Below are positions 1 to 64,000 of a DNA stretch of 64,000 bases, in pieces. Under the pieces are notes generated by a model, which worked only from the letters and a program-made list of their open reading frames with translations, made no database searches and was not told the origin of the DNA. Location: contig NC_042999.1 of assembly GCF_006345805.1 (NCBI RefSeq), positions 85,994,001 through 86,058,000 of the forward strand. Reading direction: 5' to 3'. Source of the DNA: Octopus sinensis. Its lineage: Eukaryota. The position numbers and the translations under genes are program-made. Within the stretch, counting starts at the first letter, position 1. The number at the start of each line of letters is the position of its first letter.

Positions 1-357
1 AATATTATTTTCGTAATTCTTTCGTAGGCATTGACTGGCATCGGAAGCGGAAACGGCCGTAAGAATTGTTATGTTACATAAATGCTATGTCATGTTTTGT
101 ATTAAATAATAAGCTATAGATGTTGTCCAATTGATTTGTTTTTTGATCTGAAGTTTTCTCCATTTTCTGATTATTTACACTTGATTCCTGATAAAATTAA
201 GTCTATTCTGTTGTTACCTGTTCTCTATGAGCATAGTGTGTCTGCATACCCATGCCCAGAGATAACACGGGTAACGGATATCGATAGTATATACGAATAG
301 TTTATACCTTAGTCGGTTATTATAACCGTTAACTCTGCTTACCTATATATATATCAA

Positions 358-765
358 GGCCACGGTTTGGCTCCCGTGCCGGTGACACGGGAAAAGCACC
401 ATTCGAGCATGGTCGCTGCTAGCGTCGCTTTACCGGCACATGTGCCGGTGGCACGTGCAAAACAACATTCGAGCGTAGTCGTTGCTAGTACCGCCGGACT
501 GGCTCCCGTGCAGGTAACGCGTAAAAACACCTTTCGATCGTGAACGTGGTCGTTGCCAGAACCGCCTGACTGGCCCGTGGGCCTGTGGCACGTAAAAAGC
601 ACCCGCTACACTCTCGGAGTGGTTGGTGTTAAGAAGGGCATCCAGCTGTAGAAACTTTGCCAGACTAGATTTAGCCTGGTGCAGCTTATGGCTCACCAGT
701 CCTCAGTCAAACCGTCCAACCCATGCCAGCATGGAAAGCGAACGTTAAGCGATGATTATGATGAT
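358..765 (+). mobile_element. Retroposon 3' portion with 66-bp tandem units and an (ATG)n-type tail
   Basis: Units start at 369, 435, 501 and 572. They are followed by gttggtgttaagaagggcatccagctgtagaaac...cccatgccagcatggaaagcgaacgttaagcgatgattatgatg, which resembles RTE-partnered SINE tails (from recall). Confidence 0.55.
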
Positions 766-790
766 ATATGTGTGTGTGTGTATATATATA

Positions 791-984
791 TTCTTTAATT
801 CTTTTATTTGTTTCAGTCATTTGATTGTGGTCATGTTGGAGCACTGCCTTTAGTCGAACAAATCGACACCAGGACTTATTCTTTGTAAACCTAGTATTTA
901 CTCTATCGGTCTCTTTTGCCGAACCGCCAAGTTACGGGAACGCAAACACACTAACATCGGTTGTCAAGCGATGTTGGGGGGACA

Positions 985-1036
<52 letters not shown>

Positions 1037-1270
1037 TACACACACACACACACACTCTCACATACACACATGCGCGCACACACACACACACACACACATG
1101 TACACACTTACAACGGTTCTTTTTCAGTTTCCGTCTACCAAATCCACTCATCAGGTTTTGGTCAGCACGAGGCTATAGAAGACACTTGCCCAAGGTGCCA
1201 CGCAGTGGAACTGAACCCAGAACCATGTAGTTGAGAAGCAAGCTTCTTACCACACAGCCACTCCTGCGCC
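791..1270 (-). mobile_element. tRNA-derived CORE-like SINE (family B) with internal (TG)n microsatellite
   Basis: Minus strand: head ggcgcaggagtggctgtgtggtaag, B-box-like gggttcagttcc, CORE-like gcgtggcaccttgggcaagtgtctt. Near-identical copies occur elsewhere in the window. Confidence 0.85.
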
Positions 1271-1302
<32 letters not shown>

Positions 1303-2216
1303 TGTATGTATGTATGCGTTGTCTCAAGGCTGTATCATGCGCGGAGACATAGAAATAATTGGACTGAATACCCGATCGCGCGGTTAAACCATTGGGAGTG
1401 AAGGACTACTAGCCTTTGTTAGGGCATCCTTCTAGGAGAAGGTAACTCAGGTAACTGGGATAACTCCAACATAAAACCTGCGGCTCAGTGGTTACCGATG
1501 ATGTCGACTTGCTCTTCTTTTCGGATTATGGCTACTGTTGCTTAGTGAGTGGGATTGATTCAGTGCACAGCCTTTCCTCACTTAAAAAAATATCTTCTTG
1601 CACAGGCATTGTACGATAACAACATTGATTAAGCTTCGTGTAATGGCCATACTCGACAACGAGGGGGCAACCACCATGTATGCGTTGCAGTGTTCGTTCT
1701 AGACTTTAACAGGTACATCTCATGGCCGAAGGTCTATCACACTTATGCGAAACTTTTAGTTATGTAGCTTGGTTTGTTCATATGATCATTACAAAGCTGT
1801 ATGTATGTATGTATGGACGGGTGAATGAATAGATGGATGGATGGATGGAGGGAGGGAGGGATGGATGGATGGATGGATACAAATACCCGCACAGACATTA
1901 ATCGTAACGAATGGAAGAAAACCTGTTATATATCAGAGATAGAAAGAATTTAATTCAACTGGAATCAAACTGACTGAAATCTTCAGTTTTAACAAGGAAA
2001 CGATTGCATCATCGTTTTATTGCGGTTTTGTTTCAGTTACCCTAACTTTCTTTACTTTTACTTTCGCCATCCCTTTGCAGTGGAGGCACGTTTTCAAGGA
2101 GTTATGTTCACAAAAAAAAATCCTTTTATTATGACCATTAGAGGATAATACCTTTGGTAAATGCTGCTTAAGGCGATCCCGCATTTTTTGCCTACGATAG
2201 GATTGTATAAAAGACG

Positions 2217-2285
<69 letters not shown>

Positions 2286-2289
2286 GTGT

Positions 2290-2522
2290 GTGTGGATTTA
2301 GCGGTCAAGCACACACACACACACACACGTGTGTGTGTGCTTGACCGCTTAATCCACAAGTTTTTTTATTCGTTCTTTGTTTATTTTCTCTTATTCCTTT
2401 CTGATGAAAAGCGTAGGCTCGAAACGTAAAAGACTTTTTCACTTTCCCGAGCGTTAAACTAATACACCTGCTTGTTGTTCATACACCTGTTTTCGTCTTT
2501 TGCTTTTCTGTAAATTTCACCT
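2290..2522 (+). mobile_element. Short Penelope-like pseudo-LTR derivative with 5' fold-back, between (TA)n tracts
   Basis: Palindrome 2290-2358 (tgtggatttagcggtcaagcac...gtgcttgaccgcttaatccaca). The body is homologous to 23027-23229 and carries a hammerhead motif. Confidence 0.6.
2397..2432 (+). ncRNA. Minimal type-I hammerhead ribozyme motif
   Basis: cttt-CTGATGA-a-aagc gtag gctc-GAAA-c-GTA-aaag: canonical core, stem II with one mismatch, palindromic ACGU stem III, 4-bp stem I. Confidence 0.65.
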
Positions 2523-2544
2523 ATATATATATATATATAGCTTG

Positions 2545-2720
2545 GGGTATGTAGGGATGAGTCGATTACATCGACCTCAGTGTTCAACTGGTACTTATTT
2601 CATCGACCCCGAAAGGATGAAAGGCAAAATCGATCTTAGCGAAATTTGAACTCAGAACGTAGCGACAGGCGAAATATTGCTAAGCATGGCGTCCGACAAT
2701 TCTACAAGCTCGCTGCCTTA
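2545..2720 (-). mobile_element. tRNA-derived SINE family A, diverged copy
   Basis: Contains the family body ggtacttatttcatcgaccccgaaaggatgaaaggcaaa and gaaatttgaactcagaacg (B box on minus strand). Confidence 0.75.
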
Positions 2721-3727
2721 AATCTTAAATAATAATGGTTTCAAATTTTAGCACAATACCACCTTTGAAAGATTAAACAAAATACCTAAAGACATCCCTG
2801 CCTCCTGAGAATGGTTGGTAAGCCATTCGCATTAGTTTTTCTGGTTTGACTCCAAAAGTTGTCGGAACGTGTCTACCACAACTAACAATGCGATTTCAGA
2901 TAGATCCATGTTGATTGTATTATTTCGACAATTTCAGAAGTATAGGGACAGAATGTAACCAACTTACTAAGAATGACTTCTTACAAATTCTCACAGTGAT
3001 TGACTGCACCCATATCTAAACAGTATGTCCTAGGTATGACTTTGAAATGCTTCCGTTACTGGGGCCCTGGTTCGAGAGTTCCAGGGTTTTGAGAAACATT
3101 GGCCCACTTCTTAACCACTATTTCTACCAGGTCTACTCAGACCTAGAGCAATTACACTTGTCAGGGTCCTAGCTATGGGTGAATTAGCAAATAGATAGAG
3201 GTCAGCTGTAGATATGGGACTAAACAGATCCGGACAAAATCACGGGGTTAATCTTTACCAAAGTCTAGCCCTTGGTAAAAATCACAGGATGATGTATGGT
3301 GGATGCTGTATTGAGTCAATGGCGAATACCGCTATATATTGAACGGATAAACAGTCAACAAACTGTCACCGGCCAGGATCAATATGAATTATGCTTGGCT
3401 GTTTTAACGCTTTTAGCCTCATTATCGCCTGTGGTAATGCCGCCAGCGTCTTGGCTTGCTTCATTCAGTAGATTCTGTTAAACTTTGTGACGTGCTATCA
3501 ATTGAGGCACTTGGTGCTGAATTGATGTTTTTTCTTTCTTTCTTCCTCTTTTTGCTTTTGTTCTCTCTTTATACCTTCTTTCTTCGCTTATGTTTGTGTT
3601 TTCTTCGGTTTTGGGTTTGCATATTAATGTGCTTTTGTATTATATGTGTATCATATACATACATGTTATATTCCAATAAAAAAAATATCTGATTAATACA
3701 TAAATAAAACGTTACATATGAATTATT

Positions 3728-3959
3728 TGTTTCTTTATTGCCCACAAGGGGCTAAACATAGAGGGGACAAACAAGGACAGACAAACGGATTAAGTCGATT
3801 ACATCGACCCCAGTGCGTATCTGGTACTTAATTTATCGACCCCGAAAGGATGAAAGGCAAAGTCGACCTCGGCGGAATTTGAACTCAGAACGCAACGACA
3901 GACGCAATACCGCTAAGCATTTCGCCCGGTGTGCTAACGTTTCTGCCAGCTCGCCGCCT
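3728..3959 (-). mobile_element. tRNA-derived SINE family A, full length, with 17-bp TSD
   Basis: Head ggcggcgagctggcagaa, B box gagttcaaattcc. TSD gttacatatgaattatt at 3711-3727 and 3961-3977. Confidence 0.92.
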
Positions 3960-4518
3960 TGTTACATATGAATTATTGGTCCGGACAAGTCGCCCGACTG
4001 AATGATGATGATGATGATGATGATGACTACGACGATAGTGTTATGAAAACCTGCAAAGGGCAGTTGCTATTTAATCCCAAGTTAGTCCTGATCAAGAATA
4101 CCTATGATAAAAAGCGCTCTGGTCGTACCTATCCCGTCTTTGTTTTTTCTTTGAAAAATACTTTAAGATGATAGGATGTAATTTGAGGAAGATTTGATTG
4201 CTATTCCTAGCAACTGGCGACTGCATAGAGGCTCCATCGTTATCGCCTCCATATAACGACCCTCCCACCCTCCCTCCCTCTCTCTGCTCACGACTGATTT
4301 CTATTCTTGGTTTTTACTACTTTTTGCTTCACTGCACGAATTCCTTTGTAAAAAAAGATGAACATTACAACTTCATTTCCCCCATCCCTTCTGTAGTTAA
4401 TAAGGCAGATTACCCATTGATAGGTTCCTCCAATGCTCAAAAGGTCAAGCAATTGACTCCACTTATCTCTACTAGTGCGTGGGATAAATATTTATCTTGA
4501 TGCGCGCGTACGCATTCT

Positions 4519-4563
<45 letters not shown>

Positions 4564-5453
4564 ACACACACTTATATACACAGATACACGCGTACACATA
4601 TACACACGCATGGACGTGCGCGCTCGTGTTCAAGCACATTAAAAGTTGTCTCTTGAATTACGTTAGATCGTTTTCTGACCTTCTTGTTTGCTTCCGTTGT
4701 ATGGCAATATGTAACAAATATATTGAACTGCTTCATCACTGTTGCCTGAATGTCGTGAATTTTGTTATTGAAGAAGGCAGGTTAATTGTCATATCCGCAT
4801 TCTAACAACTAAAATGTTGCCACTAATCTTTATTGATATCACATGTACTGAATTGATGCTGGATCAAATGACTTCCACGAAGTAAGAGTTATTTTTCATT
4901 GTCGCTTAAGGTTTAACGAGGTATTTTATAAATTGAAACAATTTCTTAGCGAATTTCAGGCATTTTACTTTATGTTAATGTTTTTTTTCGAAAAAGATTT
5001 TGTTGAGATTTTATTAGCCCTATTTTTATTAAATTAACGTTTAATATATTAGCTTCTTATCATTAGTTGCGTGGTTAAACACACACACACATGCGCACAC
5101 AACCCCATGTGTGCATAAACACACACACTTACACACACATATCGTTGCTATTATGTTAAACTGCCGTATGTCCAAATTCGGCCAAATGCGTCTTTTCCAG
5201 TATTTATTTTTGCTTTCTATAGCCGGTTCTTTTGGTCAAAATATCGTATCTCCAACTGCTTCAGATGCTAAGATATCAAAAATTGTCAATACATATATAT
5301 ATCCCAGTAAAACAAAGCACCATCAAGTTAAAGTATAAATATAGAATAGTGATTAGTGGTGCAACGATGCACCAATATTTACTGGAAATAGCAGTCGATA
5401 ATATAATGGGGCGCATATATTCCCTCTGGATGAGACGCCGGTCCGCCGCAAGA

Positions 5454-5492
<39 letters not shown>

Positions 5493-5495
<3 letters not shown>

Positions 5496-5850
5496 TTTTA
5501 TGCTGGACCACCGCCTTACAGAATTTTAGTCGAGGAAATCGACCCCAGGACTTATTCTTTGTAAGTCTAGTACTTCTATCGGCCTTTTTTGCCGAACCAC
5601 TAAGTTACGGGGACATAAGCACAACTGCTTCGGTTGTCAAGCGATGGTGGGACAACAAACACGGTCACCCCCCCGCCCCCACACACACGCATATCCGACG
5701 GGCTTCTTTCAGTCTCCGTCTACCAGATCCACTCACAAGGCTTTAATGGGCCTGAGGCTATAGTAGAAGTCACTTGCCCAAGGTTTCCCGCAATAGGACT
5801 AAATCTGGAACCATGTAGTTGGGAAACAAACTTTTTACTACACAGACATA
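5493..5850 (-). mobile_element. CORE-like SINE family B, diverged
   Basis: Colinear with 791-1270 and 25751-26159. Confidence 0.75.
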
Positions 5851-5938
5851 TTTCAATCTACAGAGAAACAGATACATTTTCCCTGTTTATATCTACTACT
5901 ACTACAACAACTACTACAACTACTACAATATATATCTA

Positions 5939-6012
<74 letters not shown>

Positions 6013-6059
6013 CACACACACGCACACAATTCGATGATGAATTCTCACATCAATTCCCA

Positions 6060-7204
6060 TGATAATGAGTTTTCATATCACGTGACTCGCACTTGTGGAT
6101 AGGCATCTCTTCCCTAATAGCAGTGAGCAGATGTAGTGTGGGGACCAAGGAGGCTGGAGGTCTCCACTTTCACAGGCTCGACCAGAAATCTGTCAAAGAG
6201 CCGTCTATACTTTAATATTTTTCCTTCTCGACTAGAGCAGCGAAGCTTGGACTGGTAGCCAAATACACCAGCATGTGACATCCTATTTCTTTATTACCCA
6301 CAAGAGGCTAAACACAGAGAGGACAAACAAGGACAGACATAGGTATTAAGTCGATTACATCGACCCCAGTGCGTAACTGGTACTTAATTTATCGACCCCG
6401 AATGGATGAAAGGCAAAGCCGACCTCGGCGGAATTTGAACTCAGAACGTAACGCAGACGAAATATCGCTAAGCATTTCGCCCGGCGTGCTAACGTTTCTG
6501 CCAGCTCGCCGCCTGTGACATCCGTTATGAGGGGCCTTTCATCGTCGAACGGGAAAATTATCATGCTGCCTGGCCTTATACAGTCTACGCTGTCCAGCCC
6601 CGCTGGCTTGAGCTGGTGTCTTGGCTATGTTTTATGATTTCTTTGAGAGTAATATGGCGTTGAATATGGCATGCACTATAATGGCATGACAATGGGTGGA
6701 AAGAATCTACAATGGATCCTCAGCTGTATTTGTGAGGCTCACAGATCCCGAAGCCAAGCCTCTATCCAGATGATTGTCAGTCGAGAGTAATGGTACTGTA
6801 TTGAGCCAGATACCGCTGTGGAGCTGGAAGGCCGAGCAGAAACATACCAGACGGTGCTGGCCAAGAAGGCGCACCAGCCCGTCTGAGATCATGCTGCATT
6901 GGATGGTGTCCCTTTTTTTTTGGTGGGGGTGGGACAGGACATCCACAAAAAAGGAGAGGGAGATAAACGTCCACGAGGGAGGACGAGGCTGGCTCCATGT
7001 CGCGTAGGTCATCTCGTTCTCCCCGATCACAATAAGTTCAGTTGTGTTGTGGAGAATTCTGTTGGTGAGTACATGGCAAGAGGTCACCGACTTGAAAAAT
7101 ACCGGCAGGGCCAGCGAGACCGGAGACCGGAGGCCGAGTCCACCATATCTGACGGGTAAAGTGGTCTGTTGCCACCCACTGTCGATAAAAACCGGACATT
7201 GCAT
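6060..7204 (-). pseudogene. Decayed CRE-clade non-LTR retrotransposon (RT C-terminus + restriction-like endonuclease)
   Basis: ORF 6707-7204 has WQQTTLPVRYGGLGLRS..LALP and SGIWLNTVP. Downstream frames give PAGLDSVDCIRPGSMIIFPF...ITDVTC and KYRRLFDRFLVEPVKVET, matching the CRE-type REL domain pattern. A SINE splits it at 6284-6513. Confidence 0.7.
6284..6513 (-). mobile_element. SINE family A, full length, with 10-bp TSD
   Basis: tgtgacatcc flanks both sides (about 6275-6283 and 6514-6523). Removing the SINE restores the DVTC reading of the host LINE. Confidence 0.92.
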
Positions 7205-7208
7205 CTCA

Positions 7209-7490
7209 GTGGAGTTGGTAGACGGAAACTGAAACTCTGTGTGTGTGTGTGTGTGTGTGAAAATGTGTGCGTGTGTATCTTTGTGTTTGTGTTGATCCCC
7301 ACTACTGCTTGGTAACTGATGTTGGTTTCTTTTCGTCTCTGTAACTTAGCAGTTCGGCAAAAAGTGTCTGATAGAATAAGTACCAAATTGGGGTCGTTTG
7401 TTTGACTGGGTGTCGTTTGTTTGATTAAACCCTTCAAAATAGTACCCCAGCATGACCACAGTCTAATGACTGAAACAAGTAAAAGATAAA
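7209..7490 (+). mobile_element. CORE-like SINE family B, 5'-truncated
   Basis: ttggtagacggaaactgaaa-(TG)n-...gttcggcaaaaag...atgactgaaacaagtaaaag, the reverse complement of family B copies. Confidence 0.75.
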
Positions 7491-7577
7491 AGTGAATATT
7501 AAATAAGAATTTAAATAAATTAAATTTTAACTAAAATCTTAAAGTTATGTAATAATAATAATAATAATCATAACAGT

Positions 7578-7972
7578 CCTTTCTACTATAGGCACAAGGC
7601 CTGAAATTTGTGGAGAGGGGGTTAGTCAATTACATCGATCCTAGTGTTTCATTGGTATTTAATTTATCGACTCCGAAAAGGAAAGGCAAATTAAAACTCG
7701 GCGAAATTTAAACTCAGGACGTAGCAACGGGCAAAATACCTATTTCTTTATTTCCCACAAGGGGCTAAACACAGAGGGGACAAACAAGGACAGACAAACG
7801 GATTAAGTCGATAATATCGACCCCAGTGCGTAACTGGTACTTAATTTATCGACCCCGAAAGGATGAAAGGCAAAGTCGACCTCGACGGAATTTGAACTCA
7901 GAATGTAGCGACGGGCGAAATGCCGCTAAGCATTTCGTCCAGCATGCTAACGATTCTGCCAGCTCACCGCCT
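7578..7972 (-). mobile_element. SINE family A dimer (full unit + head-less unit with a different tail)
   Basis: Two bodies joined at aaatac|ctatttc (about 7740). Confidence 0.85.
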
Positions 7973-7992
7973 TAATAATGATAATAATAATT

Positions 7993-8192
7993 ATTTCTGC
8001 TATAGGTACAACGCCTGAAATTCTGGGGGAGGGGTAAGTCGATTACATCGACTCTAGTACTCAACTGGTACTTAATTTATCGACCCCGAAAGGATGAGAA
8101 GCTAAGTCGATCTCAGCGGAATTTGAACTCAGAACATAAAGACGGACAAAATGCGGCTAAGCATTATTGCCCGGCGTGCTAACGATTCTGCC
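7993..8192 (-). mobile_element. SINE family A copy
   Basis: Family body and B box; head slightly truncated. Confidence 0.8.
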
Positions 8193-8569
8193 AAATAATA
8201 AATTTTTTTTTATATAATCTTGAATAAACCCGAATATCATAACATACGTTAAGGATTTCGCTTCTCCTATCTTGTATATATTCCACCTTAATAATTTTTT
8301 CTTTAACACTCTTACTCATCCTCTACCTCTTCATTTCTCTATTTTTCCTTCTTATCCATTCTTTTTTTCTCTCTTTCTCTCTGTCTCTATATACGCCAGT
8401 AAATTCTATCGACTATATATAAGTGAGCTGTCCAAGTTTTCAACAACCGCATTATTTCGAGTCCATGTCTGAAGACTTAAAAGTGGGAGACATCCTACAT
8501 TTCTATACATATATGTACATTTCTATTATGATTTTATTATATTTATATTGTTATTAATATCAATAATTA

Positions 8570-8856
8570 TCGGAATCGATAAAATAAGTACCAGTTGAAC
8601 ACTGGGATCAATGTAATCGACTGACCTCTCCTCCGAAATTACTGGCCTTGTGCCAAAATTTGAAACCAGTATCGAAGCAGCGAGCTGGTAGAATCCGTAG
8701 CATGCTGGGAAAATGCTTAGCGGCATTTCGTCCGTCTTTACGTTTTGAGTCCAAATTCCGCCAAGGTCGACTTTGCCTTTCTTTCTCTTCGGGGCCGATG
8801 TCATCAACTTCGACCCCACTCAAAATGTCTGACCCTGTGTCAAAATTTGAAACCAT
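8570..8856 (+). mobile_element. Two adjacent SINE family A pieces
   Basis: A 3' half (gataaaataagtaccagttg...ccttgtgccaaaatttgaaacc) followed by a copy starting gcagcgagctggtagaa. Confidence 0.75.
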
Positions 8857-10130
8857 TGTATTGTACTATATTTTATTTAGAGAGAGGCGAAGAAGTGCGA
8901 ATGAATTTCATTATGCTATAGGTATCTATTTTATCGACTATTTATCGGCAGGAATGAAATAAAAAGATACGGTTGGATTTGAACTAAAAACAGTCTGATC
9001 CAATATATTCAGTGAAGTTTCTACTGCGGTGGTGTACAGTTACATCAATCTGAACCTATTAAGTTTCGTATTTTCTTCTGCATTATAGAAGACAAGATAT
9101 ATTAATGATGGCGTCTTTTCGAATGAGGGATAACATCCCAGAGAAAGTGAAACGGCTTTAAAAAGCAACTCGAAACTTTTTATTGTACGATACTTACATA
9201 TGTCATATATATATTGATTACTTATCTTGATTGAAGGCGGTTCTGAATTGAATGAAGTGGCCTTAGGTTATAACAAATACTTTTTATCGAATTTGGAGAG
9301 ATGAAGGACAGAATGAGCCCCCTATTGGGTTTGAGATAATATTGATATTAAAATAATATTCTTATTCTCTTCAGGCGCTTCAATGAAACATTATACTCTT
9401 CCGTTATAGCTGTATAAACTAACACAATTTTAAGATTAGCAATACCATATGTTTCCAGATAATATTTTAAAATGTATTTTCGATCATCAAATCATAAAAC
9501 CGTTACTTTTTCTAAAATCAGAAATTCAGTCAATTAATGGCAGTATTTTTTCTTATATGAAGAAAACCCGAAGTTCAGCCATGTAAAACAAAACAAAATT
9601 AAATAGAAACAAAATGTGTTGACTCTGTTCCCAGCTGTGTTGGGGCGACCATATGTGAGACTAGTATTTATATTATTACAGATTTACAGATCCTTGTGTG
9701 TATCGTTTTTAAAAAGCTTTTATAAACACAATTTCAGTTCTCTTGGATATTTTTAGTTGCCTGTATGATTGTGCCCGATTGGCGAATTGATAAACAAACA
9801 GATACTTTTGTAATGGTAGGTGGGTATTTCTTTTAAGCAGTAGTGAAAGCCTTTTTAGGGATAATTTACAGCCAGAACAGTATTAGTAACAGAAACAATG
9901 CTTTGTCTTCTTTTCGTTTGGTTTTTAATGTTCATTGTATGTTGTGGATATTTACTCCGTGTGTTTAGGACGGTGAAGATATTGCCAATGATCAAACGCT
10001 GGACATTATCTATTTATCTTAAAGATAATAGATATGGTAGTTTATAATCACCAGACGTTGTTTTTAAGTTATTAAAAATTACACAAAATGCCACAGAAAT
10101 TCCAATCAAGAACATGTTTTATTCTTATTT

Positions 10131-10330
10131 AATACTGATTTAAAAATTTGACACAAGGCCAGCAATTTCGGGGAGTGAGTAAGTCGATTGCATCGACACC
10201 AGTATTCAACTGGCATTTATTCCGACTCCAGAAGGATGAACGGCAAAGTCGACCTCGGTGGAATTCAAACTCAGAACGTAAAGACGGACGAAATGCCGGC
10301 AGGCTAACGATTCTACCAGTTCGCTGCCTT
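10131..10330 (-). mobile_element. SINE family A, diverged
   Basis: Family body plus the tail type ccttgtgtcaaatttt. Confidence 0.75.
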
Positions 10331-10346
10331 ACATTCTTATTTAATA

Positions 10347-10733
10347 CTAGCAGTATCGCCCGGCGTTGCTCAGGTTTGTAAGGGAAATAACTATAAAGCA
10401 TTTTTAGAGAGTTATAGCCAAAAAATAGCAAAAAAATGGAAGAAAAATGATGGTAAATTTTTTTTGAGAGTAAAAAAAGGTTGAGTTGCGTCCCCTAGAC
10501 AGTCTGTGGTTTGTTTTTTTTTTATTCTCGACCCCATGTCGAATTTATCGATTTTTTTCAGAACTGGGGGAACTTTTCAAAATTTTCGCTGCGTTAGTTT
10601 TGAATTATGATATTGGGCTATGTGTGTGTCAAGTTTCATCAGAATCGGTTGAAAGCCGTGGTCAGAGTGAGGGTACAAGCAAACAGACACACAGAAACAC
10701 GCACAGACAAACTGCCGTTTATATAGAGAGAGA
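10347..10733 (-). mobile_element. Non-autonomous Helitron-like element
   Basis: Minus strand starts TC (tctctctctatataaacggcag) and ends with a GC hairpin (cctgagcaacgccggg) then CTAG. It sits between A and T with no TSD. A second copy lies at 58822-59190. Confidence 0.85.
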
Positions 10734-11304
10734 TTGGTTTCAAATTTTGGCACAAGGCCAATAGTTATTTTGGGGGAGGGACCAACTCAATTAAATTGAC
10801 CCCAGTACTCAACTGGTACTTATTTTGTGAAAGGTAAAGTGAACTTCGGCGTAATTTGAACCCAGAACCTAAAGATGGACGAAATACCTGTTTCTTTACT
10901 ACCCACAAGGGGCTAAATACAGAGGGGACAAACAAGGACGGACAAGCGGATTAAGTCGATTACATCGACCCCAGTGCGTATCTGGTACTTATTTAATCGA
11001 CCCCGAAAGGATGAAAGGCAAAGTCGACCTCGGCGGAATTTGAACTCAGAACGTAGCGGCAGACGAAATACCTATTTCTTTATTACCCACAGGGGGCTAA
11101 ACACAGAGAGGACAAACAAAGACAGACAAATATATTAAGTCGATTACATCGACCCCAGTGCGTAACTGGTACTTATTTAATCGACCCCGAAAGGATGAAA
11201 GGCAAAGTCGACCTCGGCGGAATTTGAACTCAGAACGTAGCGGCAGACGAAATACCGCTAAGCATTTCGCCCGGCGTGCTAACGTTTCTGCCAGCTCGCC
11301 GCCT
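10734..11304 (-). mobile_element. SINE family A trimer
   Basis: A full unit (11304-11072) plus two head-less units, joined at gaaatac|ctatttc (about 11071) and gaaatac|ctgtttc (about 10887). Confidence 0.88.
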
Positions 11305-11898
11305 TATTAACTATTAAGGTAGTGGATGTGGCCTAGATAGTAGAGCAATGGAATCAATGTATCCGGGAATTTAGTCTCACTATCTTGCGTACTGAGTTTA
11401 ATTTCTTGTAGGGTTGTTGACTTTCATCAAATTTAAACAAATCCAATCAATTATAACCCATCTCTAAAAGCAAGTGTTATCGTGCCACTTTGTTAATTAA
11501 TAATTAACTCTAAAAAGAACAACTGTGACTGCCTAGAGAGTAAACTGTCTGGAAAAAATGCATTAATACACAAATACATAATACCGACTCACCACCAGCG
11601 TGTGGCTAACAGTGAGTACGCTTCTAAAAGCTGAAATGCATCTGGCGTTCCCGCTAGCTGCAGCTGGGATGAATTTTTATCTTTCTCTGATATTCATTAT
11701 GTTTTTAACATGGTACGTCCATAAGAGATGTTATCTCACGATAGATGCCGCAGTAACTGGTCTATCAACAATATGTATACATTAGGTGTGATACATAAAT
11801 GGCTCTTGTTATTAAATAATCTTTCAGCTGCGTATTGTTGTATTTCGGTATTTCGGGCTGGTCAATTATTCTTTTGGCAAAGTGCGTGTGTTTATTTG

Positions 11899-11930
<32 letters not shown>

Positions 11931-13460
11931 GTCCCGAAATACAAAAGTTGGCATAGTCGTTAGAAATTAGGATAAAATACCTTGTTGTATTTGTTACAGC
12001 TCTCAGAGTTCGAACCCGCTTAGGTCAACCTTACCTTTCGGTTAAAGGCCAGCAATTTTTGAAGGAGGAGTTGTTGACTAATTACATCGTTCCAGTACTT
12101 AATTGTATCTGGTTGAAAGACAAAGTTGATTTTGTCAGGATTTCAGTTCAGAAGATAAATAACCGAAATCTAAAAATAATATGTCACTGTTTAACTATTT
12201 ATAATAACTATTACATTATATTTAACTATACGTAACAATTCAAATTCGCTCTCAAATGTTAAATATAAAAGTGGCAGACAATTATGATGACTCTCTTTGT
12301 AAACATTAAATTGTTTATTAATGACTTTTTTCTTAAAAAACTTGATATAATTTAAAAGTTGCACCTTGCATAATCTAATCGTAGCTTAGTCTAATATTTG
12401 AGCTTTTATTTTACTAAAATGTTTGCGGGAATCCGAATTTTTTCTTTTTTTGTATTGCACACAAATAGTTCTCAGCTTAAATTTCGAAAGCTAATTAAGA
12501 TTAAGATCATGAAATTATTTGGTCCTGATTAATTTTCCTGTACCGTTTGATGGACACTAGTAGCAGAAGTAACGACAACGAAACTATTGAGTTAACGTGG
12601 GAACCTCTACAACAGCAGTTCCCACCCAACCTTACGCCATCGTAACTTATTTTAGCAAAATCAATAATCTTTCACGGCTCTTTTTTTTAAAATATTTAAA
12701 TAGTATGCAAACAACTTAAAAAAGAAACAACAACCATACATTAACCGTTGATATATTTCGATAAATATTCCTCAGTTTTTTTTTTTTTTTTGTAAGTAAT
12801 TAATATAGTATTGTAGTGCATATGTCTATCGCTTTTGGTAAAATACGTTCAGGAATGTTCTATATTTTACTAAATGTTTTACTAGTTTTTCAAAATTAGT
12901 AATTCAATGGCCGAAAACTACAGATTTAGCGGTCACTCAATTTGCTAAAAGTAGCAGCTAAATTTCCCCTAGATCACATCTTATCGTTATACAGAGGAAG
13001 GTCACATTGGCTAATATAGTTCTACAAGTACAAAAAGAAGACAAAGTAATTTCGAGGATGCTTTTACTCTATATATCTGCTCAGTCAGAGCTGACTTGGG
13101 TAAACAGCAACAACTAAACTGTTGTATGCTGTTGTGTTATATACGTACATTAGTTATTGCTTTCGATTTGACTAAGAATAATGAATTTCCTATATAACTG
13201 CCGAAAGGAAATAAATTCACCTTTTCTACTGTCAAAAACGTGCAATCTGAAATCTGGTCATTTTCCATTTACTACAAACAAAGTAGAATATTGTTGTTTC
13301 AAGCAACTCGCAAAAATAATCTTGACAAAAGACGACAGAAAATTAAGAAGGTCCTCCTTACCATAAAAATTCAGTGACAGGCAAAACATTTATGAGGCAT
13401 CATCAAAATACTGAAGAGAAAGAAATCCTATGTAACCCCATATCATTATTACAAACCGGA

Positions 13461-13672
13461 AGGCGGCGAGCTGGCAGAAACATTAGCACACAGGGCACAA
13501 TAATTAGATGCATTTCATCCGCCTCCATGTTCTGAGTTCATATTCTAACGAGGCCGACTTTGCCTTTCATCCTTTTGAGGTCGATAAAATAAGTACCAGT
13601 TGACTAAATGGGGTCAATAAACTTAACCCCTCCTTCGAAATTACTGGCCTTGTGCCAACATTTGAAATCATT
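13461..13672 (+). mobile_element. SINE family A copy
   Basis: aggcggcgagctggcagaaac...ctgagttca...tgcctttcatccttttgaggtcgataaaataagtaccag. Confidence 0.8.
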
Positions 13673-13916
13673 ATTATAAGCCGGATATTAACAGTAATAT
13701 CTATTTTTATCACTAATTTAACGGACAGCTTATATCAAGATTGGTTGAAAAATAAAGAACAATGTTTTTCTTCATTGAAGAAATAAAATAAGTTGCTAAA
13801 AAGTTGGCAGACATAATGTTTGATTACACACACGCGCACACACATAATGATCTAGATTAGGGACATGGCGGTATTAATAACCAGTTGTTAGAGCTCAATA
13901 TACATATGTTTTAGAG

Positions 13917-16130
13917 CAGGAGTTTTAAACTCAAAGACGAAAAACCCATTATATCCTGGGGAGAAGCACAGACGGCCAAAAGTGAGACGAGGGGAGCGCG
14001 ATTTCCACCAATAATAATGCTAACCTGTAAAAGCGATAGGATGCTGTTTATTTATTCATCAAAATCAATACGCATATGACAGTAGGTGGGATATGTGAAT
14101 TAATACAAAATGTAAATAAAAATAGTGTTATAATATTTATTTACTGATTTCGAACTATGTAAGTGAGGCTAAATTGAATTCTAATTACCTTCATTTGATT
14201 CCTATCAGTTCATGATGAAGATGATTTCTAGCAACGTTTTGAAGTAATCACTGATTCTATGTTCAGCTTCAGATCATGTAAATTGGCCAGCCTCAATGCG
14301 GATTGTAGTTGTTCATCATTTAGTTTTGAGTGCAACACAGGTTTCTATATTTTCGTTATCGAGAAAAATTACTCACAAACATGTGTTTCCAAATGTGGTT
14401 AGATTTTGCAAAGATGAGGCAAGCAATTTGGGAAATATCTCACTTGGAAGAACTGGTAGAAATCAGGAACACCAACCTCTGCATATTTCTGCTTCAGTAT
14501 GATATCACACTGAAGGTGCAGTAGATCCATCTGAAATTCTTCAGAAACAGTATTAACATCCACGGTCAGTGGAATCGGAGAAATCATAAATTCCATCTGC
14601 ATATTCTTTCAAGCACTCTGGTTCAACCCTCTCCAAGACCGTGAAGCAAGCTGAGTTCCAGCCTGCAAGCTGCTTTGCCCACAATAAAAGCTTACGCTTG
14701 AAAGACCTCACGTTGTCGTACATCATTTTTATAACCTGCTTTGGGTCCTGGTGCTTCAAGTTTAGAACATTAAGATAGTCATTCAGATCAGTGAGGAATG
14801 CAAGCTTAGAGACGAAGATGGGATCACTTAATTTAGGAGTATCATTTCATTTTATTGCCAAGAACAATCCAATTTCTTCTCTTAAAGTGAAAAAAGAAAC
14901 CCAAACAAAGAAACAAAAAAAACACCTCTTTAAAACATTCCCTCGATTGATCCCCCTTACTTCAGAATGGTACAAAGGCTTTCCATATTCAGCAGATAGA
15001 AAAGATACGAACTGTTGGTGCTTGAGAGTTCTTGCTTGTATAAAACTGATGGTTTTCACAACGACACCCTAATGTTTTCCGTCTGTAATCTTCCACTATA
15101 CATTGCTTCATGATGCAGAATGTAATGGATAACAGAAATGGGCAAACTTAGATTGTTCAGCTTTTCTTTAAGAAGGCCTACTAAACCCACTTTTCAGAGC
15201 ATATCGCTGGTGTACTATATGTAGCTACTGATAAGAATTTTATCTAATTAAATCCTACACGGTAAATGCAAATTTCAAGTTCACTAAATATATCTCGCCC
15301 CATCATTGTTCCATTCATAGGTAGTCAACCCAATAATTCTTCAGTAGCATTGAAGTTTTTGTCAATTCGTCTGATAAAGACAGAACAGTAAGTAGTACCT
15401 GTAATGCTTGTTCTTTCATCACAAAGATAGAAAATTAAAAACAAAAATTGAGCAATGGTAGCCAATTGCTGATATGAATTGTTTACTAAATTAGTAATAC
15501 GGCTGGAAACAAAGTGGCAAGCTTATGCGTTTAAACATTTTCTTTTCTCTTGGGACAGAGAATTTCACCAGCTTTTGAAAAACAATCTTTAATGAAATTA
15601 ATTTCAGTGAATGGTTGTGATGATTTCGCTAAGAGCAAAACTTGTTTCGGTATTTTCACTTGTTTTGTTCAAATTGGAAAAATGTTTTGTTGCTTCGAAA
15701 AAGCTGCCTGAAGTCGCTCTCTTTTCTTATCCTATCTTTCTAGCTAATGTGTTATATTAATCATTGTGTGTTGTTTCATAATGTCGCCTTATGTTATAAC
15801 CTTTTCGTACAGCAATATTATGCAGACGTAAGGCGGTGTGCTAGCAAAACCGTAATCGCATCGGGCAAAATGCTTAGCGGCGGCATTTCGTTCGACTTTA
15901 CGTTCTGAGTTCAAATTCTGCCAAGGTCGACTTTACCTATCATCTTTTCGGGGTCGATGCAACCGACTTATCCCTTCCCCTAAATTGCTGGCCCTGTACC
16001 AAAATTTGAAACCAATATTATGCAGACATATCAAGAATGTATTTTATCCTTTACATGTTACAAAATACAAATTTTCCCACTTTCCTTGAAAGCTTCGGTT
16101 CTCCTCGATAATAGTCCTTTTATCTGACGT
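13917..16130 (-). pseudogene. Decayed hAT (Charlie/Buster/SPIN-like) transposon with frameshifted transposase
   Basis: Minus-strand fragments ENRSFQGKWENLYF..LICLHNIAVRKGYNIRRHYET, KTISFIQARTLKHQQF..LYHSEVR..RGNVLKR..LREEI and MYDNVRSFKRKLLLW. TIR-like CAGGAGTTTTAAAC at 13917 follows ttttagag. Confidence 0.8.
15831..16012 (+). mobile_element. SINE family A inserted in the hAT transposase, with 18-bp TSD
   Basis: caatattatgcagac(g/a)ta at 15813-15830 and 16013-16030. Confidence 0.88.
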
Positions 16131-16132
16131 CC

Positions 16133-16323
16133 CTTTTACTTGTTTCAGTCATTTGACTGTGACCATGCTGAAACACCGCCTTTTAGTCGAGCAAATCGAC
16201 CCCAGGACTTATTCTTTGTAAGCCTAGTACTTATTCTATCGGTCTCTTTTGCCGAACCGCTAATTTATGGGGGCGTAAACACACCAGCATCGGTTATCAA
16301 GCGATGTTGGGGTGACAAACACA

Positions 16324-16359
<36 letters not shown>

Positions 16360-16473
16360 GCTTTGGTCTGCCCGAGGCTATAATAGAAGATACTTGCCCA
16401 AGGTGCCACGCAGTAGGACTGAACCCAGAACCATGTGGTTCGTAAGCAAGCTACTTACCTCACAGCCACTCCT
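16133..16473 (-). mobile_element. CORE-like SINE family B with internal deletion
   Basis: Colinear with 25751-26159 but lacks about 45 bp next to the (CA)n. Confidence 0.85.
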
Positions 16474-17316
16474 CGTCGATATTTTATTTAAATTATTCTT
16501 CGGCGAAATTTCTCTTTATTTAATAATCTGCTCTCAAGCATTCTCTGTGGTTTTTCTATTTGTGAGTGTTTGATGTCTGTCATTCTTCTTTACACCAATA
16601 TGAGTTGTCAAATCTATACTATCTCATATTATGAAAAAAAAAAAAAGAATCTTCATGTTCTGTTGTGTGAGGTTGTATATCCCCTCAGTTACATTTCCCA
16701 CCACAACAGGTCTTGAAACAAGCCACGTAATTATATATGTATGAGCCAGCATTTCAGATTTAGCTAACGTTCTTGTTAAGAATTTTTTTTTAAAATGTGT
16801 ATAAAATCAGTGTTTGATCTTGAAGTGAAACAACTGAAATATTAAGGTATATTCTACCTTTTCCAGAGGAGACACATGGTCAGACCCTCACTGATCTTAA
16901 AAGTGATTGACTGCGTGTTTGCATTAGTATGGCAGATCAAACTCAATACTGCTGCTGCCGCTGCAAGGATTATGGATAGGGCGAGGGGAAAATTACCAAG
17001 TTTTAGGAAAGTATTGGTCACGAAAATGGTTCTGCTGTGGGTAATAGAAAAGTAGTTTACGGGTCTAAAAACGTTAGATGAGTACAGAGCGTAATAATAA
17101 TTAAAGAATGACAAGAGAACAGGAGTAGCCTTCACTAGCTTATAGCTTATAGCTGTTTCTGTAGATCGAGCGACCGCATAGAAGTTCTTCAACACAAACA
17201 CTCAACTCTCAGTACACTGAACTGTAAGCCAATGAAGGTGATTACGTGACTCTTGTTCTCCTCATTCCTTAATATATGTGTGAGTGTATGTGTGCGTGTG
17301 TGTGTGCAAGTATGTG

Positions 17317-17577
17317 TGAAGGTGCGTGGGCCAGTGGTTTGGCAGTTGCACTAGATCGCAAGATCGTGGGTTCGATTCCCAGACTGGGTAGTGCGTTATG
17401 TTCTTGTGTAAAACACTTTATTTCATGTTGCTCCAGTGCCTCTTTCGACCTCGATCAGTGGGGAGTGGAATGTTGGCCTGTTCGCCTAGCCAGCGGGGTG
17501 GCGTTTTTAGAAAGCTAAAACGATGCAAAGGGCATTGTGACCAGCGATGTATAACAACATTTGATAGACTGGACCAT

Positions 17578-17585
<8 letters not shown>
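17317..17585 (+). mobile_element. tRNA-derived SINE family C (alternative tail)
   Basis: B box gggttcgattcc, and core acactttatttcatgttgctccagt shared with 46183-46507. Confidence 0.7.
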
Positions 17586-17639
<54 letters not shown>

Positions 17640-18189
17640 GCATATACACCCGTGTGTGTGTGTGTGTGTTTGAATCTTATGTTTACGTTTAGTACTTCAT
17701 ATGTTATGTAACAACCGTAGAAATCGTTCCAAACATATTTTGTTCCTTCTGAAGTTATGCTTTTTCAAGAAGTCTCTCTTACAAGCAAATGACAATAAGA
17801 GAACACACATATAAACATGCACATAGGGAACAAGCCATAAAGGGATACAATAGTCGATAATATTATCTACTCTTTAATATTATCTATTCAGGAATGGGTG
17901 TGTTTTTAAGAATTTCACTTCGCAAATACCATAGCCTCGGGTAAACCAAAACATTTTGAATGAAATTTGGTGGGCGGAAATTGTAGAAAACCGTGGGAGA
18001 AACCTTTTCTCTTCTTAGGTGGTAGACTTAATTCATTGCCCTGTTTTACACCACTACATGCTCTAAGCTGTTTTAATGGAGTTCACCCTCTTGAAAGCAG
18101 TCAGGTTTGGACTCCGGTCTGAAGATAACTTCCTCCTTTCTTTTTATAGATCACAGAGGCCATTAAAATAGTTATCAGTGCTGCTTCTT

Positions 18190-18562
18190 TGTTTGTTTGT
18201 TGAGCAACGCGGTCTTCGTCCCAGAGCTCGCAGTGGGAGAAGTCCAAAACGTGGTCCTTTGCTATTCGTAAGACCCGCAGAAGAGAAAGCAGGTCAACCT
18301 CCGACACCGAGAGCATCGACAGATGGATGAATGCGCATCCAGGCTCAGCGGTTGCGTAGGAAGTCGGGGACAAGAAACAGGAAGAAAGAGTAAGAGAAAG
18401 TTGGAGCGAAAGAGTACAACAGGGGTCGCCACCAGCCCCTGCCTCGTGGAGCTTTAGGTGTTTTCGCTCAATAAACACACACAACGCCCGGTCTGGGAAT
18501 CGAAACCGCGATCCTCCGACCGCGAGTCCGCTGCTCTAACCACTGAGCCATTGCGCCTCCAC
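18190..18562 (-). mobile_element. tRNA(Arg)-like-headed SINE (family D)
   Basis: Minus strand ggaggcgcaatggctcagtggttagagcagcggactcgcggtcggaggatcgcggtttcgattccc has A and B boxes but no acceptor stem, followed by a 300-bp body. Confidence 0.7.
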
Positions 18563-18886
18563 TATCGGTGCTGTTCTTCCATCACTGATCAATATATTAA
18601 AATATCCTACTGTTTCGCACTGGCTTTGAGTAGTGGGATCACGCCGGTGAATAGTCATCAAGTGGCAGCCTGTTCAATACAACTGAACACCAACAGAATA
18701 TTTTTCAAGTGTTATAAATTGATGCAGTTATTATGTGAAGACAGTAAGGTTTTAAGATAAGTGAAATGTCAAATAGAAATTTTGTTACATCAGGAATAGT
18801 TTGCATGAGCTTCGTTATGGATAGTTTCACTTACGGAGAATAAACTTCACGCTGTGACAAAGTATCAAAAAGAAAATTTTCACATG

Positions 18887-19116
18887 TTGGTTTCAAATTT
18901 TGGCACAAAGTTTAACAACTTTTTTGCTGGAGAGAGTGGTATAAATAAATCGATTACATCGACTCCCAGTGCTCAACTGGTGCTTATTTTACCGATTCTA
19001 AAAGGATGAAACGTAAAGTCGACCTGAGCGGAACTTGAACCCTGAACGTAAAGGCTGACAAAATGACGGTAAGCATTTTGTCTGGCACATTAAAGATTCT
19101 ACCAGCTTGCCACCTT
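18887..19116 (-). mobile_element. SINE family A, diverged
   Basis: Family head, body and the tail ttgtgccaaaatttgaaaccaa. Confidence 0.75.
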
Positions 19117-20227
19117 AAGATAATTGTCACATATTAATAAACGAAATAATTGCCGATTTCAAGACGATTTCTCGCTAAATACAGATTCTGAAATTGTAAT
19201 CAATGTTGTTCAATATAACATGCTAATCCATTATATAGATTTTTAACACAGGCAGCAAATTTTGAGTAAAAGTAGAGCCAATTACATCGATCTGAGTTAT
19301 ATGAGTACTCATTATTTTATCTTTCCCTGAGGACGAAAAGGAAGGTGGTCCGTTGGGCATTTGATCTGAGACAGTCTAAATATTTCTTTGCGTCTGTCCC
19401 AAATCTGACACTCTACTACACTTTATTTTACAAGGGGTGAAAAATTAACCGAAGACAAAATTTTACTTTTCTCTCGAAATATAAATCCCTGTCAAGGATT
19501 GTAAATTTCAATTGCCTATTGTCATTTTTCTCATGTTATGTTCCTTTTAACGTTAACCACACTTTGAAATTAAAATACTGATGCATCTGGAGGGCCGAAT
19601 GTATAGAAACAACAAATTTTGATTGCATCATGCTTTTTGTATAGAATCATCTTTGGATATATTCTTTATGGGTATGTCACATGTATATACATGTATCTAT
19701 TATGTATGAGTGTGAGTGTGCGTGTGTGTGTTTGTGTGTGTATGTACACATATACACATGTACAGAAACACAGAAACTCACACACTCATGTATACACTTG
19801 TACACACACACACACACACACACGCATACACACATAGCCAATCTCACTACACTCTTATTTTCCCCCTCAGGAATGTACGTCTGCACGCACTCACATATAC
19901 ACGCGCGCACACATACACTTACACTATAGACTAAGCCGCACATGCTCACATATACACGGCACACACATACAAATATATATATACACATATACATATACAC
20001 ACAGAATACACATATATTCTCACATATAAGCGTACACTCACACATACATATTCACACACACATTCACATGTACCAACATTAAAAACCGCAATTACCTCTC
20101 ACATTTCCGGTTACTCTGAAATTGCACAGGCGAGTCACTCACGTGCATTTTTTCCTAGCTATCTTCTCTTTTCTCATCTCTTTTTGTCATATATTTCTCT
20201 TCTTCCCTGGATTATTCTTTTTTGTAC

Positions 20228-20254
20228 CTGATGAAGGACCACGTCCGAAACGTT
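20228..20254 (+). ncRNA. Partial hammerhead motif (stem I not recoverable)
   Basis: CTGATGA-a-ggac cac gtcc-GAAA-cgtt. Confidence 0.45.
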
Positions 20255-20790
20255 TTTCTTTCGCTGTATAATTTTTCCTTTATATAAAACTATTTTGCTT
20301 CTTTGGAAAAGTTATATATAATTGCCATCTGCGTCAGACAGATCGCAATTAGACAAAATAACGAAAACAGGGTTGTTAAATAACTATATCAGAGATTACT
20401 AACTAAAGGAAGTAAGAACAATTTCTTCATTATACACATTTGTTTGCACAAATAACATTTGTATAAATCCATTTTGTAATTAATTAGTGAATTAATTGAT
20501 TAAGTCATTAATTTATGAAATAGTTTGCTCTTTATCATTCTCATCACATCTTTAAGTTATTATCATAAAACTTTAAGATCTGATGTGATTGGAAGCGGGT
20601 AATATGTTTGATTGATTGATTAATTAATTATGATATGGATTTACATAATTTTATATATTTACGAATCAATGTATAAACCGACGAAATATTTCCTCCAGCA
20701 ATTCGAAACGATCGTCGCCTACAATAAGTGATGTAACAAGAGAGTGTTGGTTGTTTTCGTTTGATTGCTAATATATAAAAAAAATAAAAT

Positions 20791-21039
20791 CTGCGCCCTT
20801 TTTAAAGCCTAGCCAGGCTCATGGACCCGGTTTCCCGGTTTCAATGGCGTATATGTTCTCCAGCTGGACGGGACACCAGTCCATCGCAGCGTTACTCATT
20901 TTTGTCAGCTGAGTGGACTGGAGCAACGTGAAAATGAAGTACTTTGCTCAAGAACACAACGCGTCGCCCGGTCTAGGAATCGTAACCACAATTACGATCA
21001 TGATGCTGACACCTTAACCACTAAGCCACGCACCTACAC
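20791..21039 (-). mobile_element. tRNA-derived SINE family C (third tail type)
   Basis: Minus strand gcgtggcttagtggttaagg...cacgttgctccagtccactcagctgacaaaaatgagt matches the head and core of 46183-46507. Confidence 0.75.
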
Positions 21040-21323
21040 GATTGCTAATATACTCTGCGATAAATACATCAATCCATTGAATGATGATCCTCCTTTAATT
21101 TTCAGTTTGTATGGAATACTCTGTGGGTTAAATGTATGTGGATTCTAATTTTCCTCACTTGACATTCTTTCTGTTAGCCAGGCTTTACGATTGGAGTGCA
21201 AACCGAAAAATTCGTCTACATTTAATCCCTATTTCTCTCGTTATACAAGTGTGTGTGTGTGAGTGTGAGTGTGGGTGTGAGTGTGTGTGTGTGTGTGTAT
21301 GTGTATATGTGCGCGCGCACGCA

Positions 21324-21460
21324 TGTATGCACACGGGGCTAGGTTTGTAGGGTAAACGATATCTGTAACTCTTTTTTGCTGAAGCAGTAGTTGATGGTAA
21401 CATGACAGGGAGACTTAGTGCGCATGATTTACAAGAAATGCGAATAGACAGGAATTATCA

Positions 21461-21531
<71 letters not shown>

Positions 21532-21594
21532 ATATATATATATATATATAAACACACACACATACAAATATATATATACATACATATATGTATG

Positions 21595-21640
<46 letters not shown>

Positions 21641-21818
21641 TACATACAAATATATATATATATATATATACACTGATACAAATATATATGTGCATATATA
21701 TACATACGAATATGTATCTATATATATATATTTACATAGAAATATATGTGTACACACACACACATATATATACACATATTTGTGTGTATATATATATATT
21801 TCTTTGTATGTGTATGTC

Positions 21819-21865
<47 letters not shown>

Positions 21866-22525
21866 ATTATATTAAAAATGAAATTCAATCTTGTTTGCTT
21901 GCATTGTTGCACACCTAAACCTGCGCATAATGAAAAAATACTTTGAAGGTATAATGCCCCTGAAATGTGAATGCAAGCGGAATAAAACAAGTAAATCGGA
22001 CTTGTGGTTATTCGGGGTTTTGGTGGGTATATATACCCAAAATGGAGCATAATGGGAAGATACTCCGAAAATAACTTCACTGTAAAAGGGAAGAAGCTCT
22101 GTTAGACACATTATGATGGGCAAATACTTTTATGTGAAAATGACTTTATAAATAGGGTAAATATTTCATAAAAGACCTGTTCATAACCTTAGCGTAACAG
22201 TTTTTTTTGAGTGCATTCAACGTATCTCACCTCCAAAAATTTGGCTACCATTTCTAGCACGCTCTGCTACTACTATTTGCAATAAAGGAGCCGAAATGCT
22301 AGTTACGTGGTAGCAGGGCGTGCAAGAAATAGCAGCCAAATATTTCTTTTTCCGGGGAAAGGAACCGTTTACGCGTGATTTCGATGTCACATTACCTGAA
22401 AGCATGCGGAATAACCTGGAAAAGAGAAAAACCCCACGAAACTTCCGTTGCTGGGGAACTCAGACGTTCCCGGTACTTTGAATTATTAATGACTTAACGG
22501 GTCACGTGTAGTCTAGTCTAGTCTA

Positions 22526-22576
<51 letters not shown>

Positions 22577-22711
22577 ATAATTCTTGCCCATTTGTGTTCC
22601 TTGGAAATCATGCGCACTAAGTCTCCCTGTCAAGTGACCAGCAACTACTGCTTCAGCAATAAAGAAATACAGATATTGTTTACTCTACAAACCTAGCCCC
22701 ATGTACATACA
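21324..22711. repeat. Pair of ~137-bp imperfect inverted repeats (21324-21460 / 22575-22711)
   Basis: ggggctaggtttgtag...tgctgaagcagtagttg...gacagggagacttagtgcgcatgattt is present in reverse complement at 22575-22711. Confidence 0.85.
21861..22526 (+). mobile_element. Possible non-autonomous Helitron-like element
   Basis: Starts TC-tatattatattaaaa and ends with a weak hairpin (gacttaacgggtc) plus CTAG repeated three times. Confidence 0.45.
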
Positions 22712-22749
22712 CGCACGTACGCACACACACACATACATGTATATATATG

Positions 22750-22848
<99 letters not shown>

Positions 22849-22859
22849 GTATGTATATA

Positions 22860-23229
22860 CACGTGCGTGTGTGTTTCAGATATACAGATAACAAAAGACA
22901 AAAACAGGTGAGGAAACAAGAAGCAGGTGCATTAGTTTGGCGCTTGGGAAGAAATGGCGATAGTAAAAGACGGAGAGAAAAAAATAATGCAACGGGATTA
23001 ACATATATATATATATATGATATACCGTTAATCCCGTTGCATTATTTTTTCTCTCCGTCTTTTACTATCGCCATTTCTTTCTTCTCATCCCTTTCTATCG
23101 AAGAGCGTAGGCTCGAAACGTCAATGACTTTTCCATTCTCCCCGAGCGTCAAACTAATGCACCTGCTTCTTGTTTCCTCACCTGTTTTTGTCTTTTGTTA
23201 TCTTTATATCTGAAACACACACACACGTG
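22860..23229 (+). mobile_element. Fold-back Penelope-like pseudo-LTR derivative (arms 22860-23002 / 23027-23229)
   Basis: Near-perfect inverted arms around (TA)n. The right arm carries a degenerate hammerhead, ctatcga-a-gagc gtag gctc-gaaa-cgtc (23095-23122). Confidence 0.7.
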
Positions 23230-23286
23230 CGCGCACAACACTCACACACAAGCGCACACTCACACCCACACACGCGCACGCACATA

Positions 23287-24575
23287 CGAGGCGGTATCAA
23301 AAAGTTCCTAGAGTAGTTATATTTAATAAAAAATATAACTTATTTACCTAAGTTTTAACATCATCTTCTTCGAAGTAGTCACCTTGCGCAGCAGTACACC
23401 GGTTCCAGCGTTCCTGCTACTTTTGGAATCCGGCCTGGAAGTCATTTTCCGTAAGCGAATCGAGGATCTTCTGCGATTCGCTTTGGATCTCGGCAACGGT
23501 GTTAAGACGGTGATCTTTGAGCTGCCTTTTCATTTTGTGGAAGAGATGGAAGTTCGCAGGTGCTAAATCTGGCGAATAGGGTGGGTGTGGAAGCGATACC
23601 ATGTTGTTTTTGGCGAAAAACTCACGAGTGAGGAGAGCTCGGTGGTAGGGTAGATTGTCGTTGTGAAGAATTCAATTCTTCGTCCTCCACAATTCCGGTC
23701 ATTTCCACCGAATGTCCTTCCTTAAACGCTTCAAAACGTCGCAGTAGAACTCACGATCGACAGTCTGACCCTGGAGGTGTGTGTGTATGTGGGGTTGTGG
23801 TGGTGAGCCGAATTCTCGATGCACAATACCGCGGATATCGAAACAAATGATGAACATGCTCTTGATTAAGCTGCGGTCGTAGAGATGAAGGGCTCTTGCA
23901 CTATGACGACTGCTGCTTCGTCTCAGTATCGTACCCGTAGACCCAACTTTCATCACCGGTGATGATACTTGACATGAAGAATGGGTTATCAGCGGCACGC
24001 TGACAAAGGCCTTGACAGACATCGACGCGATGTTCTTTCTGCTCAGTGGTTAGCAGGCGAGGGACAAACTTGGTAGAGACACGCCGCATGTTCAATTCAA
24101 ACTTTATGATTGGCTGCACGAACACATACGACAGTTTAACATCAGCAATATCGTTGATTGCCCTTCGACGTCCTCATGCACAAGCTGATGAATTTTTTCA
24201 GCATTTCCGGGATGACACTCATGGCAGGTTTTCCAGATCGCTCATCGTGTTCCAGGGACGTTCTGCTTTTGAAGTTCCCGTACCATTCGAAACATTACGT
24301 ACAACCCGTCGCCTCGTTCCGTAATGCTGCCAAAACATACTCAATGTACCTGTTGTAGACTTCTCAAATTTAACGCCAAATACCATGTTGGCTTTCTGTT
24401 CTAACTTCCTGTCCATGGTAAAATCGCAGACTACAGCATACACGTTACCACAAAAACACAAGTTTCTCAACTTGCTAAGTAAACACAGCGATGTCACTTG
24501 GCACACGCCTCATGAAGGTCACTGCTAGATGTCACTGCGTAGGCAACCATGTGCTGCCATCTGTTGGCGCGCTAT
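23287..24575 (-). pseudogene. Decayed mariner transposon
   Basis: Fragments MDRKLEQKANMVFGVKFEKS, KFVPRLLT..IITGDESWVYGYDTETKQQS and LPHPPYSPDLAPANFHLF (mariner WVPxxL-like and YSPDL motifs). TA + TIR cgaggcggtatcaaaaagttcc at 23287; the other TIR is not seen. Confidence 0.9.
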
Positions 24576-24693
24576 CTCTTATTTCTTTTGTGTTTCAGCT
24601 ATGCGGCTGCGGTCATGCTGGAGTACCACCGTGACTTTGTATCCTTTTCACAGCCATCTTATGTAATCTATTTCTTCTGTGTGGTGGAATTTG

Positions 24694-24999
24694 TTATGTA
24701 CTTTTTCTTGGTTTATATTTGGTGTATGAGCGAGTTTGATACTGCAGCACTTGTCTGTACTTCATGCCGGACTTTGGTTCATCTGATATCGTGGATAGGA
24801 GAATGTCCAGTTTCTTCTTGAAAATATTCACATTCACATTGTGTAAGTCTCTTAATTTTTTTGGCAAAGCATTGAAGAGCTTTGGGCCTTTGAGCCTCAA
24901 GTTGTTGCAGTACTTGTTTCTTAACTTAGATGGTGTGGACTGTATTTTTGGTCCTACGCAATGGCTTTCGGTACGACCATTTGTATAACTCCTTCGCAT
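24694..24999 (-). pseudogene. 3' fragment of a CR1/L2-group LINE ORF2
   Basis: KGPKLFNALPKKLRDL..NIFKKKLDILLSTISDEP resembles the C-terminus of CR1-group ORF2. Confidence 0.65.
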
Positions 25000-25750
25000 A
25001 GAGATTATTACATATTCTCTCTACTACATACATACATACAATTACATACATACATACATACATACAATTACATGCATACGTACGAACTTACGTACATTCA
25101 TATGTACGTAGGTATATGCATATAAAGGTGTGCATGTGTGTGTGTGCATGCGCTCGCGTGTGCATGTTTTGTTACATTAAGGAAAACGTTCGAATGCTAG
25201 CAAAGTAATCTTTGATAAATGCTGAATAGAAACTGTGTCGAGCAGTTCTCTTAAGAAACAGCAAAAAGCACCCCCCCCCCCAAAAAAAACAACAAAAAAC
25301 GAAAAACAAAAACAAAACAAAAGCAAAGCAAATGAACGAAGTATAAAGTATTATATCAACTGAGAGCTATGTGAAAATGAGTGATAGCGAAAATGAGAGT
25401 TGATAGCTGATTGATAGTTTGGATGTCGAAGATAGAATAACAATCACTGTTGTAGAGTTGCAGTCAAGGACGGATTTTGTTCAGATAGTTTTCACGATGT
25501 CCGGTATAATTGTTTCCATGTGAATATTGTGTATAAATATCTAGTGCCACTCGAGTACAGTGTTTAATTTAAACACAAGCTCATAAATGTTACACTGAGA
25601 TGCAATAGCTACAGGAAACTATCTTGCTTTAGGGAACAATCTGTACTTGAAGTCATTAAAGGCATGAAACATTTTTGTTGAGATTTGTTGTCTAAACAAC
25701 CGCGTTTTTTAGTTCTTTAGTCTTCTATATCATCTTACATAACAGAATAC

Positions 25751-26159
25751 TCTTACTCTTTTACTGGTTTCAGTCATTTGACTGTGGCCATGCTGGAGCA
25801 CCGTCTTTAGTCGAGCAAATCGACCCCAGGACTTATTCTTTGTAAGCCTAGTACTTATTCTATCGGTCTCTTTTGCCGAACCGCTAAGTTACGGGGATGT
25901 AAACACACCAGCATCGGTTGTCAAGCGATGTTGGGGGGGACAAACACAGACACACAAACTTATACACACACATACATATATATATATACATATATACGAC
26001 GAGCTTCTTTCAGTTTCCGTCTACCAAATCCACTCACAAGGCTTTGGTCGGCCCAAGGCTATAGTAGAAGACACTTGCCCAAGGTGCCACGCAGTGGGAC
26101 TGAACCCGGAACCATGTGGTTGGTGAGCAAGCTACTTACCACACAGCCACTCCTACACC
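25751..26159 (-). mobile_element. CORE-like SINE family B, full length
   Basis: Complete head, CORE-like block, internal microsatellite and tail. Confidence 0.9.
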
Positions 26160-26269
26160 TACACCTACTGTACTCTGTTTCTATCGAAAAAAGTCAGTAA
26201 GAATCTTTTTGCTTATTTTAACCGACTTTGCAGAGTCAGTTTTAAAACATCATTGTGATTAATTTAAAT

Positions 26270-26605
26270 CAGTAGTTTTCAACCGAGGTCGATATGACTC
26301 CTTGGGTTCCATGTGAGATTTTGGTGGGTCCACACAAGTAAAATAGTAAATTGGGTCCACAATGATATTTTATGAGTCCATGAAAAAATTTTGCTTTAGA
26401 TGCTTTTGCTTTTGAAAAAAAAACAGCTAGGTTTCTTTCTTTGGTGTTTTACCTAGTTCAATCTACACAAGTGAATGAGTGATAAACAAAATAAGAATTT
26501 TTAAAGAAGTATCCATGAAATCCGTTTTTAAACATCGAATGGTGGTCCACCAGCTTAGAACAGTAACCAAAGGGTCCATAGATAAAAAATAGTTGAAAAC
26601 CCCTA
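26270..26605. mobile_element. hAT-type MITE
   Basis: TIRs cagtagttttcaacc / agttgaaaaccccta, 8-bp TSD atttaaat / atttagat, repeated subterminal gggtcca. Confidence 0.75.
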
Positions 26606-27237
26606 ATTTAGATAATTTAATCAACCTGGTGAGCTTGTTTCAAGAGTTATGATCCCAGTTGTTAGGGAAAACAACAAACGTAGAAGTGATGCAATATTGA
26701 CCCACGCCCAACAAGCAAAACTCAGTCTGGATGCTTGATCTGCTAGAAATAGCAATAAAATCTTCTTCAAACCACAATATACCTTCTTAGAAACGAAAGC
26801 GACATTGGATAATGTAATTTTAGATAGACTATGTCTGAAAAAAAAAAGAAAAAAAGAAAAGAAACACTTCAGGATTGTCTCGACTGGAACGGCTTTGATT
26901 AGGGTTGGCCTAGGGTAAAAGACAAAGAAAATGCACCAGCAGCAGATCTCGTATGGCTGGTGAAGGATACGGGCACTATCTTTTAAAACCAAACCAACAA
27001 AAAAAGCAACAGAAGACAAATATGTGATAAAGCTACTCTTTCGTCCACTGCAGATATTCCACGGACGGCTGGAATAATCGGAAATCGTGGAATTTGCAAG
27101 AAGTAGTCTCCTGAATACTGAGTCTTTTCAGATTTATAGTCAACCCGAATATCTTAAATGCTTTTGAACACAGTTCGACAAAGTAATAGCGCTGAAAGAC
27201 AACTGTTAGACACCTCTCTGCGCACACAGACACACAG

Positions 27238-27271
<34 letters not shown>

Positions 27272-27431
27272 AGATAATCTCTTTCCATCTCTTCTCACAT
27301 ACACATAAACACCAACTTATATCGATCATTGTAAAAATGAAATATTTTCTAGCTGAAAATGAATATATAGGCGCAGGTGTAGCTGTGTGGCATGAGGCTT
27401 GCTTCCCAACAACATGAGGCTTGCTTCCCAT

Positions 27432-27464
<33 letters not shown>

Positions 27465-30400
27465 CACACACACACACACGCACACACACACATGTTACAG
27501 GATTTCTGAATATAGAAAGGAGAGGAAACAGACAATAAAAGAAACAAAAACATTTATTGTTTATATGTATTAGGAAATATTTTCTTACATTTTATAATTT
27601 TCAGATGAATTATTATTAGAGTGGTAAACATCACATATTTTCTGCTTCAGTACAATTAATCGCTGTGTGATACTGTAGGGGTGTACGATTTTAAACACAT
27701 ATCAGCGAAATGCATATGTGTAGGATATAACCCCGAAGAAGATCAGAGAAAATATTGTTCTCGTTTGTAGTATGTTATAAATAAAATATAGTTATGTGCG
27801 GGCTATCTTAATGAAATGAGGCCCAGACAATTTTTTAATCATTTGGAATTACACCCGTACTGAGAAGAAAAGTCATTTATGGAAATGAAAATTCTTGTCA
27901 AGGAAGGCAAGGACTACAGTATTAACATCAATTTAATTATTTTCACAGTGTGCTGCTTAAAATTAATTAGTGCTTTGGAATCTAAATGAAAATTAGCGGT
28001 AATGACAATTCCTGTCAAGGAAGAAATGCAGTGGATTGTAACTGTGATCTTTGGTAGCTTCGGTGATAACTTTAGACAAGTTTCGGTCTTATTACACCTC
28101 CTCAGCAAAGTATGGTTTAACACCCACTTACTAGATTTAAGAACGCCTGAGATGATATAATTTTGTATGGAAATTATTCACTAATTAGGAAATTTAGAAT
28201 AATGGCACTAGAAAATATTTCTAGATTGCCTCATGCGTGAAGAACAGATAGTTAAGTGTAGGCTAGCACATTTAATGTAATGAGTCAAAAATAATTTATA
28301 ATGAATTGAAACTATATTCATAATGACAATAAAAGTTAAGTGTTGATAACAATTTTAAAGACAAGATAAAGTTTGATTAACTACTCACTACTCAATGTAT
28401 ATATGTGTGAGTGTGTGTGTGTGTGTATGTATGAATATATGTATATGTGTGTGTGTGTGTATATGTATGTGTATATCAACTTGTAAAGAAACTCGTTATT
28501 ATTCACATTTCAATTTGCAGGTTAAATAGAAACTTAGATTTTATAAAAAAAAAATGCTCATGGTTTTAAATATATTTAGATTGGTGACCTGCATACATTT
28601 CTGAGTCGCGTTCACCAATTTGTAATGCAATAAGAAAGATAACTTTAGATTTTATGTGCTTTAAAATCTAATCTAATTACTTTTGGACTCGTACGCATAC
28701 AAACAAGGACATACTCTATTCACAAATACAGAGAAAAATTGACAAATACAAAACACATTCTTATTCACATATAACGAGTTTAAATGGTGTAGAATAATCT
28801 AACATGAAAAGAGGGAGCGATTAATATTGTATATGTTACTACTATACTGAGCAGAGTATGTATTTATTAGAGCACAAAACTTTTTAATATCTTTATTCCA
28901 GTTTCCACGAAGACAATATTCAAATAACTCGTCATCTTAGGAATTCTCATATATTGTACTGGAACATTTAAAACAAGTGGATCTCCTCAGATACAACAGA
29001 ATATAATGGAAAATTTACCATCAAAGACAACCTACAGTTACTCTTCCTTTCTAATAACATTTCCTTGGCAAAAATATTTTCTTTTATATTTTTTCTGGTA
29101 GTTCTTGTTGATTATTAATACTAATTAGGTATTGATCCTGAAAATTATGTATAATGTGGATGGTTTTACAGGTCAGATAAAGCATGTATGAAATTTGAGT
29201 ATCGGTAGCGAAAGGTACAATGAAATTTTTAGATTAAATTAACAATGTTAACCTTGAAAATGTTTTATTTCAGGCATTTACTTATTTGTTAACTTATTAC
29301 TTTATGTACATGTATGATATTTTATATATTTATTATTTTATTATTTTGCTTATCAATTCTAATTTATTATATCGGTTATAAAAGAATTTCCCGCAAATTT
29401 GATTTTTAAAAACTTTTATTCTATTTTTCACTCAAACGTTCCAGTTTTACTTACTTGCACATAAAACAATCTAGCGTGTCATTCTTATTGCTCAGCAGGT
29501 GTTCCATCACGTAAAACTAATTTTTCAAATTTCTATTTTCTATACTCAAAATATCTGAAGCGGTGAAAATTTTTTATGTATCAAATTTCCATTGACCATG
29601 CGATCAGTCTAACTCCACTATATAAACATTTTTGTTCATTTTTCAGTTTAAAAAAACAAAACAAATAGAAGCGGAAATACCACTTATATGAATTTAATTC
29701 AGCATTAATGAGAACAAATTCAGATTTTTCTACAACGGAAAATAAAAATTCTTTTCATAATTATAAAACAGTTGTGTATAGTTATGTAAGTTATTTCAGT
29801 ATCTTACAGGTACTAATTTTATGAAAACTGGCGAGATGAAAGAGGAGGTCAACCTCGGCAAGATGTGAATTCTGAAACACATTAGACCGAACTAAATACT
29901 GCAAAACATTTTAGACCGGCATCCCAATGTCTTCAATGAAAAAGTAATAAAATAGCTAAGAAGAGCTAAAATTTGTAAAAGAGAAATAAAAAAATCTCAA
30001 TTTATTATTTGCAATGTCCCAAATATATTTCGGTTCATCCGTTAACGAAACGTCTGCATTTGACAATAATTCTAAGAAATGCAATTAGACTTTTCTTAAG
30101 AAAGAAACAAATATATAAAAAAAACAAAGAAAAATAAATTAAGCATTTCATAATTATTGAAAGAAATTAAGCATTTTATAATCATTGAAAGTTTAATGAA
30201 GTCATCTCCAGTATAACCAGACATGTCTCTTTAGTCTTTGTTATTCGCTAACTTAGAATTGGTAATAAACGAACATATATATTTGTTATTTGATTATTCA
30301 GCAAATTATAAATTAGCAATTAACAAGGGTTTCATTTTCATTTTGATACCACGTATATGCTAAAGTTGCAACATTTAACAATAAGGGAAATGAAAATGAT

Positions 30401-30635
30401 GTTCTCTATATAATCCTTGATTGTGTCAAGATATAAAGAAATCAATTACTTTGAGATTTAGCCCTAATAAAAATATATATACATTAGAATTTGGATAGGA
30501 AATATATGATACATTATAATAGTAAAATTAACGAAATATAAAACGTTATTTTTAGTGATATCCACTTGAAGTTATGAGTTTGTTTTATTTATGTCAAACA
30601 TTAAAATTTTTTGTTCAAACCTCAAGAGTTTTTAA

Positions 30636-30662
30636 TATGCATGTATATATGAATTATTATGC

Positions 30663-30730
<68 letters not shown>

Positions 30731-30875
30731 GTATATATATATGTGTGTGTGTATGTGTGTATCTATATATATGTATATATATATATATGCATATATATAT
30801 GCATGTATATATATGTATATATATATATATATGCTTGTGTATATATATATGTATATATATATATATATGTATATA

Positions 30876-30923
<48 letters not shown>

Positions 30924-30927
30924 CACA

Positions 30928-30969
<42 letters not shown>

Positions 30970-30982
30970 CACACACACACAC
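30636..30982. repeat. Compound (TA)n/(TG)n/(CA)n microsatellite (one of many in the window)
   Basis: Direct reading; source of several spurious YI-repeat ORFs. Confidence 0.95.
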
Positions 30983-31907
30983 TTATGCTACAAGGAATTT
31001 GTTGATGATTCTCACCATTACATCAATGGAGCGAATTACTAACTGATTCGTAATAAATATAAACTTTACACCATGTACTGAGTACTTTTTCTTTTGTTTG
31101 TAAGCACACACACACATATATATTATATGTATATATATTATATGCGTATATATATAATATATATATTATATGTATATATATATTATATGTATATATATAT
31201 TATATGTATCTATATGTATGTATGTATATAGAATGTGTGTGTATGTATGTGTCTGTGCGTGTATATTATTAAATATTCATAAATGCTTATATTTCTTTTT
31301 ACACTTTTAAAGAGAATTATTTTTCTCCATATTCTTTCTTTCACCACTATCTCTCTTTTCTTTTATTATTTATATCATGTTTTATATATTTATATTTTTG
31401 ATTTTCTATATGAGTTCACATATTTATAATTGCTATTATTTTTGTCAAAATTTAGTTCTTTTTTTTTTTTTTAAATTATAACAATCATATTTCATTGATT
31501 TTTTTGCTTCACTAAAATAATGGTATTTAAAAAGAAAGATATTAAAAATGAATATAATTAGTGCAGATGAATTCAATGAAGCAAAATAATCCATTGTTAT
31601 GTTTCATAATTTCAACGTGCCATCCATTCTTCCATAGAATTATCATTGTTCTGTTTATGTGAGTATCCCATGATACAAACGACAATGATGTCTCTGTATA
31701 TAATATAAATGAACATTCAATTCCATATTGCATTTTAGTTTTTTGTCCTCTCCAGATTTATCTTCGCTCCTCTTGTACGAACTTTATTTATATTTATGAT
31801 ATTAATCAATTGGCGTACATAATTTTTTGTATAAACTGATTCCACCAATTTTTATTATCACTTGTAACATGAAATGCTAAATTTCTTATTATTATTGTCT
31901 GTTGAAT

Positions 31908-32369
31908 TCATTTGCATACATGAACATCAACGTAATATTCACAAGTATCGCATATCACCTCGCAACACCATTCAAATTTGCAGTGACAACGTTCCGTTAC
32001 TTTCTTACGGAATGAATTGTAACCTCTCCCACAGCACATTAATGCGCAGCCACCAAGGCCTTTTGATGTCCAGTCACATTCCCTTCCGACTGTTCCAAGA
32101 ACGCCTGCTGCAGGGTTTGTCGTACAGTAATCAGGTGAGTCGTCCAAGTAGATAATATCCTCTTTTGTAGGTTTGTTGAACTTATGATTACGTCGAACCA
32201 GCCGAGTGCCTCGGCTGTTAAAATGAACTTTAGTGGCTCCATTGTATTTCTCTTTAAGTCGGTTTCCTACCGAGCGGAAATCTGGTAATGACTGCCAGCA
32301 AGTCTTCAGACTACAAGAACCAGACACACCGTGACATTTGCAGCTAACAGTAGCATGTTTGAAGATCGC
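31908..32369 (-). CDS. Wnt5: Final coding exon of a Wnt ligand, Wnt5 subfamily (153 aa + TGA; partial gene)
   Basis: Translates AIFKHATVSCKCHGVSGSCSLKTCW...SPDYC...CALMCCGRGY...ERCHCKFEWCCEVICDTC...HVCK*. It has the Wnt CKCHGxSGSC signature and C-terminal cysteine pattern. SCSLKTCW, LKEKY, NSRG and ERCHCKF match Wnt5. A T-rich tract plus acceptor (tttatttgcag|GCG) puts the exon start at 32369, phase 0; stop TGA at 31910-31908. The ORF-track extension to 32411 is intronic. Confidence 0.93.
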   Translation of the reverse strand, partial: AIFKHATVSCKCHGVSGSCSLKTCWQSLPDFRSVGNRLKEKYNGATKVHFNSRGTRLVRRNHKFNKPTKEDIIYLDDSPDYCTTNPAAGVLGTVGRECDWTSKGLGGCALMCCGRGYNSFRKKVTERCHCKFEWCCEVICDTCEYYVDVHVCK

Positions 32370-32400
32370 CTGCAAATAAATAAATAAATAAATAGATAAA
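32370..32400 (-). promoter_or_regulatory. 3' splice acceptor of the last Wnt5 intron
   Basis: Minus strand reads (TTTA)n-TTTGCAG directly before the exon; Wnt homology starts at this AG. Confidence 0.85.
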
Positions 32401-32619
32401 TATATAAACAAAGCAGAATTAAAACGTGTATAAGAAATAGCAACTGCAATATATCAGGATTTTTGGGGCACCCAAAATATTTGAAATTCATTCTAAAAAC
32501 ATGCATACATGTGCGTGTGTGTGCGAAAAGGGTTGCTGTCTGACTCCACTAAAAAGTATTGCACGAGCCTTCAATTTAATGTTGAATTATATATATATAT
32601 AACTTCCCATAAAACAAGC

Positions 32620-32677
<58 letters not shown>

Positions 32678-32697
32678 GAAAAACAAAATGAATGGAA

Positions 32698-32875
32698 AAT
32701 TATACGTTCTTTAATTCGCTTAGAATTTCGGATAGAATGGCATTTCATAATTCTGCTATGTAGAAATCATACATATTAATCGATTTCATATATATATATA
32801 TGATTTCTGCATGACAGAATTTTGAAATGCCATTCCATCTGAAAAACGCGTAAGAGAAATAAAGAGTGCATAATT
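32698..32875. repeat. Imperfect ~75-bp inverted repeat around a short (TA)n
   Basis: gatagaatggcatttcataattctgctatgtagaaatcata / tatgatttctgcatgacagaattttgaaatgccattccatc. Confidence 0.75.
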
Positions 32876-34335
32876 CTTTATTCTTTGTGGTTTTCTCCCA
32901 TACTCTTTGACCTCATGCTAAATTTATTTGGTATTTGAATTTCGGGTTTTAAAAATTGAACAGGTAGCTGAAGGTAATTTTACAGTCGACGTGGACCAAT
33001 GGCTTTCGCTGGACAATTTAGTGAAGTTTGATCCCTATGGAATGCTTTAAAATATTTGCCTGGATTTTAAATCCTTTTTCTCCTTTGTTATACACACACA
33101 CGCACGCATGCACGCACGCACGCACACGCACGCACGCACACACACGCACGCACACGCACGCACGCACGCACGCACACGTACGCGCGCACACACACACACA
33201 CATGCACAAAAGCCAAGGGATTAAAATATATCACTCATATATATATATGGAAAAATCAGATTGACAGATTGAAACCTTTCCAGACAACAATATCGGTAGA
33301 TATAATGTCAGTAATGAAAACAGTATTCAACAATTTATCAATTTTACAATGTCTCCACATTTTCGTTGGCGAACATAGTAGACTCGGCATTTGCAAGATG
33401 TCTCGTTCCTGGATGGAATATGAATGACCAGTTCTTGAAGATTTATATTTTTTAGTCCAGAAGAAAAAAAAAAAAAAAATAGAGCGACATAATACACTAT
33501 TTTCAAGAGTTTAAAATCTGGGAAATGAATTTGAGTCGGTAAGTTATGAAGTTCATATTGTATTTGAGTTAAAGGGTGGTAAAACTAAGAAAGGATTTGA
33601 AAGAAAATGTACAGGGAAGTGAAGATAAGAAGAAGCTAGTTCATTGATTTGGTGCATCAAGTTTAAAATAACAGAGGTCATTTAGTGAAGACGGACTAAT
33701 GATAATAACTCAGGCAGAGACAATTTCTTTAGCGTTATATAAACTTCCCTCAAAATCTCTCACATAACTACAATGTGACAAATGAGCAAAATGTCTGATT
33801 TAATCCTTTTATGAATGCATTAGATTCACACCGAAGGTAAAAGTGTAAATGCCAAGACGATAAAAGTAAATAACTGTGTTGCAATTCCTAGATGCTTAAA
33901 CAAGGGCTGTTTTAAGGTTTTGTTTGTAATGACAGGTCAAAGTGTGAAGAATTCAGGTACTGAGTGAATTTCAAACACACTTAATTCACGTTTCCTCAAT
34001 CTGTCTAGCAGTAAATAGATAATTCTAAGAATAATATTTTACCGCTATACCATTTCGAGTCTGTTGAACAGACGAATATCACGTTAACTTGCGTTATTGA
34101 GATAAATTTTTCTCTTAGTTTGAAGAAAGCAACAGAGGATCATTCCAGTATATCCTTCTATAAATCATCATATGGTAATAATTCTTCAGCAATACCAGTG
34201 CGACCGCATAATATTTGAATTAATGAAAGCAAATATTAGAGGTTAAACAGTTGTCGTATTGCAATAAATGTTAAACAAAGAAATATGTCCATTTTCTTCA
34301 TAGTAATTTTCCAGTTAATATTTCTATAAGAAACA

Positions 34336-34511
34336 AGGCGGTGAGCTGGCAGAATCGTTAGCACGCTGGGCAAAATGCCTAGCAGCATTTCGTTCGTCTT
34401 CACGTTCTGAGTTTAAATTCGGCTAGGTCGACTTTGCCTTTCATTCTTCGAGGTCGATAAAATAACTACCAGTTGAACCCCCTTCCCCGAAATTTCTGGC
34501 CTTGTGCCAAA
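34336..34511 (+). mobile_element. SINE family A copy
   Basis: aggcggtgagctggcagaatcgttagcacg...gtcgactttgcctttcattcttcgaggtcgataaaa. Confidence 0.8.
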
Positions 34512-36330
34512 AGTCTAGCTGGTCATCATTAGGATTTTGTGAGCCAGAGATATTGGAATAATGTCATAAAAAAATATAGAAGTGCTAAAGTGGTAATGAC
34601 TACAGTAGCAAATAAATTTCATTGAATTTTGATTTGGGATAAATTTTGTTTATTAGAATAGAAACTGGGGCTTGAGAGCACTTCTTTATATAAAAGTTAA
34701 GATGTATATTTCTCAAGAAACACAAATGAATTTTCCTGGAAAAGGATGAACTGATATCGGTATTTTAGTGGTACATACTGGTGGGATTTAAACTTAAAAC
34801 AACAAGTCGATCTTTCATTTTAGTAAATTTGACTACCCTACAGTTCTTAATTATTGAAAACTTATTTGAAAATAACTATAATAATACATGAATATATTAT
34901 TGCTGTTTTGTGCATTAAAATTATATGGCAAATGTAGCACTTCAGCAAATATTGTAAAAACAATAATAAACATAATGCCTTAGAAAATTCATTCCAATAA
35001 ATAAAATAGCATATTTTATTTAGTTGTCTTTGACTAATTCCAAACATTAACTATTTTTTTCGCTGAACTTAGCGCAAAACAAATATCATCTGTTTTTGTT
35101 TCTGGTTCAAACATCTGAGATGGTTATTAAAAGAAAAATAAGCTCGTATTGAATAGTAAAAGCATTGAATAGTTGGAGAATGAAGTATTCCTCATTAAAA
35201 AAAGATCAAACATCAACGGAAGGATGAAACATGAAAAATATACGTGAATCAAGTGAAGTAGAGTTTGTTGATCGTTTTCTTTTGTTTTTGTTTTTCTTTT
35301 TCTAGTACGAATAATTTTGTGCAGCTCAGTAAAATATTCTTTGAAAGAAATTGTTTAGACGTTACAAAGAATCAATATATCGTCTTTGAAACAGAATAGC
35401 TAATATTTTGGAAAGAATTTCCGCACCAGAAAGAGAAATAATGAAGAAAAACATATCCATGTAACTCATACTCACGTATTCATGCAGACACCCAACCACA
35501 CACGTACACACATACCGCCGAGAGATAAACATAATTGTAGATAAGCATAATTGAAAGATAAACATAATTGTCATCAGTCAAAACACCGAAGATGAATAAA
35601 TATTTATATGCTACCTAGTACTTTAATTACAACTCATCAAATTCTTTCATATTACAAGAAGAAGATGAAAGGAAAGTGAAGGAACTATCGACTACAGAAT
35701 ATACCTGTGAGTTATGTTTCAGGAATCCTCTGACCTTTTCATGGTTAATGCAAATTAACGTTCTTTTTATAATTAATGTTCTTTTTATAAAATAACTAGC
35801 AAGTATACATCATGCTTTTGCTCTAAAAACATTAGTGATCTTCAGATCAAATATTCAATTTATTATTCGAAGCATAAATATTATTGTTTGTGGTTCAACA
35901 AGCGTGAGGGGAACTAATACTGTCCTGTATCTAATACTGTCCTATATCGTGACAGTTCGCTGGCTAGACCTAATACTTATTAAGGCCCCATATTGATTCT
36001 ACTGCACGGTCTTTCTTCATAACCTCGAGTCGATTCAAACATTGTGAATGAAATAAGACACACAAAATCTTTTACAAGATTCGACGGATAGATCGTACTG
36101 GTAATTCAAAGTAGCAGCTTTGTCACAAGCTGTGTCATGCTGATTCTGATTTTGGATTGCACTAACGGTTAAGTGGCTGGAAAATACTCAAGCACTTGTA
36201 CTGTAATACACTGGAGAGATAGCTCTCTTGATTAAAAAAAAACTGAGATGGTCCTTGTCAAAACGTCATAAAAGATCAATTTATTTTCCCAAGGACATTT
36301 CACGATTTATAAATTCAGAGATTAATGAAT

Positions 36331-36589
36331 CTTTTACTTGTTTTATCTTTCTTTTTCTTGTTTCAGTCATTGGACTGCGACCATGCTGAGGCACCGACTT
36401 GAAGGGTTTAATCGGACAAATCGATTCCAGTACTTGTAATTTTTAAAAACCTGGTACTTATTCTACCGCTCTCTTTTGCTGCATCGCTAAGTTTCGGGGA
36501 TATAAACAAACTAACACCAGTTGTCAAGTGGTGTGTAAGCGTAAAGATGTGTGGGGACAAGCATAAGTACAAGGTATACACCCATAGAT

Positions 36590-36628
<39 letters not shown>

Positions 36629-36785
36629 AATATATACATACACTCACACGACAGGTTTCTTTCAGTTTCCGTTTACAAGGTTTTAGTTGGCCGGGAGCTA
36701 TAGTAGAAGACACGTGCGCAATGTGCCACGCAGTGAAATAGAACCCAGAACCACGTGGTTGGGAAGTAAACTTGCCAATACAAAT
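36331..36785 (-). mobile_element. CORE-like SINE family B, diverged
   Basis: Colinear with 25751-26159. Confidence 0.75.
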
Positions 36786-37078
36786 GCTGCAGTTTTTGTG
36801 TGGATTTCTATATGTATAGATTTCAGAGTCATGAAGTCTGCAACTTAGAGTTTTACTGTCAAATTTATAGATTAATTTGTTCATTAGTTGCTTGTTCTCG
36901 GGTTTACATGTTTGTGGTGTGTTATTGATTATGAGGTTGTGGGTTTTGATGTTTTTGTAGTATATTATTAGTTTAAATCTATGATCGAGTGTGATTTACA
37001 AGGAACTATTGCAAAACAGTAAACCACACTAAACAAAACAGAATTAGATAGCTACGTGTGTGTGTGTGTGTGTGTGTG

Positions 37079-37125
<47 letters not shown>

Positions 37126-37176
37126 CATGTATATACATATGTATATATATATATATATCTGTGTATATAATATATT

Positions 37177-37208
<32 letters not shown>

Positions 37209-37219
37209 CGTATATGTGC

Positions 37220-37282
<63 letters not shown>

Positions 37283-38207
37283 TGTATATGTATATATATA
37301 TGTGTGTGTGTGTGTATGTATTTATACTTGTGTTTGTCTTAATTCCCCCCTATGTATATATTTATGTATGTATATGTAACTATACACGAGTCTGTGTGAA
37401 TGTATGTATGTAATATATTTAATTAACGGGAATGAAATATTCGTCATTTTGCTGCCACATATCAAAAGACAAGGAGACGATTAAGTGATAAACTTGTGTA
37501 ATAATGTTTTATCTACAACAAAAAAGTTTGTATAATTAACGTCTTTCTTGAAAAGTTTCTATAACGTATTCTCTAAATAAATACCAAATTGTTTCATTTA
37601 TTAAATTAATTATTTAAAAATCGTTGAGACGTGAAACTAATATTCATATTCTATGTAAGTTTAGCTTAAAATATAATTTATATCCTATTCTACATCTTTG
37701 TTCTGAATTCTTTCTATTTTTTCACTTTTGGATAATTTACACGTTTGCATATCCCCTTTCTATGTTGCTCTTTAAAGCTATGATTCAACATCTATTGGAT
37801 TTTTTTTGGCAAAGTATATAACCATTCTTTCAGAAAATATATAAAAGAGGTTACTTAAAATATCCAAAGCATTTATGTAGAGAATGCGTTGTAAAGCGTC
37901 CTTCATCCGAGAAAAATGACCCTAATCTGCTTACACATAAGAAGTTCGGGTTTAAAACTCTGAAATGTCCACCGCAATATAAGTTGATGGAATCTTTTGA
38001 ATTGGAGCTGCGCAACCTAAACAGAAGAGTAAAAATACGACCAACAAATTTCAATAGAATTTAAACAATTGAAAGACGCTTCACAATTCGAGGGACATTT
38101 TTCTCCACTCGGACAAAATTAAAAGCTTCTATGAAATATTCTTAATACTACTAACACTTATAAAAAATTCTTACTACAACATTACATACACATGTATATA
38201 TATCTAC

Positions 38208-38335
<128 letters not shown>

Positions 38336-38341
38336 AATCTA

Positions 38342-38406
<65 letters not shown>

Positions 38407-40463
38407 GGGTGTATGTATATATGCTTGTATACATATATAGATACATATAGTTATGAATATGAATAAATATATGTATGAATGCATATATGTGTGCATGTGA
38501 TTGTATGAACTGTGGTGACGAGTTGGTGGGGTGGTTAGAATGTTAAATGAATGGCTTGTGATATTTCTACGGGTTCCCTGCGCTCTGAGTTCAAATTCCA
38601 TCCCAATAGTATCTGTAATTTGGAAAACAAAATGGAAATATAGTTTCTTTGATTTGAACAGAAGGTCGACTGTCACTACCACTCGACCAAACTACAGCTC
38701 CTTAGAATGTTCTGTTGAGAAACTCTTGGAAATTGTTGTGGATTTGAACGTACGACCCTCAGATAGCTCAATACTTTTCCCACTTCTAGTTTCCACACTG
38801 AAATTCTGTGTAAATGCCTTTTATCAGCATTAGATTGAATATGATCTTAACGCAGTAGTTGTCATGCTGTAGAAAACTATTTACTATTCCTCTGTTTCTA
38901 TCTACCGTTCCTCTATATCTAGAACTTAATGGCTCATTCTAAGACAGTAGGTTATAATGTGAAAGAATTGGGCTGCTATTTCTAGGAAGTCACACGACCG
39001 AGTCGAGGTTCCCCCTTTGGAATTGTAACAGATCTTTAAAAGGCCCATGCAATTAAGAATAAGTTACAATGAAGTAGTTTCCCGCTGCGCTATCCAGGTA
39101 TACGCAATAATTTTTACTGTGAGGAAGTAAGCGTTGTAACGTTCATGATATTCAGATAAGATGAACATCAACTGCATCGACCTCACTTGTCTGAGTGGGC
39201 TTGTAAAGGTTATAGATGATGTCCCACCTCCTCAGACTAAATAAAAAGGGGTGGGGGAGAAAAGAAACCAGAACTGAATTTCAGACTCGCTGGGATCTTA
39301 CCTCTGACACTCACACCTTCAGATAATTCTAGTAGGTTATTTGAAGCTTAGTAAACTGAAGCAAGTCGAGTTAAGTGATTTAACTCGGTGACACCTTACC
39401 CACACGATCATTACAAAGCAGTAATTAGAATAATGACAAACATGACATTTGGGTATGAAAGGTATTTAGAATGAGAGATGTCAAACAAATTTATTAAGAA
39501 ATCTGATAAGGATACGGTAAGTCTAAGTGATTTCGTAGAAGTAAAGCGCTGTATACAATGATAGTTTGCTAACTTATTTTTTGCTTTGAGAAATTTTTTT
39601 ATTGTTTGAGTGTTTCCATTGAATAAATAATATGAGAACAGAAATGTGAAATCTGTGTAGTCATATATTTGCACTGTTCACTTTGTTTAAAATGTAAACT
39701 TATCTATCGTTGAATCCAAGGTAAACCAACAATAAATTTAATTTTATGATTCGTCTGAATCATAAAGTAAACTATAATTAAATTCTTCTAAAATGTTCTG
39801 AACGAACCGAATGTAAGTCACCGCTGTTGGTATTATAACAAGCGTTCGCGATCTAATCGAATCGGAGTCAAATAATAACACACAAGCGATATGTGAATCG
39901 TGAATGTGCTACGATTCATACAATACAAACGATCTCAAAATTCAGCGAATTAAGATATAATAAGAAGGATGAAGGTTATGCACAAGTTTTGCAGTGGTCA
40001 CCAAGATAACGAGGAGACATAGAATCGATATCCACAGAGTAAATTAATAAGTTAAACGTTACATCATGCTGAGGATTTCTAAAAAGAATAAAATATTTCC
40101 ACTAACTAGAAATTTAAAAATACTTCGTTATAAGTAACATCTTTTTCCTAATTTCAAATTCTTAATCCCGCCAAATATTAGGAAGAAATGATGATCTGTA
40201 TTAACTGCAACAATTAAGGAAGGGCATGTGTCAGACATTTTTATTCTCTCTCGTATACGTAAACTTAATATTTGCACAATATGCGTTCTTTAAATTATAT
40301 CGAATTAAGATTTATATTACCCCACCTCAGATCTGTATTAAAAAAAAAAAAAGAAAATCGTATCTTACTTGACAACCAGCTGTCCTAAACTGATCATTAC
40401 TGTGATTAAAGTTTGTTATAATGTGTTTACTAATATAAATACCTATAATTTAATCTCTCTTTC

Positions 40464-40516
<53 letters not shown>

Positions 40517-42511
40517 CACATACATACATACATACATACGTACATACATACATATATATATTCTTTTACTTGTTTCAGTCATTGGACTGCAGCCATGCTG
40601 GGGCATAACCTTGAAATATAGCGGGCCACAGGCGATCCGTCCTGCCAGAGTTGCGAATCGGACTGAGCTTCGGGGCGGTAGCGGGATAACTTAATATTGA
40701 TTATATTTACTTCAATAGTAACCTAGGAAAAGCATCAGATCTTTTCACTTTCTTTTTATGGTGCTAGAAATATTTTTTATCAATATCATATGTTTTAGAA
40801 AATTAATGACACTGCACAAACATTATAACATAAGTTAAATTGCCAAAAAAGTTGTTAAATTACTGTACATATTCATAATATGAATATTTATTTTCGTTAA
40901 ACAGATCACCAATATCATTTTCGATTTCCTTCACATTTATTTAAAATTTTGTATAGTCATTCTTGAATACTATAAAGACAAACAAAACAAAAACCCATAA
41001 GTTTCTTATTCTCATTTGTAGGTCAAGTTTCGCGACTAGTTATCTGTTTCTGGATCTGAAGTTGTGTCAGCTCTTGGCTTGCTGTTTAAGTGATATAAAT
41101 CACGTAGATGTAATAGAATATCAATGAGCACTTTCAATGTGAGCTTATTTCGTTTTAGTCCTCGTTTTAATAACAACCAACAAAGATAACACATTTCAGT
41201 TACTAACGACAGACTTTTCCAGTTAACAGTCCTCTTTTAACTCTTATCAGTACAATATGAATGGCAAAGGTAATTATTAATCGTAGAATAAATTCTAACT
41301 GGATGATTAACCGATAATGACTAGGCATTAAAAATAATATAAAAGTTTGACTGAAACGTTTTGCTGTTACCTAGATTTTTTTATGATGTCATATTATTTA
41401 AGATATTGTTGTTGCAGCATGCTACCACTCATACATGTTACTAATTTATATATATATATGGTAACAAACACACGCAGTGATTTGAATATGTTGAATTCAC
41501 GACCCTATCGATTTCAAAATCTGTTGGAATAGCTTCAAGCTACTTAGTAAAAGACCACGTCTTAGTTGTACAACATGGAAAAACAGTTATTGAGCAGGAC
41601 ACTGAGCTACATCTATCCTAGTATCTAGACACTCTTAATCAAAGTAAACTAGCAAAGACTTAGCATATTGCCTATGAGCACTGCTAATAGAATACAAATT
41701 GGTACTTAGAAGTGTAAACCTGCATTAGTTTATCGGAGTCTGCTTCATCATAATAGTTTTACTACTTTCTTCCACTTTTAATTTACAGTATACATGCTTT
41801 TGTAGCCATACCAGGTAGATGGTAAGCTACAATGAATATTTTCAGATACTGTTTTAAATATTTTTCTCTTTTGCAAATCCTAACTACCAAGTTCCTTTAA
41901 CCGCCTTAGTTCCTTTAACTTCTGTTAGTTGGTAGTTTAAAACGAAGTCTAACATGCTGTGTTCGTCCAAGGTGCCTAGAGGTATATGATCTGGAGATAC
42001 CTTCCAGTAGACTGAAATCACGAGTGTGGTAGTTCCAGCGTCTATAACAGAAGATTTTTGTCTGCTCTGTGTGCTTTTATACACCAAACCACAATATGAA
42101 AGGTTCTCTCAAGGCTAATAACATAGCATTTGGTATTCTACCTAAATATTCACGTTAGGTTGGATGTAAAGATTGTCTTTAAATACTAATACTACTTCCG
42201 TCTCTAATAATTAATTTTTAGCAAACTACTACTAGATCCACCGGCGAAATGTGGGATTTGTTGTAGTAACCAAATTGGCCACCCCCATATCTTAATGGTA
42301 ACATACAAATAACACAAGTATATAAAGTAGCCGTCTTGGGTGGGGTGGTCACGTCCCACGCTATACTACTGACTAGAACTTATGTGAAATATCGGCTGCT
42401 ATATTTAGGAGGAAGACATAACTCTTATCTATTTTACGCTCATGAAAGCAGAGCTATGCACTGGTCCTGAAGCTCACATCATCTTAAAGATAGTGTGTTG
42501 GCACATATATG

Positions 42512-42560
<49 letters not shown>

Positions 42561-42566
<6 letters not shown>

Positions 42567-42910
42567 CAAAAATGGGACAAGAATGCAAAACATCCAGACA
42601 GACGATGCAAAGAAAACAAGGACGGGTCATTCGGAGTTTTCTTTCCCCAGTCGAGTTCTTTACAATTTCGGTTGGTTATATTCGAGATTGCTCCAATCTG
42701 GCCAGCCCCAAGGAAAAACTAAGCTAAGAGCACTAGATTCCTTGGAAGACAGCAGCGATTGTATACGAAAACAAGGACGGAGAAATTGTACACAAATACA
42801 AATAACAGGACATTAACAACGGATGTCTTTCGACCAAGGACGAATTAAATTAAGCTGGCGTGTGTGGAAGTAAAGCTTTACTTCCACCACACACGGCAGC
42901 TTAATTTAAT
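42561..42910 (-). mobile_element. (TA)n-embedded short element with loop-less terminal palindrome (42844-42910)
   Basis: attaaattaagctggcgtgtgtggaagtaaag|ctttacttccaccacacacggcagcttaatttaat. The body is homologous (inverted) to about 50960-51330. Confidence 0.65.
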
Positions 42911-43025
42911 ATATATATATATAAAGTTAATCCAAACAAGAAAGCACAAAAAAAAACACAACAACGCGAGGACGTGGAACAAATATAGTATTATTGGACG
43001 CTCAGAAAAGAAGGGAAGAAGGAGG

Positions 43026-43060
43026 GTTTAACGTTTCGAGCGGAGCTCTTCGTCGGAAAC
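43026..43060 (-). ncRNA. Minimal hammerhead motif, C4 variant, in a ~230-bp (TA)n-embedded element (42923-43148)
   Basis: gttt-CCGACGA-a-gagc tcc gctc-GAAA-c-GTT-aaac: 4-bp stems I and II, palindromic AACGUU stem III. Confidence 0.6.
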
Positions 43061-43147
43061 ATAGGAGAAGGAAAGATCCAGAGAAGGGAAGACAGAGGAA
43101 AAAAAATCGCCAACGGTACACACGAGGTCACATTTGGAGCGGCGTAC

Positions 43148-43232
<85 letters not shown>

Positions 43233-43718
43233 TTTTATCTATTGATGTTGGGTGCGAGAATAAATGTATATATGTTTATTGTTCGTGTAGTGGGCGTGTG
43301 TACGTATATATATATATCGATCTATATACACCTGTGGTGTTTGTGTATGTTTCTGTATGTGGTGCATGTGTGTGTATGTATCTCTGTGTGTACGTGTATG
43401 TATCTGTCTATGTGGCATATGCATACATCTGTTTGTGTATGTGTGGTATGCATGTTTATGCGTGTGTCTCTTTCAAAGGCCCATTTCAACCTTCGGTGTG
43501 ATTATTAAAAAAAATTTTTCCCGCAGATACCAACTCATTCTTTCACGCACTCAATCATTCTTTCTTCTTCTTCTTCTTCTTCTTCTTCTTCTTCTCCCCT
43601 CCCCCACTCTCTAACAGTTCACAATGTATTGCAGTCACGTTCAAAGAGTAAATTATTTTAATTACAGACAGACAGATAAACAAACAGACAAGGAGATAGA
43701 CAGATACACACACACATA

Positions 43719-43767
<49 letters not shown>

Positions 43768-44223
43768 AAGCAAATATACACAGAACGACACGTACATAAA
43801 AATACATGACGTATACACAAACATACTAGCAAAAACGCACATGCTCACATTCAGGTAAACACAAAGTCAAACATTTACACCTCTCTCTCTCATACACAGA
43901 CACTCATACACACACATACACAAATAAGCATACGCATATATATATAGTTATAAATGCACTGTGAAAGACTTAAAAAGCGCGCACACACACATATCCTAAT
44001 AAACAAACGCACTAACAAAGACTTACAGTATATATACTTGAATAAACATAGACTCAAAGTTTACAAAATACACGCACATGCACTAGATTAAAATTTAATT
44101 TTTAAGAACTCAAATCTCCCCTCCTCCTTTCCATTCACACTCTCTTTAATCACTTTGTTTCGTACTCCTACTTTCCTTCTTCGCTGGTAAACATTATTGC
44201 TGTCACTTAACTCAATCTTCATC

Positions 44224-44361
44224 GCCACCACCACCACCACCACCACCACCACCACCACCACCACCACCACCACCACAGCCGCCACCACCACCACCGCCGC
44301 CGCCACCGCCACCACCACCGCCACCGCCGCCACCGCCAGTGCCCTCGCCACCGCCGCCACC
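44224..44361. repeat. (CAC)n/(CGC)n trinucleotide repeat
   Basis: Direct reading. Confidence 0.95.
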
Positions 44362-44957
44362 ATTTTCATTAACTTAAAACTTCGTACTCCTCAGGAAGCT
44401 TCGATTATGTTAACACCTTCCTCTTGCAGCTATAATTGCTCTTTTCCCACCACCTCGTATTGTTTACCTTAGTTTTTGTTGTTATTGTTGTTTTTCAGCT
44501 CCCCGTCCCTGTTGAGTTTTATTTTATTTACACTAAGCAACACTCAGACAATATTTCTTCTTTATATCTCCTCGTTCTCTCACTCTCTTCCATCTTACTC
44601 TTCACCATACGGTTTCGACCTCTTTGAGGTCATCCTCGGCGGTGGATGCTCGTCTGCTAGCGATACCAGAAGTTCACTCCAGCTCGCAATATAGAGAAAA
44701 TGGTAGTGGTTCATTCGCATGCTTGCAATATATATAGGGTATAGATTGCATCGAATAACCAGCTGGAGGAGACCTTCTCCTGGGGTTAAAAATAGCAGTA
44801 ATGTCAGTTCCTACGGAACAGCCGTGTTTAAGTGGTAATAAACATTACTTCTCAGTGTAGTTACTCTTTCATCTCATATAGAGATTTTCTAACTAGCGAA
44901 TTTATTTGTTGCAAGATCAGCTGGAGTGGACTACTGCTATCTCTAGCTGACGAGTAT

Positions 44958-45006
44958 CCACCACCGAGGATAACCACAAAGAGGTCGAAACCGTACGGTC
45001 TGGTGG
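44958..45006 (+). ncRNA. Complete type-I hammerhead fold, C4 variant
   Basis: ccacca-CCGAGGA-t-aacc acaaaga ggtc-GAAA-c cgtacg-GTC-tggtgg: perfect 6-bp stem I and palindromic stem III ACCGUACGGU. The inverted copy at 44604-44684 shows an intact stem II, gacctc aaa gaggtc. Confidence 0.72.
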
Positions 45007-45052
45007 TCTCATGGCTGGAAGATGGCAGAGGTTCACTCCTCTGCTTGTAATA

Positions 45053-45720
45053 TATAGGGTGGCCATAAAGTCACGAACCATCCTGCAATATATGAAATTG
45101 TAACACACTCTTTTTTTAATCTCTTTTCACAACTGCCGATATTACAAACCAAACCTCATTGGATGGAGGCAGATAATCAAGAAGGCGGGGGCAAAGTAAG
45201 GGTGTAGTATAGGATTTGGTACAATCAAGTAATTGGACCGTTTTATTTTGAAGGCTCTGTGATAGGTGATTCGTATCTGGACATGCTTGGTAACAAGATG
45301 ATGCCTCACGTGCATTCACTTGGAAGGGAAAATCCTGTCTGGTTTCAGCAGGATGGGGCACCGCCCCATTATGTATTACAGGTTCGCGATTTTCTGAATG
45401 AACATTTTCCAGGGAGATGACATATATATATATGTATACATACATATACATACATACATTCATACACACACACACATACATCGTATTGTATCCCAAAAAT
45501 TGAATACACGCTTTAGCAGATGATAACTCATTTAATTTTCATTCCTATTAAGAATTAATCCATTAGAAATAATACAGACTAAGCTTTGAAGAAAGGAAAC
45601 TTAACCTAAAGTGCTACTGGAAGTTTGAAAAAGCAGTCGAAGTGCAAACATAATTCCAGGTGGAGTTTCTAACAGACCCACCTATGCAAGTGATCACATG
45701 AGTGAAGTACATGGAACAAC
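45053..45720 (+). pseudogene. Tc1/mariner-superfamily (maT/DD37D-like) transposase fragments
   Basis: VIGPFYFEGSVIGDSYLDML..PVWFQQDGAPPHYVLQVRDFLNEHFPGR (about 45228-45417) and an N-terminal piece RLSFEERKLNLKCYWKFEKAVEVQ (about 45577-45700). Confidence 0.75.
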
Positions 45721-45927
45721 TGTTCCGGAGGATCGCGGACATCGATGAACCAAACAAAGCAAAGCAGAAGGGTACTAGAAACGTATTACCAGAGTTCAAG
45801 GAAATCTGTGCAGCAAGCGAGTCTTGAGAAAGAATCGTCCTTCGCATTTCGACGTGCTGCTTAGAATGTGCTTCCAATTTTGTCTTGATTGCACCATTCT
45901 TTTTCATTTTGACTCATATCGTTTAGC

Positions 45928-45983
<56 letters not shown>

Positions 45984-46094
45984 TATATATATGCATGCAT
46001 ACATACATCTACAGTATGTATATATGTATGCATGTGTATATATATGTACATATATATGTATGTGTTTATTGATATACATATGTATATGTATGTA

Positions 46095-46152
<58 letters not shown>

Positions 46153-46182
46153 CATACGTATATATGTGTATATATATATATA

Positions 46183-46507
46183 GTGAGGGCGCGTGGCTTA
46201 GTGGTTAGGGCATTCGGCTCATGATCGTAAGGTTGTGAGTTCGATTCCCGGCGACGCGTTGTGTCCTTGAGCAAGACACTTTATTTCACGTTGCTCCAGT
46301 CTACTCAGCTGGCAAAAATGAGTTGTACTTGTATTTCAAAGGGTCAGCCTTGTCACTCTCTGTGTCACGCTGATTATCCCCGAGAACTACGTTAAGGGTA
46401 CACGTGTCTGTGGAATGCTCAGCCATTTGCACGTTAATTTCACGAGCAAGCTGTTCCGTTGATCGTATCAGCTGGGACCCTCGTCGTCGTAACCGGCGGA
46501 GTCTTTT
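46183..46507 (+). mobile_element. tRNA-derived SINE family C, full length
   Basis: A box tggcttagtgg, B box gagttcgattcc (46237-46248), core gtgtccttgagcaagacactttatttcacgttgctccagt. Confidence 0.85.
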
Positions 46508-46836
46508 AATATATATATATATATGTAGTATGTATGTATACATACATACATATATATATATATGAGAAACTTGACTTTGCAAAGCGATAAACACTAAGAA
46601 AATAGGTGAGTTAGCTTGTACATTAAAAGCTTAGTTATAACAGATAAATATTTATAATTAGCTCGCAACAGAACAAAAAGAAAAGGTAGTATGTTGGTAC
46701 TATAGGCGTTTGGGAAGAAACATATGGATTTTTGAAACAGTCAATGAATTTATTGTTCTTCATTATTATTATCAAATTAGTGCTTATAAAAATTCAAGGT
46801 ATATATATATATTATATATATATATATATATATATG

Positions 46837-46930
<94 letters not shown>

Positions 46931-47641
46931 ATGTGTGTGTATGTTTGTGTGTGTTCGCGTACATGCATACTATGATCAGCTTAGGACGAAGCTTTTTGGA
47001 TAAGACTATCTTACTGATAACATTAAGTAAAAGATGCAACTTGAGTGTGTTTGGAATGTAGTAATTCTGATAATAACATTTTAATAACATACTGCGTAAT
47101 TGTAATAAGCAGATTTCCATAACTATCTATCTATCTATCTATCTATCTTTCGTTTTTGGATTTTCTTTGCAAGATTCTTTATATGAGTTCGTGTGTTGAA
47201 GCATATTCTGTTGTGTCTGAAGAGAGTCATTTTCTTTTTGTGCTTTATGATTTAACTCATCGGTAAAATTTCTTATTTCTATTTTTATTTTCCTGAAATT
47301 TTCTTATTTCTATAATAGAAATATTAAAATTACTAAGTCTCTCTAAAGGAGATTACGGCAGCGTTACTGGAAATTAATAGTTATCGCCATACTAATATGG
47401 TAGTCTTATAAATATAAGACTAAAGCTGTCGCTGATTAACTCCAAGAGGCCACCGCCTCAAGCTAGCTATTTGACACAAAACCTGCGTCCATTATAAACC
47501 TTCGAACAAGGGAGGTCAGCCGCTTCATCCTGCCAGTCAGACAGCTACAGACATGTTTCAGGGTTGTTGCCCCTTATCAAACTACGTAAATAAAGCCTTC
47601 GAACTGGGACGATCAGTAGCGACACCTGCAAGTCTGACTAC

Positions 47642-47684
47642 GCTGCATTGATAAGGGGCAACAACCCTGAAACATGTCTGTAGC
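47642..47684 (+). ncRNA. Type-I hammerhead with compensatory U3-A8 core
   Basis: gctgca-TTGATAA-gggg caacaa ccct-GAAA-c at-GTC-tgtagc: 6-bp stem I (one GU), 4-bp stem II, palindromic ACAUGU stem III, GUC triplet. Confidence 0.72.
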
Positions 47685-47916
47685 TGTCTGACTGGCAGGA
47701 TGAAACGGCTGACCTCCCTTGTTCGAAGGTTTATAATGGACGCAGGTTTTGTGTCAAATAGCTAGCTTGAGGCGGTGGCTTCTTGGAGCTAATCAGCGAC
47801 AGCTTTAGTCTTATATTTATAAGACTGCCATATTAGTATGGCGATAACTATTAATTTCTTATTTTTATTTTCCTAAAATTTTCGTTGCGTCTTGCACCTT
47901 TTCAATAGAATCAAGA

Positions 47917-47953
47917 CTATTGAAAAGGTTGCAAGACGCAACGAAAATTTTAG
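47917..47953 (+). ncRNA. Second U3-A8 hammerhead-like motif (mirror copy at 47870-47910, minus)
   Basis: cta-TTGAAAA-g-gttgc aagac gcaac-GAAA-a-TTT-tag: perfect 5-bp stem II, AAUU stem III, short stem I. Confidence 0.5.
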
Positions 47954-48447
47954 GAAAATAAAAATATGAAATAAGTGGAAATTTTACCGGTGAGTGTGTT
48001 AAATTATAAGGCACAAAAAGAAAATGACTCTCCCCAGACACAACAGAGTATCTGTTTATCTATATGCGAAAAAGGGTAAGTTATATAACATATAAGATAT
48101 ATTCTTGATTTATTAAGTTATTCTCGCTTACGTTAGACTAGGAGTCTGGCGGTAATTCATACCAATGGCAATTGAAAAAAAAAGACAATCTCAAGAGCCA
48201 AACATTTCCCTAAATCGATACTCTATTAGGTAAGCAGAGTTAGTAACAATAAATCAAGAATTTATCTTGATTATTATTTAATATATCCTTATTAGACTTT
48301 GTTGCTTAAATACATATATACCTTGTGCCCTTTGAGTTATTTCTTTAAGGGCATTTTCGTTTCGTTTATACAAATTACTTAATTTGTTCTCTTTTTCTTT
48401 TGTATATATCTAAGTGCCTAGTCTGTTGGAGATAAGGTAGGTCAAAT

Positions 48448-48491
48448 GTTATGCTGATGACGCCTATTGAGCAGAAACACGTGTCTACAGC
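48448..48491 (+). ncRNA. Hammerhead motif, mildly decayed
   Basis: gttatg-CTGATGA-cgcctattgagca-GAAA-c acgt-GTC-tacagc: stem I 5/6 paired including GU, palindromic ACACGUGU. An upstream imperfect inverted repeat lies at about 48093-48130 / 48230-48269. Confidence 0.58.
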
Positions 48492-48708
48492 TGTTCTCTT
48501 GTTTCAGAGACTCAAACTGAAACAAATGGCGTGTAAGCTGCGTAGAAATTTTGATACTAGATATTATGTCCCCTTCTCATTTGAAGAGGGTAACAAAATG
48601 GTCGGATAATAATTAAGAAGCTCTAGTTTTGGGAGGTTTTGTCACACATACATGTGTGAGAATGTGTTTGTGTGTATGTGTATATGTGTGTGCATATATA
48701 TGTATGTA

Positions 48709-48749
<41 letters not shown>

Positions 48750-48750
48750 A

Positions 48751-48966
48751 CAAGGGGTACTCATAAGTTCCTGGCTTTCAGGGTGTCGCGAAAGGCCTGG
48801 TTGGAGGCCCAAACTTCCGAGTTCTTTTACAGGACTTAGAAAAACTGAAGGACCATTGCAATAAGTGTATGAATCTGAGAGGGAAATATGTTGAATAAAA
48901 TCACAATTAACTGATCCTTCTGTATTTTCTTTTACCCAAAGCCAACAACTTTTTTAGCATCCCTCA
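48751..48966 (+). mobile_element. Internally deleted mariner (MITE)
   Basis: TA flanks, imperfect TIRs caaggggtactcataagttcctggcttt / aaagccaacaactttttagcatccctca, and a retained transposase C-terminus LEKLKDHCNKCMNLRGKYVE*. Confidence 0.8.
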
Positions 48967-49133
48967 TATATATATATCAATAAATGGTGGGGTTGTGTTG
49001 ACCGCACGTGGAGAAATGATAGGCAAGGAAAAATTATAAAAAGGCAGAATGCTAAATTGAAGGTAAATTTTAATGAAAATGGGTGTATGGAAAATAAAAA
49101 TAAAAATCTAAACGGTTTTCGTCGCAATGCGAC

Positions 49134-49211
<78 letters not shown>

Positions 49212-49574
49212 AGAGATGACGAAGGAATAAACGATTATCTTATGAACTTCCTTAGCTTACAGCTGTTTCCACTATAAGATGTAGTGGACTCATAGTTGGG
49301 TAGCTGAGTGTCACTTCACATTCAGAAAATGTGAGGTAACGCATACGTATATTGTGTTCTATACCAGATTAATAGTATCGCAATGCCTAAGCGAAATATT
49401 AAAACACAAGCGCGCACACACACATACACACACTCATTTATATGTACACACATGTTAGCAAATGGTTGCGAAAGAAGGTGATACAATAGTACTCGAAAAG
49501 TAAAATAGCATTTTACTGAGGCTGAAAAGATTTCACAAACTCTTACACAAAGTTTGTCAACCCTTTTGGCTACG

Positions 49575-49607
<33 letters not shown>

Positions 49608-51328
49608 CATTTGTTTAAATATGTTCGAGTGCACTCGGTAGTGAGAAGACCTCCCACTGCGATGACAGTCCCGGGAGAAAAATCCTCTTAGATATGTATG
49701 TAAACAAAGCTGGGCTGTGATCAACGTATTCGAATCGTCGTACGCATGCATTTCTGTGCCGTTTCACTTCGTCAGCTATGAGCATCAAATTTATCATTCA
49801 TAGCCCGATAAGAACGGAATTATTCTTATTAAAATAACATACAGAACGTATGCTGATGTGCATAAAGCTTAGTCAAGTAAATAGTGTTGCACAAAGCAGC
49901 ATTGAATGAAATATATTCGTGTAAAGTGATATTCAACACGTTCGAGCGCACTTGCAATGAGAAAATATTCCATTTTGAGTGCATTTCATTCAAAGTTGCT
50001 TCGGGCTGTTAACTTCATGTCTTGGGTAATTTTGGACTTGGCGAAGCCCATTCCAATTAAGGTCTTACCACAGCCAATTTCATGTTGAAAAGAGGAAGTC
50101 AAACAGATAAAATGAGAGGATGAGAGAATGAGGGTAATCGTCACGAGGACAGTACTTGTACTTTACTTATCGTTTACAAAAGGATGAAAAACAAAATCAT
50201 TCTCAGCAGGATTTGAACTAAGAATAAAGCTAAGGCAATGACTGCAAAGCAATTTATCCGAATCTCCGGTGACTCTACCGATATATATATATATATATAA
50301 AATTAAATAATAAGGGTAGAAATTGATATTAATCAATTAAAACCATTGGCTTAGCATATTTTAAAAAATCTGAAGATTAAAAATTGTTTTACATACAAAA
50401 TTTAGACGACTGACCACTAAAAGTGGACAGCCTATATGCTAAACATAGACGTCAAATCGCCATTACCACGAAGAATGTGTTCTCAAGTACAATCTCAGCA
50501 AAAAACCAAAATGTAAATATATATATTTATATATATGTATATCAATCTAGCTATCTATCTATTTGTCCATTTTTTATATTTATATATACATACAGCGGCG
50601 TACGTAAACTTTTGCTCGCTTTGTAAGTACGTATCTAAATTTTATATGATTCTTTTACTGTGTCTTTTACCCCCCCCATACATTCTTCCTCTTTTCTTTT
50701 TCTCGCTCCCCCTCACCCATTTCTTGGCCCTATCTTTCTTTAATTCCTACTTTTCCTCCTCGTTTATCTCCCTTGTACATTTCTCTTTGTCCCTTTGATT
50801 TTTTTCTCTCTTTCCTTCAAGCCCTCTGCCCCTACCCCTCTTTCCTCCTTTCACATAACCGGTGTTCGGTCAGCCATGATTTTTCATTCTTGGCTTGACT
50901 GTCGACCGCCAACATCTCTTATGTCCATCTCCTATGTTCCTGCCCCAAAACTTTCACTCTATACACGCCAGCTCAATTTGATCCGTCCCCATTAGTCGAA
51001 AGACACCTGTTGTTATATTCTTGTTGTATATATTTGTAATTGTGTAGCATGCTCTCCTCTTTTTTTCTCTTTGTTGTCGTACACATTGCTTTCTTACAAA
51101 AAAATCTAATGTTCTTAGCTTAGACTTTTTTGTGGGGACAACCAAATTTGAACAGTCTCAAGTGTAACTGCCCGAAACTGAAAGGACAATCTAGAAACTT
51201 GACTGACGAAAGGATGTGACAAATGAAACTTCCCTTTTTTTCTTGTTCTTCTATTTGTTGTTTTTCCCGTCCGCCTTTGTATCGTCTATCTGTCCGGATG
51301 TTTCATTGTCCTCTATTGCGTTTTTGTT

Positions 51329-51391
<63 letters not shown>

Positions 51392-51396
51392 CAACC

Positions 51397-51486
<90 letters not shown>

Positions 51487-51945
51487 ACATAAATACACAT
51501 ACAATACACATGTATATACGAACTTTTAGAAATCGTGGTGTTTGCACTGCTTTACATTTTACACGTGGACCTTTGTTTGAAGGAGTTTTGTCATAGTGGG
51601 ATTTTTGTCATTCAAACATTTTTGTTATTAATTATAATCGCGAACCAATGAATTTAATCTGATAGCAAATAACTTTTGCTAAAGTTTTGTTCGACATATG
51701 AGTCACATCATAGAAACAGAACTTCTATGGTAAACAAACCAGAGATTGTTGTCTCGGGGCCGAACTGGTTACTGGCTCCTTAGAATTACGCAATAGCAAT
51801 ATTATAGAGCATAAAGTTGGCTCATATTGGTATTGTGATGTAAATAAAATTTTAATATACTGCAAAATTTGCAAAATTGTTAACTTTGGTATTGTTTTAT
51901 AACACACACACACTATATGCCTACGTGTGTGGTGGTGGTGGTGGT

Positions 51946-51986
<41 letters not shown>

Positions 51987-54647
51987 ATTTATTAGTAATA
52001 AAATCCGAAATAAGTTTTTGTCAAATATCAAAATCGCTAACAAAATTTTCTGCATGAATCATGCTTCCCTCGTTTCGGATCCGTTTAGCAACGTAAACAT
52101 AATATTAGTTTTTAATAACTTCCAATAATACACCGAAAACTTAACTAGGAGGTAGAGATAATTTACTGACATGAAGTACACGAATTTTAATGGTATATAA
52201 CTGAAAAGGAAATCGTTTTAAAAACACCAACATAAACGCATGCACTCACGCATAGTTATACATATATAACATTGAACAATGTAGTTGATGCATTTCATGA
52301 CGCATCACTTATATGTCCAACATTTCGGTTATTGTGTAACGACTACTAATAAAGACTTCTTATATACATACATTATTCCTCATATGAAAATATATTTTAT
52401 TTTCATTTTATAGGGAATAAAAATTCCTCATAAATTTAGTTTGCTGTTTAAAAAAAAATAATTCATATTTCACTTATAAGAAAAACAATTAGAAATAAAT
52501 TTAGTGAATATATCCCAAGAAATAACACTACAATTCTTTCTCTTCCTTTTGTTGAGTTTCATAAAAGAGTTAATGTTACTGTATGAAATTGTTGTATCAT
52601 CCAACGACTCATTTGATCCTGAGTTTTAGGAAATAAACAACTCAGCAACAAAAGATAGGAAGTAAAGTAAAATGAATCGGGGAAGGGGGACTGCTGGGAT
52701 GAAAATCTTTATATAGAAACAAATGATATGATTAAAGGGTAAAACACAAATAAGAACAAAAGGAAGGCGGTGTTTATGAAAAGACTAAAGAAATAGAAAG
52801 GAAAATGAAGAATTGTATAGTATTGTATCGGACGTTTTCTAAAAAAAAATCTTTCTTTTTTCGGATTCGTTTGATCTATTCTCTTTTAACTTCCTGGCGA
52901 GTTAATTTGGCCGACGTCAGAAATTTGAATGGCGTTATCGAATTCATGTTTTGTTCAAGTTTTGTCATTTTTCTTTGGAGCAACTGTTAGGATGGGGAAC
53001 AGAAAAGCCTTTGTGGGCTGATCACTTCAACTTCTTGTAGATTATTCTACATTACGTTTTTCATAACTGTAGAGTTTCAAACAATTTTTATTTTATTTTT
53101 ATGTAATGCATTAAAAAATATGCCTTATTTTCATTTTCACTTTCATTTATTTTCGGTCCCTTTGAAGTCATCGTCGCTGAGACTAGTCTCTGAGTTCTTT
53201 CATGAAAAACAAAGAAAGCTAATAAAAGAATTCTAAAAAGATTCCTAATTCAGTTGAGGATTAAAAGAATAGTGTTAACTCTATTATATTTGTTTTGCGG
53301 ATTTCTTTCATCTCAAAGAGGTTAGAATTTATTGATTGAACGTTATGCTTTTTTTTTGTTTATCTGACAAAGCTGTTATTTTATTATTTACCGATAAAAA
53401 AATATTAGCCGAAATAACAAATTTAGTGAAATAAATATATTAAAAATGTTCATATTAGAGAGCAGTATTTAAAAAAAATTGGATTACACTTTAAACTATC
53501 TTTTTCATATTGGTAGAAAACATTTAAATGTTTAAAACATATAGAACATCACCTCCACCCCCCCAAAAACGAGGAAAGGTTTCCAATTAGCAATTTTATT
53601 TACAGCAAATGAAATAAAATTAGAACGAAAATGACTTGAATAGAAGAGTGCTTCACTGTTTAAGAATTTGCGAAGATTCTAATAATTGAGGATGATCTTA
53701 TGTTAAATTAGTTATTATTAAAACTAGTCTTCCTTTATTTTCCAGTGGTCATCACGCTATCTTACGATTATAGTCTCGACTGTAATCCTATTCATTGCAT
53801 AAAACTTTCATAGAAAAGTGAAGTTCATCTTTACAGTTTATGATAGGAGACCGTCAAGTTAAAACAACTAAGACCATTGCAATATCATTAGAAACATTTA
53901 GATCATTCGTTGAATAGCACATGAACAATAGACTATAAACATGCACTTGCCAGGCAAGTGATTTGATCTGAGGTGTGTTGAAACTAGAGTAATTATTGCG
54001 TGGAAAACGCATATTAGTCATTCGAAAAGTCACAAAAACTGTTTAACTTCACTTTATCATTTATCATTTGGTGTCAAGATTTTTACTGTACCGTCTCCTC
54101 CTCCTCCTGCTCCTGCTCCTACTACTACTGTTGTTGTTGATACTACCACAACTCTCATCAATTTACATAATTTGTGCGAATCTTCCCTATCGTTTCTTTT
54201 CTGTGGTCATGGACTGATAGATCCTCTTTTTTGAGGCCGTTAAAACCACTTGATTCTGCTATAATGTACAATGCCAACAGTGAAGCAAAAGTACACGAGT
54301 TCCGACCAAATTCCAAATTAACTATAACCTATTATGAACACCAGGTGATGACAACCCGAATAACTGACTTATATAAATCAGAAAGAGAAAATTATATTTT
54401 AAACTCTGAAGAACGTATACACTGATCAACAGCTTCTGCTCAGGCTAGTTGCAGTGGAACTGTTTTAGTGAGCAGGTCGTAGGTAGAGCGACGAAAATTT
54501 TGACACCAAATAATAAAGAATTGAATGACGTTAACAGTTTTTGAATATTTTTGAATGGATAAAAACGCAGGGAAATGAAATGCAGCCATCTCAAAAAAAA
54601 AAAAAAAGAATTAAGTAACTATCATGGTGTTGAGATATGTTGTAGAC

Positions 54648-55101
54648 CAGAGGTCTCCAACACCAAGTGGCGGATCAGTACCGGGCCGTGGATTATTTGG
54701 CATCGATCCGCATAGAAAAAATAAACTTTAATTCAACTCTATTTTATTGATTATCGCAGTTTGCAAGGTGTTTTTGCATTATACATCTAATATAATAAAT
54801 GCGAAAACTAATTTCTGTATGTCAGTGTCACACTTTGACCTTCTCTCTCACTATTCAATGACACTTCTACTATTGCTCATGTTGGGGTGAGAGTAATGAT
54901 AGGCAGAGAGACAGTGAGGGCGGTGGCGAAGATAGATAGATAGATAGAGAGGAAGAGAAAGAAAAAGAAAGAGAGGGAGAGAGAGAGAGAAAAGAAAAGG
55001 AGAGAGAAAGAGAGAGAGAAAGAGAGACAAAGAAATTTAGGGAGGGTTGATGATGTTTTATTAGAAGTAGTATTGTTGATGGTGACAGAGGGAGTAATAA
55101 T

Positions 55102-55141
<40 letters not shown>

Positions 55142-55809
55142 ATGTGAGAGAAAGAAGGACTGAACACTGAACCAACATACTGAACTAGCATACTGAACGA
55201 ACATTATACACACATTTAACTTTTTTGTAATGGTAATGGGGTGATAGTAATAATATGAACTATAGTTGTGATAGAGGCGGAGGCGGCAGTGATGGTGGTG
55301 GTGGTAGCCAAAGCGGTCAGGGATGACGATGAGAGCAGCAATGTGAAAGCCAGTGGTGATGGTGGTGGAGGGGAAGGCAGCTAAGTCAAAGGTATTGATG
55401 GTGGTGGCGTCAGAAGTCTGAATGGTGTGTGTATGGCAGAAGTGGTGGCGATGGTGGTTGTACTGTTGTTTATCATGCAGCTTTGTAATAAGTTCCAAGT
55501 TAACAAATTATATCATTGTTTTGATGAAAAGTGTTCATTGCTTGAAAAATATTAAGTTTGATAAAATTTAATATGCACTCTATGCATGAAGTGTCATTGT
55601 TGGGTCCAAGGCCTAATGAAGAGCCTTCCACAGGAGCTAGCTTTTATGCTAGTATATTATATATGTAATATATATGTATTGAATGTATAATAATTAAATT
55701 ATATGTTTTTCACTTTATTGTGTTTTGTTGAGCCTAAGATTCCCCGATTCGTAGAAAAACTGTCTTGCATGAAATCAAATCGTGGTACAAAAATGGTTGA
55801 GAATCGCTG
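54648..55809. mobile_element. Possible old hAT-type non-autonomous element
   Basis: Ends cagaggtctccaac / ggttgagaatcgctg; flanks ttgtagac / gtgtagat (6/8 match). The interior is low-complexity. Confidence 0.45.
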
Positions 55810-56510
55810 GTGTAGATAGCTATCAATAAGCATAGCATAAGTCTAAGAAAAAAGACTTTGATATTTATTAACTTAGGGATCCCATTCGTTATTTTAAGAT
55901 AGATGACAGTAGTCATTTGAGTCTTTAAGAAAAAAGAAAAAAATTCCTAATGTATAAGAAAAAATGGATAAAATTTTTGAGTGAGCAATATCAGAGAATG
56001 TTAGATTCAACTATAAAAGAGAGTAACTCAAATTCTATGATAACTATTGTTGTATGGGGAAATATACATTAGAAGTAGTTTTGTAAATATCTCAGACGAT
56101 GTGCAACAAAATTCCACCAAAACTTTAAAAACTTTTGGTACGGAAAGTACGCGTCAAAATGGATGCATAGAAAACTTCAACAAATAGATAGAAAATTGCA
56201 GGAGCTTGTTAGTAATTGCAAGAGATTAAGGCAAAGATTCAGGCACCGAGAAGAACAGCCCTGGACTCCAAACAGCCAGAAATCCGGACTAAATGCTGTA
56301 AAAAAACAACAGCAACAGTAACAACAATAACCGTAATCATCGCACTTGTAACAGATGTAATGAGAACTCGGAAAAATTCGAGAGGTAGGAGATATTAGTA
56401 AGGTTGTATGTAGTAGTAGTAGTAGTAGTAGTAACAATAATTATGATAAATACAAGAACTGGACCGTTCTGCCTTCTGTAAATACTTGGACATAGAGGAA
56501 CTATATCTAT

Positions 56511-56939
56511 GGAAGCTGTGTGTATAGAGGCTGTGTATATGGTAGCTGTGTGTAGGAAAGTTGTATATATGAAAGTTGTGTGTATGGAAGCTGTGTGTAT
56601 GGAGGCTGTATATACGAGGTTGTGTATATGAAAGCTTTATAAATGGAAGCTGCGTGTATGGAAGCTATGAATATGGAATCTGTGAGTATGGAAGCTGTAT
56701 GTATAAAAGCCGTACGTATGAAAACTGTATGTATGGAAGCTGTATGTACGAAAACTGTGTATATGGAATCTTTAAGCATGGATTTGTATGTAAGGAAGCT
56801 ATATGTTTGGAAGCTACACGGAAGTTATATGTATGGAAGGTGTATATATGAAAGCTAGGTGAATGGACGCTGTAGGTATGTAAGCTGTGTGTATGGAAGC
56901 CGTACGTATGGAAGTTGAGTGTATGAAAGCTGTGTGAGT
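56511..56939. repeat. 15-bp minisatellite, ~29 degenerate units (consensus ggaagctgtgtgtat)
   Basis: Direct reading of the period. Confidence 0.9.
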
Positions 56940-58236
56940 CATGAATAATCTCACAAAGTTAAAAAAAAAGAATTGAAACTCGTCTCAATAGAAAGAATGC
57001 CATCTGTGCCATTAAGACATTTGCAGTACCAGCCATAACATATGTTTATCAGACCTAGATTCCATGGACCGTAGCTTATAAAATATAAAAATATTAGAAT
57101 ATATTATATAATAATTTTGACATTCAACGATTACACATCCCAAGTAATGACAGCAGTAGCGCACTGTTGAGTGCTAGGGAATAGTTTAAGAAGTTGAGAA
57201 CCACTGGTTTAGACGAACAAATACAACTCTAATAGGGTGCTAGAAGCAACAATATTTGCCACACAGGAGCTGGCTATCATCACTAAACATACTGAAAAGA
57301 ATATCTGCGTATCCTACAACAAGTGAAAATGTTGCATTTATGATTTATTTTCTGAAACAATGTACCACATTGTAATAGGATGTAGGATGTACTGTACTGA
57401 CTTTGATGACATGTAACTTGGATACACAACAACGAAGTTAAGTCACGCTACATGTGACTGAACACCCAGTTTCAACTCTTTCGAGAAAAAGATCTGTGGA
57501 GCTTATTATGAAACTTATAATTAGCATGCGAAAACAACATGGAAAATTAGCAATGCACTGAATATTACGTAATAAACCTGACAATTTTTTCAAAACATAG
57601 GCGACAGCAGTGTACTTGACTAAAGATATAGGAACACTAAATGACTACGTTATATAAAAGTGAGCTGAAAAGCCAAGGAAAGAAAAAAAACACGATTTAG
57701 CTGTTGAATAAAAAGTGGTCCTGTTTGTAATTGGTAAAACTGAATTAAATGCAAACATTTCTGCGAAGAGGGTGATCGTTACGTGTAATGATAAGACGAA
57801 AGCTCGTTAAAAAAATAATATTATTAGGCTCTGCAAATATTGTTAGGTCATTTTCACACAACATATGTTGACATTAAAGATTTTTATGCAAGTTTTCTAA
57901 GATAATTTTTTTTATCTAAAAGACTCCCATAAAACCAAAACTCGTACTTATCTCAAACCTTGAAAATAATTATAATGAAAATTGTTTCACATTTGGGCAC
58001 TAGGGGGAGTGGGAAAGTCTATAAGAAGGAATAACTGGATGTGCTTATTCTAATACATTGGTTGTAGGTTCGTCAGCAATACAGTAACTTATTTAACTAT
58101 CTATATATCTCTAACACAATGTTTCCATTCGTCGGAACGGCTAAACATTTTATTGATATGCTCTGTAGTACATAATAGCAATATAAGCGCGTACACACAC
58201 ACACGCACACGCACAGACACAAACACACACACACAC

Positions 58237-58617
58237 ATACGACGGGGTTCTTTCAGTTTCAGTCAATCAAATTCACTCTCAAAGATTCATGTCCGGTAAG
58301 TTCACCGTCATCAATTCACCGCAAGGTAAGTTCACCGCTATCAATTCGCCATTTCTGTTTCAATAAAATAGTATTTTAACTATTAATGGTGAGATACTAT
58401 GGATGTATTTTCTTAGTAAACTTTTCTCACGGTGAACTATCTTCACGGTGAACTTTTTTCAGGGCGAACTGATGGCGGTGAACTTACTTCACGGTTAACT
58501 GATGGCGGTGAACTTTCCCTGTGGTTAACTTATCTGTAATCCAAAAATTTGGTCAGCCCATGGTGCCACGCAGTGGGACTGAACGCGGAACCCACGTGGT
58601 TGGGAAGCACACAGCCA
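58237..58617 (-). mobile_element. CORE-like SINE family B 5' half, split by a MITE
   Basis: cgacggggttctttcagtttc..aattcactctcaa and tttggtcagccca..tgccacgcagtgggactgaac are contiguous in intact copies. Confidence 0.7.
58284..58542. mobile_element. Fold-back MITE with ~15-bp subterminal repeats
   Basis: Left arm repeats (a/g)ttcaccg, right arm repeats cggtgaact, with an AT-rich centre. Confidence 0.7.
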
Positions 58618-58754
58618 CGTCTCTCTGTCTTTCGTCTCTCTCTCTTTCTCTCTCTGTCTTTCGTCTCTCTCTCTTTCTCTCTCTGTCTTTCTCTCTCTCT
58701 CTTTCTCCCTCGCTCCCCTCTCTCAGTACGTATAAATAAATAAAAAAATATATA

Positions 58755-58811
<57 letters not shown>

Positions 58812-58821
58812 TATATATATA

Positions 58822-59187
58822 CTAGCAGTATCGCCCGGCGTTGCTCGGGTTTGTAAGGGAAATAACTATAAAGCATTTTTAGAGAGTTATAGCCAAAAAA
58901 TAGCAAAAAAATGGGGAAAAAAATGATGGTAAATTTTTTTTGACAGTTAAAAAGGTCGAGTTGCGTCCCCTAGACAATCTGTGGTTTGTGTTTCTGATTG
59001 TCGACCCATGTCGAATTTATCGATCTTTTCAGAACTGGGGGAACTTTTCAAAATTTTCGCTGCGTTAGTTTTGAATTATGACATTGGGCTATGTGTGTGT
59101 CAAGTTTCATCAGAATCGGTTGAAAGCCGTGGTCAGAGTGAGGGTACAAGCAAACAGACACACAGAAACACACATAGACAAACTGCC

Positions 59188-59190
<3 letters not shown>
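58822..59190 (-). mobile_element. Non-autonomous Helitron-like element, second copy, within (TA)n
   Basis: Highly similar to 10347-10733; 3' hairpin cccgagcaacgccggg plus CTAG. Confidence 0.85.
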
Positions 59191-59239
<49 letters not shown>

Positions 59240-59646
59240 TGAGCAATAACTGAACGTCACGCATCCTGACTTTTGTTAATAGTAAGTTTTTATATATTTT
59301 TTTGCGACTCTATCTTCTTTCTTTCTCCTTCGTCTTCATATTCCTTTTCTAGCATTCCAACTTCCTCTCTTCTCTCTCGTCCTCTCACTCATAATTGTAG
59401 ACTTTCTCCCTTCCTTCCCTGTTCTCTCTGCCGCTCTCACTCTCCCCCTGTTTCATCCTCCTTCCCCTCTATCTACTGCCCATACATAACCCGTGACTAA
59501 TTTTCCCACCTCTCTGTCTTTCGCCACCGGACGCTTACCTTGCCAGTCAACATCTAACACTTCGCTTGCTATTTCTCTTTCTATAGCCATTCAGGATTTC
59601 TTCCATGCGTTACCCATCATTCCCGTCTGCTTGGCCGAAAGACCGT

Positions 59647-59832
59647 ATTTCTTTTCTACTCTAGGCACAAGGCCCGAAATTTTTGTGGAGGAGGCCAGTC
59701 GATTAGATCGACCCCAGTGCGCAACTGGTACTTAATTTATCGACTCTAGGATAAAAGGTAAAGTCGACTTAGGCGGAATTTGAATTCAGAACGTAAAGAC
59801 TGACGAAATACCGCTAAGCATTTCGTCCGGCG
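59647..59832 (-). mobile_element. SINE family A, 5'-truncated
   Basis: Family body and tail ccttgtgcctagagtagaaaagaa. Confidence 0.78.
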
Positions 59833-59846
59833 GCCAATTGTTTTTT

Positions 59847-61233
59847 TTAGTAGTTCTTGTCAACTCTGCTGTTCCAAAGACACAAAAAGCACATATGCTC
59901 TGTGTAACCCAACTGCAACCCAAAAAGTAATGATACAACTTTAAGGTCACCACAAATATTACATATGTGGTCCTTATATTTGTTAAGTCTTAGCAGCAGT
60001 TCCATTGATTCATAAGTTTCATTAAGGCCAGTGGCATGTGTTACAAGTATTGAAAGTTTTTCATTGCCATTGTGCAGTAATATATATTTATTTATTGCCC
60101 ACATGGGGCTAAACGTAGAGGAGACAAACATGGACAAAGGGATTAATTCGATTAGATCGACCCCAGTGCGTAACTGATACTTATTTAATCGACCTCGAAA
60201 GGATGAAAGGAAAAGGCGACCTCGGCAGAATTTGAACTCAGAATGTAACGGCAGACGAAATACCTATTTCTTTACTACCCACAAGGGGCTAAACACAGAG
60301 AGGATAAACAAGGACAGACAAACGGATTAAGTCAATTATATCGACCCCAGTGCGTAACTGGTTCTTAATTTATCGACCCCGAAAGGATGAAAGGCAAAGT
60401 CGATCTCGGCAGAATTTGAACTCAGAACGTAACGGCAGACGATATACCGCTAAGCTTTTCACCCGGCGTGCTAACGATTCTGCTAGCTCACCGCTCTTGT
60501 CCATTAAATATTGTGCAGTAATATAGCTTTAAAGCTAGGTTTACTAGAGTCAATGAATAGTCTCCATTCTTTTGGCCAATCCTTTCCACCAGGCCACTGA
60601 TAACTTAGCAGAAACGATCGTTTTCCTCCTTTAAGTAAAATGATGAAAACTGCAGATGGCGATGGCAGAAATGGGAAATTTTGGTGCTTGGCTGGAGAAA
60701 ATTCTATTCTTGAAGCTAGGAACCAAGCAACACTGCCTTTTATTTTAGAAATTCCAAGTTGAGCACTAGTCATTTAACATCCGTTTGACTTAACAAATGT
60801 GGGGAACTAGTTGCATCTGGAACATATACGCCATATTTCCTATTTCTATATAACTAACAAAATCTTTAGATCAATTGCTGTTTTCAACAACCTCTCTACT
60901 AGACTATTACGTAGCGACCGACCGTTGGGCCGTTACTATGCCCTTATCTCAGTATTGCCAACTCGGAATAAATTTTATTGATCAGAATCGTTAGAATTTG
61001 TATATAATTAGCAGACAAAAATTGCTTTAACCTTGAAAAGAAAGTTACATATTACTGGCATTAAGCCGATTAAAACCAAAATCTGGACGTGGTAGGAAAT
61101 TTACTAGTAATTTGCATTTTACACAAAATCTAGACGTGATATACAAAAATCCAATTATAGATTTGAAATCAGTATACCAAAATTAGCTAGGAACACCTAT
61201 TAGGTCATCTGTAACAAAATCTATGTTTCCTAG
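59847..61233 (-). pseudogene. Decayed Chapaev3-like (CMC) DNA transposon
   Basis: EWRLFIDSSKPSFKAILLHN joins, across the SINE, to NGNEKLSILVTHATGLNETYESM..ICGDLKVVSLLFGLQLGYTEHMCFLCLWNSR. A terminal-type sequence lies at 61080-61233. The family name is from recall. Confidence 0.62.
60085..60494 (-). mobile_element. SINE family A dimer bounded by a single 16-bp TSD
   Basis: attgtgcagtaatata at 60069-60084 and 60510-60525; junction gaaatac|ctatttc at about 60263. Confidence 0.9.
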
Positions 61234-61894
61234 TTTAATTAGTTTTTAGCAATTGAACTCGATGTAGATAAAGCTAAAATGATAGCCTGTAAATGATAGC
61301 CTGTAAAAAGACGAATTATTATTTCAGTAACCAATAGCCAATAATTAAATCAATTACCAATCACATCATTGGATGACAATATTTCGAGATGGTCATCTGA
61401 TGTGGTTATCAGTAATCGATTTTAATAATTCGCTTCCTGTTTTTGTTCTTTTAAACTACGTAAGTCTTTTGTCACTCCATAATAGCTTTGGTCCGTAATG
61501 GCATTTATTGATCGTATTACAATGTATTAGTGCTTAACAGCTAAAATGGGGCTCTAAGTTTCAATGGTAAATGGTTGCACATTCAGCGCATCAGTAACGA
61601 CACACACACACATGTATCTGGGAAATGTATTTGCCAGTCACTAACGAAATCCTACTCAGAATTGGCTACGAAAATATTGTATATAAAAGTAATATGTTTA
61701 CATCTGTCTATACAAACAGTACCGGCTAAAATCTAATCTACAGATATACTGCACAGTACATCAGTGCATTCTTTCATACATACATAATACACTCATAAAT
61801 CACATCAAACAAATCATATACAAAATATATATATCACCTCAACTAAATAAATCAAATCAAAAGCTTGGTATGGAGTACCAACAAGTTTACGACA

Positions 61895-62520
61895 TAACAT
61901 TTTGAAGACTACTTCCATACAATTCAAGAACAAGAGATCCCCACCGAGTTCTTGCAGCATAAAAGACAGAAAACATAATAGAAAACATTGACAGAAACGA
62001 ATGTTAGCTGTGTAAAACTAAGAGTGAAAACATCAACCATATTAATGCCAAAAGTAAGAGAATGTCTTCTAGAACATTCTGGAACAAGAAAGAAAACATA
62101 AGAGAAAAATAACAGACGAAGTAGACTATATTGAGCCTGATGGGTCAAAATAATATTGGTGGAACTTAAAAATTAATACAACCACTAAATTAAAAGACAA
62201 CCGGGCAGATATTGTTGTGTGGGCCCACAAGAAGGAACACGTTCTCTTGTGGAAATCAGTTCTGGACACCGATGTGGTCAGTAAAATACAATAGAAAGAG
62301 AACATTTATTGACCATTGATAAGTAGTTTGCAAATCCAGTACCCAAGTTACACTTTCAGATTTATACCAATTATTATTGGAGCAACAAGATAAGAACTAA
62401 CTGCCCGGAGCAAAGTTTGGTCGAACTTCGGTTACTGAAGAGAGAATGCAACATCTCAATTCATAGACTACAAACGACCATAATATCTAGGGCAATAAAA
62501 ATCTGTAAGTTTCTTATGAT
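61895..62520 (+). pseudogene. 3' remnant of an R4/Dong-like non-LTR retrotransposon (zinc knuckle + REL endonuclease)
   Basis: HFEDYFHTIQEQEI, C*LCKTKSENINHI, YWWNLKI..DNRADIVVW..LVEIS and KENIY*PLISSLQIQYPSYTFRFIPIIIGA. Confidence 0.7.
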
Positions 62521-63861
62521 TTAAGGGATGATGAACAAAAGAAGATACTTTCCTTCACAAACTTGCTACGAAGCAGGTGGGCGGTTAGATTTAATTCTGA
62601 ATTTAAAAGGGAAAAAGAACATACATACATATATTGATAGATTCATACATGCGCACTCATACACATATACAGAGACACGTGGACACGTACATATATATAT
62701 ATGTACACACACACACACACACACACATAACATATATATATATATATTTATACCTATTGCATATAAATGTATGTATACACACACATATATACACGTGTGT
62801 ACACACACGCACACATATATACACACATACATATATATATATAATATACACACAAATACACACAACATGTACATGCATACCCGCACACATATATACTAAC
62901 ATATATGTAGCTATATGATATATATTCTATGCATAGTTACACATGTAACATAATACATGTACACATATACATGTCTATGTATGCATGCATGCATGCTTGT
63001 ATGTATGAATGTATATGCTAGATAGGTATGAGGTTGCCGATGTATTTATTTTTTAGTGTCAGAAGGAGCTGCAGAAGAGAAGGGTGTATATATATACTGT
63101 TAGTCTGATCAGGGGTTAACCATAAAGATATTCATTTTCAATGTGTTTAACTATATAGCAAACACGTACCCTTTGAAAATGTGGGTAGTTTTGCGCCACC
63201 CATAAGTTTGTAATGAATGGGTTTCTCTGAATAGATCGTGTAACCGAATCTTGTCAGAGGTCATGACCCTTGATAGCTTTAGAGAGCAAACAGAGAGGTA
63301 GAAAAAGAAATTTTAGATGTCAATAGTAAAAAAAGAAACACACACAAAATATCTATAATAGCCCCATAACAACAACAACAACAACTACAAAACAACAAAA
63401 GGAATAAAGTTTTAAAGGCAAGAAAAGGAAGTTAGTCTGGTAGTTGAATCCAGAGAATACTTTCAAGGCATAAAGAAAAATAAAAGGAGGAAAAAAAAAA
63501 CCCAAGCAAAACACATTGTGAGTATGCTAAAACTGTTTCCGTAACGGCTCCTTCCCCTTCCAATGTTTTTAAATGTTTGTTTGACTTGATTTCATTTCTT
63601 ATTTACTCTAAAGTCAAGGCACTTAATGACTAAGAATAAGTTATCACTTTAAATCACGTCATACTTTCAATAAAAAAACTAAAAAAAAAAAGTTTATCGT
63701 TTTCCTTATACATTAGTGCTGACCCCAACATCCTAACCTACATCTAAAAACAAAGAAGCAGTCAGATCCTTCATACCTGTCACGTGATAAAACTACAAAT
63801 AATAGTATTTTTCACTCGGGTTTCCGGTATATTTGGTGCTGATAAATATCTTAGTGACAGA

Positions 63862-63961
63862 NNNNNNNNNNNNNNNNNNNNNNNNNNNNNNNNNNNNNNN
63901 NNNNNNNNNNNNNNNNNNNNNNNNNNNNNNNNNNNNNNNNNNNNNNNNNNNNNNNNNNNNN
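63862..63961. other. Assembly gap (100 N)
   Basis: Direct reading. Confidence 1.
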
Positions 63962-64000
63962 AAAAGCAGAATAAGAACAGGAAAAGCAGTTTTAGAGTTT

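What the first reader, a model, noticed from the sequence alone, without database searches (positions are those of the whole stretch)
47370..47858. Young 211-bp inverted repeat carrying a hammerhead with a U3-A8 compensatory core
Seen: arms 47370-47580 and 47648-47858 differ at only 4 positions by eye, with a 67-nt spacer. The core reads UUGAUAA instead of CUGAUGA, and both arms share it. Established: positions 3 and 8 base-pair in the active hammerhead, so C-G to U-A is a covariation. Stem I (GCUGCA/UGUAGC), stem II and GUC are all intact. The inverted arm starts exactly at the first core nucleotide, so only the + copy can fold. Inference: a recently active element with a functional variant ribozyme that canonical CUGANGA searches would miss.
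Basis: partly seen in the sequence, partly recalled or inferred. Interest (0 to 1): 0.75.

Follow-up and report, generated by a model that had tools for sequence, protein, structure and literature searches.

The report
Inverted retrozyme copy, swapped hammerhead core
This inverted repeat is one back-to-back copy of a 364-base, protein-free repeat found at over a thousand places in the genome; it carries a hammerhead self-cutting-RNA motif with a rare but already published core swap, was likely pasted in from RNA by a Penelope-type jumping gene, and this particular copy is predicted not to cut.

Summary
In detail: 211-bp arms, 4 mismatches, type I hammerhead with U3-A8. It is not a palindromic element. 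It is one head-to-head insertion of a dispersed and tandem ~364-nt non-coding family (1,778 U3-A8 core matches genome-wide; 2 C3-G8 matches, both unrelated loci). The left arm runs 58 bp beyond the repeat, the Penelope 'tail'. In 30 of 30 classifiable inverted loci, one arm ends at monomer ~275 and the other at ~336. Family-level selection on the ribozyme is visible: position 7 varies freely and the loop-3 palindrome swaps ACAUGU/ACGCGU/ACUAGU, pointing to dimer cleavage. This copy is probably inert: single sense motif, antisense in a Wnt5-like intron, buried in dsRNA on read-through. U3-A8 is published (bacteria 2011; Schistosoma Penelope elements 2014), as are inverted copies with a tail. 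The insertion sits inside a second, unrelated U3-A8 hammerhead repeat. A young Hydra-type Penelope element with the same footprint is a candidate driver, unproven. The scan found this family before, in this genome and others. New member of a known kind.

The parts
47312..47580 (-). Left arm: 5'-truncated inverted copy of the ~364-nt monomer, positions 68-336; hammerhead lacks the 5' strand of stem I
   Evidence: BLAST to monomer L002:1501-1864, 97.8%; CM hit with broken stem I
47312..47369 (-).
   Evidence: ends of 95 of 107 family segments fall at A or B
47581..47858 (+). Right arm: monomer positions 1-278, ends at site A; includes the 67-nt 'spacer'
47642..47684 (+). Type I hammerhead motif: stem I 6 bp, U3-A8 core, stem II 4 bp (G.U at 10.1-11.1), palindromic stem/loop III 47672-47677, predicted cut after C47678
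   Evidence: sequence
47579..47580 (.). 2-nt microhomology at the inversion junction
   Evidence: overlap -2; overlaps of 1-9 nt at 19 of 39 junctions
47275..47303 (+). Target-site duplication, left copy (about 24-30 bp, 2 differences); followed by 8 nt (47304-47311) that repeat target letters
   Evidence: (D12); single in 14 uninterrupted host copies
47854..47883 (+). Target-site duplication, right copy; first letters shared with the element end
47150..47303 (-). Host repeat, distal part of its long arm (interrupted by the insertion)
47854..48051 (+). Host repeat, centre and short arm: a palindromic family whose two arms end about 60 nt apart
47917..47954 (+). Second, unrelated minimal hammerhead-like motif of the host repeat, also U3-A8
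   Evidence: 2,950 genome matches, 94 of the first 100 listed U3-A8, 0 C3-G8
31908..32453 (-). Reading frame holding the last exon of a Wnt5-like gene; the previous exon lies at G000:C3:86073864-86074241, so the locus is in the last intron, complete hammerhead antisense

Best explanation
The inverted repeat is one head-to-head insertion of a ~364-nt protein-free repeat family with a fixed U3-A8 hammerhead motif, likely a non-LTR retrozyme copied from RNA by a Penelope-like retrotransposon's enzyme. Shown: family, copy number, monomer length, tandem arrays, two preferred 3' ends 61 nt apart, one arm at each, target duplication, conserved fold. Inferred: tandem arrays are transcribed; two neighbouring motifs pair through the loop-3 palindrome and cut as a double hammerhead; monomers likely circularise; a Penelope-type RT-endonuclease nicks both strands of AT-rich DNA and primes reverse transcription from each nick, one at site A and one at site B; the two truncated cDNAs are joined by microhomology, which gives the inverted repeat with a tail on one side. 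This copy is predicted to be a dead-on-arrival passenger: one sense motif, antisense to the host intron, masked by its own inverted arm.
For: Family: 2,320 candidates, 40 scored, 94-97%; 364-nt period; arrays up to about 10 units; no family ORF in the loci read. Core: U3-A8 1,778, all four states 1,807, C3-G8 2 and both without monomer similarity. Position 7 A40/U38/C15/G5 in 98 motifs; stem/loop III palindromic in 76 of 98, in three 6-nt forms; palindrome pair GC 15, AU 12, GU 4, gap 3 of 34. Monomer folds well as a circle (z -6.0, 60 shuffles; z -6.5). Ends: 47 at A, 48 at B, 12 elsewhere of 107; 30 of 30 classifiable inverted loci A+B, p about 1e-9 against independent ends; 58 of 95 ends run into (AT)n. 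Both arms share a variant seen in 1 of 40 other units. Published Penelope signature matches. A young 717-aa RT plus C-terminal endonuclease element with Hydra-clade motifs has the same two-end, (AT)n footprint.
Against: No cleavage, circle or transcript is shown. 5' ends do not gather at the predicted cut (1 of 83 within 97-101), so cutting leaves no footprint. No autonomous element sharing the monomer was found; the Hydra-type tail is no more alike than shuffles (443 of 500 score as high). 22 of 98 motifs have a non-palindromic loop III, one form (8 copies) looks like a propagating subfamily, and L120 has C3.A8 in both arms, so an intact ribozyme may not be needed for each jump. Array units do not separate rolling-circle copying from copying of a multimer; L121 shows a later block duplication. 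32 of the family loci were hand-picked from pattern lists, many for being paired; in the less biased first set 13 of 28 are inverted. 7 of 37 inverted loci have one end at neither site and were left out of the 30.
Confidence: 0.82

Rival explanations
1. The copies are truncated pseudo-LTR remnants of an autonomous Penelope-like element, not a self-propagating retrozyme; no RNA circle is involved.
For: Same footprint as autonomous elements; only 59 of more than 1,700 places were read.
Against: Monomers join head to tail without coding sequence in arrays up to about 10 units; tblastn with the 717-aa protein finds no element that continues from a monomer (only nested or nearby fragments in L022, L026, L048, L127, L128).
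Confidence: 0.1
2. This copy is a working cis ribozyme or a co-opted dsRNA element regulating the Wnt5-like gene.
For: Motif intact on the + strand; stem I forms (0.99) if transcription starts at 47560 or later; a 211-bp duplex would form in the intron RNA.
Against: Complete motif is antisense to the gene; hammerhead pairs drop to 0.00 once the RNA starts at 47540 or earlier; stem II register only 0.15; no tandem partner; divergence (3 of 269, 4 of 278 from the family majority) is like other copies.
Confidence: 0.05
3. A MITE or fold-back DNA transposon with 211-bp terminal inverted repeats.
For: Long inverted repeat, short spacer, flanking duplication.
Against: Arms are unequal, breakpoints differ at every locus, about half of the first-set loci have no inversion, tandem arrays exist.
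Confidence: 0.02
4. Assembly artefact (false palindrome).
For: No contig of the 4 runs laid bridged the junction (uninformative, see Tried and rejected).
Against: 4 mismatches between arms, one-sided 58-bp tail, target duplication, same architecture at 36 other loci.
Confidence: 0.01

Closest known systems
Metazoan non-LTR retrozymes (Cervera and de la Pena 2020, PMC7229834, passages read; Li et al. bioRxiv 10.64898/2026.07.22.740005, part 1 of 5 and passages)
   Same: Non-coding 150-450-bp monomer (mussel 350-390 bp), type I hammerhead per unit, tandem and solo copies, low GC, weak palindromic helix III, co-occurrence with Penelope-like elements
   Different: U3-A8 core; frequent head-to-head inversion with a strict two-end rule, which I did not see treated for retrozymes in the passages read; RNA circles not shown here
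Penelope-like element insertions with inverted 5'-truncated copy and one-sided tail (PMC8557442, PMC3846280 passages; PMC11167929 parts 1-2 of 4)
   Same: Head-to-head inversion, tail on one end only, two RT start sites, AT-rich or (TA)n targets, variable target duplication, microhomology junctions
   Different: Tail about 61 nt instead of 30-40; no ORF; mobilising family not identified
U3-A8 hammerheads (Perreault et al. 2011, PMC3088659; Schistosoma Cercyon elements, about 1,300 hits, PMC4209133; passages read)
   Same: Same compensatory core pair; reported active in vitro by a paper cited there (PMC1986816, not held, not read)
   Different: Here in a 6-bp stem I / 4-bp stem II motif of a retrozyme-like family; this subfamily has G.U at 10.1-11.1
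Hydra-clade Penelope-like elements (PMC8557442, passages)
   Same: The candidate driver in this genome has RWK, DKT and CxCX5C motifs, C-terminal endonuclease and (TA)n targeting; same two-end footprint
   Different: No sequence homology to the monomer; its hammerhead has a different core (C3-G8, C at 4)

Membership tests
Type I hammerhead ribozyme | Core boxes and three stems in type I order, NUH site | tested here: met
   Rfam models do not hit
Type I hammerhead ribozyme | Watson-Crick pair at 3-8 | tested here: met
   U3-A8 in 1,778 of 1,807 pattern matches
Type I hammerhead ribozyme | G10.1-C11.1 pair | tested here: inconclusive
   G.U in this copy and 18 of 34 distinct rows, G-C in 12
Type I hammerhead ribozyme | Self-cleavage after NUH | not testable with these tools
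   no assay; no 5'-end footprint
Non-LTR retrozyme | Short non-coding monomer with one type I hammerhead, in tandem repeats | tested here: met
   364-nt period, arrays of 4-10 units
Non-LTR retrozyme | [quoted passage not shown] | tested here: met
   met by the family (L046, L047, L121, L122); this locus alone has one complete motif
Non-LTR retrozyme | Highly self-paired monomer | tested here: met
   circular fold z -6.0
Non-LTR retrozyme | Expressed as linear and circular RNA | not testable with these tools
   no RNA holder listed; only contigs available
Penelope-type insertion footprint | Inverted 5'-truncated copy with tail on one end, AT-rich target | tested here: met
   30 of 30 classifiable loci
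Autonomous Penelope-like element | RT plus GIY-YIG ORF between pseudo-LTRs | tested here: not met
   no such frame in the window or continuing from a monomer in the loci read
MITE / fold-back | Fixed terminal inverted repeats shared by copies | tested here: not met
   junctions vary at every locus

The most novel reading that the evidence does not exclude
The strict rule that one arm ends at site A and the other at site B (30 of 30) is a genomic record of twin priming by a Penelope-type enzyme dimer, here a Hydra-clade one acting in trans on a circular retrozyme with no sequence homology to it; and U3-A8 has been fixed in at least two unrelated families of this genome because a slow, dimer-gated hammerhead suits such circles. 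The pair (intact 717-aa ORF plus 364-nt RNA) would be a ready test system for how animal retrozymes are mobilised.
Probability: 0.3. Interest if true: 0.55.

Novelty: new member of a known kind. Interest (0 to 1): 0.27.

Why it matters
As a locus it is ordinary: one inert copy of a repeat. As a family it adds an octopus-like retrozyme that standard descriptors and Rfam miss, and gives counted evidence that retrozymes insert with the Penelope footprint, a link so far argued from co-occurrence and phylogeny. The two-end rule makes a clear prediction for in vitro priming by a Penelope-type enzyme.

Tried and rejected
Rfam, whole window at gathering score and 47300-47900 at E 10: no hammerhead family. 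Sequencing runs: no RNA holder listed; contigs of X1, X2, X3, X5 and X1, X2, X3, X7 are broken by the repeat and none bridged the inversion junction: uninformative for expression, polymorphism or artefact. C3-G8 sister family: 12 matches against 16 control with a short pattern, none with monomer similarity; 2 matches with the long pattern, unrelated loci. One search used a wrong loop length and is ignored. Cleavage footprint at 5' ends: not seen. Homology of monomer to the Hydra-type pLTR or tail: not seen. Rolling-circle test from array periodicity: inconclusive. Target duplications at other loci are mostly hidden in (AT)n. A canonical C3-G8 motif at 28059-28120 shares the layout but not the sequence. 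The kinetic paper on 3-8 exchanges was not held. No supplements were read; they may list octopus retrozymes or U3-A8 families.

Full report
Observation. The inverted repeat is real: arms 47370-47580 and 47648-47858, 211 nt, four mismatches, all transitions, 67-nt spacer. On the + strand 47642-47684 reads as a type I hammerhead: stem I 6 bp, core UUGAUAA, stem II 4 bp, GAAA, a 2-bp stem III inside the palindrome ACAUGU, and GUC ending at 47678. Rfam finds no hammerhead in the window at gathering score nor in 47300-47900 at E 10. The genome is 2.72 Gb; 'octopus-like' is my inference from size and microsatellites and from earlier scan notes, not a record name.

What the unit is. The right arm plus spacer has 2,320 candidates in the genome; the 40 scored are 94-97% identical apart from the self hit. 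Flanks show a 364-nt monomer that joins head to tail, in arrays up to about 10 units. The left arm is longer than the repeat: it continues to about 47312, monomer position 336, while the right arm stops at 278. The 'spacer' is simply monomer positions 1-67. The junction has 2 nt of microhomology. The insertion interrupts a palindromic host repeat and duplicates about 24-30 bp of it.

The core swap. Pattern counts with positions 3, 7 and 8 set or free give 1,778 U3-A8, 1,807 for all four states and 2 C3-G8; the two C3-G8 places have no monomer similarity, so 27 are single changes, as decay would give. With a stem I anchor, 98 of the first 100 listed of 276 are U3-A8. U3-A8 is thus fixed in the family; it covaries only against other families, such as the canonical motif at 28059-28120. 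It is published: Perreault et al. report natural U3-A8 cores and cite in vitro activity (PMC3088659, passages); Cervera and de la Pena report about 1,300 U3-A8 motifs tied to Schistosoma Penelope-like elements, and motifs on opposite strands 100-700 bp apart (PMC4209133, passages).

Is the ribozyme under selection? At family level, likely. In 98 motifs from 59 loci (62 fetched, 3 duplicates dropped) position 7, the free core position, is A 40, U 38, C 15, G 5, and stem/loop III is a palindrome in 76, in the forms ACGCGU 46, ACAUGU 23, ACGU 4, ACUAGU 3. On 34 distinct rows the central palindrome pair is GC 15, AU 12, GU 4, gap 3; stems I and II vary on one side only; 97% of cells pair (rows are related, so counts are not independent events). 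This is the double-hammerhead signature described for metazoan type I motifs. Against: 22 of 98 are not palindromic, L120 carries C3.A8 in both arms, and 5' ends do not gather at the cut (1 of 83). In an anole Penelope element, hammerhead mutants did not impair insertion in vitro (PMC11167929, part 2 of 4). The monomer folds well as a circle (-114.7 against -86.1 +/- 4.8 kcal/mol, 60 shuffles).

How the inversion arises. Of 107 family segments 47 end at site A (265-285), 48 at site B (330-345), 12 elsewhere; 58 of the 95 run into (AT)n. 37 of 59 loci hold a head-to-head pair; in all 30 where both ends are at A or B, one is A and one is B; 7 have one end elsewhere (p about 1e-9). Many of the later loci were picked for being paired, which biases the inversion rate (13 of 28 in the first set, query included) but not which ends pair. 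This is the published Penelope pattern: inverted 5'-truncated copy, tail on one end (PMC8557442, PMC3846280, passages), and two RT start sites with nicks on both strands. I infer twin priming from one RNA; both arms share a variant seen in 1 of 40 other units. Arkhipova et al. proposed self-priming on an antisense template for such inversions, which is not excluded.

Who moves it. A fragment beside one copy (L022) led to a young family: 26,363 candidates, 150 scored at 92-100%, three with 717-aa frames. It has RWK, DKT and CxCX5C motifs and a C-terminal endonuclease-like part, as described for the Hydra clade (no Pfam hit). 26 of 30 copies end at two sites about 67 nt apart, mostly into (AT)n. 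Its terminal repeat is not homologous to the monomer, so it is a candidate only.

This copy. Wnt exons flank the locus on the minus strand (best solved match Wnt-5a), so it lies in the last intron with the complete motif antisense. On the + strand stem I forms at 0.99 if the RNA starts at 47560 or later, but all hammerhead pairs fall to 0.00 from 47540 or earlier; the stem II register is 0.15 because G.U at 10.1-11.1 lets A9 compete. There is no tandem partner. The arms imply about 2.6 My (0.7-6.7) with the rate given for Octopus vulgaris repeats (PMC13282606, passages). It is predicted inert; a 211-bp intronic duplex is its likely only effect.

The host. The interrupted repeat carries its own minimal U3-A8 motif at 47917-47954: 2,950 matches, 94 of the first 100 listed U3-A8, 4 C3.A8, 2 U3.G8. 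In 13 of 14 other loci the partner arm reaches about 60 nt further than the short arm used as query. The site is one Penelope-type insertion inside another.

Novelty. Four paper searches listed no description of this family; supplements were not read. The scan itself noted the family at least six times in this genome and in others; I had written the same reading before looking. Every component is known: retrozyme, U3-A8 core, inverted copy with tail. Verdict: new member of a known kind, interest 0.27.

Noticed in passing
window 47917-47954 (+), host repeat 47150-48051: Second, unrelated family with a minimal U3-A8 hammerhead-like motif, 2,950 genome matches, palindromic copies with a one-sided ~60-nt tail
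   Followed up: partly
window 28059-28120 (-): Canonical C3-G8 type I hammerhead-like motif with similar layout, not homologous to the monomer
   Followed up: partly
G000:C3:133912726, C10162:52790, C5:61735466 (L108-L110): Young, very abundant Hydra-type Penelope-like element with open 717-aa frames; its hammerhead core has C at position 4
   Followed up: partly
L022:1773-2896: That element sits at the 3' end of a monomer copy with a 26-nt duplication of monomer sequence preceded by an (AT)n run that the target lacked; hints that (AT)n tracts may be partly made during insertion (one case)
   Followed up: no
L056:3679 to L134:3895: A monomer is split at positions 46/33 (14-nt duplication) by about 8 kb that begins with a zinc-knuckle ORF; one case of the 'landing site' noted by earlier agents
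   Followed up: partly
L120, L127-L130: Older subfamily (about 80% identical) with loop-3 palindrome ACUAGU and a G-C to U-A change at the outer stem I pair; L120 has C3.A8 in both arms
   Followed up: partly
window 31908-32453 (-); L136:5864-6241; L142:2749-3021: Three exon-bearing frames of a Wnt5-like gene spread over about 105 kb
   Followed up: yes
L121:1923-5487: Ten-unit array in which units 3 and 7, 4 and 8 are nearly identical: later block duplication
   Followed up: partly
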